Below, in pieces: positions 1-64,000 of a stretch of 64,000 bases of DNA. Each line of letters opens with the position of its first letter. Within the stretch, counting starts at the first letter, position 1. This DNA comes from Octopus vulgaris. Its lineage: Eukaryota. The stretch spans positions 215,202,001 through 215,266,000 of the forward strand of contig OX597814.1 of the NCBI GenBank assembly GCA_951406725.2, read 5' to 3'. The notes beneath the pieces were generated by a model that did not search any database, was not told the origin of the DNA, and saw only the letters and a list, made by a program, of their open reading frames with translations. The translations under genes were made by a program, and so were the position numbers.

Positions 1-98
1 TTATCGGCGATATAATGATAGAATTCGAAATGCTGACAATCGGGTTGGAAGGCTGGAAATTTTATGACAGTCAGATGTGAGTATTTTCATTTAATATA

Positions 99-334
99 TA
101 TTTCTTTACTACCCTCAAGGGACTAAACACAGAGGGGACAAACAAGGACAGACAAATGGATTAAGTCGATTATATCGACCCCAGTGCGTAACTGGTACTT
201 AATTTAATCGACCCCGAAAGGATGAAAGGCAAAGTCGACCTCGGCGGAACTTGAACTCAGAACGTAACGGCAGACGAAATACGGCTACGCATTTCACCCG
301 GCGTGCTAACGTTTCTGCCAGCTCGCCGCCTTCT
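99..334 (-). mobile_element. tRNA-derived SINE, family B
   Basis: Minus strand starts GGCGGCGAGCTGGCAGAAACGTTAGCA, has B-box-like GAGTTCAAGTTCC and central GTCGACTTTGCCTTTCATCCTTTCGGGGTCGAT. TSD TTTTCATTTAATATA at 84-98 and 335-349. Near-identical copy at 31197-31430. Confidence 0.85.
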
Positions 335-1039
335 TTTTCATTTAATATAACGATATAGTTGCTGTGGCTGCTTCAATACTCGTTGATAGAAAACGTGCAG
401 CATGAGAAATTATGACGATTCAATTAAGATTTTAAAGGAAGAAAAATTAACTATGAATATTGAATATCAACACATTTAATCTTAACACGTGTAGGCAGTT
501 TCTGACGCAAAATATGCTAGATCTCATTGGCGAATGACTTCTCTCTTTTTACGACAATTGTGTATTCAATACACTCGTCTAATTGATGCACGTCATTGTG
601 GGACGTCAGTGTTTCGTCAGCCAGAAGTATCCAGAATTTTGAGACTTGCCAAAGCCGATGTTTATGCCGACCGATAAAAATTAACAATTATTGTTTTAGC
701 TTTTTTCTTGATTTGGATATTTTTCGCCCGTGAAAGAAATACGATGCAGATTATAGAATGCATATCTAAAAGAAAAATCTTTGGAAACAAGACTAAGAAC
801 CATAAAAATTCCTCCCAAGAACTTGAGCTAAAATATGTGCTGCACACACAGCCAACCTCTCAACGTATAAAAACTATGTGTATTAAAGGTGGTGTTATAA
901 TGATGATGATGGTGATAGTGATGACTTTTCTAAACAAATGTATTTAGTAGAGATAAATAAAACTGTCAAACATATCTGCTGTTTCTAAACTGTTCAATAG
1001 CGAGATTATGTCGAAATTTGTAAAATAACTGTTATATTT

Positions 1040-1320
1040 TGAATATTGGGGATTCTGGCCACGTTAGGGCCTCCCATATGCATTCTACCTTGTTATGTTT
1101 AGTGATTGTATTTATTTATCTTTAGTGATTATATGGGGGTATTTTTAGACGCTTGCATGTGTATAAATTTTAGGTGGTGAGTCAGTGGGTTGCCAGATGG
1201 AGAGTGTTATGCCTTCTGTTCTACCTGCTGGTTGGTCTGGGATATGGGGGAGGAATCTATCCAAATAACGTTTAAAATCTTCAACAGATGCCATCGCCAT
1301 GTTCCCAATTTATTCAGGTG
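1040..1320 (-). pseudogene. 3' end of a CR1/L2-like LINE (ORF2 C-terminus plus 3' UTR)
   Basis: Minus strand translates SVEDFKRYLDRFLPHIPDQP, the same FK..LD..L..(I/V)PD.P motif as the LINE end at 60491-60796. Confidence 0.55.
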
Positions 1321-2186
1321 AAGAATAACGTAACTGTGGCAGAGAAGTACTGTTGTTGCATAATGCTTGGAACGCGTCCAATATTTTCCTCATTCAAGTA
1401 ATTTATACCTCAAGGACACTCCGGTTATTCCAGCATACAGACGTTTCTGTATTTACTGTTTGAATTGTTCCTTGGGTAGGAATTTAGCCTTTCCGTCTAC
1501 TATCACGTGGAGGTAGCGACATTGCCGTATTTTAGCTGCTTTCTAGATTAACAGATACACAATCTGTCGTAAATCAGTGAATATTAGAAAATGCGTCTAA
1601 CTCTTCACCTGACCAGTCAAATATAATGAGACACAAATGCAATAACACTGCATTGTATACATAAGTATATATTCCATAGGAACAAAAGTTTTGGAAAATG
1701 TTGCAGCATCTGTAAAGCGGTTCAAAGATAGAAACTGAAAACAGATCTCAGATCTGACTTACTCATTATTTGCAATAAAAGCGTGTGATTAACAAGTTCG
1801 TTTTGCAAACACATGGATCCAGGTTTGATCACACTGAGCGGTACTTTGCACAAGCATCTTCTACTTTAGGTGCTTGCTTGTGAGCAAAATTTGCTGGAAG
1901 CTTTGCTGGAGCTTATCGCAGTTATACGTATGCATGTATGCATGTATGCATGTATGCATGTATGCATGTATGCGTGTGTGCGCACATGTGCTGTCAGTTT
2001 TGCATATTTTCTTTTGTTTTTATATTTAAACACTTTAAAATTTCAAAATTTCCTGATTTTTATCAGAATTTGTAGTGTTTCGTTTGTTCCCCTTTCCTAT
2101 CACCGTAAGAAAGTGAATACGCTATACAAAATATGTCAAATGCAAAATTTTAATTTGTTTATTTCTAATATTATTCTATATATTCT

Positions 2187-2352
2187 AGGCGCAGGAGTGG
2201 CTGTGTGGTAAGTAGCTTGCTAACCAACCACATGGTTCCGGGTTCAGTCCCACTGCGTGGCATCTTGGGCAAGTGTCTTCTGCTATAGCCCCGGGCTGAC
2301 CAATGCCTTGTGAGTGGATTTGGTAGACGGAAACTGAAAGAAGCCTGTCGTA

Positions 2353-2423
<71 letters not shown>

Positions 2424-2637
2424 ATGTTTGTGTGTCTGTGTTTGTCTCCCTAGCATTGCTTGACAACCGATGCTGGTGTGTTTACGTCCCCGTCACTTAG
2501 CGGTTCGGAAAAGGAGACCGATAGAATAAGTACTGGACTTACAAAGAATAAGTCCCGGGGTCGATTTGCTCGACTAAAGGCGGTGCTCCAGCATGGCCGC
2601 AGTCAAATGACTGAAACAAGTAAAAGAGTAAAGAGTA
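2187..2637 (+). mobile_element. tRNA-derived SINE, family A (dominant family), full length
   Basis: A box TGGCTGTGTGG, B box GGTTCAGTCCC, CTTGGGCAAGT core, internal (TA)n(TG)n, LINE-type tail GGCGGTGCTCCAGCATGGCCGCAG...TGAAAC and (AAGAGT)n end. More than 12 related copies in the window. Confidence 0.9.
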
Positions 2638-2671
2638 AATATGAATTCATTTTAACACGCGTTCCGAAATA

Positions 2672-2705
<34 letters not shown>

Positions 2706-2716
2706 CGTGTGTGTGT

Positions 2717-3042
2717 ATTGGCGTTGGATACCTTGCCGTAGTTTATCTTTGCCGTAGTTTATCTTTGCCGTAGTTTATCATGCTAGTAGGGTGGAGAGGG
2801 TTTGTGAAGTACATTGGAAGTCTTATTAGACATAAAACTCTAGGTTGTGCAATCGCCGGCGAGGCGACAATCCGATACTCTGCCGTGTAGGAGGGAACTG
2901 CGGCGAGAATGGAGGCAGCAGATGCGAACCCAGGTGAAGTCGACAGCTGGTGCAATAACCTCATGCATGGGCATTGCTGGTATTTTGCATGGGCAATGGT
3001 TAGTGATGGTCTTCCTCAGTCACGATTGGATAAGCATCATCA
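2717..3042 (+). mobile_element. GC-rich short interspersed element, possibly RTE-derived, with a 16-bp tandem triplication at its left end
   Basis: About 320 bp GC-rich island between (TG)n and (CA)n. TTTGCCGTAGTTTATC-type unit x3 at ~2732-2780. Right end GATGGTCTTCCTCAG...GGATAAGCATCATC resembles RTE 3' termini. Confidence 0.35.
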
Positions 3043-3068
3043 CAGACACACAGACACACACACATATG

Positions 3069-3155
<87 letters not shown>

Positions 3156-3296
3156 CTATTCATAAAAATTTCAGGTTGCTTTCGCATGATGTAGCATTTC
3201 TGTTCATATATAAAAACACGTCTGAAACAGCTGTAGTGAACCACAATCCATTCGTTGTTATTTATTTTTACATCCCTCCCTCTCTCTCTCTCTTTC

Positions 3297-3341
<45 letters not shown>

Positions 3342-4085
3342 ATCAAAAGGATGTGTTATAACACTTCCACATATACAAAAAAAACAGCCATACCAACAAT
3401 CCAACAGACCTCCATCATCAGCTGCCCCACGGATATCATTATAGTTTCGGCACCTGGATAGTACCATTCAATCAGGCGGTGTCAACAACATTAAAAAAGT
3501 TTTGCTTGGGAACAAACATAAAAAAAGCACAAGTTTCAAACACATTTACCTTGTGTACAACAGTATTCAATCTAAATATATGCAGGATTAAACCCTAACT
3601 TTAAAATTAAACTACAAGTAACACATAAATCTATGTACATCGGAATCGGCATTAATAGTAAACCTACAATAACTAAATTATATACTAAATAGTGACCAAT
3701 CTTTTAATGCATACAAATAATAATCCCACCAGTCTTCCATAGTTACTACTATAATAAAAGAAAGTGAAAGCTTTATTTCAATTTTCTCCAAAACGAAACA
3801 CGATTGAATTTAATTTAACGAATGATATTATAATTATGAGGGAAATACATTATTTCATAATTTAAAAGTTAATAATAAAAACACTAAATACTCTTAATAT
3901 ATATTATCCCTTCAAGCTATAATGTAAACTTACCAGTAATTAATAGAAACATTAAATTTATTAAATAGGAACCATTAAAAGTATACTTGTAATTAACTAT
4001 TATTATCAAACCACATGGTTCCATCACTTCTAGAACTTAAAAGGTTAACTTGAATCATAAACATTCCATATCTTTACAAATATTT

Positions 4086-4183
4086 GCTAAGTTGAAGACG
4101 AGATGATGCCCCATATTCAAGTTTTTGCCAATTTACTCCGTTGTTTTATTAAATTACTTATATATACACACACATATGCAAAT

Positions 4184-4246
<63 letters not shown>

Positions 4247-4365
4247 CTAAGTTGAAGACGAGATGATGCCTCATATTCATTTAAAATTTCAAGTCTCCCA
4301 CCTGAACAGCGATTAAAAGTTTTAGCCAATTTACCATATCTAGACCCTTGTTTTATTAAATTACT

Positions 4366-4367
<2 letters not shown>
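4086..4367 (+). repeat. Two related (TA)n-bounded element ends in tandem
   Basis: GCTAAGTTGAAGACGAGATGATGCC...TTGTTTTATTAAATTACTT occurs at 4086-4160 and 4245-4367, each followed by a TA-rich run. Confidence 0.7.
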
Positions 4368-4403
<36 letters not shown>

Positions 4404-4456
4404 TATATATATGCATGTGTATGCGTTCGCATACACGTGCGTATGTACGTACGTAC

Positions 4457-4487
<31 letters not shown>

Positions 4488-5289
4488 TGTATGTATGTAT
4501 GTATCTATGTATGTATGTAGTCGTTGGATTCTCAGTAGTTCCTTCTTTCTCTTTCAAGGGAGAAAAATCTTATTGTGTATCCTGTTCTTTTTTATTCTTT
4601 TAGTAAAATAAATATATATTATATAATTATATATTATTCAATATCATGTAATCTTTATATATTTAGTTTTCTATTCTTTATTCGATTCAACAATAAGTTA
4701 TTAAATATTTGTAATTACAAGTCAATATTTCGATTTTGTTTGCATCGCTTCAGTAAGATGTAATCACGAATTGGTAAAGTCGTTAGAGTGTCAAATATAC
4801 TACCGCGAGATATTTGTTCTGAGTTTCAAGTTCAAATCCTACCGAAGTCAACTTTACTTTTCGTCCTTCCAGACTCGACTCGATAAAAATGACCAGTCCA
4901 GCGTGGTGAGTCAGTGGAGTTGTAAGAAAGCTGGACCAAATCCCTAGTAGTATTTGTTCACTTTCTTTTTGTTCTGAGTTCAAATCCCACCAAAGTCTAC
5001 ATAGGTGACAGATTTAATTTTTTGCCCTATTTAACACAATCACCTGACACCTTAAGTGTTTAGTAGAGTCCTCTGTGTTGTAAGCAATCGGACCAAGTCT
5101 CCAATTTGTGAATACTTTCTTTCTTTTGTCCCATGAGTCACTAGGCCCCGTAAAGGATCATACGTTTTATCTTCCATCCTGATTATAAGTTTATGAAAAG
5201 GAAACAATTTGGAAAAGAGAAAGGGAGAGGTTGATAGGTATCTGCAGGTATATTTAATGGAAATATTTGATCACAAGAGAGCACACACA

Positions 5290-5418
5290 ATACATACATA
5301 CATACATACATACATACATACATACATACATACATACATACATACATACATACATACATACATACATACATACATGCATACATGCATACATACATACATA
5401 CATACATACATACATACA

Positions 5419-5448
<30 letters not shown>
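5290..5448. repeat. (TACA)n microsatellite
   Basis: Direct reading. Confidence 0.95.
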
Positions 5449-5450
<2 letters not shown>

Positions 5451-6482
5451 GTCCCCAATATACTGTTTGAAAAAGGACACGAAAGATCCTCACTTAATAA
5501 TCTCCCAATAATCCGGTATAGAAATATATAAGTACTAAAATATTCAATTTTCTCCTCTTGTATACCTAGTCACAAGAAAGCTAATGAGAAAAATGAAAGT
5601 CAGATCTTCAGCTGAATGAGGACAGATGGACAGTAGACTCTAACCTTTAGAATGATTTGCAGAAATTTGAGCGCAAAACTTTGAGGCTAAAGCTCCACAT
5701 CCACAGCAATCAACCACCTTTTTCCTTTGTAAATATAAATCTTAAATTGTATTTCATTTATGGGAAGAGTCGTTAAAGCGTGGAATAACTTTTCTTAATT
5801 TAGGCACAAGGGTAATAATATCCAGGAACGAAAGAGTAATCGATACCATCGACTCCAGTACTTGACTGGTACTTCATTTGATCGGTACAAGATGAATAAA
5901 TGGCACAGCTGACCCCAGTGAGATTTGAACTCAGAATGTAAAGACACTCCCCCCACCCAAAAAAAACAACGTAGGTAATATGCCTCACAGTATTTATTTC
6001 GATTCTTTGTGTCTTGGTTTCAAATCCTAACCGGCCAACTTTACCTTTCATCCCCTTGGGGTCGATGAAATGAAGTACCGATCTACGGTGGCAGACTGGC
6101 AGAATTACAAGGAGATCAGATCGGATGCCCAGCAGCATTTGTTGCATTCTGAGTTCAAATCCCGTCATTGCTTGATTGGATGATATACAAAAATCCTTTG
6201 TCCGGTTTAATATCACTAATTCGAATTTCCTGTGCTTTTAGCGAGTTTCATTCTGTTGCAAGCATTTGGGTCAAACCCTCGGTTTCAGAATGACTCCCTC
6301 CCTCCCACCCTCCATCTCACCAATCTTGGAAGCCTAGTAAAGAGTCATGGATACTACCTTTCCTCCTAACAGAAACGTTAAAAGAAAAGACCCAAATCGA
6401 TATTAAATAGACGCACGCAGACTCACATACACCTATGTATGAATTAACATTGATACACAGGTAGACTGTCATGTGTCTACAA

Positions 6483-6501
6483 GATAGATAGATAGATAGA
6501 T

Positions 6502-6599
<98 letters not shown>

Positions 6600-6600
6600 A
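6483..6600. repeat. (GATA)n microsatellite
   Basis: Direct reading. Confidence 0.95.
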
Positions 6601-6835
6601 CAGATAGAGAAAGAGAGAAATAGAGAGATATAGAGAACGAAGAAGAGAAAAATTTCTCAGTAGTGGAAATAAATCGTAATTTAAGCTGTCAAATCTCAGG
6701 ACAAAATCTGAAGGCGAAATTTCATAACTGCGAAAATTGTTCTTCGGGTCAGATCAAAATAGTATTATTTGGATGGCATCTGTATGATAGTATGATAAAT
6801 GTAATGGGTATGTGCATATAACACGCACACACACG

Positions 6836-6869
<34 letters not shown>

Positions 6870-7839
6870 TTTATGCCCGTGTTTCTGTCTAAAAGCGTAC
6901 ATCTGTGTATAATCAACATAGGTTTTCACCTTGAGATTCTATGATCATCTCGACAGATTGTCAATGTTCAAATCAGCGTGGTTTAAATTTCGTCCAGTCT
7001 GGATGAAATATTAACAGGATTCACCACCATCCACTCGAAGCACAAAACCTGATATGCAAAGTATCAACCACTTATCGATCGCATAGGATGCTCGGGATTG
7101 TAATATATCATAAAAGCCTGGCGTTGATATCAAGAACAGGTGTTCCGATGTCATAACAACATCGAGGCACCAATCATTGCACCAATTATTTCTAGAAATG
7201 ATTTTAAAAAAATAATGATATTTTATCTGTTAAGTTTGTGGAAATCTGTAGATAGGCTATTTATTATAACTCCCCTTTCTATCTCTCTCACTGTGATGGC
7301 AATGTTTATTCAAAACGTGCTTGTAATATATCGAGATATTTGGTTTCTGTGAAAGCTTTTATGAGATACTTTGCATATACGAGTATTAGATTACGATTAT
7401 TATCATCACCTTGTATCTCATATTTCAAGATATATTTATCACGCAGAAACGTATGCGTGGACATACATGGATGTGCACACATACATGCTCAAACACAAAC
7501 ACACACACACACGCAAACACACCCAGTCACACACATACACAAACACAAACACATACCGAGGCATGCACACATGTTTCTTTTGCTCGGCTGTTAAATAATG
7601 ATTGTTAGTGTGCGCTCGTATCCTATGATAAAATAAATTTGCTTCTATCATGTGAAAGAGAGAAAGAGAAAGAGAAGCAGAGAGAGAGAGAGAGAGGCAG
7701 TGGCGGAGAAAGGAAGGACAGAAGATGGAGGGTCTATTTTAATATAAATTCTTTTCTTTTGCTCTTTCTCTCACACACGCGTTCTCTTTTTCTCTCTCTT
7801 TCTTTCTTTCACACATTTTCTTTCTCTCATACACACATT

Positions 7840-8145
7840 CTCGCTTTCCCCCCTCTCTCTCTTTCTCACACTCATTCTCTCTCTTTTTCTCTCACACTCA
7901 TTCTCTCTCTTTTCCTCTCACACTCATTCTCTCTCTTTCTCATTCTCATTCTCTCTCTTTTTCTCTCACACTCATTCTCTCTCTCTTTCTCATACTCATT
8001 CTCTCTCTTTTTCTCTCACACTCATTCTCTCTTTTTCTCTCACACTCATTCTCTCTCTTTTCCTCTCACACTCATTCTCTCTCTTTCTCATTCTCATTCT
8101 CATTCTCTCTCTTTTTCTCTCACACTCATTCTCTCTCTCTCTTCT
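7840..8145. repeat. Pyrimidine-rich minisatellite, ~24-26 bp unit CTCACACTCATTCTCTCTCTTTTT
   Basis: About a dozen tandem variants; explains the HSLSFSL ORF 7639-8172. Confidence 0.85.
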
Positions 8146-8921
8146 CTTCCTATTTGTCATTATTTGAAATGAATCGCGAAAAACGCATAGGGTACATTCA
8201 ATAAATCTATCTTCGTATTCCCAATACTATCTTTCTTTCTCTATCTCTCTCTCTCTCTCTTCCCCCTTAAGTATTTATCTATTCTTCTACCTAATTATGT
8301 TTGATATATGTAATGAGAAAACAGATAATCTCTAGATGTTAGATGCATACAGACACTGGAAACATAGTATCTATCTGTCTAAGAAATTATTTATTATTTG
8401 CAAGGAATAAAAAAATGCATATGACTACTTAAATTTACATGAAAAAGCCAAAGCTATACCTGAAATTTATTGTAAAGATTACGAACACATTTTCACTGTC
8501 CTCTTAGAAAATTTGGCATGTAGTCAATGCTAATGGACTAGTATTAATGAAGCTGATTGTATTCTTGTTGCTAAGAGTACAAACTGTGGACCCGAAGATA
8601 GATAGGGTGATTACTGTTCTTTTACCAATTACCATTGTCATCTTGCCTGAAGAAATGTAAAATAATCGATATTTCTAACCACTTTTAAGAATCGAGGCTA
8701 ATTAAAGGTGAATTTTCCACAGAAAACATCATTTGACGAAAGAAAATATCAGCTGGGTGTTATTTTGAACCGAGATAGGTGACAGACATATTTAACACTT
8801 TCCATTGTGAGAGCTAAAAGAAGACAACAGGTTCATTGGAAGGCATTGCATATGACTGCGAACGAATTCATCCAAACCATATATAAATTCTTTCATTACA
8901 CACAAATAAACTCAGGCATAT

Positions 8922-9314
8922 GGATGGATGGAAGCACTCCGTCGGTTACGACGATGAGGGTTCCGGTTGATCCGAATCAACGGAACAGCCTGCTCGTGAA
9001 ATTAACGTGTAAGTGGCTGAGCACTCCACAGACACATGTACCCTTAACGTAGTTCTCGGGGATATTCAGCGTAACACAGAGAGTGACAAGGCCGTCCCCT
9101 TGAAATACAGGTACAACAGAAACAGGAAGTAAGAGTGAGAGAAATTTGTGGTGAAAGAGTACAGCAGGGATCACCACCATCCCCTGCCGGAGCCTCGTGG
9201 AGCTTTTAGGTGTTTTCGCTCAATAAACACTCACAACGCCCGGTCTGGGAATTGAAACCGCGATCCTATGACCGCGAGTCCGCTGCCCTAACCACTGGGC
9301 CATTGCGCCTCCAC
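8922..9314 (-). mobile_element. tRNA-derived SINE, family C1 (OR-like head)
   Basis: Minus strand starts GTGGAGGCGCAATGGCCCAGTGGTTAGGGCAGCGGACTCGCGGTC, B box GGTTTCAATTCC, (ATCC)n tail. 14-bp TSD AAACTCAGGCATAT at 8908-8921 and 9315-9328. Confidence 0.9.
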
Positions 9315-9609
9315 AAACTCAGGCATATAGACTGGTATATCTATACTTGCACAACTTTCTCTTTCTCTCACACACGCATATACACACAAGCACACATTTA
9401 CGAACACATATATTGATGTTTCATTTCATATGGAGTTATATATAAAAAAACAAGTTAACATTAAACAGGGATACTTGTTGATTTTAAGCAGAATACGCAT
9501 TTAGTCATTTTCACACGAAAAAAGGCTAATGGTGACTTCGAAACTTTGGCATGCCAGCCGTTGCCAGCTGGGTATCCGAAATTCGAACTCATTTTCAAAC
9601 TTTTCCTTA

Positions 9610-9665
<56 letters not shown>

Positions 9666-9669
9666 TAAT

Positions 9670-9722
9670 ATGTGACAATTATTTGGTAGCCATGATAAAA
9701 CTCCGAGTTTCGGATCCTGACC
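9670..9722 (-). ncRNA. 3' half of a hammerhead-like motif (same family as 62525-62610)
   Basis: Reverse complement GGATCC-GAAA-CTCGGAG-TT-TTATCATGGCTACCAAATAATTGTCACATAT matches 62565-62611; bounded by (TA)n. Confidence 0.55.
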
Positions 9723-9732
9723 ATTTTTATCA

Positions 9733-9784
<52 letters not shown>

Positions 9785-9846
9785 GAATGTATGTATGTGT
9801 GTGTGTAAAAGCATAATCCATATACATACATATATATATCTATCTA

Positions 9847-11109
9847 CTAGCAAACGCACCTGTCCTTTGGACGGTTTAAGTTGCTTTGGTGGTATTTTTT
9901 CACCAAATAATTGAACTACCGAGAAGATTTGTGAGTAGCACGGCTACCTATGTTTCCGATTAACCTAGGAACAGAAAATCAAATTGAAGGCTGGTTATTG
10001 TAGAGGCCATTGTACTTTAATGATCATAGAACCTATAAGTTTGCAAGTGATGCAAAATAGAGCTACTGAAGTGTTTTGGGAGTAGATTACGGATAATGAC
10101 TACAAAATATAGTTGTTTTACATGAAAGCGAAATTTCTTGTCAGAAACAGTCACATAAATGGTGTAAGGAAATTGAAGGAACACATTACTTCCTTTCTGC
10201 AAGTTTATTTTTTTCAACAGCAAAGGGAGCTATTTTTTTCGTAGAGATAAGCTAACAAAAGCTCCTTTATTCTATCTTCCCACATAGCCTGCGCATAAAC
10301 TAACAGCGAATGCTACACAAAGTTAAATTGGAATGGAGCTTTCTGAAAGATACGTATAGCTTTCGCTAGTGGAATCAAAAGGTTAAACGTTGATTCTTTG
10401 GGACGAATGATATGTGATTATTTAAAAAAAGGCTACAACGACAATGCTAAAACATATTTTAAACAATGAACAATAGTCGAAATATCATAAGGGATGGGTA
10501 AATAAGCATCCTTAAAGTGAAACAACGCATTGGTAGGTAAACAAAGGTATCAAGAAATAGAAGAGAGGGAAGGAAACATCACCTTTCAAATAACCCACAA
10601 TAGGTAAAGGTAAGCTTGCCAAAGTTTAATGTAGTTTGAATATGGAGATTAAGATTATTTGGTATTGGATATTCATCACCTACAGTGTTCCTTGTCAATT
10701 TAATCACCGTGGCAGGTGGACAGTCGAAATATATAGACAAAATCCTTTCATTTTTATAAAAAGATTTAAAAAGTATGGAATACCTACATGCAATAAAAAC
10801 TCTAGGCAAAATGTTATAGTGCATGATCATCCTTGGGACATAAGTAATGTGTGTGTAAAGTTTGGTGAAAATCGGTTGAGAATTGTGGAAATGTATGCGT
10901 TCAGTGTTCCTAATCAATTTAATCACCGTCGCTGTGGACAGTGAAAATAAATAAATAGGCAAAATCCTTTCACTTTTACAAAAAAAAAAAGATTAAAAGG
11001 TATGGAAGACACTACGTACAAAAAACTATGTCCTTTTATGTCCATTTGGTGAAAATCGGTTGAGAATTGTGGAAATGTGTGCGTTAGTCTGTGATTTATA
11101 TATACTAGA
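9847..11109 (-). mobile_element. Non-autonomous Helitron-like element with an internal ~200-bp tandem duplication
   Basis: On the minus strand it starts TC(TAGTATATATAAA) and ends with a short GC hairpin followed by CTAG, in an A|T site. Duplicated units at 10683-10901 and 10902-11086. Confidence 0.6.
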
Positions 11110-11417
11110 TATAACTAATACATATCATTTTATTCATTTTTTCATTTTATCTAGTTTCAGCTCACTAGCTGTGGCCATGCTGGGGCACTGCCATTATATA
11201 TAATTTTTCTAATTTTGGCACAAGAACAGCAATTTAGAGCGGAAGGTGAAGTCGATCACATTGACTCCAGAGTTTAATTGATACTTATTTTATCGACCAC
11301 GAAAGGATGAAAAGCGAAGTCGATCTCAGTGTCATTTGAACTCAGAATGTAAAGACGGAAGAAATGTTGTTAAGCATTTTATCCATCGTTAAACTTAAAT
11401 TCTGCCAGCTTTCCACC

Positions 11418-12355
11418 TTACATACATACATACATACACACATATATACATACACACATACATACATAAATATATACATACATGCATACGTACATACATA
11501 CATACATACATACATACATACATACATACATACATACACACATACATACATAAATATATACATACATGCATACGTACATACATACAAACATACATACATA
11601 CATACATACATACATACATAAATACAAACATACAAACATACATACATACAAACATACACACATACATACATACATACATACATATACAAACATACAAACA
11701 TACATACATACATACATACATACATACACACATACATACAAACATACAAACATACATACATACACACATACATACATACATACATACATACATACATACA
11801 TACATACATACATACATACACACATACATACATACATACATACATACATACATACATACATACATACATACATACATACATACATACACACATACATACA
11901 TACATACATACATACATACATACATACATACATACATACATACATACATACATACATACATACATACATACATACATACATACATACATACATACATACA
12001 CATACATACATACATACATACATACATACATACATACATACATACATACACATACACACATACATACATACATACATACATACATACATACATACATACA
12101 TACAACATACATACATACACATACATACATACATACATACATACATACATACATACATGCATGCATGCATACATACATACATACATACATACATACATAC
12201 ACACATACATACATACATACACATACATGCATGCATGCATACATACATACATACATACACACATACATACATACATACATACATACATACATACATACAT
12301 ACATACACACATACATACATACATACATACATACATACATACATACATACATACA

Positions 12356-12387
<32 letters not shown>

Positions 12388-12486
12388 CATACATACATAC
12401 ATACACACATACATACATACACACATACATACATACATACATACATACATACATACATACATACATACATACATACATACATACAC
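11418..12486. repeat. ~1.07 kb imperfect (TACA)n microsatellite
   Basis: Direct reading; source of the MYVC/HTYI pseudo-ORFs. Confidence 0.95.
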
Positions 12487-12672
12487 AAGCGAACATTCAT
12501 ATGAATGAATTGAAATATGTACGTTCATGAACTACTCAGTCACTTAGCTATGACCGCGTCACTTATATAAATCCCGTATGAACAATTGAATATGTTTATG
12601 CACGCAGACACTTCATATCTATACTGAAATAATGCGTGTTGTTTTATACTTCTTTTATTTTTCAAAATTAAT

Positions 12673-12844
12673 AGGCGCAGGAGTGGCTGTGTGGTAGGTA
12701 GCTTGTTTACCAACCACATGGTTGCGGGTTCAGTCCCACTGCGTGGCATCTTGGGTAAGTGTCTTCTGCTATAGCCCCGGGCCGACCAATGCCTTGTGAG
12801 TGGATTTGGTAGACGGAAACTGAAAGAAGCCTGTCGTATATATG

Positions 12845-12875
<31 letters not shown>

Positions 12876-13095
12876 CTGTGTTTGTGTGTCTGTGTTTGTC
12901 CCCCTAGCATTGCTTGACAACCGATGCTGGTGTGTTTACGTCCCCGTCACTTAGCGGTTCGGCAAAAGAGACCGATAGAATAAGTACTGGGCTTACAAAA
13001 AAATAAGTCCCGGGGTCGATTTGATCGACTAAAGGCGGCGCTCCAGCATGGCCGCAGTCAAATGACTGAAAAAAGTAAAAGAGTAAAAGAGTAAA
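12673..13095 (+). mobile_element. SINE family A, full length
   Basis: Near-identical to 2187-2637. Confidence 0.9.
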
Positions 13096-13099
13096 GTTC

Positions 13100-14790
13100 T
13101 TTTTTAATCTGAAACATTACCTTCTATACTCTCTCCTACGTTGCGTGCTGTCTCTCCATTCTAAGTAGTTGTCATGCTTCTGCCCCGTCCCTCAATACAT
13201 CGTAAGCTATACACTATATTCCTAACCTTACAATAAACCTGTGGATTCATCCTACATATAAATTAATTGTTCTTCGTACATGGGGACCAATCAAAGGAAT
13301 AAGCTCTACAGATTAAGGACCTTATAGGGGTACCAGGACTTTCTACTACTTTAATCTGTAGATTGGCCTTATCTAATGTTTTATTTCTAAAAAGGTATGC
13401 TAATTCTCCGCCAGGAGTAACATCAACGAACATAATACGCTGATATTTTTTGTTGTTATTCTATGAGTTGGCCTTATCTGTCTTTTTTCTGCTCCTTTCT
13501 GTGCTACACTTTGATCTTAGCCAAAAGGCCGAGAAGCGGTAAATCCTGGTCCTTTCTGTGTTGTTCCAGGATTTACTCATGTATAGCGGGCAGATCCCCT
13601 TTGTATCACTCTCTATAATGGCTTTGTACTTAGCCCTGGTTCCTTTGTACACTCTAATCCTGTCCCTTTGTTTGTAGCCAGAGAACTGCACGCGGTGAAT
13701 GAAGTGTTGTATGTATTTTTCCAGTTCCATAAGCTCGTACATGCAAGACACATTCCTCATCACTCTCACCAAGTCTACTATAAGAATATTGAACATGGCA
13801 TTGTCCACAATGGCTGTGTTCTTGTGGACAAGGTATTTAGAGGCCATAATGGGAGTGAAGGATCTAGACCTTATTGTTCTTGGTTTCTAATTAGAGTTCC
13901 GCGTCTAAAACTGGTAGCCTATAGTAGGGGTGCCTGTTAGGGTAGTCTGTCGCTACTTTGATACTCTAGTGGATGGAGTTAGCTATTTGCTGGATACTCT
14001 TCATAGTGTTAGCATCTAGATCATCAACATTGTCTTGTAGGGATGCTTTGGCTATTATAATGATATCACCCCCAAAGAGGGAGTACATGGTTAGGGTTAT
14101 GGAGTTCTCTGCTAATTTATCTTTGAGTCTCCTCTCCCACCATACCGTAAATAGGTTAGCCACACCACCAGCGATACTGACATCGATGGATGCACCTTCC
14201 TCTTGGGCGTATATCTTGTTATTAAACTTAAATATATAGCCCTTGGATGTAATCTTGGTACTCGCACCCACCGCATGTGCGACCATCTTTTTAACGCGAT
14301 CATCGTTTTCAGGGGTCCGTATAGCTCTGGTCCGCCAGTTCCATTTCTCTCTATGGAGTCTTCCTGGCCATAGACGTTATAGTAGGTGGTATACCTCTAA
14401 CCGATATAATGGGACAGAAACAACTAAGGTCATGTTCATCTAAGTAACCATTGCCACATGTCAGTCTTAGGAGGAGGTCCAGTTCTGTGTTAATACCACG
14501 AAACTATACATTGCTCTCGCTGATCATCTCCACACATTTTTCCACACCAAAATCAATATCAAGCGAGGGGTATAAAGATACTACGTCCATACTGCTTATT
14601 ATGCATCCTGTCAGGTCGTAGGCATGGTTGCAATCGTTGATTCTGCTGAGGAGGTCCTCTGTGATGTCACACACACGGGGACGTATGATCATAGAGAAGA
14701 AGTGGGAGATCCGGTAGTTGTTGGCAACATTGGCTCAGCAGACCGGTTTTGTCGGTGGTCGCCTTATGCTCCTTGCGGAGTCCATACAGT
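13100..14790 (-). pseudogene. Decayed Penelope-like retroelement: RT plus C-terminal GIY-YIG endonuclease
   Basis: Minus-strand motifs in order: LYGLRKEHK (~14790-14760), SMDVVSLYPSLD (~14600), IYAQEEGASIDVSIAGGVANLF and YSLFGGD (degenerate YxDD), thumb region VDLVRVMRN...FSGY, then CKVRNIVYSLRC...*NGETARNVGE (GIY-YIG, ~13250-13130). Stops, frameshifts and deletions throughout; 5' end abuts (TACA)n. Confidence 0.85.
13504..13545 (-). pseudogene. U2: 3'-truncated U2 snRNA retrocopy (approximately U2 nt 1-36)
   Basis: Reverse complement CGCTTCTCGGCCTTTTGGCTAAGATCAAAGTGTAG matches the conserved U2 5' end (one extra A). Flanked by a 15-bp direct repeat CTG(C/G)TCCTTTCTGTG at 13489-13503 and 13546-13560. 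Confidence 0.9.
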
Positions 14791-17018
14791 GCCGGAATAC
14801 ATACACACACATGTACATACACACAGATATATACATACATACATACATACATGCATACATACATACATACATACATACATACATACATACATACATACAT
14901 ACATACATACATACATACATACGTACGTACATACACACATACACGCACGCACATATAGATATGCAAGTGTGTACACGTCAGCTTTAAAATAGCATATTCT
15001 ACATTGATGTTATATCATTGTACTATATATTCTTATAGTGTGTATGCATAAGTATATATAAGGAATGTACATGAGGCGAACGCTGGCAAGACATTCAACC
15101 TGATAGCTCGAGTGTCAATTGTAGAAAATGTAATATAGAGCAATAAGATGAAATGCCATTATGTTAAAAGAACGTCCATCTATAAATAATGAAAAATTTC
15201 TACCTAATTACTGCCAATAAATTTTAACACACACACACAAACACTTTGATTCATTCTTAATACAATCAGTATTCGTTGTTAAACACAATATCATTGTAAA
15301 TATTGTTATCCTATCTACGTTTATATGTAGCGAAAAATTCAGCCCATCTCATTCCCATTAGTGTTATCCTTGTTTATGGAAACCGAACGGAGTGTAATGT
15401 TTGTTTATATATAACATGCAGTTATATAATCAAATATTGTTAATATACGACGTGCAAGTGAAGCGAAACTAGCCAATAGCAATGTAATCACAGAATTACT
15501 TATGTTAAAGCAATGGGCATAACTAAATAAAAGTGCCACCCTGCTTTTGCTTCCACATAACTTCCTGACAAATGGATGTTTTAAAATTAAATTTTCTACA
15601 AATACGCTTCAGATGGTGCAGATTCCGATTACATCGAAATTTGTTGGTGTTGGAGAGAGGGATTTCATTAAACTCACACAAATCGGCTTGTTTCCTCATA
15701 ACTTTCAGGAAAATAGGTATTTTCAAATGAAATTTTCTATAAATACTTTTCAGTGTATGTAAATTACGATTATAATGAAATTTGATGTAAAAAGCAAAAT
15801 GGTGAATACGCACACTTACATACTGACACACATCGCAATGTTTTTTGAAATTTCAAGTTTCATTTTTTTTAGATATATGTGATGTATGTCAATATGTATG
15901 TGTGTGAACCCATCAATTTTCTTTTCGTATTAAATTTCGATATAATCGTAATCTACACATACTGAAAAGTATTTGAGGAAAATTTCATAAAAAAATCATG
16001 CATGTCTTCGAAAGCTGTGTGAAAACAAAGATGACACGTGAATTTTCAAGAACTTCTCTCCCCACACATAGAAAAAATTTTTCATAGCAGATCGCAGCAT
16101 AATCGAAACTTAGATAATCTGAAGCGTACTTGTAGAATATTAGTTTTCAAATTATACTTTTTTTCTTGAAGCTTCGTGGAAAGAAAATCGGGCGGGGCAC
16201 AGATGTGTAGGTATGCGAAGTAATGAAATATCAAACCTTAGTAGGCGGTGGCAAAGCATGCAACAGTCGAAAATGCAAAATTTAAGCAAACAGCTCCATG
16301 ATGAAATATTGCAAAGGAGTTGTTTACAGAACCGTCATTTAATATTAAAAAACAATGACGAATAAATCAAGAATATTAACTGAAATCTAAAAGAAAATGA
16401 AACAAACTTTAATAGAAGTCGTCGAAATATTCGCACATGTAATGCTTGCCAAGAAGAAATCCAAATGACAGACTACTTGTCTTTGAGCATGCCCATATAT
16501 TGTAGTCCGGTGATGAACACTTCCCTCTGGCCGGGGCCGGTATATCATTGTGCATGCATTACCGAAAGTCCACAATAAGGACTAACTTTTAAATATATAT
16601 ATGTGTGTGTGTGTGTGTTCATTTAGATTTTGTGTTTTATTGGGTCCGGTGTGTGATTTTGGTATTTTCTCCCTAAAAATGGAATTGTGTTATCGTGTCT
16701 CCATTTTCTGATTTCGGCGTTCTGGTTCCCATGTTGGTGGAATGGATGGTTCATGTCTTTTATACGAATTCCGTTGGTTATAAGTTTTATTCTATTCCCA
16801 TCTTCCATGCTTTTTTCACCATTCAGGATATATGGGATTTTTGGTCATAAATCGTGGGTTGCTTGAGTTTTCATGATGATTATGAGGTCACCATTCTGAA
16901 ACCCATTCAAATACAATGATAAATAACTAAATAGCTAAATAAATAAATGAATGGTGACTTGGAAGGGGTATCTCTCTCCTTATCTCTCTCTCTCTCTCTC
17001 ATTCTCTCTCTCTCTCCT

Positions 17019-17059
<41 letters not shown>

Positions 17060-17426
17060 CTATCAACTATCTATCTATCTATCTATCTATCTATCAACTA
17101 TCCTCCTGCCTATATTTCTATCTATCCATCTCCATTGTCAATGGAACCTCACCCCAAAAAACAAAAACAATGTTCTCTTCTTCTAAACAAAACTCCCAAA
17201 AAAACACCTGTTTTATATAAATGAATAAGCTTTTTGTACATTCACAAAACTTTGGACAAGTTCGAGAAAGGAACGAAAGCGCTAATAGTAATGAAGAAAT
17301 AAACAGAATTTTTCCAAAATTATGACGACATGTTTTCTCAATATTCAATTTCTGTACATCACACCTAACAGTCTATACATACATACGTACATATATACAT
17401 ACATACACACATGCATACATACATAC

Positions 17427-17457
<31 letters not shown>

Positions 17458-17459
17458 CA

Positions 17460-17845
17460 CTCTTTTATTCTTTTACTTGTTTCAGTAATTTCACTGCGGC
17501 CATGCTGGAGTACACCCTTTAGTCGAACAAATCGATCCCGGGACTTATTCTTTGTAAGCAAGGTACTTATTCTATCGAATACCTTTGCCGAACTGCTAAG
17601 TTACGGGGGGACGTAAACGCACCAACATCGGTTGTCAAGCGTCAGTGGAGAACAAATACAGACACACACACAAATACACACTCATAGACACATTCACATA
17701 TACACACACATACGACGGGCTTCTTTCAATTTGGTCGGCCCGAGGCTACAGTAGATGACACTTGCCCAAGATGCCACGCAGTGGGACTGAACTCGGAACC
17801 ATGTGGTTGGAAAATAAGCTTCTTACCACACAGCTACTCCTGCCC
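17460..17845 (-). mobile_element. SINE family A, internally deleted
   Basis: Reverse-complement head and tail of family A. Confidence 0.8.
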
Positions 17846-17895
<50 letters not shown>

Positions 17896-17949
17896 ATATA
17901 TATATATATATTTGTGTGTGTGTTTGTGTGTATGTGTGTGTGTCTGTGT

Positions 17950-17995
<46 letters not shown>

Positions 17996-18719
17996 AGAGC
18001 TACTAATAGTTTCTCATACTTTCTTGCCATAAAGACAAGTTGTTTGGCATGTTTTTATAGCTGCCTTGTGTCTCCGCGCAGTCTCCGCGCTCTGAGCACT
18101 TGGCATGTTCTATATGAAAAATCACAACGCTGGTACATGAGAGACCACGAGAAAAAAACCGAGAAGGTTGATGCAAAATGTGGAATGAGAAGACAAAGGG
18201 TTAATAAAAACGGAAAAAGAAAGGAAAAAAATGGATAAAATTATGGAAGTCATAATGAAAACTAATTGTACGGTGAATAATATGCATCGACAAGATTCTG
18301 GACTTCCATTTTGTTTTTCTGTTTATTTTTTTTTCAGTTCTTTTCTGATGTCTTCTCGAAGAAAATGCTTTATCTAAAACAATTATCTTTACTTTATCTA
18401 ACGGCACCACAATATTCACTTCAGTTATTACTAGCATCAAAGACTATGTATGATTAGTTCAGCTTATTCTTTTGAAATATTAGAGTGCTAAGAGGAAAAA
18501 GTGAATTCATTTCCGTATTTTATTTGAAATTTAATTTTTCATTCCAGCTACAGGTAATCTCGAATGGATTATAATGTTGACTTCATAGCAATCTCTTTTG
18601 TTCTACGTTATTCTTATTAATCTTATAATAAAAAATTGGCTGATGAATCCATATGAGAATTCTGAACTTTGGACACGTCTATCTTGCTACGATGTAATTA
18701 ACAGATTACAAATATTATT

Positions 18720-18952
18720 TTACTCTTTTACTTGCTTCAGTCACTTGACTGCGGCCATGCTGGAGCACCGCCTTTAGTCGAGCAAATCGTCCCCAGGACT
18801 TATTCTTTGTAAGCCTAGTACTTATTCTATCGGTCTCTTTTGCCGAACCACTATGTTACGGGGACGTAAACACACCAGCATCGGTTGTCAAGCGATGTTG
18901 GGGAGAAACACAGACACAAAAACATACACACACGCACACACACACACGCACG

Positions 18953-18998
<46 letters not shown>

Positions 18999-19190
18999 TA
19001 AATATATATATATATATATATATACATATATAGAACGGGCTCCCTTCAGTTTCCGTCCACCAAATCCACTCACAAGGCTTTGGTCGACCCGAGGCTATAG
19101 TAGAAGACACTTGCTCAAGGTGCCAGGCAGTAGGACTGAACCCAGAACCATGTGGTTCGTAAATAAGCTACTTACCTCACAGCCACTCCT
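18720..19190 (-). mobile_element. SINE family A
   Basis: Reverse complement of the family A consensus. Confidence 0.9.
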
Positions 19191-19469
19191 GGAAATTTTC
19201 TTTAAATAAAATTTCAGAATAAACAATATTTCGCTTGCCGTAACATTAAACATATTAAGCTCAAACATACAAATAAAAAATAATAGTTATGTTATATGAT
19301 ACTTACATAGTTGCCTAATCTTGTTTAGTTTTCCTCTTAGTGTTTTCTCTTATTGCTGGAAAGGATTAGTTGAACAAAGATTTTGATATGAACTACTATG
19401 TGGGAGGGTAAGATCTATCTCTGTTCTATGTAGTATATTCAGCACTTTATGTCTTGACAGACGGTGTAA

Positions 19470-20490
19470 GCAGCGGAGAATGTCTTAGTTAAGTACTCGT
19501 AATCTTCTTCCTGCAGCACCTCTCATGACCGATCCTTCGTATGCCTGATGAGCAAGTTCTGCTGCAAAACCTGCAAGTGAGGAAAGTGCTGCAGGTATGC
19601 GGTGTGTTACCTTTCTTTCTTTGGCGTTTTGTTTCGAGGGCCAGGATGTTTTCTTCCTCGAGTTGTTTGACTCCTTTGTCAACTGAAGTGTTTCATGCTG
19701 TTCTGTCTTCAGTTAATTTCCCCCAAGTTTTTGCATCGATCAGGCTGCTCTTTCATGTGCACTTCAATCTTGAGTCTGCTACCCCGAGCATACTTGCCAT
19801 ATAACAACTACTTGCGAATTCTGTTGTCATCCGTCCGCTTCACAAGTCCAAGCTATCTCAGTCTCCTTTTGAACAGAATAGCTATCATGCTCCGAAATGC
19901 TGCTTGTTTCAGACTTCTGTGTTGGTTACTTTCTCTTGCCATGTGATGCCAAGGATCTTGCGCAAGCATCTCAGATGGAGGTCATTGGCTTACTTCTCTT
20001 TTCTGGCATATAGGGCCCAGATCTCTGATCCAAAGAGGAGAATGCTCAGTATGCATGCATCATAAACCCTAATGCTGGGTTCCACTGTGAGCATCTTGTT
20101 TTTCCATGCTCTTTTGCCGCGTCTACCAAAGGCTGTAGCAGATTTTCGCATCTTGACTCATAGTTCGTAGTCTAAGGAGGTCGACGAAGTCATTGTGGAC
20201 CCGAGATAGCAAAATTTCTTTGCAACCTCCAGAGGCTTGTTATCCAGCATGATGTTAGCTTGAGCTGTGCTATCTTGTATGAATGATTGCTTCTTGACGC
20301 TGATTACAAGAGAAAATGCTTTGCAGTCTTGTGAAAAGTGTTCCATCATTGAATGAAGAATCAACTCGTTTTGAGCAACCAGTGCTGCGTAGGAGATCTC
20401 TGATAAAAATTGACTTGGTCATGGCTTTTCGCCTGAGGCGTGCAAGATTGAAAAGGGAACATTCTCCTGTGAAGGCAGACATTTCCGTCC
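19470..20490 (-). pseudogene. RTE (BovB-like) LINE fragment, 3' part of the ORF
   Basis: LFNLARLR...IRDLL; PLEVAKKFCYLGSTM; then ACILSILLFGSEIW and HLRCLRKILGITWQEKVTNTEV, typical of the RTE-clade RT C-terminus; frameshifted. Confidence 0.85.
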
Positions 20491-21082
20491 ACATTTAGGG
20501 CAATTCGACCTGGCAAAATCTCATTCTCTTTAATCAATACCAATAAGGGTTATTGAAATAAGAACTGCAAAAAACAACGTACACGCTAAATTTAAGGTTC
20601 TCCGCTACTTATATGATAACCGCTCCTACCCTAGGGTACATATTCAAAGTTATGTGAAATAGCTTATTTAACAGTTAAATATATTGATCAACGGAACCAC
20701 AAATCATTGTTTACCTTATGGATCGCTGACTACATTTTTATTGAAGCCATGCACCTACCATTGTCAGACTGCAAGTATCTTGTTCGTTAATTATGGATGA
20801 TTTTGAAGATAATGTGTTACTGAAAAAAGCAACATATTCATAATTATTTGCATAGGAGAAGCATTGCTTGACGATTCCAACTTTATATGCTATATCTACG
20901 ACATTGCTCTACAAGCAGCCATCACAAAAAGACGTGTTAGATAAAGTAAAGCTAAATCTAATGTTCTCATCGCGTTAAGCATCTCACTGTGGCTATCTAC
21001 AGCCTGAAGCAGTTAGATTGATATTAAAAATCTTTGGTTATGGAATCAGTCGGACAATAATAAATGCAAATAAACCATATAT

Positions 21083-21246
21083 CCGTAGAAGTGACTGTGT
21101 GGTAAGCAGCTTGCTTACCAGCCACATGGTTCCGGGTTCAGTCCCACTGCGTCGCACCTTGGGCAAGTGTCTTCTACTATAGCCTCGGGCCGACCAAAGC
21201 CTTGTGAGTGGATTTGGTAGACAAAAACTGAAAGAAGCCCGTCCTA

Positions 21247-21312
<66 letters not shown>

Positions 21313-21545
21313 CGTGTGTGTGTTTCTGTGTCTGTGTTTGTCCCCAACATCGCTTGACAACTGATGCTGGTGTGTTTACGTCCCCGTAACTTAGCAGTTC
21401 GGCAAAAGATACCGATAGAATAAGTACTAGGCTTACAAAGAATAAGTCCTGGAGTCGATTTGTTCGACTAAAAGGCGGTGCTCCAACATGGCCATAGTCA
21501 AATGACTGAAACAAGTAACAGAGTAAAAATAGAGTAAAAGAGTAT
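21083..21545 (+). mobile_element. SINE family A
   Basis: Matches family A head, microsatellite and tail. Confidence 0.9.
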
Positions 21546-22537
21546 ATCCATCGATCACTAGTTAAAATACAGGAACTTTTTAGCTTGGATATTACTGCTA
21601 AAAAGTGCTATGTCTTGGTTATATATGTGTGTCTTGTTTCAGAAGGAAAACCATTACTTTATTTCCCTACTGAAATTACAAAAATGTAACGAAACATTTA
21701 TCGTTTCTTCTACTTTACTAATTGAAATAGAGAGAAAAAAAATGACTCGTATTGGAATGGCTTCATTACTTTTTTTCTAATTTCGAGTCGATTTTACTGG
21801 TAATCCCTCTAGGATCGACAAAATAGTTGTTCGGTTATATGCTATGGATAGATTAATTTAACCATACATACTAGCTTTTTTGACAAAAAGTGATGATGTT
21901 TCTAGTCAAAGAAAAGCAATAATTAACAATTTACCCATTTTCCAACCACCATTTTGTTTTTTGTTATCAAAAACAATATCTCTGTTATAAAATTGAAATG
22001 ATTGAGTGATACGAAGGTACTTAATGAAATTTTCTATTCGGTGATTAGTTTTCATTAGAACAGTCTAAGACTTTTAATGAGGTTGAAAGCCTCTAGCGCA
22101 TATTCGAGCTGTGTAACATACTTGTGTGTGTGTGTGTGTCAGTGAGTGAGTGAATGGGTATTGATTAAAGTCGAGGAGAGGTGTAGAAGATTAGGTGGCA
22201 CATTTCTATTGCAGCTAATTGTTTTAATGAATCCGCCATATTATGTGTTGCGAAATTTCAAGATGTTTCAGAAACAACATAAAAGAATTGATTGGTTGAT
22301 TGATTAATTACAGGTAGTTCGTCGTACGTTAATTATTAAACAGTTTTGTTTCCTAACTTCAATATAAGAATCTAAATATAATTAAAAACTAGGTTTCTAT
22401 CAATACAACTGGTGGAATCTTATGTTCAAATATTTCGCCTGGTTCGTCAAATGGTTGCGTTCGAATTACATGCTTCAGTTCCTACAAATCTTCACTTGAA
22501 ACCATATTCGTTTGAAGAATACTCTATTTTGTATAAA

Positions 22538-22934
22538 CTAGCAGTATCGCCCGGCGTTGCTCGGGTTTGTAAGGGAAATAACTATATAAGCATTTTTAGA
22601 GATGTAAAGTATAATAGCCATCTCAATATGGCTAACCACAAAGGGGGGGTGTTACTGTAGCTTTTTACGTTCTGAGATTTAATAATACATTTTTAGAGAG
22701 TTACTTTCCTTATATAATAGCAAAAAAAATGCATTAAAAATGGGAAAAAATTATGGTAAATTTTTTTTAAAATCGTAGACTCATCGTTGGCGCGCGCTAA
22801 TACCCAGGAGGGCTCGATATGAATCACGACTATAAGATACCCGCTTTTGGTTACATTGCACAGCAAAATGTGGGAGTAGTTAGGAATCTAAATCGTAGTA
22901 GACAGACACACAACTTCACTTTTATATATAAAGA
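22538..22934 (-). mobile_element. Non-autonomous Helitron (copy 1)
   Basis: Minus strand: 5' TCTTTATATATAAAAG, 3' hairpin CCCG-AGCAACGC-CGGG then CTAG; A|T target. Confidence 0.8.
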
Positions 22935-23029
22935 TTTAGCATAAATTAAAAAAAAGGTCTTATTTATCTGTTTATTGACTACATACATATGTACATACAT
23001 ACATGCACACACATACATATATATATATA

Positions 23030-23225
23030 TAACGAAGGGTGCCGAAGCACCTACATTGCTAGAACTAAGATTTAAAAATCTTTTCATGCTGCACGAAGTG
23101 CACAATGTAAGTACACATAACCGTCTCTAGAATCACCAGATTAGGTCTACTTTTACCTATTCCATAGGCTTCATCAGTAGTGACTGCTCAAACAGTCTCT
23201 GGATTGGATAAGTTCGTCTGCCAGT
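23030..23225 (-). mobile_element. PLE pseudo-LTR-like fragment with a degenerate hammerhead
   Basis: Reverse complement of 23862-24085. Minus strand reads ACTA-CTGATGA-A-GCCTA..TAGGT-AAAA (GAAA mutated). Bounded by (TA)n. Confidence 0.55.
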
Positions 23226-23238
23226 ATATATATATATA

Positions 23239-23635
23239 TCTTTATATATAAAAGTGAAGTTGTGTGTCTGTCTCCTACGATTTAGATTCCTAACTACTCC
23301 CACATTTTGCGGTGCAGTTTAACCAAAACCGGGTATCTTATAGTCGTGATTCATATCGAGCCCTTCTGGATATTAGCGAGCGTCTACGATAAGTCTACGA
23401 TTTTAAAAAAAAATTACCATCATTTTTTCCATTTTAATGCATTGTTTTCGCTATTATATAAGGGAAGTAACTCTCTAAAAATGTCTACGATGAGTCAACG
23501 ATTTAAAAAAAAATTTACCATCATTTTTTTTCATTTTTAATGCATTTTTTTGCTATTTTTTTGCTATAACTCTCTAAAAATGCTTATATAGTTATTTCCC
23601 TTACAAACCCGAGCAACGCCGGGCGATACTGCTAG
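23239..23635 (+). mobile_element. Non-autonomous Helitron (copy 2)
   Basis: 5' TC, 3' GC hairpin plus CTAG, inserted between A and T; homologous and inverted relative to 22538-22934. Confidence 0.85.
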
Positions 23636-23708
23636 TTTACTATAAAAATTTATGACTGATTTAGCGAAATGCTAATGCGTAAAGTAAAAATTAATATAAA
23701 CAGCTACT

Positions 23709-24132
23709 CGCAATGTAATACCATAAAGGAAAAATTTAATCATCACTAAGTGTGACTAAGGTTGCCGAAGCGCCTACATTGCAAGAAGTAAGAGTTAAAA
23801 ACTCTCAATGCTGTAAGAAAAACGCAATATATATATACTCTGGCAGGAGAATTTATGGTGAAGATATATATACTAGCAGATGAAATTAGCCAAACTATCA
23901 ACCGTTTCAGCAGTTAATACTGAAGGTGCCTACAGAACAGGCGAAACCAAACTTAGTCTGGTGATTCTAGAGACGGTCATGGAGTGGATATCTCTCCTGT
24001 CAGTGTGTATATAATGCGCTCTTCTTAGAACATTAAGAGATTTTAACTCTTATTTCTAGCAATGTAAGTGCTTCGGCACCCTTAGTCATACTTAGTGACT
24101 TTTAAAAATTTCCTCTGTGGTATTACGTTGTG
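23709..24132 (+). repeat. Imperfect ~140-bp inverted repeat enclosing a degenerate hammerhead motif
   Basis: Arms 23709-23850 and 23993-24132. The loop contains CTGAAGG-T-GCCT..AGGC-GAAA (23920-23946). Confidence 0.7.
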
Positions 24133-24214
24133 GTATTACGTTTATGGTATTACATTGCGCCTATACATACACATACATACACACTTATATGCATGGACAT
24201 ACAAATATATGCAT

Positions 24215-24922
24215 ATAAATATCAAGGTAAGAATACCTATAAATGATAATACTATTTTAGATAATAATATTAACTACAATAATGATAGAGTTTTTTTAGA
24301 TAATAACAATAATCAAAATCATGATAAATTTACCCACTCTGCTTCGAGCAACAGTAATATAAGACTTCTATCCTCAAGTTATTCCACCTCTAATTATAAT
24401 GCCCCTAGATGTAATTGCAGAATTAAATCAAAATGCCCGGCCCCTGATTTATGCGGGTTAATTAACATAATCTACAAGTGCTCCGTAACCACAGATAATA
24501 ATAAGTTCTCTTATGTTGGATGTACTGTAAATTTTAAACAGAGATTGAATAACCATCTCTCATCCTTTAAATTACGTCATAAAGCTGATAGCACCACTCT
24601 TTCTAGTAAAATTTGGGAACTAAAAAACAATAATATCAAATATAACCTTAATTGGGAATTAGTCAGAAGAGCAAAACCCTATAAAAATAGCAGAGTAGGT
24701 TGCCAACTTTGCTCCATGGAAGTATTTGAAATACTAATGTATAGAAATAATGGAAAAATTCAATTAAACAGCAGAATTGAACTTGGAAATCTTGTATACA
24801 TGCTCGAGTTAAGACTCTTAAATATTTTAAATGATATTTTAAATGATATCTCAATTGATAACTGTATACTGGAATCACTTTGCATAAATTTTCACTTTGA
24901 CTTACATATCACTCCTACATAG
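24215..24922 (+). CDS. GIY-YIG endonuclease domain of a 5'-truncated Penelope-like element (probably non-functional)
   Basis: CNCRIKSKCP...C..NIIYKC...SYVGCT.NFKQRLNNH.SSF...STTLSSKIWELK...W...PY...CQLC..E...LNSRIE: the PLE GIY-YIG layout with a Cys-rich linker. The N-terminal part of ORF 24095 is low-complexity read-through. Confidence 0.85.
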   Translation: MNIKVRIPINDNTILDNNINYNNDRVFLDNNNNQNHDKFTHSASSNSNIRLLSSSYSTSNYNAPRCNCRIKSKCPAPDLCGLINIIYKCSVTTDNNKFSYVGCTVNFKQRLNNHLSSFKLRHKADSTTLSSKIWELKNNNIKYNLNWELVRRAKPYKNSRVGCQLCSMEVFEILMYRNNGKIQLNSRIELGNLVYMLELRLLNILNDILNDISIDNCILESLCINFHFDLHITPT

Positions 24923-25529
24923 TATATTATATATTTAACTAGAAAGATAAGATCTAACTAGCTATGATTATAATTTCTCTCTCTGATGGTACTATTTAAT
25001 ACTTATTGATCTAAATTATTTGATTTATTTCTATTGGACCATATTATTAATAATTTAAATTTTGCTCTATTTTTATCTCCATTTCTTAGTCTATTTTTTA
25101 ACCCATATATAAATATTAGTTAGTTAAATCTCTTAGTTTCTTTTACATTAATTAATTCTGCTAATCCCAGACCTATCGTAGTGTATTGTGATGTGATATA
25201 ATATAATATAAAATAATATAATATAATATAATATAGTGTAGTGTATTATAGTATAGTATAATAATAATATAATTGTTTGATTTCATTAAAAAACAACCCC
25301 ATTTTTCTTTCCTTTCTAATGACCTCTCATTGTAACCTGACAATCTATTAATAGTAACATTTATAAATAAAGAAATAAATTGTTGACCTCAGTTCGAATT
25401 TTGCACTAAACAAGCTTAGATTTTCTGGTAGTATCAACTTGTGTCCATCCCCTTAGCTTCCCCTTTCCTTTCTCTTTGATAGCTTTAATAGCAGTAACTG
25501 ACTGAATTCTACTCCCTTCCTCCTCTCTC

Positions 25530-25983
25530 TGTGATTCTTGTAAAATTCATTAACAACCTGCAACTCTACAATATAAGACTGTCATTTTGCTTCTCATTCG
25601 GATTCCCTGATATTTTCGCATGATTGTACCCTAAATCTCTTCACAAAACTGGATTATGAACTATAAGGACATGCACATATTCTGTAAGTTCAAGACTTTT
25701 CATCGGATCTCCAAGAATCGAACTTATCTGCGATTCTTGTAAATTTCAATAACAATCTGTTCCTCTACACGATATGACAGTCACTTTGCTTTTACTCAGA
25801 CTTTCCTCTACATGATATGGCAGTCACTTTGCCTCTTACTCGGATTTTCAGAAATTTTGCATGACTGTATCCGAAAATTTCTTCACACAACTTGATTAAA
25901 AATTCAATATGAGCTATATGTAGACATGCACAAATTCTGTAAGTTTAAAACCTTTCATCGGATCTCCATGAATCGAACTTTCT
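25530..25983 (+). repeat. ~200-250 bp diverged tandem duplication in the PLE 3' region
   Basis: GATTCTTGTAAA...TCATCGGATCTCCA.GAATCGAACTT at 25530-25729 and 25730-25983. Confidence 0.75.
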
Positions 25984-26053
25984 TCAATGCAGTTAATCTT
26001 ACAACCTCTTTTGTATCTACCCCTTTTGATGTTTGGAAATTCTCTGATGTTTT

Positions 26054-26142
26054 TTTCGGCTGACGAGTACGAGCCATCTGTATTCACTGCATTTTTTTGT
26101 AGCTTATTAAAGATGTCCTCGTACGAAACGATCGTACCGAGA
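26054..26142 (+). ncRNA. Type I hammerhead ribozyme in the PLE pseudo-LTR
   Basis: Stem I TTTCGG/CCGAGA; core CTGACGA (26060-66); stem II GTACGAG/CTCGTAC (extended by CATCT/AGATG); GAAA (26125-28); palindromic stem III ACGATCGT; cleavage triplet GUA (26134-36). Confidence 0.85.
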
Positions 26143-26319
26143 TTTTAATCCATTCTTGTTGCTTTTTTCCTATTTGTAATCACCCCACTTGTCGTATAGT
26201 TAACACCATATAGATTTCCGGTGCATCCTAGTTAAGGACCATATTCATGTGAATTCTTTAGAATTCACTTGAATCTCAATTACTTAACCGTATATATATA
26301 TATAAAATATATATTCCTT

Positions 26320-26860
26320 CCAACGATTTATGCACCGCTTCCTTCACATCTTCATCCGTACGAAATCGATGACCTCGGAAACCATCTTTGAGCGGTTCAA
26401 AGATATGATAGTCGGAAGGGGCGCGATCTTGGCTGTAGACAGGGCGTTCCAGCACCTCAAAACCCATTTGTTTAATGTTTTCAACGGTCTTGGCTGCCGT
26501 GTGTGGGCATGCATTGTGATACAACAAAACTTTCTTCAGCAATTGGCTTCGGTGTTTGATGCGAATTGCTGGCTTCAGTTTCTTGGCCAGCAAAGCACTG
26601 TATCTTGCATTGTTGATCGTACACACCTTTTCCAGAGAAATCGGATCACAGCTCTTTGTTTTTAGTTACTGCATATTGCTAGTGGAGCGGTTATGCTTAC
26701 ACTGTAAAGCCAGAAAGAAAAATGGCGCGATCAGGTTCAAACTTCGATTACGTGACTACGATAGTACTAACTATAAGCAAGCATGCGCAGAAGGCAGTGT
26801 AACAATAATAAAGATATGTTATGGCGAAAGTAGTGCTAATTTTTAACGTCCCACATGTAT
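26320..26860 (-). pseudogene. Internally deleted mariner (Tc1/mariner) element, transposase C-terminal fragment
   Basis: LLYHNACPH (HDNARPH-like), PVYSQDRAPSDYHIF (YSPDLAPSDY-like), GHRFRTDEDVKEAV. A second mariner-like end TACGAGGGTGTGCTGAAAA is at ~26994. Confidence 0.85.
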
Positions 26861-26877
26861 ATATATATATGTCTATG

Positions 26878-26917
<40 letters not shown>

Positions 26918-26944
26918 TACATATATACATACACACACACACAA

Positions 26945-26996
<52 letters not shown>

Positions 26997-27223
26997 CGAG
27001 GGTGTGCTGAAAATTTCCTGGTGTGAAGGGCGAAGGGCGTGATTAGAGGCCCAACTTTCGAGTTCTTTTACAGGGTTTAGAAAAACTGAAGGACCACTTT
27101 TTAGTAGAGTACCTATTTATTCATCTTCTCAATGGGAAAAAAAAAGTAACAATGATTCGAAACTGATTAGCTTACTGTCGTCATATTAAACTTCGAAGTC
27201 ACTGTCAAGATTTTCCTTGAGAA

Positions 27224-27261
<38 letters not shown>

Positions 27262-27766
27262 TATATTATGTATGTTTGGACATACACATGCACACACATA
27301 CATACATATATTACATGTGCGTGTTTTGTTTATAATGTCACACTGTTTTAGAACACGTCTATTGATTTTAGCCAACATTGTACGTAACAGACATCGGTAA
27401 ATATTTTGGCTAGATCTTCGTCGACGGTAAAAGGAGAAGCTTTTAAACTGACTAGGGAGAAAGTACTTATAATTCCACTGTTACTAAAGCTTTGTGTAAA
27501 TCGGATAATTCGGAATGACAAAGAAACAAAGAACTGTTAACATACCAATAGCACTACAAAAACGATTAAAAAAATAACGTATTATATAAAGGTTTTTCAA
27601 CCATTTTTATAAGTCTTTTTCAATCATTTTTTTTTACGTATAGCCTCCTTTGATTCTTATTTTAGTCGGATGGACTATCATGGCCATTCGATGTTTAAAA
27701 ACCAATAAATGTTTCTATAATTAAATATTTCTAGGAATTGTATTAAAAAATTGTTAAAATATTTTT

Positions 27767-28026
27767 AGGCGTAGGACCAACCACATGTGGCTGTGTGCAC
27801 CTTGTGCAAGTAGCTTGTTTACCAACCACTTTGTGAGTGGTTCCGGAAGTTCAGTCCACTGACGTGCTGGAGCACCGCCTTTAGAGTGGTGAAAGAGTAC
27901 AAGTGTCTTCTACTATAGCCTCGGGCTGACCAAAGCTTTGTGAGTGGATTTCGTAGACGGAAACTGAAAGAAGCCCGTCGTGGGAATCGAAACCGTATAT
28001 ATATATATATATATATATATTGCGCC

Positions 28027-28057
<31 letters not shown>

Positions 28058-28270
28058 ATATATGTTTGTGTGTCTGTGTTTGTCCTCCAACAAACCGATG
28101 CTGTTGTGTTTACGTCGCCGTAACTTAGCGGTTCGGCAAAAGAGACCGATACAATAAGGCTTACACTAGGCTTACAAAGAGTAAGTCCTGGGGTCGATTT
28201 GTTCAAATAAAGGCGGTGCTCCAGCATGGCCACAGTCACATGAATGAAACAAGTAAAAGAGTAAAGAGTA
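27767..28270 (+). mobile_element. SINE family A with a scrambled 5' part
   Basis: Body and tail match family A; the head is a mosaic of short SINE pieces. Confidence 0.75.
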
Positions 28271-29054
28271 TCTATTATAGAAGTGTAATCAGTTTATTGC
28301 AGGTAAATTTTAACAACAAAATCTTATATTGACCTCCCTAGAGTCAAATGGACCCCGATTGAGAACTACTGAATTGAACCATTAATCATAACAGGTCTCA
28401 ATAATAAACGGTAGCTCAACGATTAGTTTAATAGAATACTCGGTTTCTTATGAAATCGTATCATAAAATGGAAACTATCGCAACTCATCCTTCATTTCTT
28501 CCTCGACAATATGGCACTAGTATATATAAAGACAAGGTGTATACAACTGTCTATTATATAGATAATGTTGCATAAGATCTATAGATACATTCTTGTAGCC
28601 CGGTATAGTATAACAGAACACCCATTCACGCGTGCACAAAATCACACACGTACGCACACACACATACACACATGTATACACACAAAGAAATTATACGAAC
28701 GATTTAACTATTCATATGTATTGTATGCTTTTTGCGATTGAATTTCATTGCCAGTTTAATTTCCGTATCAAAAAAGGAATGGAAGATCAATTAACAGATG
28801 GTATCATATAAACTCGATATTTGAATCACTCACTCACTCACTCTCTCTCTCTCTCCCTCTTTCTCTCTCTTTCTCTTTCTTTCTCTCTACTACATACCTG
28901 CATACTCACACACAGTCACACACGAACCCACATATATATATATACACATAAACATATATACATAGACACACGCATATATACACACACATACACGCACACT
29001 CATACACAAACTGAAATATAAACCCACAATTAGAGCCACGTGGCCGCACATTGA

Positions 29055-29398
<344 letters not shown>

Positions 29399-29775
29399 TA
29401 GGCAAACAATTTTTCTTTTTTAATTTTTTCAAATTAAAAACATATTCCATTACAAATTAGATTTCAACTTCAATTTCAAATATCGCCAGTTAGCTATAAA
29501 TTGAATTCTTAGTTCAAATACAGATTCGTAATTAAGGAAGAAACTTCATTTGCTATCTCTGTCTAACTATTTCCACCTCACCGTTTCATTTTGCTTCTTT
29601 CTTTCTATCGTTTTTTTTCTTAATTTATGGTTTCTTTTCTATTCTTTGGTTTCTTTCCTTTTTTTCTTCCTTTGTATTTGATATTTTAAAAATTATTTCC
29701 TTAAATAAAAATATCCGAAATATTCATAATTAAATGATCATGCTCTCTGTATCTCTCACTTTCTTTGTTTCTTTG

Positions 29776-29818
<43 letters not shown>

Positions 29819-30283
29819 TTTTTTCTTTCTTTCTTTCTTTTTCTCTCACTCTTTCGTCTCTTTCTGTATTCTTTTAAGTTTTCTTCACCTGTTTCAGTCT
29901 TAAAACGTCGACTACTAACAACACTTACAGATTTATGCTCCGAGCATATCCCTTCATCTGGCTCTAAACAAGTAATAAGCGTAGTTCATTTTAAAAGATC
30001 TTTCTCGCTATATTTATCACCTTTTGATGTCTCAGGTGCAAAACTTTACTATGTTGCCAGAGATATCATTAAAATCTCCTTCAAACCAAACCCCACTGTC
30101 TTAAATAAGGCAAGCTCATGTGTAATCTAGTTTTACTCACATCTAAAGAGACGCTATACTCACAGCTGAGATGCTTTGCTTGATCTGGACTGATCTGGGG
30201 CTAAATATCAATAATACATTGCTTACGTACTAGGTGTCTGTTGCTGTTCATTTTATTCTTTCTTGCTCCTATCACTGGAATAG

Positions 30284-30583
30284 TTTCTTTTTCCTTTTCG
30301 AGCCACGCCTGGCTCATAAGGCCGGTTTCCCGGTTTCCTTGGTGTATAGGTTCCCCACCTGGACGGCCGCCGGTCTGTCGCAGGTGAGCTGCAAGATGCA
30401 GGAGGAAAGAGTGAGAGAAAGTTGTGGCGAAAGAGTCAGCAGAAGTTCGCCATTACCTTCTGCCGGAGCCGCGTGGAGCTTAGGTGTTTCGCTCATAAAC
30501 ACACACTGCCCGGTCTGAGATTCGAACCCACGATCCCTCGACCGCAAGTCCGCTGCTCTAACCACTAGGCTATGTGCCTCCAC
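30284..30583 (-). mobile_element. tRNA-derived SINE, family C2 (same head as C1, different body and tail)
   Basis: Minus strand GTGGAGGCACATAGCCTAGTGGTTAGAGCAGCGGAC...GGTTCGAATC. TSD TATCACTGGAATAG at 30270-30283 and 30584-30597. Confidence 0.9.
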
Positions 30584-31065
30584 TATCACTGGAATAGAAC
30601 AGAGGGTTACATAATCACAATCCACCTTCCGAAGCTTAATAGGAATTTCCTAGGAGAGTCGCTCTATAAACCCATTGTTCCATGGTTATTCTGTCTCTGC
30701 TTAGTAAATAACCACACGGCTCAGTCAAGCATGAAGTGTTTCATTGTGATCATTGCTGTGTGACAGTGAAGCATTCTTCATTTCCTCCAATGCCAGTTTC
30801 GCGCAGTAGAGATTAATAAACGGCACACTGTTAGGGCACAAGAGTTGCTGCTCCGTTGGGAGGATCAGAGCTACCTACATCAATCAACTGTGCCAACAAC
30901 ATGCCTAAATTTCCTTTATTTTAAGTGCAAAGGGTTATAAACTGTAATCTGCATGGGCCTTAGAATGGTGCAAACTGCGCTATTATCTTTAGAATTTGTG
31001 GTTCTTGATATGGAGAGACTGATGTCGCCACAACCGGCGTAATTCATGATAGATGAAATTTATTG

Positions 31066-31428
31066 TGGAGGCGCAATGGCCCAGTGGTTAGGACAACGAA
31101 TTCGCGGTCGTAAGAGCACGGTTTCGATTCCTAGCCCGGTAATTGTGAGTGTTTATTGAGCAAAAACACCTAAATTCCACGATGCTCCAGAGAAATGGCG
31201 GCGAGCTGGAGGAAACGTTAGCACGGCGAGCGAAATGCGTAGCCATATTTCGTCTGCCGTTACGTTCTGAGTTCAAATTCCGCCGAGGTCGACTTTGCCT
31301 TTCATCCTTTCGGGGTCGAAAAATTAAGTACCAGTTACGCACTGGGGTCGATATAATCGACTTAATCCCTTTGTCTGTCCTTGTTTGTCTCTTCTGTGTT
31401 TAACCCCTTGTGGGTAGTAAAGAAATAG
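31066..31428 (+). mobile_element. Dimeric SINE: family C head joined to a complete family B SINE
   Basis: Family C head 31066-31190, family B from 31197; one pair of direct repeats GATAGAT(G/C)AAATTTATTGT at 31048-31066 and 31428-31446. Confidence 0.8.
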
Positions 31429-32699
31429 ATAGATCAAATTTATTGTTTGTACTCCAATATTATTTGTTTTGAGTTAATCAAAATGTGGAGCTTACGTTTG
31501 TGCATAGGTTTACTTTCTTTACTGTGTTCTCTAATAGTGTTAGGAATATTTAAGTAATTTCTAGTACTTTGACAGCTTTCGTGTGTATAATGCTTCTGTG
31601 TTGAAATCGATGATTCGTCATATTTAATATTCCTTGGTGTTGCCGCTGCGAAGGGAGATGACTGCTGTCATTTAGTCCAGGACATCCTCGATCGAGACGA
31701 AATATATTCCAGCCTTGACTATGTTTGATCTTTAGAGGTATGCAGGACAATCTTGTCCAAGATTTCGTTGTCCTATTTACGAAAGTAGAGTGTGATCTGA
31801 GGTAGAATTAGCTGCTATTTCTATTGTTGGCTCGTACTACTACTATGGTTGTTCCTACTTTAGCGTTGTTTCCCATGCTGTCTTGCCAATGTTGATGCCA
31901 TTGGCATTTATTACTCATTTTATTTTCCAGTACTGCTACAGCCTCAACTTTGTATTTGATATCTTTATTCTCGCTGCTAATAGCATTAAAATTTTCTGTT
32001 GTTGCCCATGTCGTATTTTGTTTTTGCTTTTATTATTGTCTTCTCGTGTACTAAATTGATAACAGTTTTCTCTTCTTTATTTATCTGCAAAATTAATGAC
32101 AAATATGGTAATAATGTGGCCAGAATATTTCAATTACAAAATATTCCCTTCATATGTAATAATGCATTGCTATTGTCTTCCTCACCATTTCCGATTTCCA
32201 ATTTGTTATTGAGATGTTCGTAAAAATCAATTTTGATATGTTCTTACAATGTAACAAAATTGCACCTGAATCCATAGTTCAGATTCCTACAATATATTGA
32301 AGTTAACTGTGGGAATGTTGGAGCCAAAGTCACAGGCGGCGAACTTTAAGGTACCAAAAGCTAAAAATATGGACAGAAAATAAGGTATAAACTATGTATA
32401 AGTGAATTCACTGAACTAACCGATAAAAAATTAAGTAAATATTATAAATTAATATAACTTTTAAAACTATCCTCACCGAAGATTAAGCACAAAAGTTTTG
32501 AAACTCAGTTTGGTTGAATCCTAACGAAAGTAATATAATGATCCCTAATTCATCAGCAACTCAGGGACACTGAAATATTAAGGAGCAAATATGGAAAGAT
32601 ATCGCTGTTAAAGATTTCAGGAAAATTTGGCAAATGGAAATCACCTAGAAAAACAGAATCCCTAATTTTTGGTTCAATGCTCTACCTGAATCCCATGCG

Positions 32700-33900
32700 A
32701 GTTAGACTCCCAGGTTGGAATATGGAGCAGCTTATTCCCTAAAAATGATGAGACGTAACCCACAAAGCTATCAATCAATAACATGCTTTACAACTGTATA
32801 GAAATACTAACATCCTTAATTTCTGAATACACATACAGTAACGTCAGAAATTAATTAGCACCCTTGATTTGCTCTTCACTCAAGGTATGTGCTGTCACTT
32901 AGTGACCATATCTCGAACTATTGCTTTGTTGCGAGTTCACTGTTGCGCAGAACGATGACGTAACTTTGTTTGCAGAGCAGTTTGAGAGTCTACAGCCTTA
33001 TGATGTTGACATAGCAGTGCAACAACAACTTTGTTTAATAGATATAGGTAGCGCCTCGCAAGGACCGAAATCACACCATACTAAGTTTTCTCATCGCGTA
33101 AGACGTTTTGAAGAGCTCATAGGTTAATTGATTCAACCTATTTAATGTAGAAATTTGAGAAGTGCTAATTAATTTCTGACGCAAGTGTATACCTTCCTGG
33201 GGGATAACAAAATATTTCCTAACGAACAAAAAAGGCTGTAAATGTCTAAAATCATCTTAGAAGTTTGCCATAAACAACACAAAAATCTTTTTATAGCACG
33301 GATTGATTACAAAAAAGTGTTTGATAGCCTCCCCCACAACTGGATTGAGACATGCAGAGAAATCAATAAATGCTCTCTGGTTATTGGTAATTTTCTATTA
33401 AATAGTTTAAAGTTCTGGATGACAACTGAAATAGTAAATTCAGAAGCAGTTAGAATGAATGCTGGTGACATTGATATAAATTGCGGCCCTTTTCAAAGGT
33501 AACTCCCTGCCATTAATTCTTTTTTGCATACCTGTCATTCCTCCAAGTTGTTAAATGGCACATAGGATAGATACAGAATATACGACAGATTAATCAGTCT
33601 CATCTTTTACTAGGACCATCTAAACCTTTTTCTGAAAGGGGACCAACAATTGGAACGGTTTTTAGCAACAGCTTTGTGATAATATTGAAGTGGAGTTTGT
33701 GCTAAAACCTTACTCTTTTATGGAAAACTCTTGAAAACTTACATCATATAGCTAGACTTGACAATTATAATTAAGGAATTAAAAACTGAAGAAAGCTTCA
33801 AATATTCATGTTTGCGTGTAGGGTGTGGCATTCAGCGCGCACAAATACGCTAAAAAATACAGAAAGAAGACTGCCGTAGAGTTAGAGCTATCCTAAAAGG
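32700..33900 (+). pseudogene. Decayed R4/Dong-like (RLE-type) non-LTR reverse transcriptase
   Basis: NPQSYQSITCFTT (NYRPITCL-like), IFPNEQK, IARIDYKKVFDSLPHNWI, GPFQ (G.FQGD-like); interrupted by a MITE. Confidence 0.75.
32836..33187. mobile_element. Tc1/mariner-type MITE inserted in the RT
   Basis: TIRs CAGTAACGTCAGAAATTAATTAGCAC and GTGCTAATTAATTTCTGACGCAAGTG; TA at 32834-35 and 33188-89. Removing it rejoins the RT frame (SEYTYTFLGDNKIFPNEQK). Confidence 0.85.
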
Positions 33901-35329
33901 CAAACTTAGGGCTCAGTTTGTTCTTATTCTATTAACTCCGATAGGATGAAAGGCAAAGCTGGCCTTGGTGGCATTTGAGTTCATAACTTTAAGAACCTGA
34001 ATAAATGCCAATAAACCTTTTGTCCAGTACACTAACGATTCTGCCAGCAATAATGTATGGTATTAGTAAATTACCAGAATGGTGTTTTCTGACTATGATA
34101 GTGAGGAGTGAGGCGGAGAACCGTTATCATGCCAGGCAAAAAGCTTGGCGGCATTTCGTTCGTCTTTATGTTCTGAGTTCAAATTTCGCTGATGTCGGCT
34201 TAACCATCCATTCTTTTGGGATCGATAAAATAAGTATCAGTTGAACACTGGGGTCAATGTAATCGACTTAATACTGCCCGAACTTGCTGGCCTTGCGCCA
34301 AAATTTGAAACCAATATCAGTGAGGACTAAGGGACCGTCAATAGTTTACAGACATCTTGCACTGTACGATAGTCGCTTCATCAAATGTCGACTGGGGATG
34401 AGAACGATATCAATAACTTCCAATTGTATCGCTTCCGCTGGCAGTGTTTGGCAAAACTAATGTTACCAAGGAATATATTATTTTTTGTCCACATGGTATT
34501 CTGGCTTAGTGCTATGTTTATTTGTGCTTATATCTGATAAGAGAGGATTGTGCTTATACCTGATAGGAAAGGAATGAAACATGAAAATTCTATTGAAATA
34601 TTTCTTTTCTGGTGGAAATTAGTTTTACAAATTTCTCCTTTTGTTTTCATCTGAACAACCGTCTTCCATTTATTCAAAATATGCTTAACGCAGATTTTTA
34701 GAAAAAAGGGCTACAGAGTGAGTCAAAAGAATCTGAGCATTCCTTGGAAGCATATGTTCTGATCAACACTGCTAGAGAACATATCACTAAAACACATCCC
34801 TTCACAAGCAGAATCGTATTATAGACGACGAGGATCAGTCTGATGACTTACGCTGGCAGAATTGCCTTTGCTTGACTCACTCTCGGCTAATGAACTGGTG
34901 TTTATTTTGTGTGTACAGGAATTAATAGTTTACAACATTTGCATTAAAGACATCTCATGTAGGTACAAGGTTATGAATATGAAAAAGAGGGATGCATTTG
35001 CAGTTGCTAGTGTTATTTACGAGTAAGATTGATTACTAGGCTTACAAAGAATAAGTTCTGGGGTCGATTTGTTCGACTAAAGGCGGTGCTCCAGCATGAT
35101 CGCAGCCAAGTAGCTGAAACAAATAAAAGAATAAAAGAAAAGAAAGAACACACACACACAAACACACACAAACATAAATGTCGAACAACGAGAATGCTGT
35201 GTTGAGCACTCATTGTTTTCATCCAAAGTAGAGACGAACACCATTCTTCTATGTGATCAGCATGAAAAATTAAGATATTGAGATATTTTTCCTATGAAAC
35301 CAATAGCAGCCTTAATACACACACAAATA

Positions 35330-35935
35330 TATGTGTGTGTATGTGTGTGTGTTTGTGTATAATCGTATGTATATCTTCGTGTTTGATTTGTTCATGTTTT
35401 GATTTGTTTATGTCGCTGTAGTATAGCGATTCATCAAAAGAGAACGATAGAATAAGTACTACATTTCAAAAATAAATTCTTGGGGTCGATGTATTCGAAG
35501 TAGCGCCCAACATGGCCGCAGTCCAATGACTGAACGAAGTGGCTGTGTGGTAAGTAGCTTGTTTACCAACCACATGGTTCTGGGTTCAGTCCCACTGCGT
35601 GGCACCTTGGGCAAGTATCTTCTACTATAGCCTCGGGCCGACCAAAGCCTTGTGAGTGGATTTGGTAGACGGAAACTGAAAGAAGCGCGTCGTATATATG
35701 TATATATATGTATATGCATGTGTATATGTTTGTGTGTCCGTGTTTGTCCCCCCAACATCGCTTGACAACCGATGGTGGTGTGTTTACGTCCCCGTAACTT
35801 AGCGGTTCGGCAAAAGGGACAGATAGAATAAGTACTGGGATTACAAAAGAATAAGTCCCGGGGTCGAGTTGCTCGACTAAAAAGTGGTGCTCAAGCATGG
35901 CCGCAGTCCAATGACTGAACGAAGTAAAAAATAAA
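35330..35935 (+). mobile_element. Tandem SINE family A copies (partial 35330-35535 plus near-full 35538-35935)
   Basis: Two family A tails; a further tail fragment lies at 35030-35140. Confidence 0.8.
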
Positions 35936-36317
35936 ATACATAAAAGTTACACTTTTACAGCAACAGTCTGAGACAGGTCAAGATTAACGAACCAATTCTA
36001 TTTAAAGAACGCACGCCTGATGTTCGTTCTCATTACTTGCTTTCTATTTTACATTCTCGGATTTAAATTATTTTCCATTTCAATTTTGATTTTCTGTTTT
36101 ATTTTTCAACTATTTCCTATTCTCAGCTATTTTTACATAAATGGGTTTTCTTTTTGTTTGTCGTTTTTTTAAAAAATTAACCCCTCGTTAAATTCTTGTT
36201 TGAAATAGTAATAGTTATCTTAATACATTTACGGATCCTGAAGAGAAGTTCGAAAATAGAATAACATGCTCGCACGCACAATGAAACATTGCACATACGC
36301 CTAAGACATACAGATCT

Positions 36318-36381
36318 ACATACACACATACATACATACACACATACATACATACATACATACATACATACATACATACAT

Positions 36382-36414
<33 letters not shown>

Positions 36415-37270
36415 TACATACATACATACCTACATACATACATACATACATACATACATACATACATACATACATACATACATACATACATACATACATA
36501 CATACATACATACATACATACATACATACATACATACATACATACACACATACATACACACACACATGCATACATACATACATATATACATACATACATA
36601 CATACATACATACATACATACATACATGCATACATACACACATACATACATACATACATACATACATACACACTTACATACACACACACATGCATACATA
36701 CATACATATATACATACATACATACATACATACATGCATACATACATACACACATACATACATACATACATACATACATACACACATACATACACACACA
36801 CATGCATACATACATACATATATACATACATACATACATACATACATACATACATACATACACACATACATACACACATACATACATACATATATACATA
36901 CATACATACATACATACATACATGCATACATACATACATGCATACATACATACATGCATGTATACATACATACATACATACATACATTCATGCATACATG
37001 CATACATGCATACATACATACATACACACATACATACATACATACATACACACACACACATACATACATACATACATTCATGCATACATACATACACACA
37101 CATACATACACACACACATACATACATACATACATACATACATGCATACACACACACACACATACATACATACATACATACATACATACACACATACATA
37201 CATACATACATACATACATACATACACTCACGTGTGCGTGTGTATACACACACATACTTGCACACATATA
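36318..37270. repeat. ~950 bp imperfect (TACA)n microsatellite
   Basis: Direct reading. Confidence 0.95.
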
Positions 37271-37409
37271 CATACATTACAATTGATTATTGATTCACAC
37301 TGTTGTAATTGGAATTAAACGATGAAATTACTGAGAAGAATATGTATTTTTTTTTCTCTAGTTTCAGCTCCGAGCTGCGGCCATGCTGGTGCACAGCCGT
37401 TTGTGCTAT

Positions 37410-37527
37410 GCTTACTGCCCCTAGGTTTCCCAAGCGGTCACCCATCCAAGTACTGACTAGGCTCGACGTTGCTTAACTTCGGTGATCAGACGAGAACCGG
37501 TGCTTTCAACGTGATATGGCCGTAAGC
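37410..37527 (-). pseudogene. 5S: Full-length 5S rRNA copy fused to a LINE 3' tail (37347-37409)
   Basis: Minus strand GCTTACGGCCATATCACGTTGAAAGCACCGGTTCTCGTCTGATCACCGAAGTTAAGCAACG...GTACTTGGATGGGTGACCGCTTGGGAA...GTAAGC (~118 nt, A and C boxes present). No T-run terminator; it continues into the LINE tail. Confidence 0.9.
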
Positions 37528-37579
37528 CATGTATATAGATGTATGTATATAGATATATATTTTCACACACACACACACG

Positions 37580-37633
<54 letters not shown>

Positions 37634-37728
37634 TAATAATTAATCCAAACAAGTAGCAATACAGATTTGAAATAAACAGAAATCGAAAATGTACAGAGAA
37701 TGCATGAAGATTTATTTAAATTTCAAGT

Positions 37729-37759
<31 letters not shown>

Positions 37760-37880
37760 ATTAGTTTCAGCTCAAGCCTGTGGCCATGCTGGGGCACCAC
37801 AGTTTTGCTACAGTGTTATTATTGAGAGCCTCCTCTGATATGTGGCATTTGGTGATTAAGGGAGTTTGATGTCGCTAACC
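37760..37880 (-). mobile_element. 5'-truncated LINE 3' end (same LINE as 60400-60796)
   Basis: Homologous to 60404-60525. Confidence 0.8.
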
Positions 37881-37899
37881 TTTTGTGTATATACTCTTG

Positions 37900-38304
37900 T
37901 GTAGGAGTGGCTGTGTGGTAAGTAGCTTGTTTACCGACCACATGGTTCCGGGTTCAGTCCCACTGCGTGGCACCTTGGGCATGTGTCTTCTACTCTAGCC
38001 TCGGGTCGACCAAAGTCTTGTGAGTGGATTTGGTTGACGGAAACTGAAAGAAGCCCGTTGTATATATGTATATATACATATGTGTGTATATGTTTGTGTG
38101 TCTGTTTTTCCCCCTAACATCGCTTGACAACCGATGCTGCTTTGTTTACGTCACCGTAACTTAGCGGTTCGGCAAAAGAAACCAATAGAATAAGTACTAG
38201 GCTTACAAAGAATAAGCTCTGGGGTCGATTTGCTCGACTAAAAGACGGTGCTCCACACCATAGCCGCAGTTAAATGACTGAAACAAGTAAAAGAGTAACA
38301 GAGT

Positions 38305-38305
<1 letters not shown>
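37900..38305 (+). mobile_element. SINE family A
   Basis: Family A head, body and tail. Confidence 0.9.
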
Positions 38306-38368
<63 letters not shown>

Positions 38369-39199
38369 GTATATATATCTGTTGTATAATAATTATTTTA
38401 AAGAGAAACGTATTTTGGGTGATTCATCACACTAAATAGAAACAAAACATTGCTTGTAGTTTACCTTCCTTTTTAATTAGTAATTAACTAATTATTTAAT
38501 TAATCGAACGTTGCCTGTATTTGCTGAGGATGCTGGGCCCGCAAGGTGGATGTTATCTACCTACAAGAATTGGATCTGGTTTATGATCCTTCGTTAGCAA
38601 ATCCAACACCAATATCTATATAGTATATGAATTATCCTACTTCTCAATTATCAGACGCCAACTAATCGAAATTTCTCCGGACGTCTTCATCAGTACGAAA
38701 GGCCATCTTAGCAAAATCAATGTCTGGAATTACTCGCGCAATATTATATGTTGCATAATAAGCAGTAAGTGTGTGGAATCTTGATATCGATTTATCGATA
38801 TTGTTTTTTGCTGCCAGGACGGTATGTTATTTCTCGATACTGATGCCAACGAGCTGAAACCTCCCCTGAAACACCTATGTGATAACGACTGATTAGTTAA
38901 AGATAATCTTAAAAGGTTTCACTAACCAGACGCCAAAGAGGAGTATTGAATACCAATCTTTCGATCGGAAAAATACCCCAATCAAGCATTTGAATAACCA
39001 ATGCATCCCAATTCAAGCGAACCACGGTCAGCTTTGAAATACGATTCCACATGTTTTTGTTGCCTTTATAATAAAAGAACACCGAAGTATTAATATTTGA
39101 ATTCAGTTGTAAGCTGCATATTGAGGAAATGGATAGGTCGATATCGCTAGAGAAGTGGCCAACCACATTATGATATGCTAAGATAGAAAACTGAAACGG

Positions 39200-39360
39200 T
39201 AGGCGCAGGAGTGGCTGTGTGGTAAGTAGCTTGCTAGCCAACCACATGGTTCCGGGTTCAGTCCCACTGTGTGGCATCTTGGGCAAGTGTCTTCTGCTAT
39301 AGCCCCGGGCCGACCAATGCCTTGTGAGTGGATTTCGTAAACTGAAAGAAGCCCGTCGTA

Positions 39361-39419
<59 letters not shown>

Positions 39420-39545
39420 TTGTTTGTCCCCCTAGCATTGCTTGACAACCGGGCTTACAAAATAAGTCCCGGGGTCGATTTGCTCGACTAAAGGCGGTGC
39501 TCCAGCAAATGACTGAAACAAGTAAAAGAGTAAAAGAGAGAGTAT
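39200..39545 (+). mobile_element. SINE family A, internally deleted
   Basis: Family A head and shortened tail. Confidence 0.85.
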
Positions 39546-39549
39546 AAAT

Positions 39550-39790
39550 TCCACAACTGTGCTCACATATTCTCGCTATGTAGATGACATAAACCTTGTG
39601 GCTAAGGCAACCCTAGAAGACAGTTACCAGGTATTTGAAGACAGCACTGCGGAAAACATCCAGCAAGGACACGGAGTATCAAGGGGGAAATTGACTGTGT
39701 ATCTAGGTTCCACAACAACGGACTTTTCGTTCTAATTACTGAAGTCTGGTTGGAAACTATGGACAACGAAAACAATACTTCTGTTCAAAT
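39550..39790 (+). pseudogene. Penelope-like RT fragment with the catalytic YVDD motif
   Basis: TVLTYSRYVDDINLVAKATL...ENIQQ parallels TMYSLFGGDIIIIAKASL...SIQQ of the 13966-14286 ORF. Confidence 0.75.
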
Positions 39791-39907
39791 TACGTTAAAC
39801 ATATCTTCACTATGTATGTATACATGTAAATATATATATATATAATAGAAATATTAAAATAACTAAGTCTCTCTAAAAGAGAACAGCGGCAGCGTTCCCG
39901 GAAAATA

Positions 39908-39970
39908 ATAGTTATCGCCATACTAATATGGCATTCTTATAAAAATAAGAATGCCATATTAGTATGGCGA

Positions 39971-39977
<7 letters not shown>
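39908..39977. repeat. Perfect 33-bp palindrome with a 4-nt loop abutting (TA)n
   Basis: ATAGTTATCGCCATACTAATATGGCATTCTTAT-AAAA-ATAAGAATGCCATATTAGTATGGCGATAACTAT. Confidence 0.9.
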
Positions 39978-40045
<68 letters not shown>

Positions 40046-40687
40046 CATACATATATATATATGTTATTTATATTATATTTATTTAATGAACGCCACGCAC
40101 CCATTTCCAAGTAAGTTTATCTTAACCTTTTTGATACGACTCTATACTGTTTTCTTCCTCCGTCCTTCTCTGATTCCCTTTTGCTGCTCTCCCTCTTTCA
40201 CCGTTTTCTATGTGTCTCTGTCTCTCCCCTCTTTCTTCTTTTCTTTCTCTCTCGTTGCTCACACGTGATCATCGACCATCTTTCTTTACCTCACGTGACC
40301 AGCTTTCTTTTCCTGCAGGACGTTCAAAGGACTAGACGTTTTCTTTGTCTCTCTTCTATCTTGTCTCTCTTCAAAGAGAATATTTCTCCAAGCGTTCACT
40401 ATTTTCCTCTCGTTCTTGTCTAACGACCCTCCATGTTTGTTTTCGTTGGGTTTCCTTGTATGTCTCCACTCCCGTTTTGTTCTCAAATTTAACCCTCCAT
40501 AAATCCTGAATTTTGCTTTAGAATTTATGCAGCGGCTTCACAGGGGCTCCACTATATTACAGAATATTAAAATGAAAATCTTGATAGTGTATGTGGTGTG
40601 TCAAAACATGCGAACAGCAAGATCATATAGATTTCATCAAACGGTAGTTAATCGAATTTCGTCAAGTGGACAGTTGAAAGAATTTCG

Positions 40688-40854
40688 TTATGGCTGCGTG
40701 GTAAGAAGCGTACTTCCCAACCATATATTTCCGGATTCAGTTCCACTGCGTGGCACCTTAGGTAAGTGTCTTGTATTATAGCCTCGAGACGACCAAAGCC
40801 TTGTCGGTGAATTTGGTTGACGGAAACGGAAATCCCATCGTGTATATGTGTGAC

Positions 40855-40937
<83 letters not shown>

Positions 40938-41212
40938 ATATATATATGTATATATATATTTATATTTATATATATATATGTATGTATGTATGCATGTATA
41001 TATCTATGCGTGTGTGTACTTGTGTCTGTGTTTGGCCCCCAAAACCACTTGACAACCGGTGTTGGTGTGTTTAGCAGTTCGGCAAAAGATACCGATCAAA
41101 TAAGTACTAAGCTTTAAAAAAAAGTCCTGGGATCGATTTGTTCGACTAAAAACCTTTAAAGCGGTGCCCCAGCATGGCCGCAGTCAAATAACTGAAACAA
41201 GTAAAAGATAAA
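40688..41212 (+). mobile_element. SINE family A, older copy
   Basis: Diverged head, expanded microsatellite, family A tail. Confidence 0.8.
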
Positions 41213-41849
41213 CACTCAGTTGATCGAATCTCGTAAACTAAAGAAACTATAGGTAAAATTAATAGGCAGAAATTATAGGCTGAACATAGGTTAATAAAAG
41301 GCTTGTAGAAGCGAAACATAGGTTAAATTCTATATGGAAAATGTAGGCTGAATATAAGTTTAAGTCAGTATATTAAAATATATAAGCTAAGTTAAGCTAA
41401 TATTCACTTGATTGAATTTTATCAAACGAACAGTCCATTGAATTTTAATCATATGGACATTTAACTTAAATTTCCTCAAATGGTCAGTTGAGCGAATATC
41501 AAGACTATAGGCTAAAATCTATAGGCAAATTGCTCGAAAATCTCTATGTTAAATATATAGGCAAAGTTAAGCAAACGGTCATTTTATGAAAAAGGAACCT
41601 ATTTTCCTTATCGGTGATATTTAATACATGAAGGAAATTTTCTTTCCCATTTCACACATCGTTAGAACCCTCAAGAATTTCCCGAGGAGTTCGTTTCGTT
41701 GTCACGACTTGCTAGAAATCAAACTCGAAAGTAATAGAAAGGAAGAGCACATCAGATAATTTAGTCCTATAACATTCATAAAACAACAAAAAATGCGATA
41801 TTAAAATAGGAACGCCTTTGAACATAGAGTTGTTAAACAACAGCAGTCT

Positions 41850-42300
41850 TGACGAGAACTTTCTGGTGATGTTACCCTCATATGGTCTTCAACTGTTTCT
41901 CACCAAATAGATGAGACTTTTCCAGTCAGAGCATTCTATCGAAACATTTGTCGACGAGCCTTCTCCATCTCATATTCTATTAACTCTGTTGTACCAAAGC
42001 GTTAAGCCAAATCGTCCATATTAATTCTTTTATACGTCGGTGACCTACTCTCTCCTACTTTCAACGAGTTACACCCCTGTACAGATGATAACACCCTTCA
42101 CTCCTCCTTAACCTTTTGCACACAGTCGTCATTCATACCTCCCAATGAATGCACTAATTCCGTTCACAAAGAATTAAAACACCATCCAGTGAAGATATAA
42201 CGACCTATTTTCTGACATAACGAAAATAGACATTACACATATCAAGGAAATATCTAAGAATACGCCTTTTTCACTTGTAAACTGTTCGCAGATAAACCTT
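41850..42300 (+). pseudogene. Highly decayed CR1/L2/Jockey-type RT fragment
   Basis: SINSVVPK...LLYVGDLL...NELHPCTDDNTLHS resembles GVPQG..LF..FINDL...YADD. Confidence 0.5.
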
Positions 42301-43947
42301 CACACACTTTTATAAAAGTGTCAAAATCTAGAGATTTCTCATGCGAACGCATATCTGAAAAGTTGCTACAACATATCTACAATGAGACAACGAGGAGACA
42401 TCTACGTAGGCGCTCCACATTCTAGAAGCAGCAGCCAAATATCTCTCAAATCACACCCTAGCATCTGAAGTAAAAGACAATATCAGGATGCCGAGATGAT
42501 CGCGGTTGGGATGTCTATGATCAGAGCTGATTTGGGGTTGAGCCACACCATTGTAAAAACTATATAAATAGATTTTATTTCCTTTTAAGGAAACTAATTT
42601 CTGTTCTGAACTTATGGTAATGTTCTAGCACAATAAATTCCACACCACTTTGATGGGAAACGCTTAAGTCTAGAATAATTGCTAACGTTCAATGAAGCAT
42701 AACGAACTCCACATCGATTTTAAAGGAAATACTTCAGCCTTAACTGTTGCTAACGGTCTACAGAAGATAATGGTCTCCAAACCGACGTAGTGTGTACGTA
42801 TCTGAGACTAGGCAGAAGTTATATATATTAATATTGTAGACTGCATCGATTGACAGACTATCCAAGATTCACTTACTAATATACTTCAGTCTATGCAACA
42901 CCAAAGGACTTTAACTCCACGCTGCCTCAATCACTGGAGTTTTCGCTTTTCTGAACTAGCAAACTATGTAACATCCTACTTCATTCATCGGCCTCTCCTC
43001 ATCTCATCATCTCTACAGTGTTTCGGCAGTAAATTTTCCGGATTAAATACTTTAACCAAATCTTTATTTCTAAAATTTCACCATGGTCTAGGTTTTGCTA
43101 GAGATAAATATTTTTTCAGTCCTTAATAGTGGTGAGTTCCATAACTTATTGGATTGTTCGATTAGTGCAGCACATTATGACTTCATGTAGTGTATGGAAG
43201 TCAAATCAGCCTTGTGAAATTCACACCTCACCATGTTATACTCGGCTAAACATCCTATCTTAAATTCTCTCCCTCTTCTGATCTATTTTTGCATAACTGT
43301 ATTTATAGAATGATACATGCATACATATATATATCCATATATGTAGCATATGTACCCATAATGAATACGTGAGAGAGGGAGAGAGAGAGAGAAGAGAGAT
43401 AAGAGAGATAAGAGAGAGAAGAGAGAGAGGATTCAGTTAAAGGGTAATGTATTGAATACCGCACGCAATGAATTCGCAAAGATTCGGAATATCTCACATC
43501 ATCTTTCCGATGCTCTAACTATTCTGCTAATCTGCTACTACCGTTTAGTTTGTATATAATGTCACCAAACAGTAATTATTAGTATGAGATCAGTCGTTTT
43601 CATACTAATAACACCATGTCACATGAAATGGCCAATAGGGGCCAACATCTGGAAGCCGCCTTAAAAATATCATAATCCTTTTACTCTTCTATAGATGCCT
43701 GGCGTGATAGTTTTGTTCTACGAGCCTACAAAGCTTTAAGGTGTACGGAGCTGAGTCAAACTGTTATTGGATTATATATCAGGCTTGTGTGAGTGGTTAT
43801 GAAGATCACTTTTAAACCACAAGCTTTCAGGTTCAATCCCACAACGTAGCATCTTGGCAAAGTATCCTCGACTATAATCCTGAGATAATCACTGCCACTT
43901 GAGTAAATTTGGTAGACTGAAACTGTGTAACTGTGTAGCATCATGTC

Positions 43948-44009
<62 letters not shown>

Positions 44010-44048
44010 ATATGCATATGTGTGTGTGTGTGTGTAAATATACATACA

Positions 44049-44153
<105 letters not shown>

Positions 44154-44335
44154 ATGTATATATAAACGTCACTAAAGTGACAAGGATACAAAGTGGTACC
44201 AGCATTGCTAGAAATAAGAGTCAAAACGACTCATTAGCCACAAAAAGCACTATCTTAGTAAGTTGACGAGGGAGACAAAGCTCCCTACTGAAGTAGCAGA
44301 TATACTCATATCACGTGATTTCAAATTCTAATGCA

Positions 44336-44375
<40 letters not shown>

Positions 44376-45109
44376 GTACACACACGCGCGCGCGCATGCA
44401 CACACATATCTATATATGTATGTGTGTGTGTGTTTGTGTGCGTGCATGTGTGTGTGTCTTTTCGTCTGCGTCTGGCCACCAAAACTGCTGTACAACTGTT
44501 CATTTGTTTGAATTCCTATAACTTAGCGGTTCGGCAATAATGAATGTAAAAATATGTAGCAGAATTTAAGAAAAAAGGACCAGCAGTTGGGTGGATTTGT
44601 TTGACTGAAGCCTTTCAAAGCAGTACCCCAGCATGGCCGCAGTCTGATGACAGAGACAGCTAAAACGAAACACATAAATCAAATACGTTAGACGTACATT
44701 AACGCTTATATTGTTGAATTGTAAATATGAAGTTAGCAGGCTTCAGTGAAATATTTTTACGTTTTTATTTTAAATAATTTGATCTCTTCTTCATTCTATG
44801 TTCAATTTAATAAAACTATAATTAGCTTTATCATTTAAAGTCAAACTGCTTTGTTTATTTCTATGAAATATCCGTCATAATGAATATTTTCTTTAAATAA
44901 TTATTACGATAAGATTTCTTTGTATATTCTAATTAGCTATCAACTGTTAGCATACAAAGTAGCATTATGCTAGCTATGGGCTATCTTAATGCAGGAGATA
45001 GATTTATTCCACTCTGCCGTTATAAATAGTAAATGAATGTCTCGTATAGCAACAAATTTAACTTTCAATTTAGATTGGTAATGTAATTGATGAATTCTCT
45101 CATCAGACA

Positions 45110-45139
<30 letters not shown>

Positions 45140-45146
<7 letters not shown>

Positions 45147-45314
45147 TTTTAAGAAAAGCATAAATCCGAAGAAGAAGCTCACACTAAGAATGAGAGCAGA
45201 CTATATTTATTACTGGTGAAGGCCGGTTTATCGGGTTAACCTGGGTTTTTCGCCATAAAGAGTACCTTTCCTTTATGTCTTATCTTTCAGACCCCATAAA
45301 CCGGCCTTCACCAG

Positions 45315-45316
<2 letters not shown>
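45140..45316 (-). mobile_element. (TA)n-bounded hairpin element related to 63145-63440
   Basis: 20-bp stem ACTGGTGAAGGCCGGTTTAT/ATAAACCGGCCTTCACCAGT, inner CATAAAG/CTTTATG. The tail shares TTCGGATTTATG with the 63 kb copy. Confidence 0.7.
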
Positions 45317-45352
<36 letters not shown>

Positions 45353-45444
45353 GAAAACACAAAGAGAAAACAGAACAACGCGAGGACGTGGAACAAGTAA
45401 AGTGTTATTGGACGCTCAGGAAAGGAAAGAACGAAAGAAGGAGG

Positions 45445-45479
45445 ATTTAACGTTTCGTGCAGAGCTCTTCGTCAGAAAC
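45445..45479 (-). ncRNA. Minimal type I hammerhead-like motif
   Basis: Minus strand GTTT-CTGACGA-A-GAGC-TCT-GCAC-GAAA-CG-TT-AAAT (one mismatch in stem II, palindromic stem III ACGT). Confidence 0.6.
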
Positions 45480-45984
45480 ATAGAAAAAGGAAAGGTCCAA
45501 GGAGGGGAAGACATATATATGATGTCCTGATGATCTTCTGATTAATGATGTTCTGGTGATCTTTCTTTATTTCCATTAATTTCTAAATATACAATCGTAT
45601 TGTATAATGCTGAACATATATATATGTGCAAATATTTACGATAGTTAATACATCTTGAGGAAGGTTGCGAAACGGCTGCTACCCCATAGAAGTCATGTGG
45701 TTAAATATATATTTCCTTCTGAAACTCCTGACTTTATGCTTCATATACTCCTCATAAATTTATTGTTTGGATTTTCTTGATTTCGGTTACATGGTCACTT
45801 TTCACCACGCTGCTTCGTAATTTATTATTTTGTGGACTGATAACCGAGTCGATATGAGAAGTTTACTGTATCCATATTTCATACTACTCTTATACTTAAA
45901 TATACAAGTGGACAAACGATAGAAAGGGCACTTAACACATTTACTGGGAGATACATGTATTGTTCAAAACACTTTTGAACAATA

Positions 45985-46040
<56 letters not shown>

Positions 46041-46152
46041 CATAAGTATTCATATATATATATATATATACATATATACGTATATATACATGCATATATG
46101 CATATATATATATCAATATTAATATATATATATATTCATATATATATTAATA

Positions 46153-46499
46153 TATAAATACAGTGTACATTTAAACACATAAGAGATGGCCATAATAGGA
46201 CATCTTAACCGCTAGAAGGAGTAGTTAAACTCCAAACCACTATTAGGGTAATTTTGAAAGGGAATGAAAAATAAAAACATTTACCATCTATTTCCTGGAC
46301 CATGGATTCAAGCTATCTTCAGCAAATAGAGTAAAAATAGCTTGAATCCATGGTCCAGGAAATAGATGTTAAATCTTTTTAGTTTTCATTCCCTTTCGAA
46401 ATTACCCCTAAGTGTTTTGGATTTTAACTACTCCTTCTAGCGGTTAAGATGTCCTATTATGGCCATCTCTTATGTGTTTAAATGTACACTGTATTTATA
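46153..46499. repeat. Fold-back element, ~164-bp arms and 20-nt loop
   Basis: Arms 46153-46316 and 46337-46499; outer and inner parts perfect, mismatches clustered mid-arm; flanked by (TA)n and a unique tail to ~46610. Confidence 0.9.
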
Positions 46500-46625
46500 A
46501 TAAATAATATATAGTCTATTGTCTAGTTTATCCACACGCTAGGCCACTGGTGGTAAAAAAAAAATTCTAAATAATTTTTTACTACCCTGAAATTTATTGA
46601 TAATAATTTATATATATATATATAT

Positions 46626-46805
46626 ATATATTTGTAAAAAATGAAGTTCGAAAATGCTGCTGTATTATACAATTTTTAATTTTTATATATAACTTTTTTT
46701 GATAAGGTTCATTTCAGGAACTGAAACATGTTATAATGTATATATAAAAATTAAAAATTGTATAATACAGCAGCATTTTCGAACTTCATTTTTTACAAAT
46801 ATATA
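46626..46805. repeat. Fold-back element, ~65-bp perfect arms, loop containing a degenerate hammerhead
   Basis: Arms TTTGTAAAAAATGAAGTTCGAAAATGCTGCTG... and its reverse complement; loop TTGATAA-GGTTC..GAACT-GAAA-CATG-TT-ATAA. Confidence 0.85.
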
Positions 46806-46831
46806 CCTACTCGTATACGAGCTAATCCTAT

Positions 46832-46879
<48 letters not shown>

Positions 46880-46880
<1 letters not shown>

Positions 46881-47145
46881 CTCTTTTACGGGGACGTAAA
46901 CACACCAACATCGGTTGTCAAGCAATGCTAGGGGTACAAACACAGGCACACAAACATACACACATACATATATATATACATATATACGACAGGCTTCTTT
47001 CAGTTTCCGTCTACCAAATCCACTCACGAGGCATTTGTCGGCCCGGGGCTATAGCAGATGACACTTGCCCAAGATGCCACGCAGTGGGAGTGAACCCGGA
47101 ACCATGTGGTTGGTTAGCAAGCTACTTACCACACAGACACTCCTA
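46880..47145 (-). mobile_element. SINE family A, partial
   Basis: Reverse-complement head and body. Confidence 0.85.
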
Positions 47146-47618
47146 TATATATATATAACAATATTTAGCAGAAGCAACAGAGTGACTCAAGGGTTGAGAG
47201 TTATGTGTGTTGGCTCTTATCAAAGTATTTTGATAATTGCTAACTCAGGAAACTCCTGACACTTGAGTCTTTGTGTTGCTTTTGCTAAATAAAGATAGGT
47301 ATATGTATATATTCATATTTTGAGTTCTATATGCGCGTGTGCACGTGTGTGTGTGTCTGTTCGCGCGCGTGTGTGCGTGTGTGTGTATGTGTTCGTGTAT
47401 CTTTGTGCGTGTGTGTGTTTGTATGTGTTCGTGTTTGTGTGCGCGCGCGCCTATGTGTGTTCGTATGTGTGCGTGAGTATATGTGTGTGTGTGTGCGTGC
47501 GTGTGTGTGTGTGTGCTCGTGTATCTTTGTGCGAGCGTGTGTGTGTGTTCGTGTGTGTTTGTATGTGTTCGTGTGTGCGTGAGTGCGCGCGTCTATGTAT
47601 GTTCGTATGTGTGCGTGA

Positions 47619-47665
<47 letters not shown>

Positions 47666-48299
47666 TGTGTGTGACTCTCTGTCTCTTTTGTTCTATGGGG
47701 GTCGAACGTTACAGTTTGAGATGGACAGCTGAAATTTAAATTTCTCACACTGCCTCTGGGCGGATTGTGTGTAAGAACTTAATTCTTTGACGCTAGTCTT
47801 TCCAACATTGAAATACCTCAGCTGTGCTTCTACTCGTTTTATCAACCACCATCTTTTATTGCGCAGCTTGTATGTTCTAATCGTCTTTTCATAAATTTCA
47901 GGGAGTGACGTAAAACAGTGGTAACTACTATTGTGTTTGAAGTCAGCTTTAGGTCATCCTGTTTGATCTTGCTGTTTCTTGTTCCCTTTGTATGTTTATT
48001 GCTTTGTTCTACGATTGCTTTATTCCTTTTGTATCGTTTGGCTTTGAGAATATCGTATAGTTTTGTTCAATATTTCTTGTTTTGGCTTTTCGCCTTTGTT
48101 CATAGATTGTCGCCATTTTCTAATGGTAACCGCATCACTTTTTTCGAACTTTTAGACCGGAGGTTTCTTCTGTTATTTTGTTTGTCGCTTGTATGAAAGT
48201 CACATACTCGTAGTCTGTCATGCGTTTCAACCTGTGCCAAAAAATGAGAAAATATCTTTATGTATGTATGTATGTATGTATGTATGTATGTATGTATGT

Positions 48300-48801
48300 A
48301 TATCATTATTCAGTTTATTTCAAAATTTCTTGCCAATAGAGAAACCGGTTTCTAATCTAAATCATTGGAATTTCCTCATCAACAACAGGGTATTTTTGTA
48401 TGTATGTATGTATGTATGTATGTATGTGTGTGTGTATGTATGTATGTATGTATGTATGTATGTATGTATGTATGTATCTATGTATGCATGTATATATTAT
48501 GTATGTATGTATGTATGTATGTATGTATGTGTGTGTATGTATGTATGTATGTATGTATGTATGTATGTATCTATGTATGCATGTATATATTATGTATGTA
48601 TGCATGTATGTATCTATGTATCTATGTATGTATCTATGTATGCATGTATGTATTCATGTATGTATAATATGTATGTATGTATGTATGTATATCATTATTC
48701 AGTTTATTTCAAAATTTCTTGCCAATAGAGAAAGAACCGGTTTCTAATCTAGATCCAAAGCTCCTTCATTGGAATTTCAACATAAACAACAGGGTATTTT
48801 T
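48300..48801. repeat. Two copies of a ~100-bp unit embedded in (TATG)n
   Basis: TATCATTATTCAGTTTATTTCAAAATTTCTTGCCAATAGAG...AACAACAGGGTATTTTT at 48300-48398 and 48690-48801. Confidence 0.85.
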
Positions 48802-49962
48802 GCATGTATGCATGCATGTATATATATATGTATGTATGCATGTACGTATGTATGTATGTATGCATGTATGTATGTATGTATATATGTATGTATATATGTA
48901 TGTATGTATGTATGCATGTATGTATGTATGTATGTATGTATGTATGTATGTATGTATGTATGTATGTATGTATGTATGTATGTATGCATGTATGTATGTA
49001 TGTGCAGATTTGTATGCTTTATGTATTTATTCTCATGCATATATTTACTTTGGTCGGCCCGAAGCTAGAGTAGAAGACACTTTCCTAAGGTGCCACGCAG
49101 AGGGACTTAACCCGTAACCTTGTGGTTAGGAAGCAAGGTTCTTACCAGACAGCCACACCTGCGCCAAAGAATCCTATGGCTTTAAGAGAAAGTTCTTCCA
49201 ATAGACCAGGCTAACCAGTCACATAGTAATCTAATATAGAGTATAATGCAGAGTTCCATACTCCTGAAATGCAGGAGATCTGAGCAGCGAAAATGTTTCA
49301 TGATGACTGTATATATTTTATGAAGAATGTATGTGTGTGACTATGTGTATATATATATCGAATAAAGACATTGTGAAGCGTGACACGTAACTGAAGACCG
49401 ATTTCAGTAAAAGGTTCCACTCCAGAATCCAGCATAGTACGACGCAGGCCATCAGTGACAGAATAAGTTCGGGATACGAGTCGAATTGCTGAAACACGTG
49501 TAAGTTTTATGAAGCATTGAGTACCATATCAGTTTTCTGTATGTTATTAAACACACACACACACACACACCAGACACAAACACTCACACACACATACACG
49601 CACACATACACGGACGCACAAGAGCGAGGACGCACACACACAAACACACACAACATAAAGTCAGGAGGTATATGAGGTGAATATTTACTTAAGAACATGA
49701 CTTTCATGAAGACGGCTGCGAAATGGCCGTAGTCCTACTGTCGTTACGTGGTTAAATAATAAGTACTCACCTCTTATCCTCTTGAGTCAATGTTTTATAT
49801 AGTCCTCACACAATAATTTAACTGCTCAGATTTCCTATATTTTCAGTTAGATGGACACTTTACATTCCACTAATCTGCAATGAATTACTGTGTGAACTGA
49901 TAGTCGAGCCCCTAAGTGAAGCTTACTGTGATAGCCGCAGGATTATCTGAATCCATATATGC

Positions 49963-49995
<33 letters not shown>

Positions 49996-50525
49996 TGTAT
50001 GTATGTATGTATGTATGTATGTATGTATGTATGTATGTATGTATATTTATACATTGTGAATTAAACACATGTACTATATATTAGGTCGTCACTTCAGCTT
50101 TATAACTATTATTTTAGTCTGTTAGTCGAAGATCATTTGTCTCAGAACAAGAGGGGACACGTGGGATATAGAGTTGCTGACGAGGTCACAGAAGGTGACG
50201 AAATAACTGACCATGAAACTAAATAGCAATAAAGCTGAAATGTAGACCAAATATATAGTGCATGTGTTTAATTGGCAACATATGACCATCCCCAAATATA
50301 ACAATATCTGCTTCAACACACGATTTCCCACCAACATTCTTGCAAAATGAAATACTTAAAATGACACCTGAAGAGACACATCTGCACCGAAAGGTGTACC
50401 ACAGCCAATTGTGTAGTATCCCACCCGCAAGGCACCAATGGGTCGAGACAATCGTTATGAAGTATAAACATTCTCGTGAATTCCATTTTCTGTTTAACCT
50501 CACTTACATATATATATACTTCACA

Positions 50526-50568
<43 letters not shown>

Positions 50569-51321
50569 CAATACTGGGAGGAAGAGAAGTGGAACGAAGA
50601 GACGAATCGAAACGAACCCGACGCGAACGCGCTGTCAGACAATAATGTAATAAATAAAATATATGCATACATACAAACATATATGTACGTACCTACATCT
50701 ACATGTATATATACATGCATATATAAATATATATACACGTGAGTACAGGACACCACAACTAGACGTAGAACTCAACGAAAAACGAAAACGGAAAAGCCAT
50801 TTTTTTTACAACAAAAAAACAGAGACGTGGAACTCAACGAGAAACGAAAATGGGAACAACATCATTTTTTTCAACAGAAAAACAAGGTACAGGACATACT
50901 ACACAAGGAAAAATCCCTTCATCAGCTGTCACTAGCAGACTCAAGCGTGAATTTATAGAAAATAAAAGACGAAAACAGGTTTAGTAGTTTGACGCTCGGG
51001 AAGAATGGAAAAGTCTTTGACGTTTGGAGCCTATGCTGTTCAACGGAAAGTATTGAGGGGGAATAATGGAGGGAGAACGGAAAGCGAAAAAAATTTGTAG
51101 GGATTAACAGTTCAACATGATGAAATAACTGGAAGAAAGAGGCTCAGTGAAGGGGAGATAATAAGGGTGACGCGGCTGATCTAGGGTGCGCAAGCGCGTG
51201 TGTATGTGAGAATGGTATGTGTGAGTGTGTATGGTGAGGAGGGGGGGCGAGTGCGTGTGAATGTATGTGTGGACAAGCTTAAAATTTTGTTGGGCTGTGT
51301 ATGCGATTGGGAGCGTGCGCT

Positions 51322-51369
<48 letters not shown>

Positions 51370-51504
51370 AAGAAATGAGGTACTCAGAAATTCGGATGCT
51401 TTTATATTTACCGATATTTATTTGTATATTACATGTTTTTATACATCATATAACTTATATATTAGCGCTTTCTCCCATTCTAGCGGGATTTTCAAATCGA
51501 ACTA

Positions 51505-52152
51505 TTCTCTTTTACTTGTTTCAGTCATTTGACTGTGGACATGCTGGAGCACTGCCTTTTAGTCGAGCAAATCGACCCCAGGACTTATTCTTTGTAAGCT
51601 TAGTACTTATTCTATCGGTCTGTTTTGCCGAACCGCTAAGTTGTGGGAACGTAAACACACCAGCATCGGTTGTCAAGCGATGTTAGGACAAACAGATACA
51701 CAAGCATATACACACACAAACATATATATGTACTCTTTTACTCTTTTACTTGTTTCAGTCATTTGACTGCGGCCATGCTGGAGCACCGCCTTTAATCGAG
51801 CAAATCGACCCCGGGACTTATTCTTTGTAAGCCCAGTACTTATTCTATCGGTCTCTTTTTGCCGAACAGCTAAGTGACGGGGACGTAAGCACACCAGCAT
51901 CGGTTGTCAAGCAATGCTAGGGGCACAAACACAGACACACAAACACACACACATACATACATATATATATATATATACACATATATACGACAGGCTTCTT
52001 TCAGTTTCCGTCTACCAAATCCACTTACAAGGCATTGGTCGGCCCGGGGCTATAGCAGAAGACACTTGCCCAAGATGTCACGCAGTGGGATTGAACCCGG
52101 AACCATGTGGTTGGTTAGCAAGCTACTTACCACACAGCCACTCCTGCGCCTA
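51505..52152 (-). mobile_element. Two SINE family A copies (partial 51505-51725, full 51731-52152)
   Basis: Reverse complement of the family A consensus. Confidence 0.9.
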
Positions 52153-52332
52153 TTAATGATTATTATTATGATTATTATAATTATGATTGCTATTATTGTT
52201 ATAGATGTCGCACAGTATACAATATGATAGTAAGCTACTTACCACACAGCCACTTAGATACTTAGATAAGTTTCCGACAGCATTGCCCCTGTCATATCTA
52301 GCACGTATATATATGCAGGAGAGAGAAAGAGC

Positions 52333-52363
<31 letters not shown>

Positions 52364-52777
52364 AGAGAGGGAGAGAGAGAGAAAGAGAGAGAGAAATAAT
52401 GTTTGAAGGGTAAACTTTAGGTGCTTCTTGCTATGATCCATTATGAGAATCGTTTAGAGAAAAGTTATCAAGTTAATGATAGCTGATGAAGTATTTGTTC
52501 TCATTACTCTAATGGGGCTGTTAATTACAATAGACATGAGTCACTTTGGCTACCCCTCTCGAAGAATGTCGAGTTAACCCAGCAGCCGAAGCAGTATCTC
52601 CGCAGTTTATTTACCGAGTTCATTCCAAGGACACAAAGAAACCACAGTAAGAGGATGATGGGTAACGCGCGCCTGTCTCTAGATAAAACAAACCAACACT
52701 CCCTTTCTGCATTTCTCATATCTTACTAATTTCCATATGGGTGCGTGTGTGTCTGTGTGTGTGTCTCTCTCTTTCTC

Positions 52778-52863
<86 letters not shown>

Positions 52864-53000
52864 TGTATGTATGTATGTATGTTTGTATAGCGTGCGTATG
52901 TGTATGTGTATGTGTACGTATGTATATGTGCGTATGTATGTGGTGTGAGTAAGAGTTTATATATAACATCTTTGAAAAGAAAATTTTAAATGTGCGAAAT

Positions 53001-53036
<36 letters not shown>

Positions 53037-53046
53037 GTATAATATA

Positions 53047-53139
<93 letters not shown>

Positions 53140-53204
53140 TTATATATGTATATATATATATATATATGTATATTTATATATGTATATTTATATATGTATA
53201 TGTA

Positions 53205-53250
<46 letters not shown>

Positions 53251-53577
53251 CGTTTGTGTGTACGCGCGCCCGCCAGTTTATGTAAATTTTCAGTTTCTGT
53301 AGGAAGCAGGAATTATAGCTTTCCAACGAGTAGAGGAGGCATTCAAATCTAACGAGAAATAAAGAAAGGAAAAATAAAATAATAAAGAGAGATAAAGACA
53401 CCCAAAAATTTCAGGAGAAAAGAGTAAACGAACTTCAAATGTATGTTTTTTTCCCTCTCTCTGACGGTGAGACAGCTGCCTCTTATGCTTCACATCTGAA
53501 AATGAGGCTGCTTCAACTTTTTACTTTGGCAAGTCGGGCTTGCACTCTTGTTTAGTTGTAGACGTTTTAGAAATATA

Positions 53578-53637
<60 letters not shown>

Positions 53638-53648
53638 AAATATAATAG

Positions 53649-53685
<37 letters not shown>

Positions 53686-53741
53686 AATATAATAGTTATA
53701 TATATATATATAGATATATATATATATAAACATATATATAC

Positions 53742-53792
<51 letters not shown>

Positions 53793-53888
53793 AAATATGA
53801 TAGTTATATATATATACATATATACATATATACATATATATATACATATATATACATATATATATATATATATACAATAAATATATAG

Positions 53889-53975
<87 letters not shown>

Positions 53976-54409
53976 TATATACACACACAATAGTAATATA
54001 TATATATATGTATGTATATATGTGTATATATATGTATGTGTGTGTATATTCCTATGCTGTTCTCTATGTCGCCCGGTTCTTCTGTAAGAACAATAAATAA
54101 ATGAAAAACCTCTGCTGTTCCACCTCCTCCTCCTCCTCCTCCCACACAGACAACCTGCCTGTCTGTTTGCCAGTCAGTCAGTCAAGCAGGCAGACAGACC
54201 GACAGACAGACAGACACTATATTTAGTTGTATTAGAAAACAACTGAGGAATATATATATATATATATAAATCTTCATCCCTGAAAAAAAAAATAAGAAGG
54301 AAAAAGAAATCAAAAGAAGAAAAAGAAGCAAAAGTGGAAGTAGGAGAAAAGGAAGAGGAGAAAGTAAACCGTTCGTTAAAATGTATTATTACGCGAGTTT
54401 ATAAGATCC

Positions 54410-54440
<31 letters not shown>

Positions 54441-55037
54441 CTTTTATTATCAACTTTGACATCTGTAAACTTTACAAACGCCGAACTTCAGTCATCGGAA
54501 GTTAAACAGGGACATTTTTTATTTTCTTGTAATTTTAAACCCGGACAATAAAACCAAACCTTAAATATAAGGCAAAGAAAAGAAAAAAAAAAAAAAAAAA
54601 ACGAAGCCGGATTTTGAAATTAGCCCCCCCCCAAAAAAAAAAAGAAAAGAAAAAGTTAAAAAGTAACAGAAGAAACGAAAAAAAAAAAAAAACCAAAACA
54701 ACACAACAAACCAAAAAACATAGTTTCTCTCATCCACTAGAAGTGTTTATCAGTAATTTCATAGTTTCGAAAAACCACCGTATCACCGTTTCCTCTAATA
54801 AACGGGCGCAAAAAACATTCTCGGGTTTTCGGGTTACGCATGTGCTTTTGTTCGCCCCCTGTCGTCGCCGTTATTGTTATAGTTGAAGTTTTTCTCTTGT
54901 TTTCATCGTGAAAACAAGTTTACGAACATTGTTAAACGACCCTAACACTTTCTGTTTTTGTTTTTGGAGTACCACTTTATCTACAGAAAAGTTTTTAAAA
55001 AACCCAAAACATTTGAACAGTACAAGTAAATCTATCA

Positions 55038-55109
<72 letters not shown>

Positions 55110-55187
55110 GTCTGTCTGTCTATCTGTTTGCTTCTGTCTCCCTGTATAGATATATAGATTGATAGATATACATACACATATTTAAGG

Positions 55188-55249
55188 ATGCATCGCGGTG
55201 AAAAATATGAACTGTCTCCATCCGATTCTGGTCCGGCACCAAGTCAAAG
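55188..55249 (+). CDS. Candidate short host coding exon (MHRGEKYELSPSDSGPAPSQ)
   Basis: Unique-looking sequence, ATG in AAGGATG context, open frame ending at an AG|GTAAAT donor; pyrimidine tract and AG upstream. No homology recognised. Confidence 0.25.
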
Positions 55250-55301
55250 GTAAATGATACGAGTTCTTGCAGTTTTCTTTTATAAGACTAGAATTAATAA
55301 C

Positions 55302-55347
<46 letters not shown>

Positions 55348-55490
55348 GTGATAGAAAGAAAATATAAAACGCTGCTTATTTTTTTCATGTCTGAGATAAT
55401 CGATGACCACTTTCCATTTTCTAATTTCCGAGTATTTGTTGGCGATTGATAATCGAGCATAACACATTCATTCACACGCATACACACATA

Positions 55491-55521
<31 letters not shown>

Positions 55522-55722
55522 CGCACATTTCATCTATCCACGTGCAGGCACATGCATTAAGTACACAGTTCACCTCACCTAAATATCAGAAATGAAAAAA
55601 AAAAAGCAACACACACTATCGCACACATATATATGTATGTATGTATGTATGTATGCATGTGTGTATGTATAGTTAATATAAGTGTGTGTGCGCGTATGCA
55701 TGTATGTGTGTGTATGCATACA

Positions 55723-55771
<49 letters not shown>

Positions 55772-55787
55772 ATGTATTTATATATAC

Positions 55788-56013
<226 letters not shown>

Positions 56014-56539
56014 TCATATGCACACACACTTGTAATCCGACATAAATGCAAGTATTTACATGCATATTTAAAAGCAGATGTGGTTCCATATGAACGCAGA
56101 GAGTGGAGGAAAGCGAGAGAAAGAGAGTGAGAGAGAGAATGGGAGAGTGAGAGAGAGAGGTAGGGAGGGAGGGAGGGAGGGATGGAGAGAGTGCGAACGA
56201 GATGATTGTAAGGAAGAGGGTGGAAAGAGAAAGGCGTGCGCATTGTACGATCCGATGCGGGTTTTCGCAATCAGCTGTTTCACTGATCTATTATTTAAAC
56301 GTTTACCGCCACTGCCATAAAGCAATTAAGTTAGACGCTAGCTTGGGATGAGCAACGTCCTTATAGGTCGGATACGGCTCTACATCTATAGATGGAAGTG
56401 GTGGATGAGTAGTTAAGAAGATCGATTTGCATCCACATGATCACGGGTTCAATTTCAATACGTGAGAAATTAATTTTTCTGATACCTTTGGGTTGACTAA
56501 TATTCGCGATTTGTAAATGAAATTTCTCGACAGAAATTG

Positions 56540-56855
56540 GGCACTACTTAAAGAAGAGTGGTCCCGGTGCTCGCACTCGCGTACTCGCGCATCCGCGCTA
56601 GCTAGTCGTGACTAGTCGATCCTTACTTTGTGTTTTTGTTTTATTTACTTTGTTTAAAAAAATTATTTACTTTGTGTTTTTGTGTTTTATTTACTTTATT
56701 TTAAAAATTATTTGCTTTGTGTAAAAAAATTATTTATTTTAAGTTTTATTTACTTTGCTAGTTCGTCGTTGTACGATCGACTAGTCACGACTAGCTAGCG
56801 CGGATGCACGAGTACGCGAGTGCGCGCACCGGGACCACTCTTCTTAAGTAGTACC
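56540..56855. mobile_element. MITE with ~85-bp GC-rich TIRs (Merlin- or MULE-like)
   Basis: TIR GG(C/T)ACTACTTAA(A)GAAGAGTGGTCCCGGTGC...; 9-bp TSD CAGAAATTG (56531-39) and CTGAAATTG (56856-64); inserted in an old SINE. Confidence 0.8.
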
Positions 56856-56938
56856 CTGAAATTGTACGCAGACACGACATGAGTACATGTGCCTGTGTGT
56901 GTGTATGTGTGTATGTGTGTGTGAGTAAGAGTGTGTGT

Positions 56939-56981
<43 letters not shown>

Positions 56982-57880
56982 GATGTGTGCGTGTGTGTGT
57001 GTGTGTTCATTCCTTGTTTGTGTGTACTGGTGCAAATCAGAATAAATACTTTGTGGTACTTCTAAGTACAATCTACTGTAAAAAAAAAGACAAAATCTAC
57101 GAAGGGAGGTAACCCTTATAAATATAGGCATTCGATGAAATGTCTGCTATTCATTTTATCAATCATTATCAATCATTAAGGACGAAAGTCAATATAATTG
57201 AATACTGTTGAAGGCCGTGTTCCCAAAGGAACGTTTCGCCGTCTGACTGCAAGCCATTTTTTATGTAATGTATAGTCCGTTTTTCCCCAGCTTATTCACC
57301 TAAAGACCATTCTCAACCAGTTTTGAAGCATCTTCATTAAGCTAAGAGCCCGTTTATATACCACTTTCATTCAGCCTATAGACTATTATCTATGGTAGGC
57401 TTCAGGATAGTTTCCGTCTTTAAAATTTTACCCAGAGTGTATTCATCAGTTTCTCAACTGACAACAGTTGAAAAACTCTTTCTCAGTGTTCTACTCAGTA
57501 GACCCGAAGCCGGAACCACATCTTTGCTAAGCGACCTTCTTAATGACATGCTTGCATTTACTTGTAATCACCCCCCCCCATCATCCCCCACTCCACTGCT
57601 TCTCTAGTAAAAAGGGATTTAGGAAATTTGTAGTTCTATTTACAGTAATTCTAGGTTCTGGAGAAATATTTAGGTTGTAATTCCATACCTTAAGATAATT
57701 TTTAGAAAAGATTTATGATATTTGCTCACACCCTCTCTCTCTCTCTTTCTATCTCCCTCCCTCCTGCTCTCTAAACAATAGCTACCGGTGGTTGTTATAA
57801 ATATTTAAATATATCACATCCCTTAATAATTTTGTTAACAAAGCGTTTATTAGTAGTGCCTGGCAAAAAAAAAAAAAAAT

Positions 57881-58234
57881 CGTGGCTGTGTGGTCAGTAG
57901 CTTGCTTACCAACCACATGGTTCCGGGTTCAGTCCTACTGCTATAGCCCTGGGCCGACCAATGCCTTGTGAGTGGATTTGGTAGACGGAAACTGAAAGAA
58001 GCCCGTCGTATATATGTATATATATATATTCGTGTGTGTGTTTGTCCCCCTAGCATTGCTTGACAGCCGATGCTGGTGTGTTTATGTCCCCGTCACTTAG
58101 CAGTTCGGCAAAAGAGACCGATAGAATAAGTACTGGGCTTACAAAAAGAATAAGTCCCGGGGTCGATTTGCTCGACTAAAGGCGGTGCTCCAGCATGGCC
58201 ACAGTCAAATGACTGAAACAAGTAAGTAAAGAGT
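57881..58234 (+). mobile_element. SINE family A
   Basis: Family A with a small deletion in the head. Confidence 0.9.
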
Positions 58235-59125
58235 GCTTGCACGACTATTGTGTAGTATATAAAGAGCTATGAAGAACTTGCAAAAAGGAAGTTTCTACTT
58301 TCAGAAGGAATTTTTGTCATTCTGTTGATGCGCAGCCGTCATGAATAAGTAGAGATTAGGAAGTTTATTACTTGTAAAGTTTCTGAGGGTGCGGTGTTTA
58401 TGAGTATAACCATTGTAGTGTTATGTGTTATTTTAACATATGTAAAGAATGCGTTTTGGTTAGAAAAGAATTACATATCTGCTAAATGACATCTGTTTTT
58501 TTATCTTTTACGAGTTTCACTCATCAGGCTGCGGCCATGGTGGGGCACCGCTTTGAGGAATTTTATCCTGAGCCGCTCCAATGTCCAATATCCCTACCGT
58601 ATCACACACAGAATCCCGCACTCAGTTCTTTGCTGGAATGATCTTCCTCTCAGCTTACATTTTGTCGATATATATCAACACTTAGAAGTCTATGTTAAAC
58701 ACCAATCCTATCTTACCTAAAACACTTTCTCTTGGAGAATGTAATTATAAAAAAAACATCGAAGCATTGAATAGACTCCGTCATTCTATCACTCTACTAC
58801 AACTACTACTACTACTACTACTATAATTTCTGTTCCTTTGAAGTGGTAAATTGTGTACCACCCTCACTAGGATCCACTCGATGAACTAGCCTCTTTTGTT
58901 GCTAAACTTACTCTCCGGACTATCCTGAGCACTTCTTTGGAGAATGCCATTCCTCTAAATGTTTCCTGCCAGTTTACATTTCACAGACAGACCACTTCTT
59001 GAAGTAGTCCAATTCGAATATCAACCATTTCTGACTAACTACTGATAGCAATGAGAATTTGACTACAAATATAAAATGAAAATTAAGAACAACACTAGAT
59101 GCTTTATAAGTAAAGAGATAGGAGT

Positions 59126-59162
<37 letters not shown>

Positions 59163-60399
59163 TGTGGTGTGTGTGTGTGTGTGTGTGCGTGCGTGCGTGT
59201 GTGTGTGTTGTGAAGTGGATTACATATATATATCGGAATAAAGGGGAAAAAGTAGTCAGAACGTGTATTGAAATTTGTTTAAACTGGTGTTGCTCCAATT
59301 TGCAACAACAAACATTAAGTAATTATAAACCTCCCATTTAGCTATAATACCCATCATTAGCAAAATTTTATATTTTCCTACTGATTATTCCTTGAGCGAA
59401 AATATCGTTTTCAAATAGACAAATTGCATCGTAATTGCGTTCTTTAATATTTCAGAGACAAAGGCATAGCAAATATTTTTGCTTCTTAACATCTACAATT
59501 CCAAGACTGATCGGCAGCATAGAGAACTTTTAGTTTACATAATTTTTACCTCAAACCGTCAATAAAATCTCGAGTCACCACAGGGAAGCAACATCGAACG
59601 TTGTTATAATTTATATAACTTCTTATTTAATAAACTTTTTGACGTTTAGCTACAAATTAGATCTTTATATCAGGTATTTACGATTGAATATGTTCTTGTT
59701 AGAAGTAATTACACTTGGTTGATAAACTCATTTACTCGTTAAACAATGATTACAACCTCTGGGTAACACACTAGTTAACTGTGTCTAATGTAGGCACAAA
59801 ACCAGAAATTTGAAAGTGAGGAATGTAGTCAATTATATCGCCTCCAGTTCTTATCTGATATTTTTTGGTATTTAACCAATTTTAGCTGTATTTGAATTTA
59901 GAATGTAAAGATCCGAAAGAAATACTGCTAGGCATTTTGTCCGACACTCTAACGATTCAACCTATGTACCAACCTCATTATATAAGTTAATACAGAGTGG
60001 TATGGTGCTTTATCTTTCATTGATTTTTTTTTTTGCCAAAAATCTAGCAAGTTAGCTGATTTTATATTATATAGTGAATTAATATTTTGAGTTCAAATTC
60101 TAACAGCAGAGTCAATTATCCACCTTGTTGAAAGATGAACTGGAAAGACTGATAAAGCATAAATGTTCGTCTCTTTAAGTTCCGAGTTCCAGTTCCATGC
60201 TAGTTGATTTCACTTTTCTTTCATCAGTGAGTAAGGTGAGAAAATAAATATCAGTCGTTCGTTTTTTAAATTATTGTCTTGCACTAGGTCAGCTCTGATT
60301 GCGCAGACTTAAATCAAAAGCCTTTCGGCTGTCATCATCTCGTCTTTATGAAAATATTTGGAGCTTCATAATTTCAATGTCTTTCCCATTTTTCTTTCC

Positions 60400-60796
60400 T
60401 CTCTAGTTTCAGCTCAGAGCTGCGGCCATGCTGATGCACCGCCGTTTTGCTACACTGTTATTACTAAGAGCCTCCTCTAATATGTGGCATTTAGTGAAGC
60501 ATGGAGTTTGATATAGCTACCCTCATTTGCACCTCTTGCCGTGAGGTAGGTTCATCTGGGACTCTCGACAGGTAGAAGTCCAGCTTTGATTTAAAAACCG
60601 CTACATCTACTTTGTGCGAGTTCCTCCGACTCTTTGGGAGAATATTAAAAAGCTGTGGGCCCTTGAAACCCAGGCTGTTGCAGTAACTGGTCTTGAAGTG
60701 TGATGGCATTACCGGGATCTTTGGCACTATGCAGTGTCGTCCCGTTCTGGCATTGGTGTAGCTTTCAATGCCAAAATTTAGCACAATTCCTTCCAT
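60400..60796 (-). pseudogene. CR1/L2-like LINE 3' end: ORF2 C-terminus plus 3' UTR
   Basis: RTGRHC...NSLGFKGPQLFNILP...FKSKLDFYLSRVPDEP, followed by GGCGGTGCATCAGCATGGCCGCAGCTCTGAGCTGAAAC. Confidence 0.8.
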
Positions 60797-61593
60797 ATTT
60801 AAAAACAGTGAGATTTAGCACCTGTTTCTAGCAGGTCAAGTGACCACTACATCTCGTTGGTTCGAGAAAATACGATTAAAGTAGTAAGGTCGATCCAATA
60901 AACTGTCTCCTTCTGCAAATTTCTATTCTTGTTTCTATGTTGCAAAATTATTCCTCTCATCATAAGAGATAGAATAAATTCATTGAAGCAAAGTCTTAGA
61001 TTCAAACAACTGGAATTCCTTCTCAATAAAACAAGTATTAGTCCTAGCCGAAAATAAAGTTATTTCTTGAGAATTTTATTAATTTTCCCCATTCCAAAAA
61101 GTTTTTAGCATCAGAGCAAAATAAGTTTAAGCTGTCAACCATATATATTCCGCCTTCTCATGCTATTTTCACTGTCATTTATTCGCCTTTATAAATAAAT
61201 ATTACTGACCTGGTAGAGTTGTTAGAATATGGAATTATTGCACAAATGGTTCCAAAGTTTCGTATTCGTTTATAGTGCTATAAATGGAAACAAGTATAGT
61301 GAGTTGTAAAACTCAATACAGTAAGAACAGAAAGTATGCGTATTACACAGACTTCAACATATATTTACATACAAGTTCACTACTTCATATCACAGGAACA
61401 CAGTTTTGAAATCGTGCTCATGTAATGCAATAACCCTACCTTATTCATAGATAATATATCAAATTTTTCTTCAACAGCATTGGAAAATCAGATTATTTAT
61501 GCAATTTTTCGACATAATGATTAAAGATTTACCCATTTCTACGAATTGCGACTTGACACTCCGATAAATTATCCTTATCAGAATGTTCTTTAC

Positions 61594-61651
<58 letters not shown>

Positions 61652-61663
61652 GCATACACACGC

Positions 61664-61715
<52 letters not shown>

Positions 61716-61804
61716 TATTTAAGTATATATATATATATATATATATATTATATGAGTGTATATGTGTATATGTGTGTGTGTGTATTATATATTATTATAT
61801 ACGT

Positions 61805-61861
<57 letters not shown>

Positions 61862-62180
61862 TATGAATATGTATATTTATAAAACCATATATTAAATATA
61901 AATCATTTAAGAGTCGGTTGTGCGACATTTCATTTATTCGACTCCAAATTACAAGACCCTCTCACCCCAAATAGTACATTCTACTTGCTAGCGGTGATCA
62001 TTCAATGTTGCCTTGTGGCTAACCATTTCACTTCGCAACCGCATCGTTCCATGTTCAAGAGTAAGAAAAGACTGATTTCTAAATTAGCTTCATGTCTGAC
62101 AAACATCTGTGTAAAATTTGGTGGATGGAAACTATGCCGAAGCCCGTCACGCGCGTATATATGTATGTACGTAGATACAT

Positions 62181-62217
<37 letters not shown>

Positions 62218-62524
62218 AATATACATACACTCACATATATTTGCGTGTGTATATCGGCATGGAGCAAACAAAATCGGTGCGGCGGACAAAAATACTTTGC
62301 AGTATCTAGTTACAACCTCGTTATCCGTCTTTGTATCATTGGATTGCATTTCACATCTTCAGTAAAACAGTATTAGACAAATTACTAGAATTGATATAAT
62401 CAACTAAAACTCTTCCAAGCATTGCTCCAGTATGACCACACTGAAATGACTGAAACCCTTAAAAGAATAACAGAACAGACTATATATATATATATATATC
62501 TTAATAGTAATAGTATGACAACAG

Positions 62525-62585
62525 AATAACTGAAGAGATGCCGGAGCAGATTTCTGCCCCGACATCCGAAACTCGGAGTTTTATT
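62525..62585 (+). ncRNA. Type I hammerhead-like motif in a (TA)n-bounded element
   Basis: Stem I AATAA/TTATT; CTGAAGA (62530-36); long stem II GATG.CGG.GCAG/CTGC.CCG.CATC; one extra C before GAAA (62568-71); stem III CTC-G-GAG; GUU. Confidence 0.7.
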
Positions 62586-62620
62586 ATGGCAACCGAATAA
62601 TTGTCACATATCATTTTACA

Positions 62621-62656
<36 letters not shown>

Positions 62657-62657
<1 letters not shown>

Positions 62658-63023
62658 CATTATATAAAAGGGCTTAGTAAAATAAATTAATTTGCCGCAT
62701 ACTGAACTTATTAGAAATAGCAGCTAAAAATCTTTTTTTAAAACTATTTCTAATACTTAAAGAAAATCTCTCTCATATAGTGTTTGCTTAACTCAACTCA
62801 CGAAAGTTTGGGGGTAAAGACATCAAAAAATCAAATGCAAAGGTTTTTGATTTTTTGATGTCTTTACCCCCAAACTTTCGTGAGTTGAGTTAAGCAAACA
62901 CTATATGAGAGAGATTTTCTTTAAGTATTAGAAATAGTTTTAAAAAAGTTTTTTAGCTGCTATTTCTAATAAGTTCAGTATGCGGCAAAGTAATTTATTT
63001 TACTAAGCCCTTTTATATAATGT
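62657..63023. repeat. Fold-back element, ~179-bp near-perfect arms and 10-nt loop
   Basis: Arms 62657-62835 and 62846-63023 with only 2-3 differences; followed by a unique tail to ~63120 and (TA)n. Confidence 0.92.
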
Positions 63024-63144
63024 AATAATTTGAATTCGCCTTAAATGGTCCCTTTGCATACTGAACACTTGGTGAAATTGATTAATAATTAATTAATTTT
63101 ACCCTCAATTGTTGAAATTATATATATATATATATATATATATT

Positions 63145-63440
63145 TAAGTTAGTTATGGCCGGTCTATAGATCTACCCTGGGTTTCACGTCCATAAAGGAC
63201 TCAGCTTCACGAGGTTTATTCAGACCCTAATGGCCGGCGGCCCATAACCGCTCTTCAAAGTGGATGGAGGTTATTGGTCATCGGCGATTAGGGTCCGTAG
63301 AAACGCCGTAAAGCTAAGTGCTTTATGGATGCGAAGTCCAGAGTTACCACATAGGCCGGCCATAATTATCTTTACCTATTTCCTTTACTGCGCTATAACT
63401 TAGGGAATGTGCTTTTCTTTCGGATTTATGATTTACTGAC
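63145..63440 (+). other. GC-rich rod-like hairpin (~215 nt) plus tail between (TA)n and (TG)n
   Basis: Continuous imperfect self-complementarity 63150-63367 (e.g. TTATGGCCGG/CCGGCCATAA, TCCATAAAG/CTTTATGGA, GACCCTAAT/ATTAGGGTC, ATAACC/GGTTAT). Confidence 0.85.
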
Positions 63441-63441
63441 G

Positions 63442-63482
<41 letters not shown>

Positions 63483-63599
63483 GTAGATCTTCCGGACATT
63501 ATTGTTTCGATCCTAGGATTCGTAGGACTGGTTATTTGATTTCTATGGCGAATAAGTCACCGGGATCGCAATAAGCCCTGAACGGAATGCAAGCTCGAT

Positions 63600-63736
63600 C
63601 CAGGGTTACTATTTTTTAGCAGAGTGGTTTGGAGCAACGTGAAATGATTTTTTACTCAAGGACACCATACGCCATTGGAAATGCCACGATTGCAATCTCC
63701 TGATTGTAACACCCCTAACCACTAGGCCACACACCT
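63600..63736 (-). mobile_element. Old tRNA-derived SINE fragment
   Basis: Minus strand GTGTGGCCTAGTGGTTAGGGG A box and a GTGTCCTTGAG CORE-like motif. Confidence 0.5.
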
Positions 63737-64000
63737 TTGCATCAGAAGTATGTAGGTAAATTATCATTCGGCTTTTATTGATCATCGCAAACGGTTATTG
63801 TAGCGTGATGTAGGAAAATTAGCATTTCGTATGAGACTTCTCATGTATCACCAAATATATTTATTCTAGCAAACACAGTTTAACGAAGAATTCTTTTCTC
63901 TCCATTCTCATAGATTGCTTCTCTGCAGAACTACTATTATAAAATGTTTACGTTGCAAATATTTACAAAGTTTTGTGTTTAACAACACACAGCCGCTTTA

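Follow-up and report, generated by a model that had tools for sequence, protein, structure and literature searches.

A rod-like hairpin between microsatellites of Octopus vulgaris, most likely a decayed fold-back stub of a hammerhead-bearing Penelope-like retroelement

The rod insert and its fold

The window analysed here, i.e., the whole 64-kb stretch of Octopus vulgaris DNA, contains close to its right-hand end an insert with the following parts:

63119..63142, no strand: (TA)12 microsatellite, left flank and likely target; the inverted arm begins 3 nt away
63146..63264, minus strand: left arm of the rod, an inverted truncated copy of the element end that lacks the tail, recognized by self-match; the family continues behind 63264
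63265..63372, plus strand: right arm of the rod, a 5'-truncated sense copy of the element end, recognized by self-match and family letters
63373..63441, plus strand: one-sided tail of 69 nt, also present in a second insert; eight joints end within 63406-63413
63443..63478, no strand: (TG)18 microsatellite, right flank

Positions 63146-63372 form a single unbranched rod of 227 nt, a gapless inverted repeat that is 71% self-complementary, with a minimum free energy of -128.2 kcal/mol (z -9.3) that none of 200 shuffles equalled or bettered. The hairpin and its one unbranched fold, first described in a sequence-only reading of this DNA, are thus real, and slightly longer than the roughly 215 nt claimed there. 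Of the 110 opposed positions 79 are Watson-Crick pairs, 9 are G:U, 10 are A:C and 12 are other combinations, and the energies of the two strands are about equal (-121.9 versus -114.2). The same reading had noted the balance of G:U and A:C and the foldability of both strands; both observations hold, but not as signs of structure, because a transition gives either one or the other mismatch depending on the arm struck, and 9 G:U against 10 A:C is the expectation for strand-neutral decay of a DNA inverted repeat. Nor are the mismatches regularly spaced, as had been proposed: the variance of the gaps between them (7.98 versus 8.03 under random placement, P=0.57) is that of random spacing, and there is no period of 3. 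A coding cause of the spacing was rejected, the three frames holding 11, 11 and 9 mismatches. A counterpoint to pure neutrality is that the rod is gapless, with 0 indels per approximately 29-31 substitutions (P ~0.05 at the local rate of 11 indels per 109 substitutions, taken from ten other inverted repeats of the window). Within the left arm, five mismatches fall in the six positions 63168-63173, which coincide with the 8-bp palindrome TAGATCTA; this cluster is perhaps the product of one templated mutation event.

A second insert and the hammerhead motifs

A relative of the rod on the minus strand of the same window, at 45142-45316, and both arms of the rod contain hammerhead-like motifs, which are laid out as follows:

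63169..63227, minus strand: decayed type I hammerhead of the left arm with 11 of the 12 core bases and a substituted G8; the changes at 63168-63173 fall in the 3' strand of helix I
63291..63349, plus strand: decayed type I hammerhead of the right arm, 9 of 12 core bases
63291-63294/63346-63349, plus strand: helix I (4 bp) of the right-arm motif, followed by core 63295-63301 and one extra base
63303-63332, plus strand: helix II of the right-arm motif, followed by core 63333-63336 and a near-palindromic 9-nt helix III (63336-63344)
after 63345, plus strand: predicted cut of the right-arm motif; cut triplet 63343-63345
45291..45315, plus strand: inverted arm of the second insert, 25 nt, flush with (TA)17; it ends at the base mirroring the predicted cut site
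45233..45294, minus strand: hammerhead motif of the second insert, a diverged subfamily, with CTGAAAGA plus an extra A, CATAAAG/CTTTATG helix II, GAAA and a predicted cut after 45237
45142..45211, minus strand: one-sided tail of the second insert, 70 nt, adjoining (TA)15; its 3' end lies 95 nt past the predicted cut site

The kinship of the two inserts, proposed from inspection, is true: local alignment of the right arm together with the tail scored 56, of the left arm 47.5 and of the tail by itself 41.5, each of these scores was reached by 0 of 2000 shuffles, and the tail, the outer stem and CATAAAG/CTTTATG are indeed common to both. The second insert has a stable fold of its own (z -7.1), with an inverted arm of just 25 nt, 24 of them complementary, as compared to 119 nt in the rod. 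CATAAAG/CTTTATG in this insert does not represent a shortened rod; the two words pair within a single strand as helix II of a hammerhead motif. The pairing that persists between the inserts where their bases differ had been interpreted as structural conservation, and this argument is not supported: such pairing would arise without selection if each inverted arm was copied from its own partner at insertion. A three-segment profile search of the 64-kb window found no further clear copies of the family, a 14-nt motif of its upstream part had no match in the window at 2 mismatches, and exact motif scans of metagenome contigs and of viral contigs returned 0 loci each.

The right-arm motif runs in the order helix I, CUGANGA box, extra base, long helix II, GAAA box and helix III, and the second insert has the same layout. 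Jointly, the two arms of the rod retain all 12 hammerhead core bases, and the family letters (see below) restore A6 (97%), G8 (85%) and A15.1 (82%), with A at position 17 (61%); the closing pair of helix II in the family letters of the rod insert is A-U. The distance from the predicted cut site to the end of the insert is 96 nt in the rod insert and 95 nt in the second, with tails of 69 and 70 nt, respectively. The three hammerhead helices pair in 77% of cells versus 36-48% when slid, for a structure that was drawn from these same sequences, and covariation in the helices did not exceed that of shuffles (three sequences). In an Rfam search, neither insert came close to the gathering score of a ribozyme or any other family, nor did an intact hammerhead at 62530. 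A custom hammerhead descriptor matched neither insert, as expected for broken motifs, and matched the intact hammerhead at 62530 (1 hit versus 0.05 per shuffled window), which is of the same design, with a near-palindromic 9-nt helix III and a short helix I. The latter motif, a type I hammerhead with the cut triplet GUU, lies in a short insert between (TA)n runs (62499-62623) that belongs to a different family. The earlier suggestion to look for hammerheads was thus fruitful, each arm containing a broken type I motif, and the structured RNA carried by the family is, as judged from the sequence, a putative small hammerhead motif that is broken in the rod copy.

Family copies and the decay of each arm

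Copies of the rod were sought in four public DNA or unlabelled contig runs (X1-X4), which carry two organism labels (three runs and one) and were aligned at 80% likeness; one of the runs may be the origin of the window itself. The runs X2, X3 and X4 contain the rod locus itself, differing at 3 of 277, 1 of 196 and 3 of 262 bases, respectively, and its right flank differs at 2 of 313 positions in X2 and likewise at 2 of 313 in X4. The rod insertion is therefore common to both organism labels and, on these small numbers, shows no stronger conservation than its flank. Numerous other contigs, a good many of them just 80-90% alike, cover both rod arms and the tail, and up to 44 distinct contigs share one variant at a single position. 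The summed contig depth in X1 is approximately 5,100, as compared to 33-59 for the contigs of the rod locus itself, although depth does not equal copy number. The rod belongs to a multi-copy family.

The letters of these copies allow the history of each arm to be read, with 34 of the 40 rows listed entering the variant analysis and five rows outside the rod, as well as a second letter at 63345, being excluded. At mismatched rod positions among the rows listed, the other letter of the family restores the pair with the unchanged partner in 18 of 18 cases (eight left-arm and ten right-arm positions); at 15 of these it is the majority letter. Conversely, at paired positions among the rows listed, the other letter breaks the pair in 16 of 16 cases, 7 of which are CpG transitions. 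Since all 18 restorable mismatches are one-sided, the arms represent one sequence in two copies that decayed separately, and the simplest reading is that the rod was once a perfect inverted repeat whose arms mutated independently. Complementary minority letters were seen at one partner pair, 63214/63304; these are as expected for one family site viewed from both arms, and the unphased contigs show no more than that.

At least 15 joints were found, comprising 5 shorter fold-backs, 2 in the flank and 8 that lead from arm-like sequence into the tail (63406-63413). Among those listed, the shorter fold-backs join at:

63196/63308
63205/63303
63207/63318
63229/63300
63264/63279

Joints often stem from repeats, and they are read here as other family copies. 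In addition, each of the four runs has loose ends beyond 63264, which reveal that the family continues with sequence that is absent from the rod insert. The extent of the rod is thus not the family unit, and the fold-back point varies between copies. That this is a mobile family rather than a chance palindrome, as had been put forward, agrees with the many copies and their fold-backs; the accompanying picture of a viroid-like or structure-selected rod does not, given the one-sided mismatches and the variable length.

Viroids and HDV-like RNAs are unbranched rods with approximately 70% of their positions paired, as is the insert described here. Unlike them, this rod is chromosomal DNA between microsatellites; it is built from one sequence present twice, differs in length from copy to copy and is not closed into a circle at its ends.

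The same data bear on the proposal that the rod began as an insertion and is now kept as dsRNA, i.e., as a hairpin-RNA/siRNA source or as an ADAR substrate, with its shape under selection. The gapless rod (P ~0.05), the stable folding of both strands and the presence of the same locus under a second organism label speak for this proposal. However, G:U pairs are not in excess over A:C as they would be if one strand were selected, the mismatches are randomly spaced, and instead of compensatory changes all 18 listed mismatches are one-sided in the unphased contigs. Furthermore, the locus is no better preserved than its flank (3/277 in X2 and 3/262 in X4, against 2/313 in each, again small numbers), the extent of the rod is not fixed across the family (119 versus 25 nt, with variable joints), and at least 7 other fold-backs of like outline lie in the same 64 kb. 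Maintenance as dsRNA is accordingly very improbable.

Even less credible, to the point of being scarcely tenable, is a decayed derivative of a DNA transposon, be it a MITE, a foldback element or a Helentron-type element with asymmetric inverted repeats. Such an origin would agree with the inverted repeat, the TA-rich target and the neutral decay. The variability of the inverted arm (119 versus 25 nt, with an inner end that differs among copies) largely refutes it, and it accounts neither for the hammerhead core nor for the constant spacing between the cut site and the end. Moreover, the insert lacks matching inverted repeats at its two termini, a family tail of 69-70 nt lying outside the repeat on one side.

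A Penelope-like origin and its context

Most likely, the rod is a decayed fold-back stub, i.e., an old 5'-truncated pseudo-LTR insertion of a hammerhead-bearing Penelope-like retroelement. Five observations point to this reading, namely one sequence in both arms, one-sided decay, a variable fold-back point, a constant tail and a hammerhead core, and the Penelope parent and its integration steps are modelled on published work on other Penelope-like elements. By this model, the GIY-YIG endonuclease of the element would nick both strands of an AT-rich microsatellite, and reverse transcription would start at two sites of the element RNA about 69 nt apart, yielding one copy per strand. Both copies would stop early at variable points and then be joined head to head, giving a perfect inverted repeat with a tail on one side. 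Later, each arm would have gained its own point mutations, resulting in a 71% rod with both ribozymes destroyed.

Published Penelope-like insertions are truncated at the 5' end and in many cases sit next to an inverted copy, with a tail of 30-40 bp on one end (PMC8557442), and head-to-head inverted pseudo-LTRs with a tail that contains the first ORF codons have also been reported (PMC3846280). Similar to the endonuclease-bearing Penelope/Poseidon, Neptune and Hydra elements (PMC8557442; PMC3846280), the inserts described here consist of a truncated copy and an inverted head-to-head copy of variable length (119 versus 25 nt; five joints) with a tail that continues past the inverted repeat on one end only. 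The tails of 69 and 70 nt are, unlike those elements, about twice the published length. A hammerhead in the terminal repeat is a further likeness, with 12 of 12 core bases jointly and family letters that restore the motif, which is broken in the rod copy. Both inserts also have AT-rich, (TA)n targets, the short arm of each lying flush against (TA)n with the tail on the opposite side; as in the published cases, no target-site duplication is readable within the flanking microsatellites. The proposal to look for Penelope-like elements is therefore borne out by the insertion anatomy and not by a linked ORF: no reverse transcriptase or endonuclease gene linked to the rod family was seen, and motif scans gave no longer copy.

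With no ORF kept here, the clade cannot be named. Pseudo-LTR hammerheads are described in all canonical clades, with Naiad and Hydra biased towards (TA)n and Neptune towards microsatellites, the octopus Naiads being (TA)n-targeting (PMC8557442). Naiad lacks canonical hammerheads, so that a hammerhead together with (TA)n would suit Neptune or Hydra more than it would Naiad. Five short family motifs had no exact match in the PMC8557442 supplement, which includes octopus Naiads and in which line breaks or divergence could hide matches. In Octopus vulgaris, 31 recently active Penelope-like families have been reported (PMC13282606).

The ribozyme design is in line with that of metazoan Penelope-like hammerheads (PMC4209133). 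It is of type I, with a helix I of 4 bp and a long helix II; the base following A9 is unpaired, and the small, palindromic helix III suits cleavage as a dimer. In the same study, paired motifs, one on each strand and separated by 100-700 bp, were noted in truncated elements, and the G-C closing pair of helix II is highly conserved. In contrast, helix II of the rod insert is approximately 12 bp long, bulged and, in the family letters, closed by A-U, and both motifs are broken. A comparison by anatomy with Poseidon PAc of Anolis (PMC11167929) is also possible. There, both strands of AT-rich DNA are nicked and two internal start sites define the tail, which would account for a one-sided tail here as well. 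The cut site of that element lies 26 nt, and its reverse-transcription starts 111-118 nt, into the ORF, so that by subtraction the cut site is 85-92 nt from the 3' end, versus 95-96 nt here. The two systems differ in that the ORF of Poseidon PAc begins inside the hammerhead, whereas no ORF start can be placed here.

An alternative that shares this integration route is a non-autonomous hammerhead element, i.e., a non-LTR retrozyme or a mini-derivative, mobilized by Penelope enzymes in trans. Like animal non-LTR retrozymes (PMC7229834; bioRxiv 10.64898/2026.07.22.740005), the family is short, non-coding and multi-copy, no ORF was seen and its hammerhead is of type I, with a helix III that is weak and palindromic; animal retrozymes are, in addition, derived from Penelope pseudo-LTRs (bioRxiv 10.64898/2026.07.22.740005). 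Nevertheless, this alternative is unlikely, as retrozymes are defined as head-to-tail tandem arrays (bioRxiv 10.64898/2026.07.22.740005; PMC7229834), neither insert is such an array, and both are single head-to-head units in which an inverted arm and a one-sided tail reproduce the Penelope layout.

Returning to the Penelope-like stub, the second insert raises the possibility that the fold-backs of the family pivot preferentially at the ribozyme, since its inverted arm ends precisely where the cut is predicted, with the 4-nt helix I match forming the joint, and the unrelated insert at 50046-50283 ends a few bases at most from its own core. The inverted arm of the rod insert runs through the whole motif, so that there is no pivot at the cut site, and preferential pivoting is altogether doubtful. 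If it were true genome-wide, these scars would be traces of Penelope template RNA that had cut itself in vivo, in a family that also has an unusually long tail of 69-70 nt. In vivo cutting by these ribozymes is left open in two studies (PMC8557442; PMC11167929), the second of which found no reads showing such self-cleaved templates. The rod as it stands is retroelement debris of a described kind and of little significance. It does carry a caution, namely that a Penelope-type fold-back, its arms being copied from one another within each copy, can pass for a viroid-like rod with covariation. Additionally, stubs are dense here (8 of like outline in 64 kb) and could therefore act as a putative supply of dsRNA to ADAR when they are read through.

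Eight of the ten fold-backs listed for the window have one arm at most 13 nt from a microsatellite and a tail of 38-224 nt on the other side. Adjoining the rod, 62657-63118 is a palindrome with 179-bp arms (2 mismatches and 1 indel), flush with (AT)16 and followed by a 95-nt tail; within it, 63030-63110 reaches a summed contig depth of up to approximately 2 million across the four runs, as befits a very abundant repeat. The fold-back at 50046-50507, unrelated to the rod family, has a minimal hammerhead core at 50177 and a 224-nt tail, and its inverted arm ends within a few bases of its own GAAA box. Four more have an arm at (TA)n, namely 46161-46491, 46632-46798, 47158-47300 and 39911-39974, with tails of 117, 38, 45 and 67 nt, respectively, and hammerhead scans of these four found none.

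The Penelope-type protein relics of the window stand elsewhere in it, unlinked to the rod family. On the minus strand at 13000-14700, a broken reverse transcriptase is followed by an endonuclease-like C-terminus, interrupted by several stops and frameshifts; RVT_1 was assigned to 13% of one cluster there, and the motifs of this relic are Penelope-like. The unit 23032-24922 has a hammerhead-like motif at 23920 that is changed at A9, then an Asn-rich stretch and a GIY-YIG relic (24392-24787), with no reverse transcriptase between them. The relic scores just under the curated cut-off of Pfam (E 1.6e-4), and a comparison with longer proteins scored 0 of 153 candidates. The same unit includes an inverted copy at 23032-23226, in which CTGATGA is kept and G12 is lost, and a second inverted copy at 23690-23850.

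Two further RNA-like matches were found in the window, a weak one to U2 at 13390-13540 (38.7 bits, below the gathering score) and a full-length 5S rRNA copy on the minus strand at 37409-37527 (107 bits). Around the 23032-23226 piece extends a long inverted-repeat element (22527-23647), with arms approximately 92-97% alike, which is possibly a DNA transposon derivative or a set of nested insertions.
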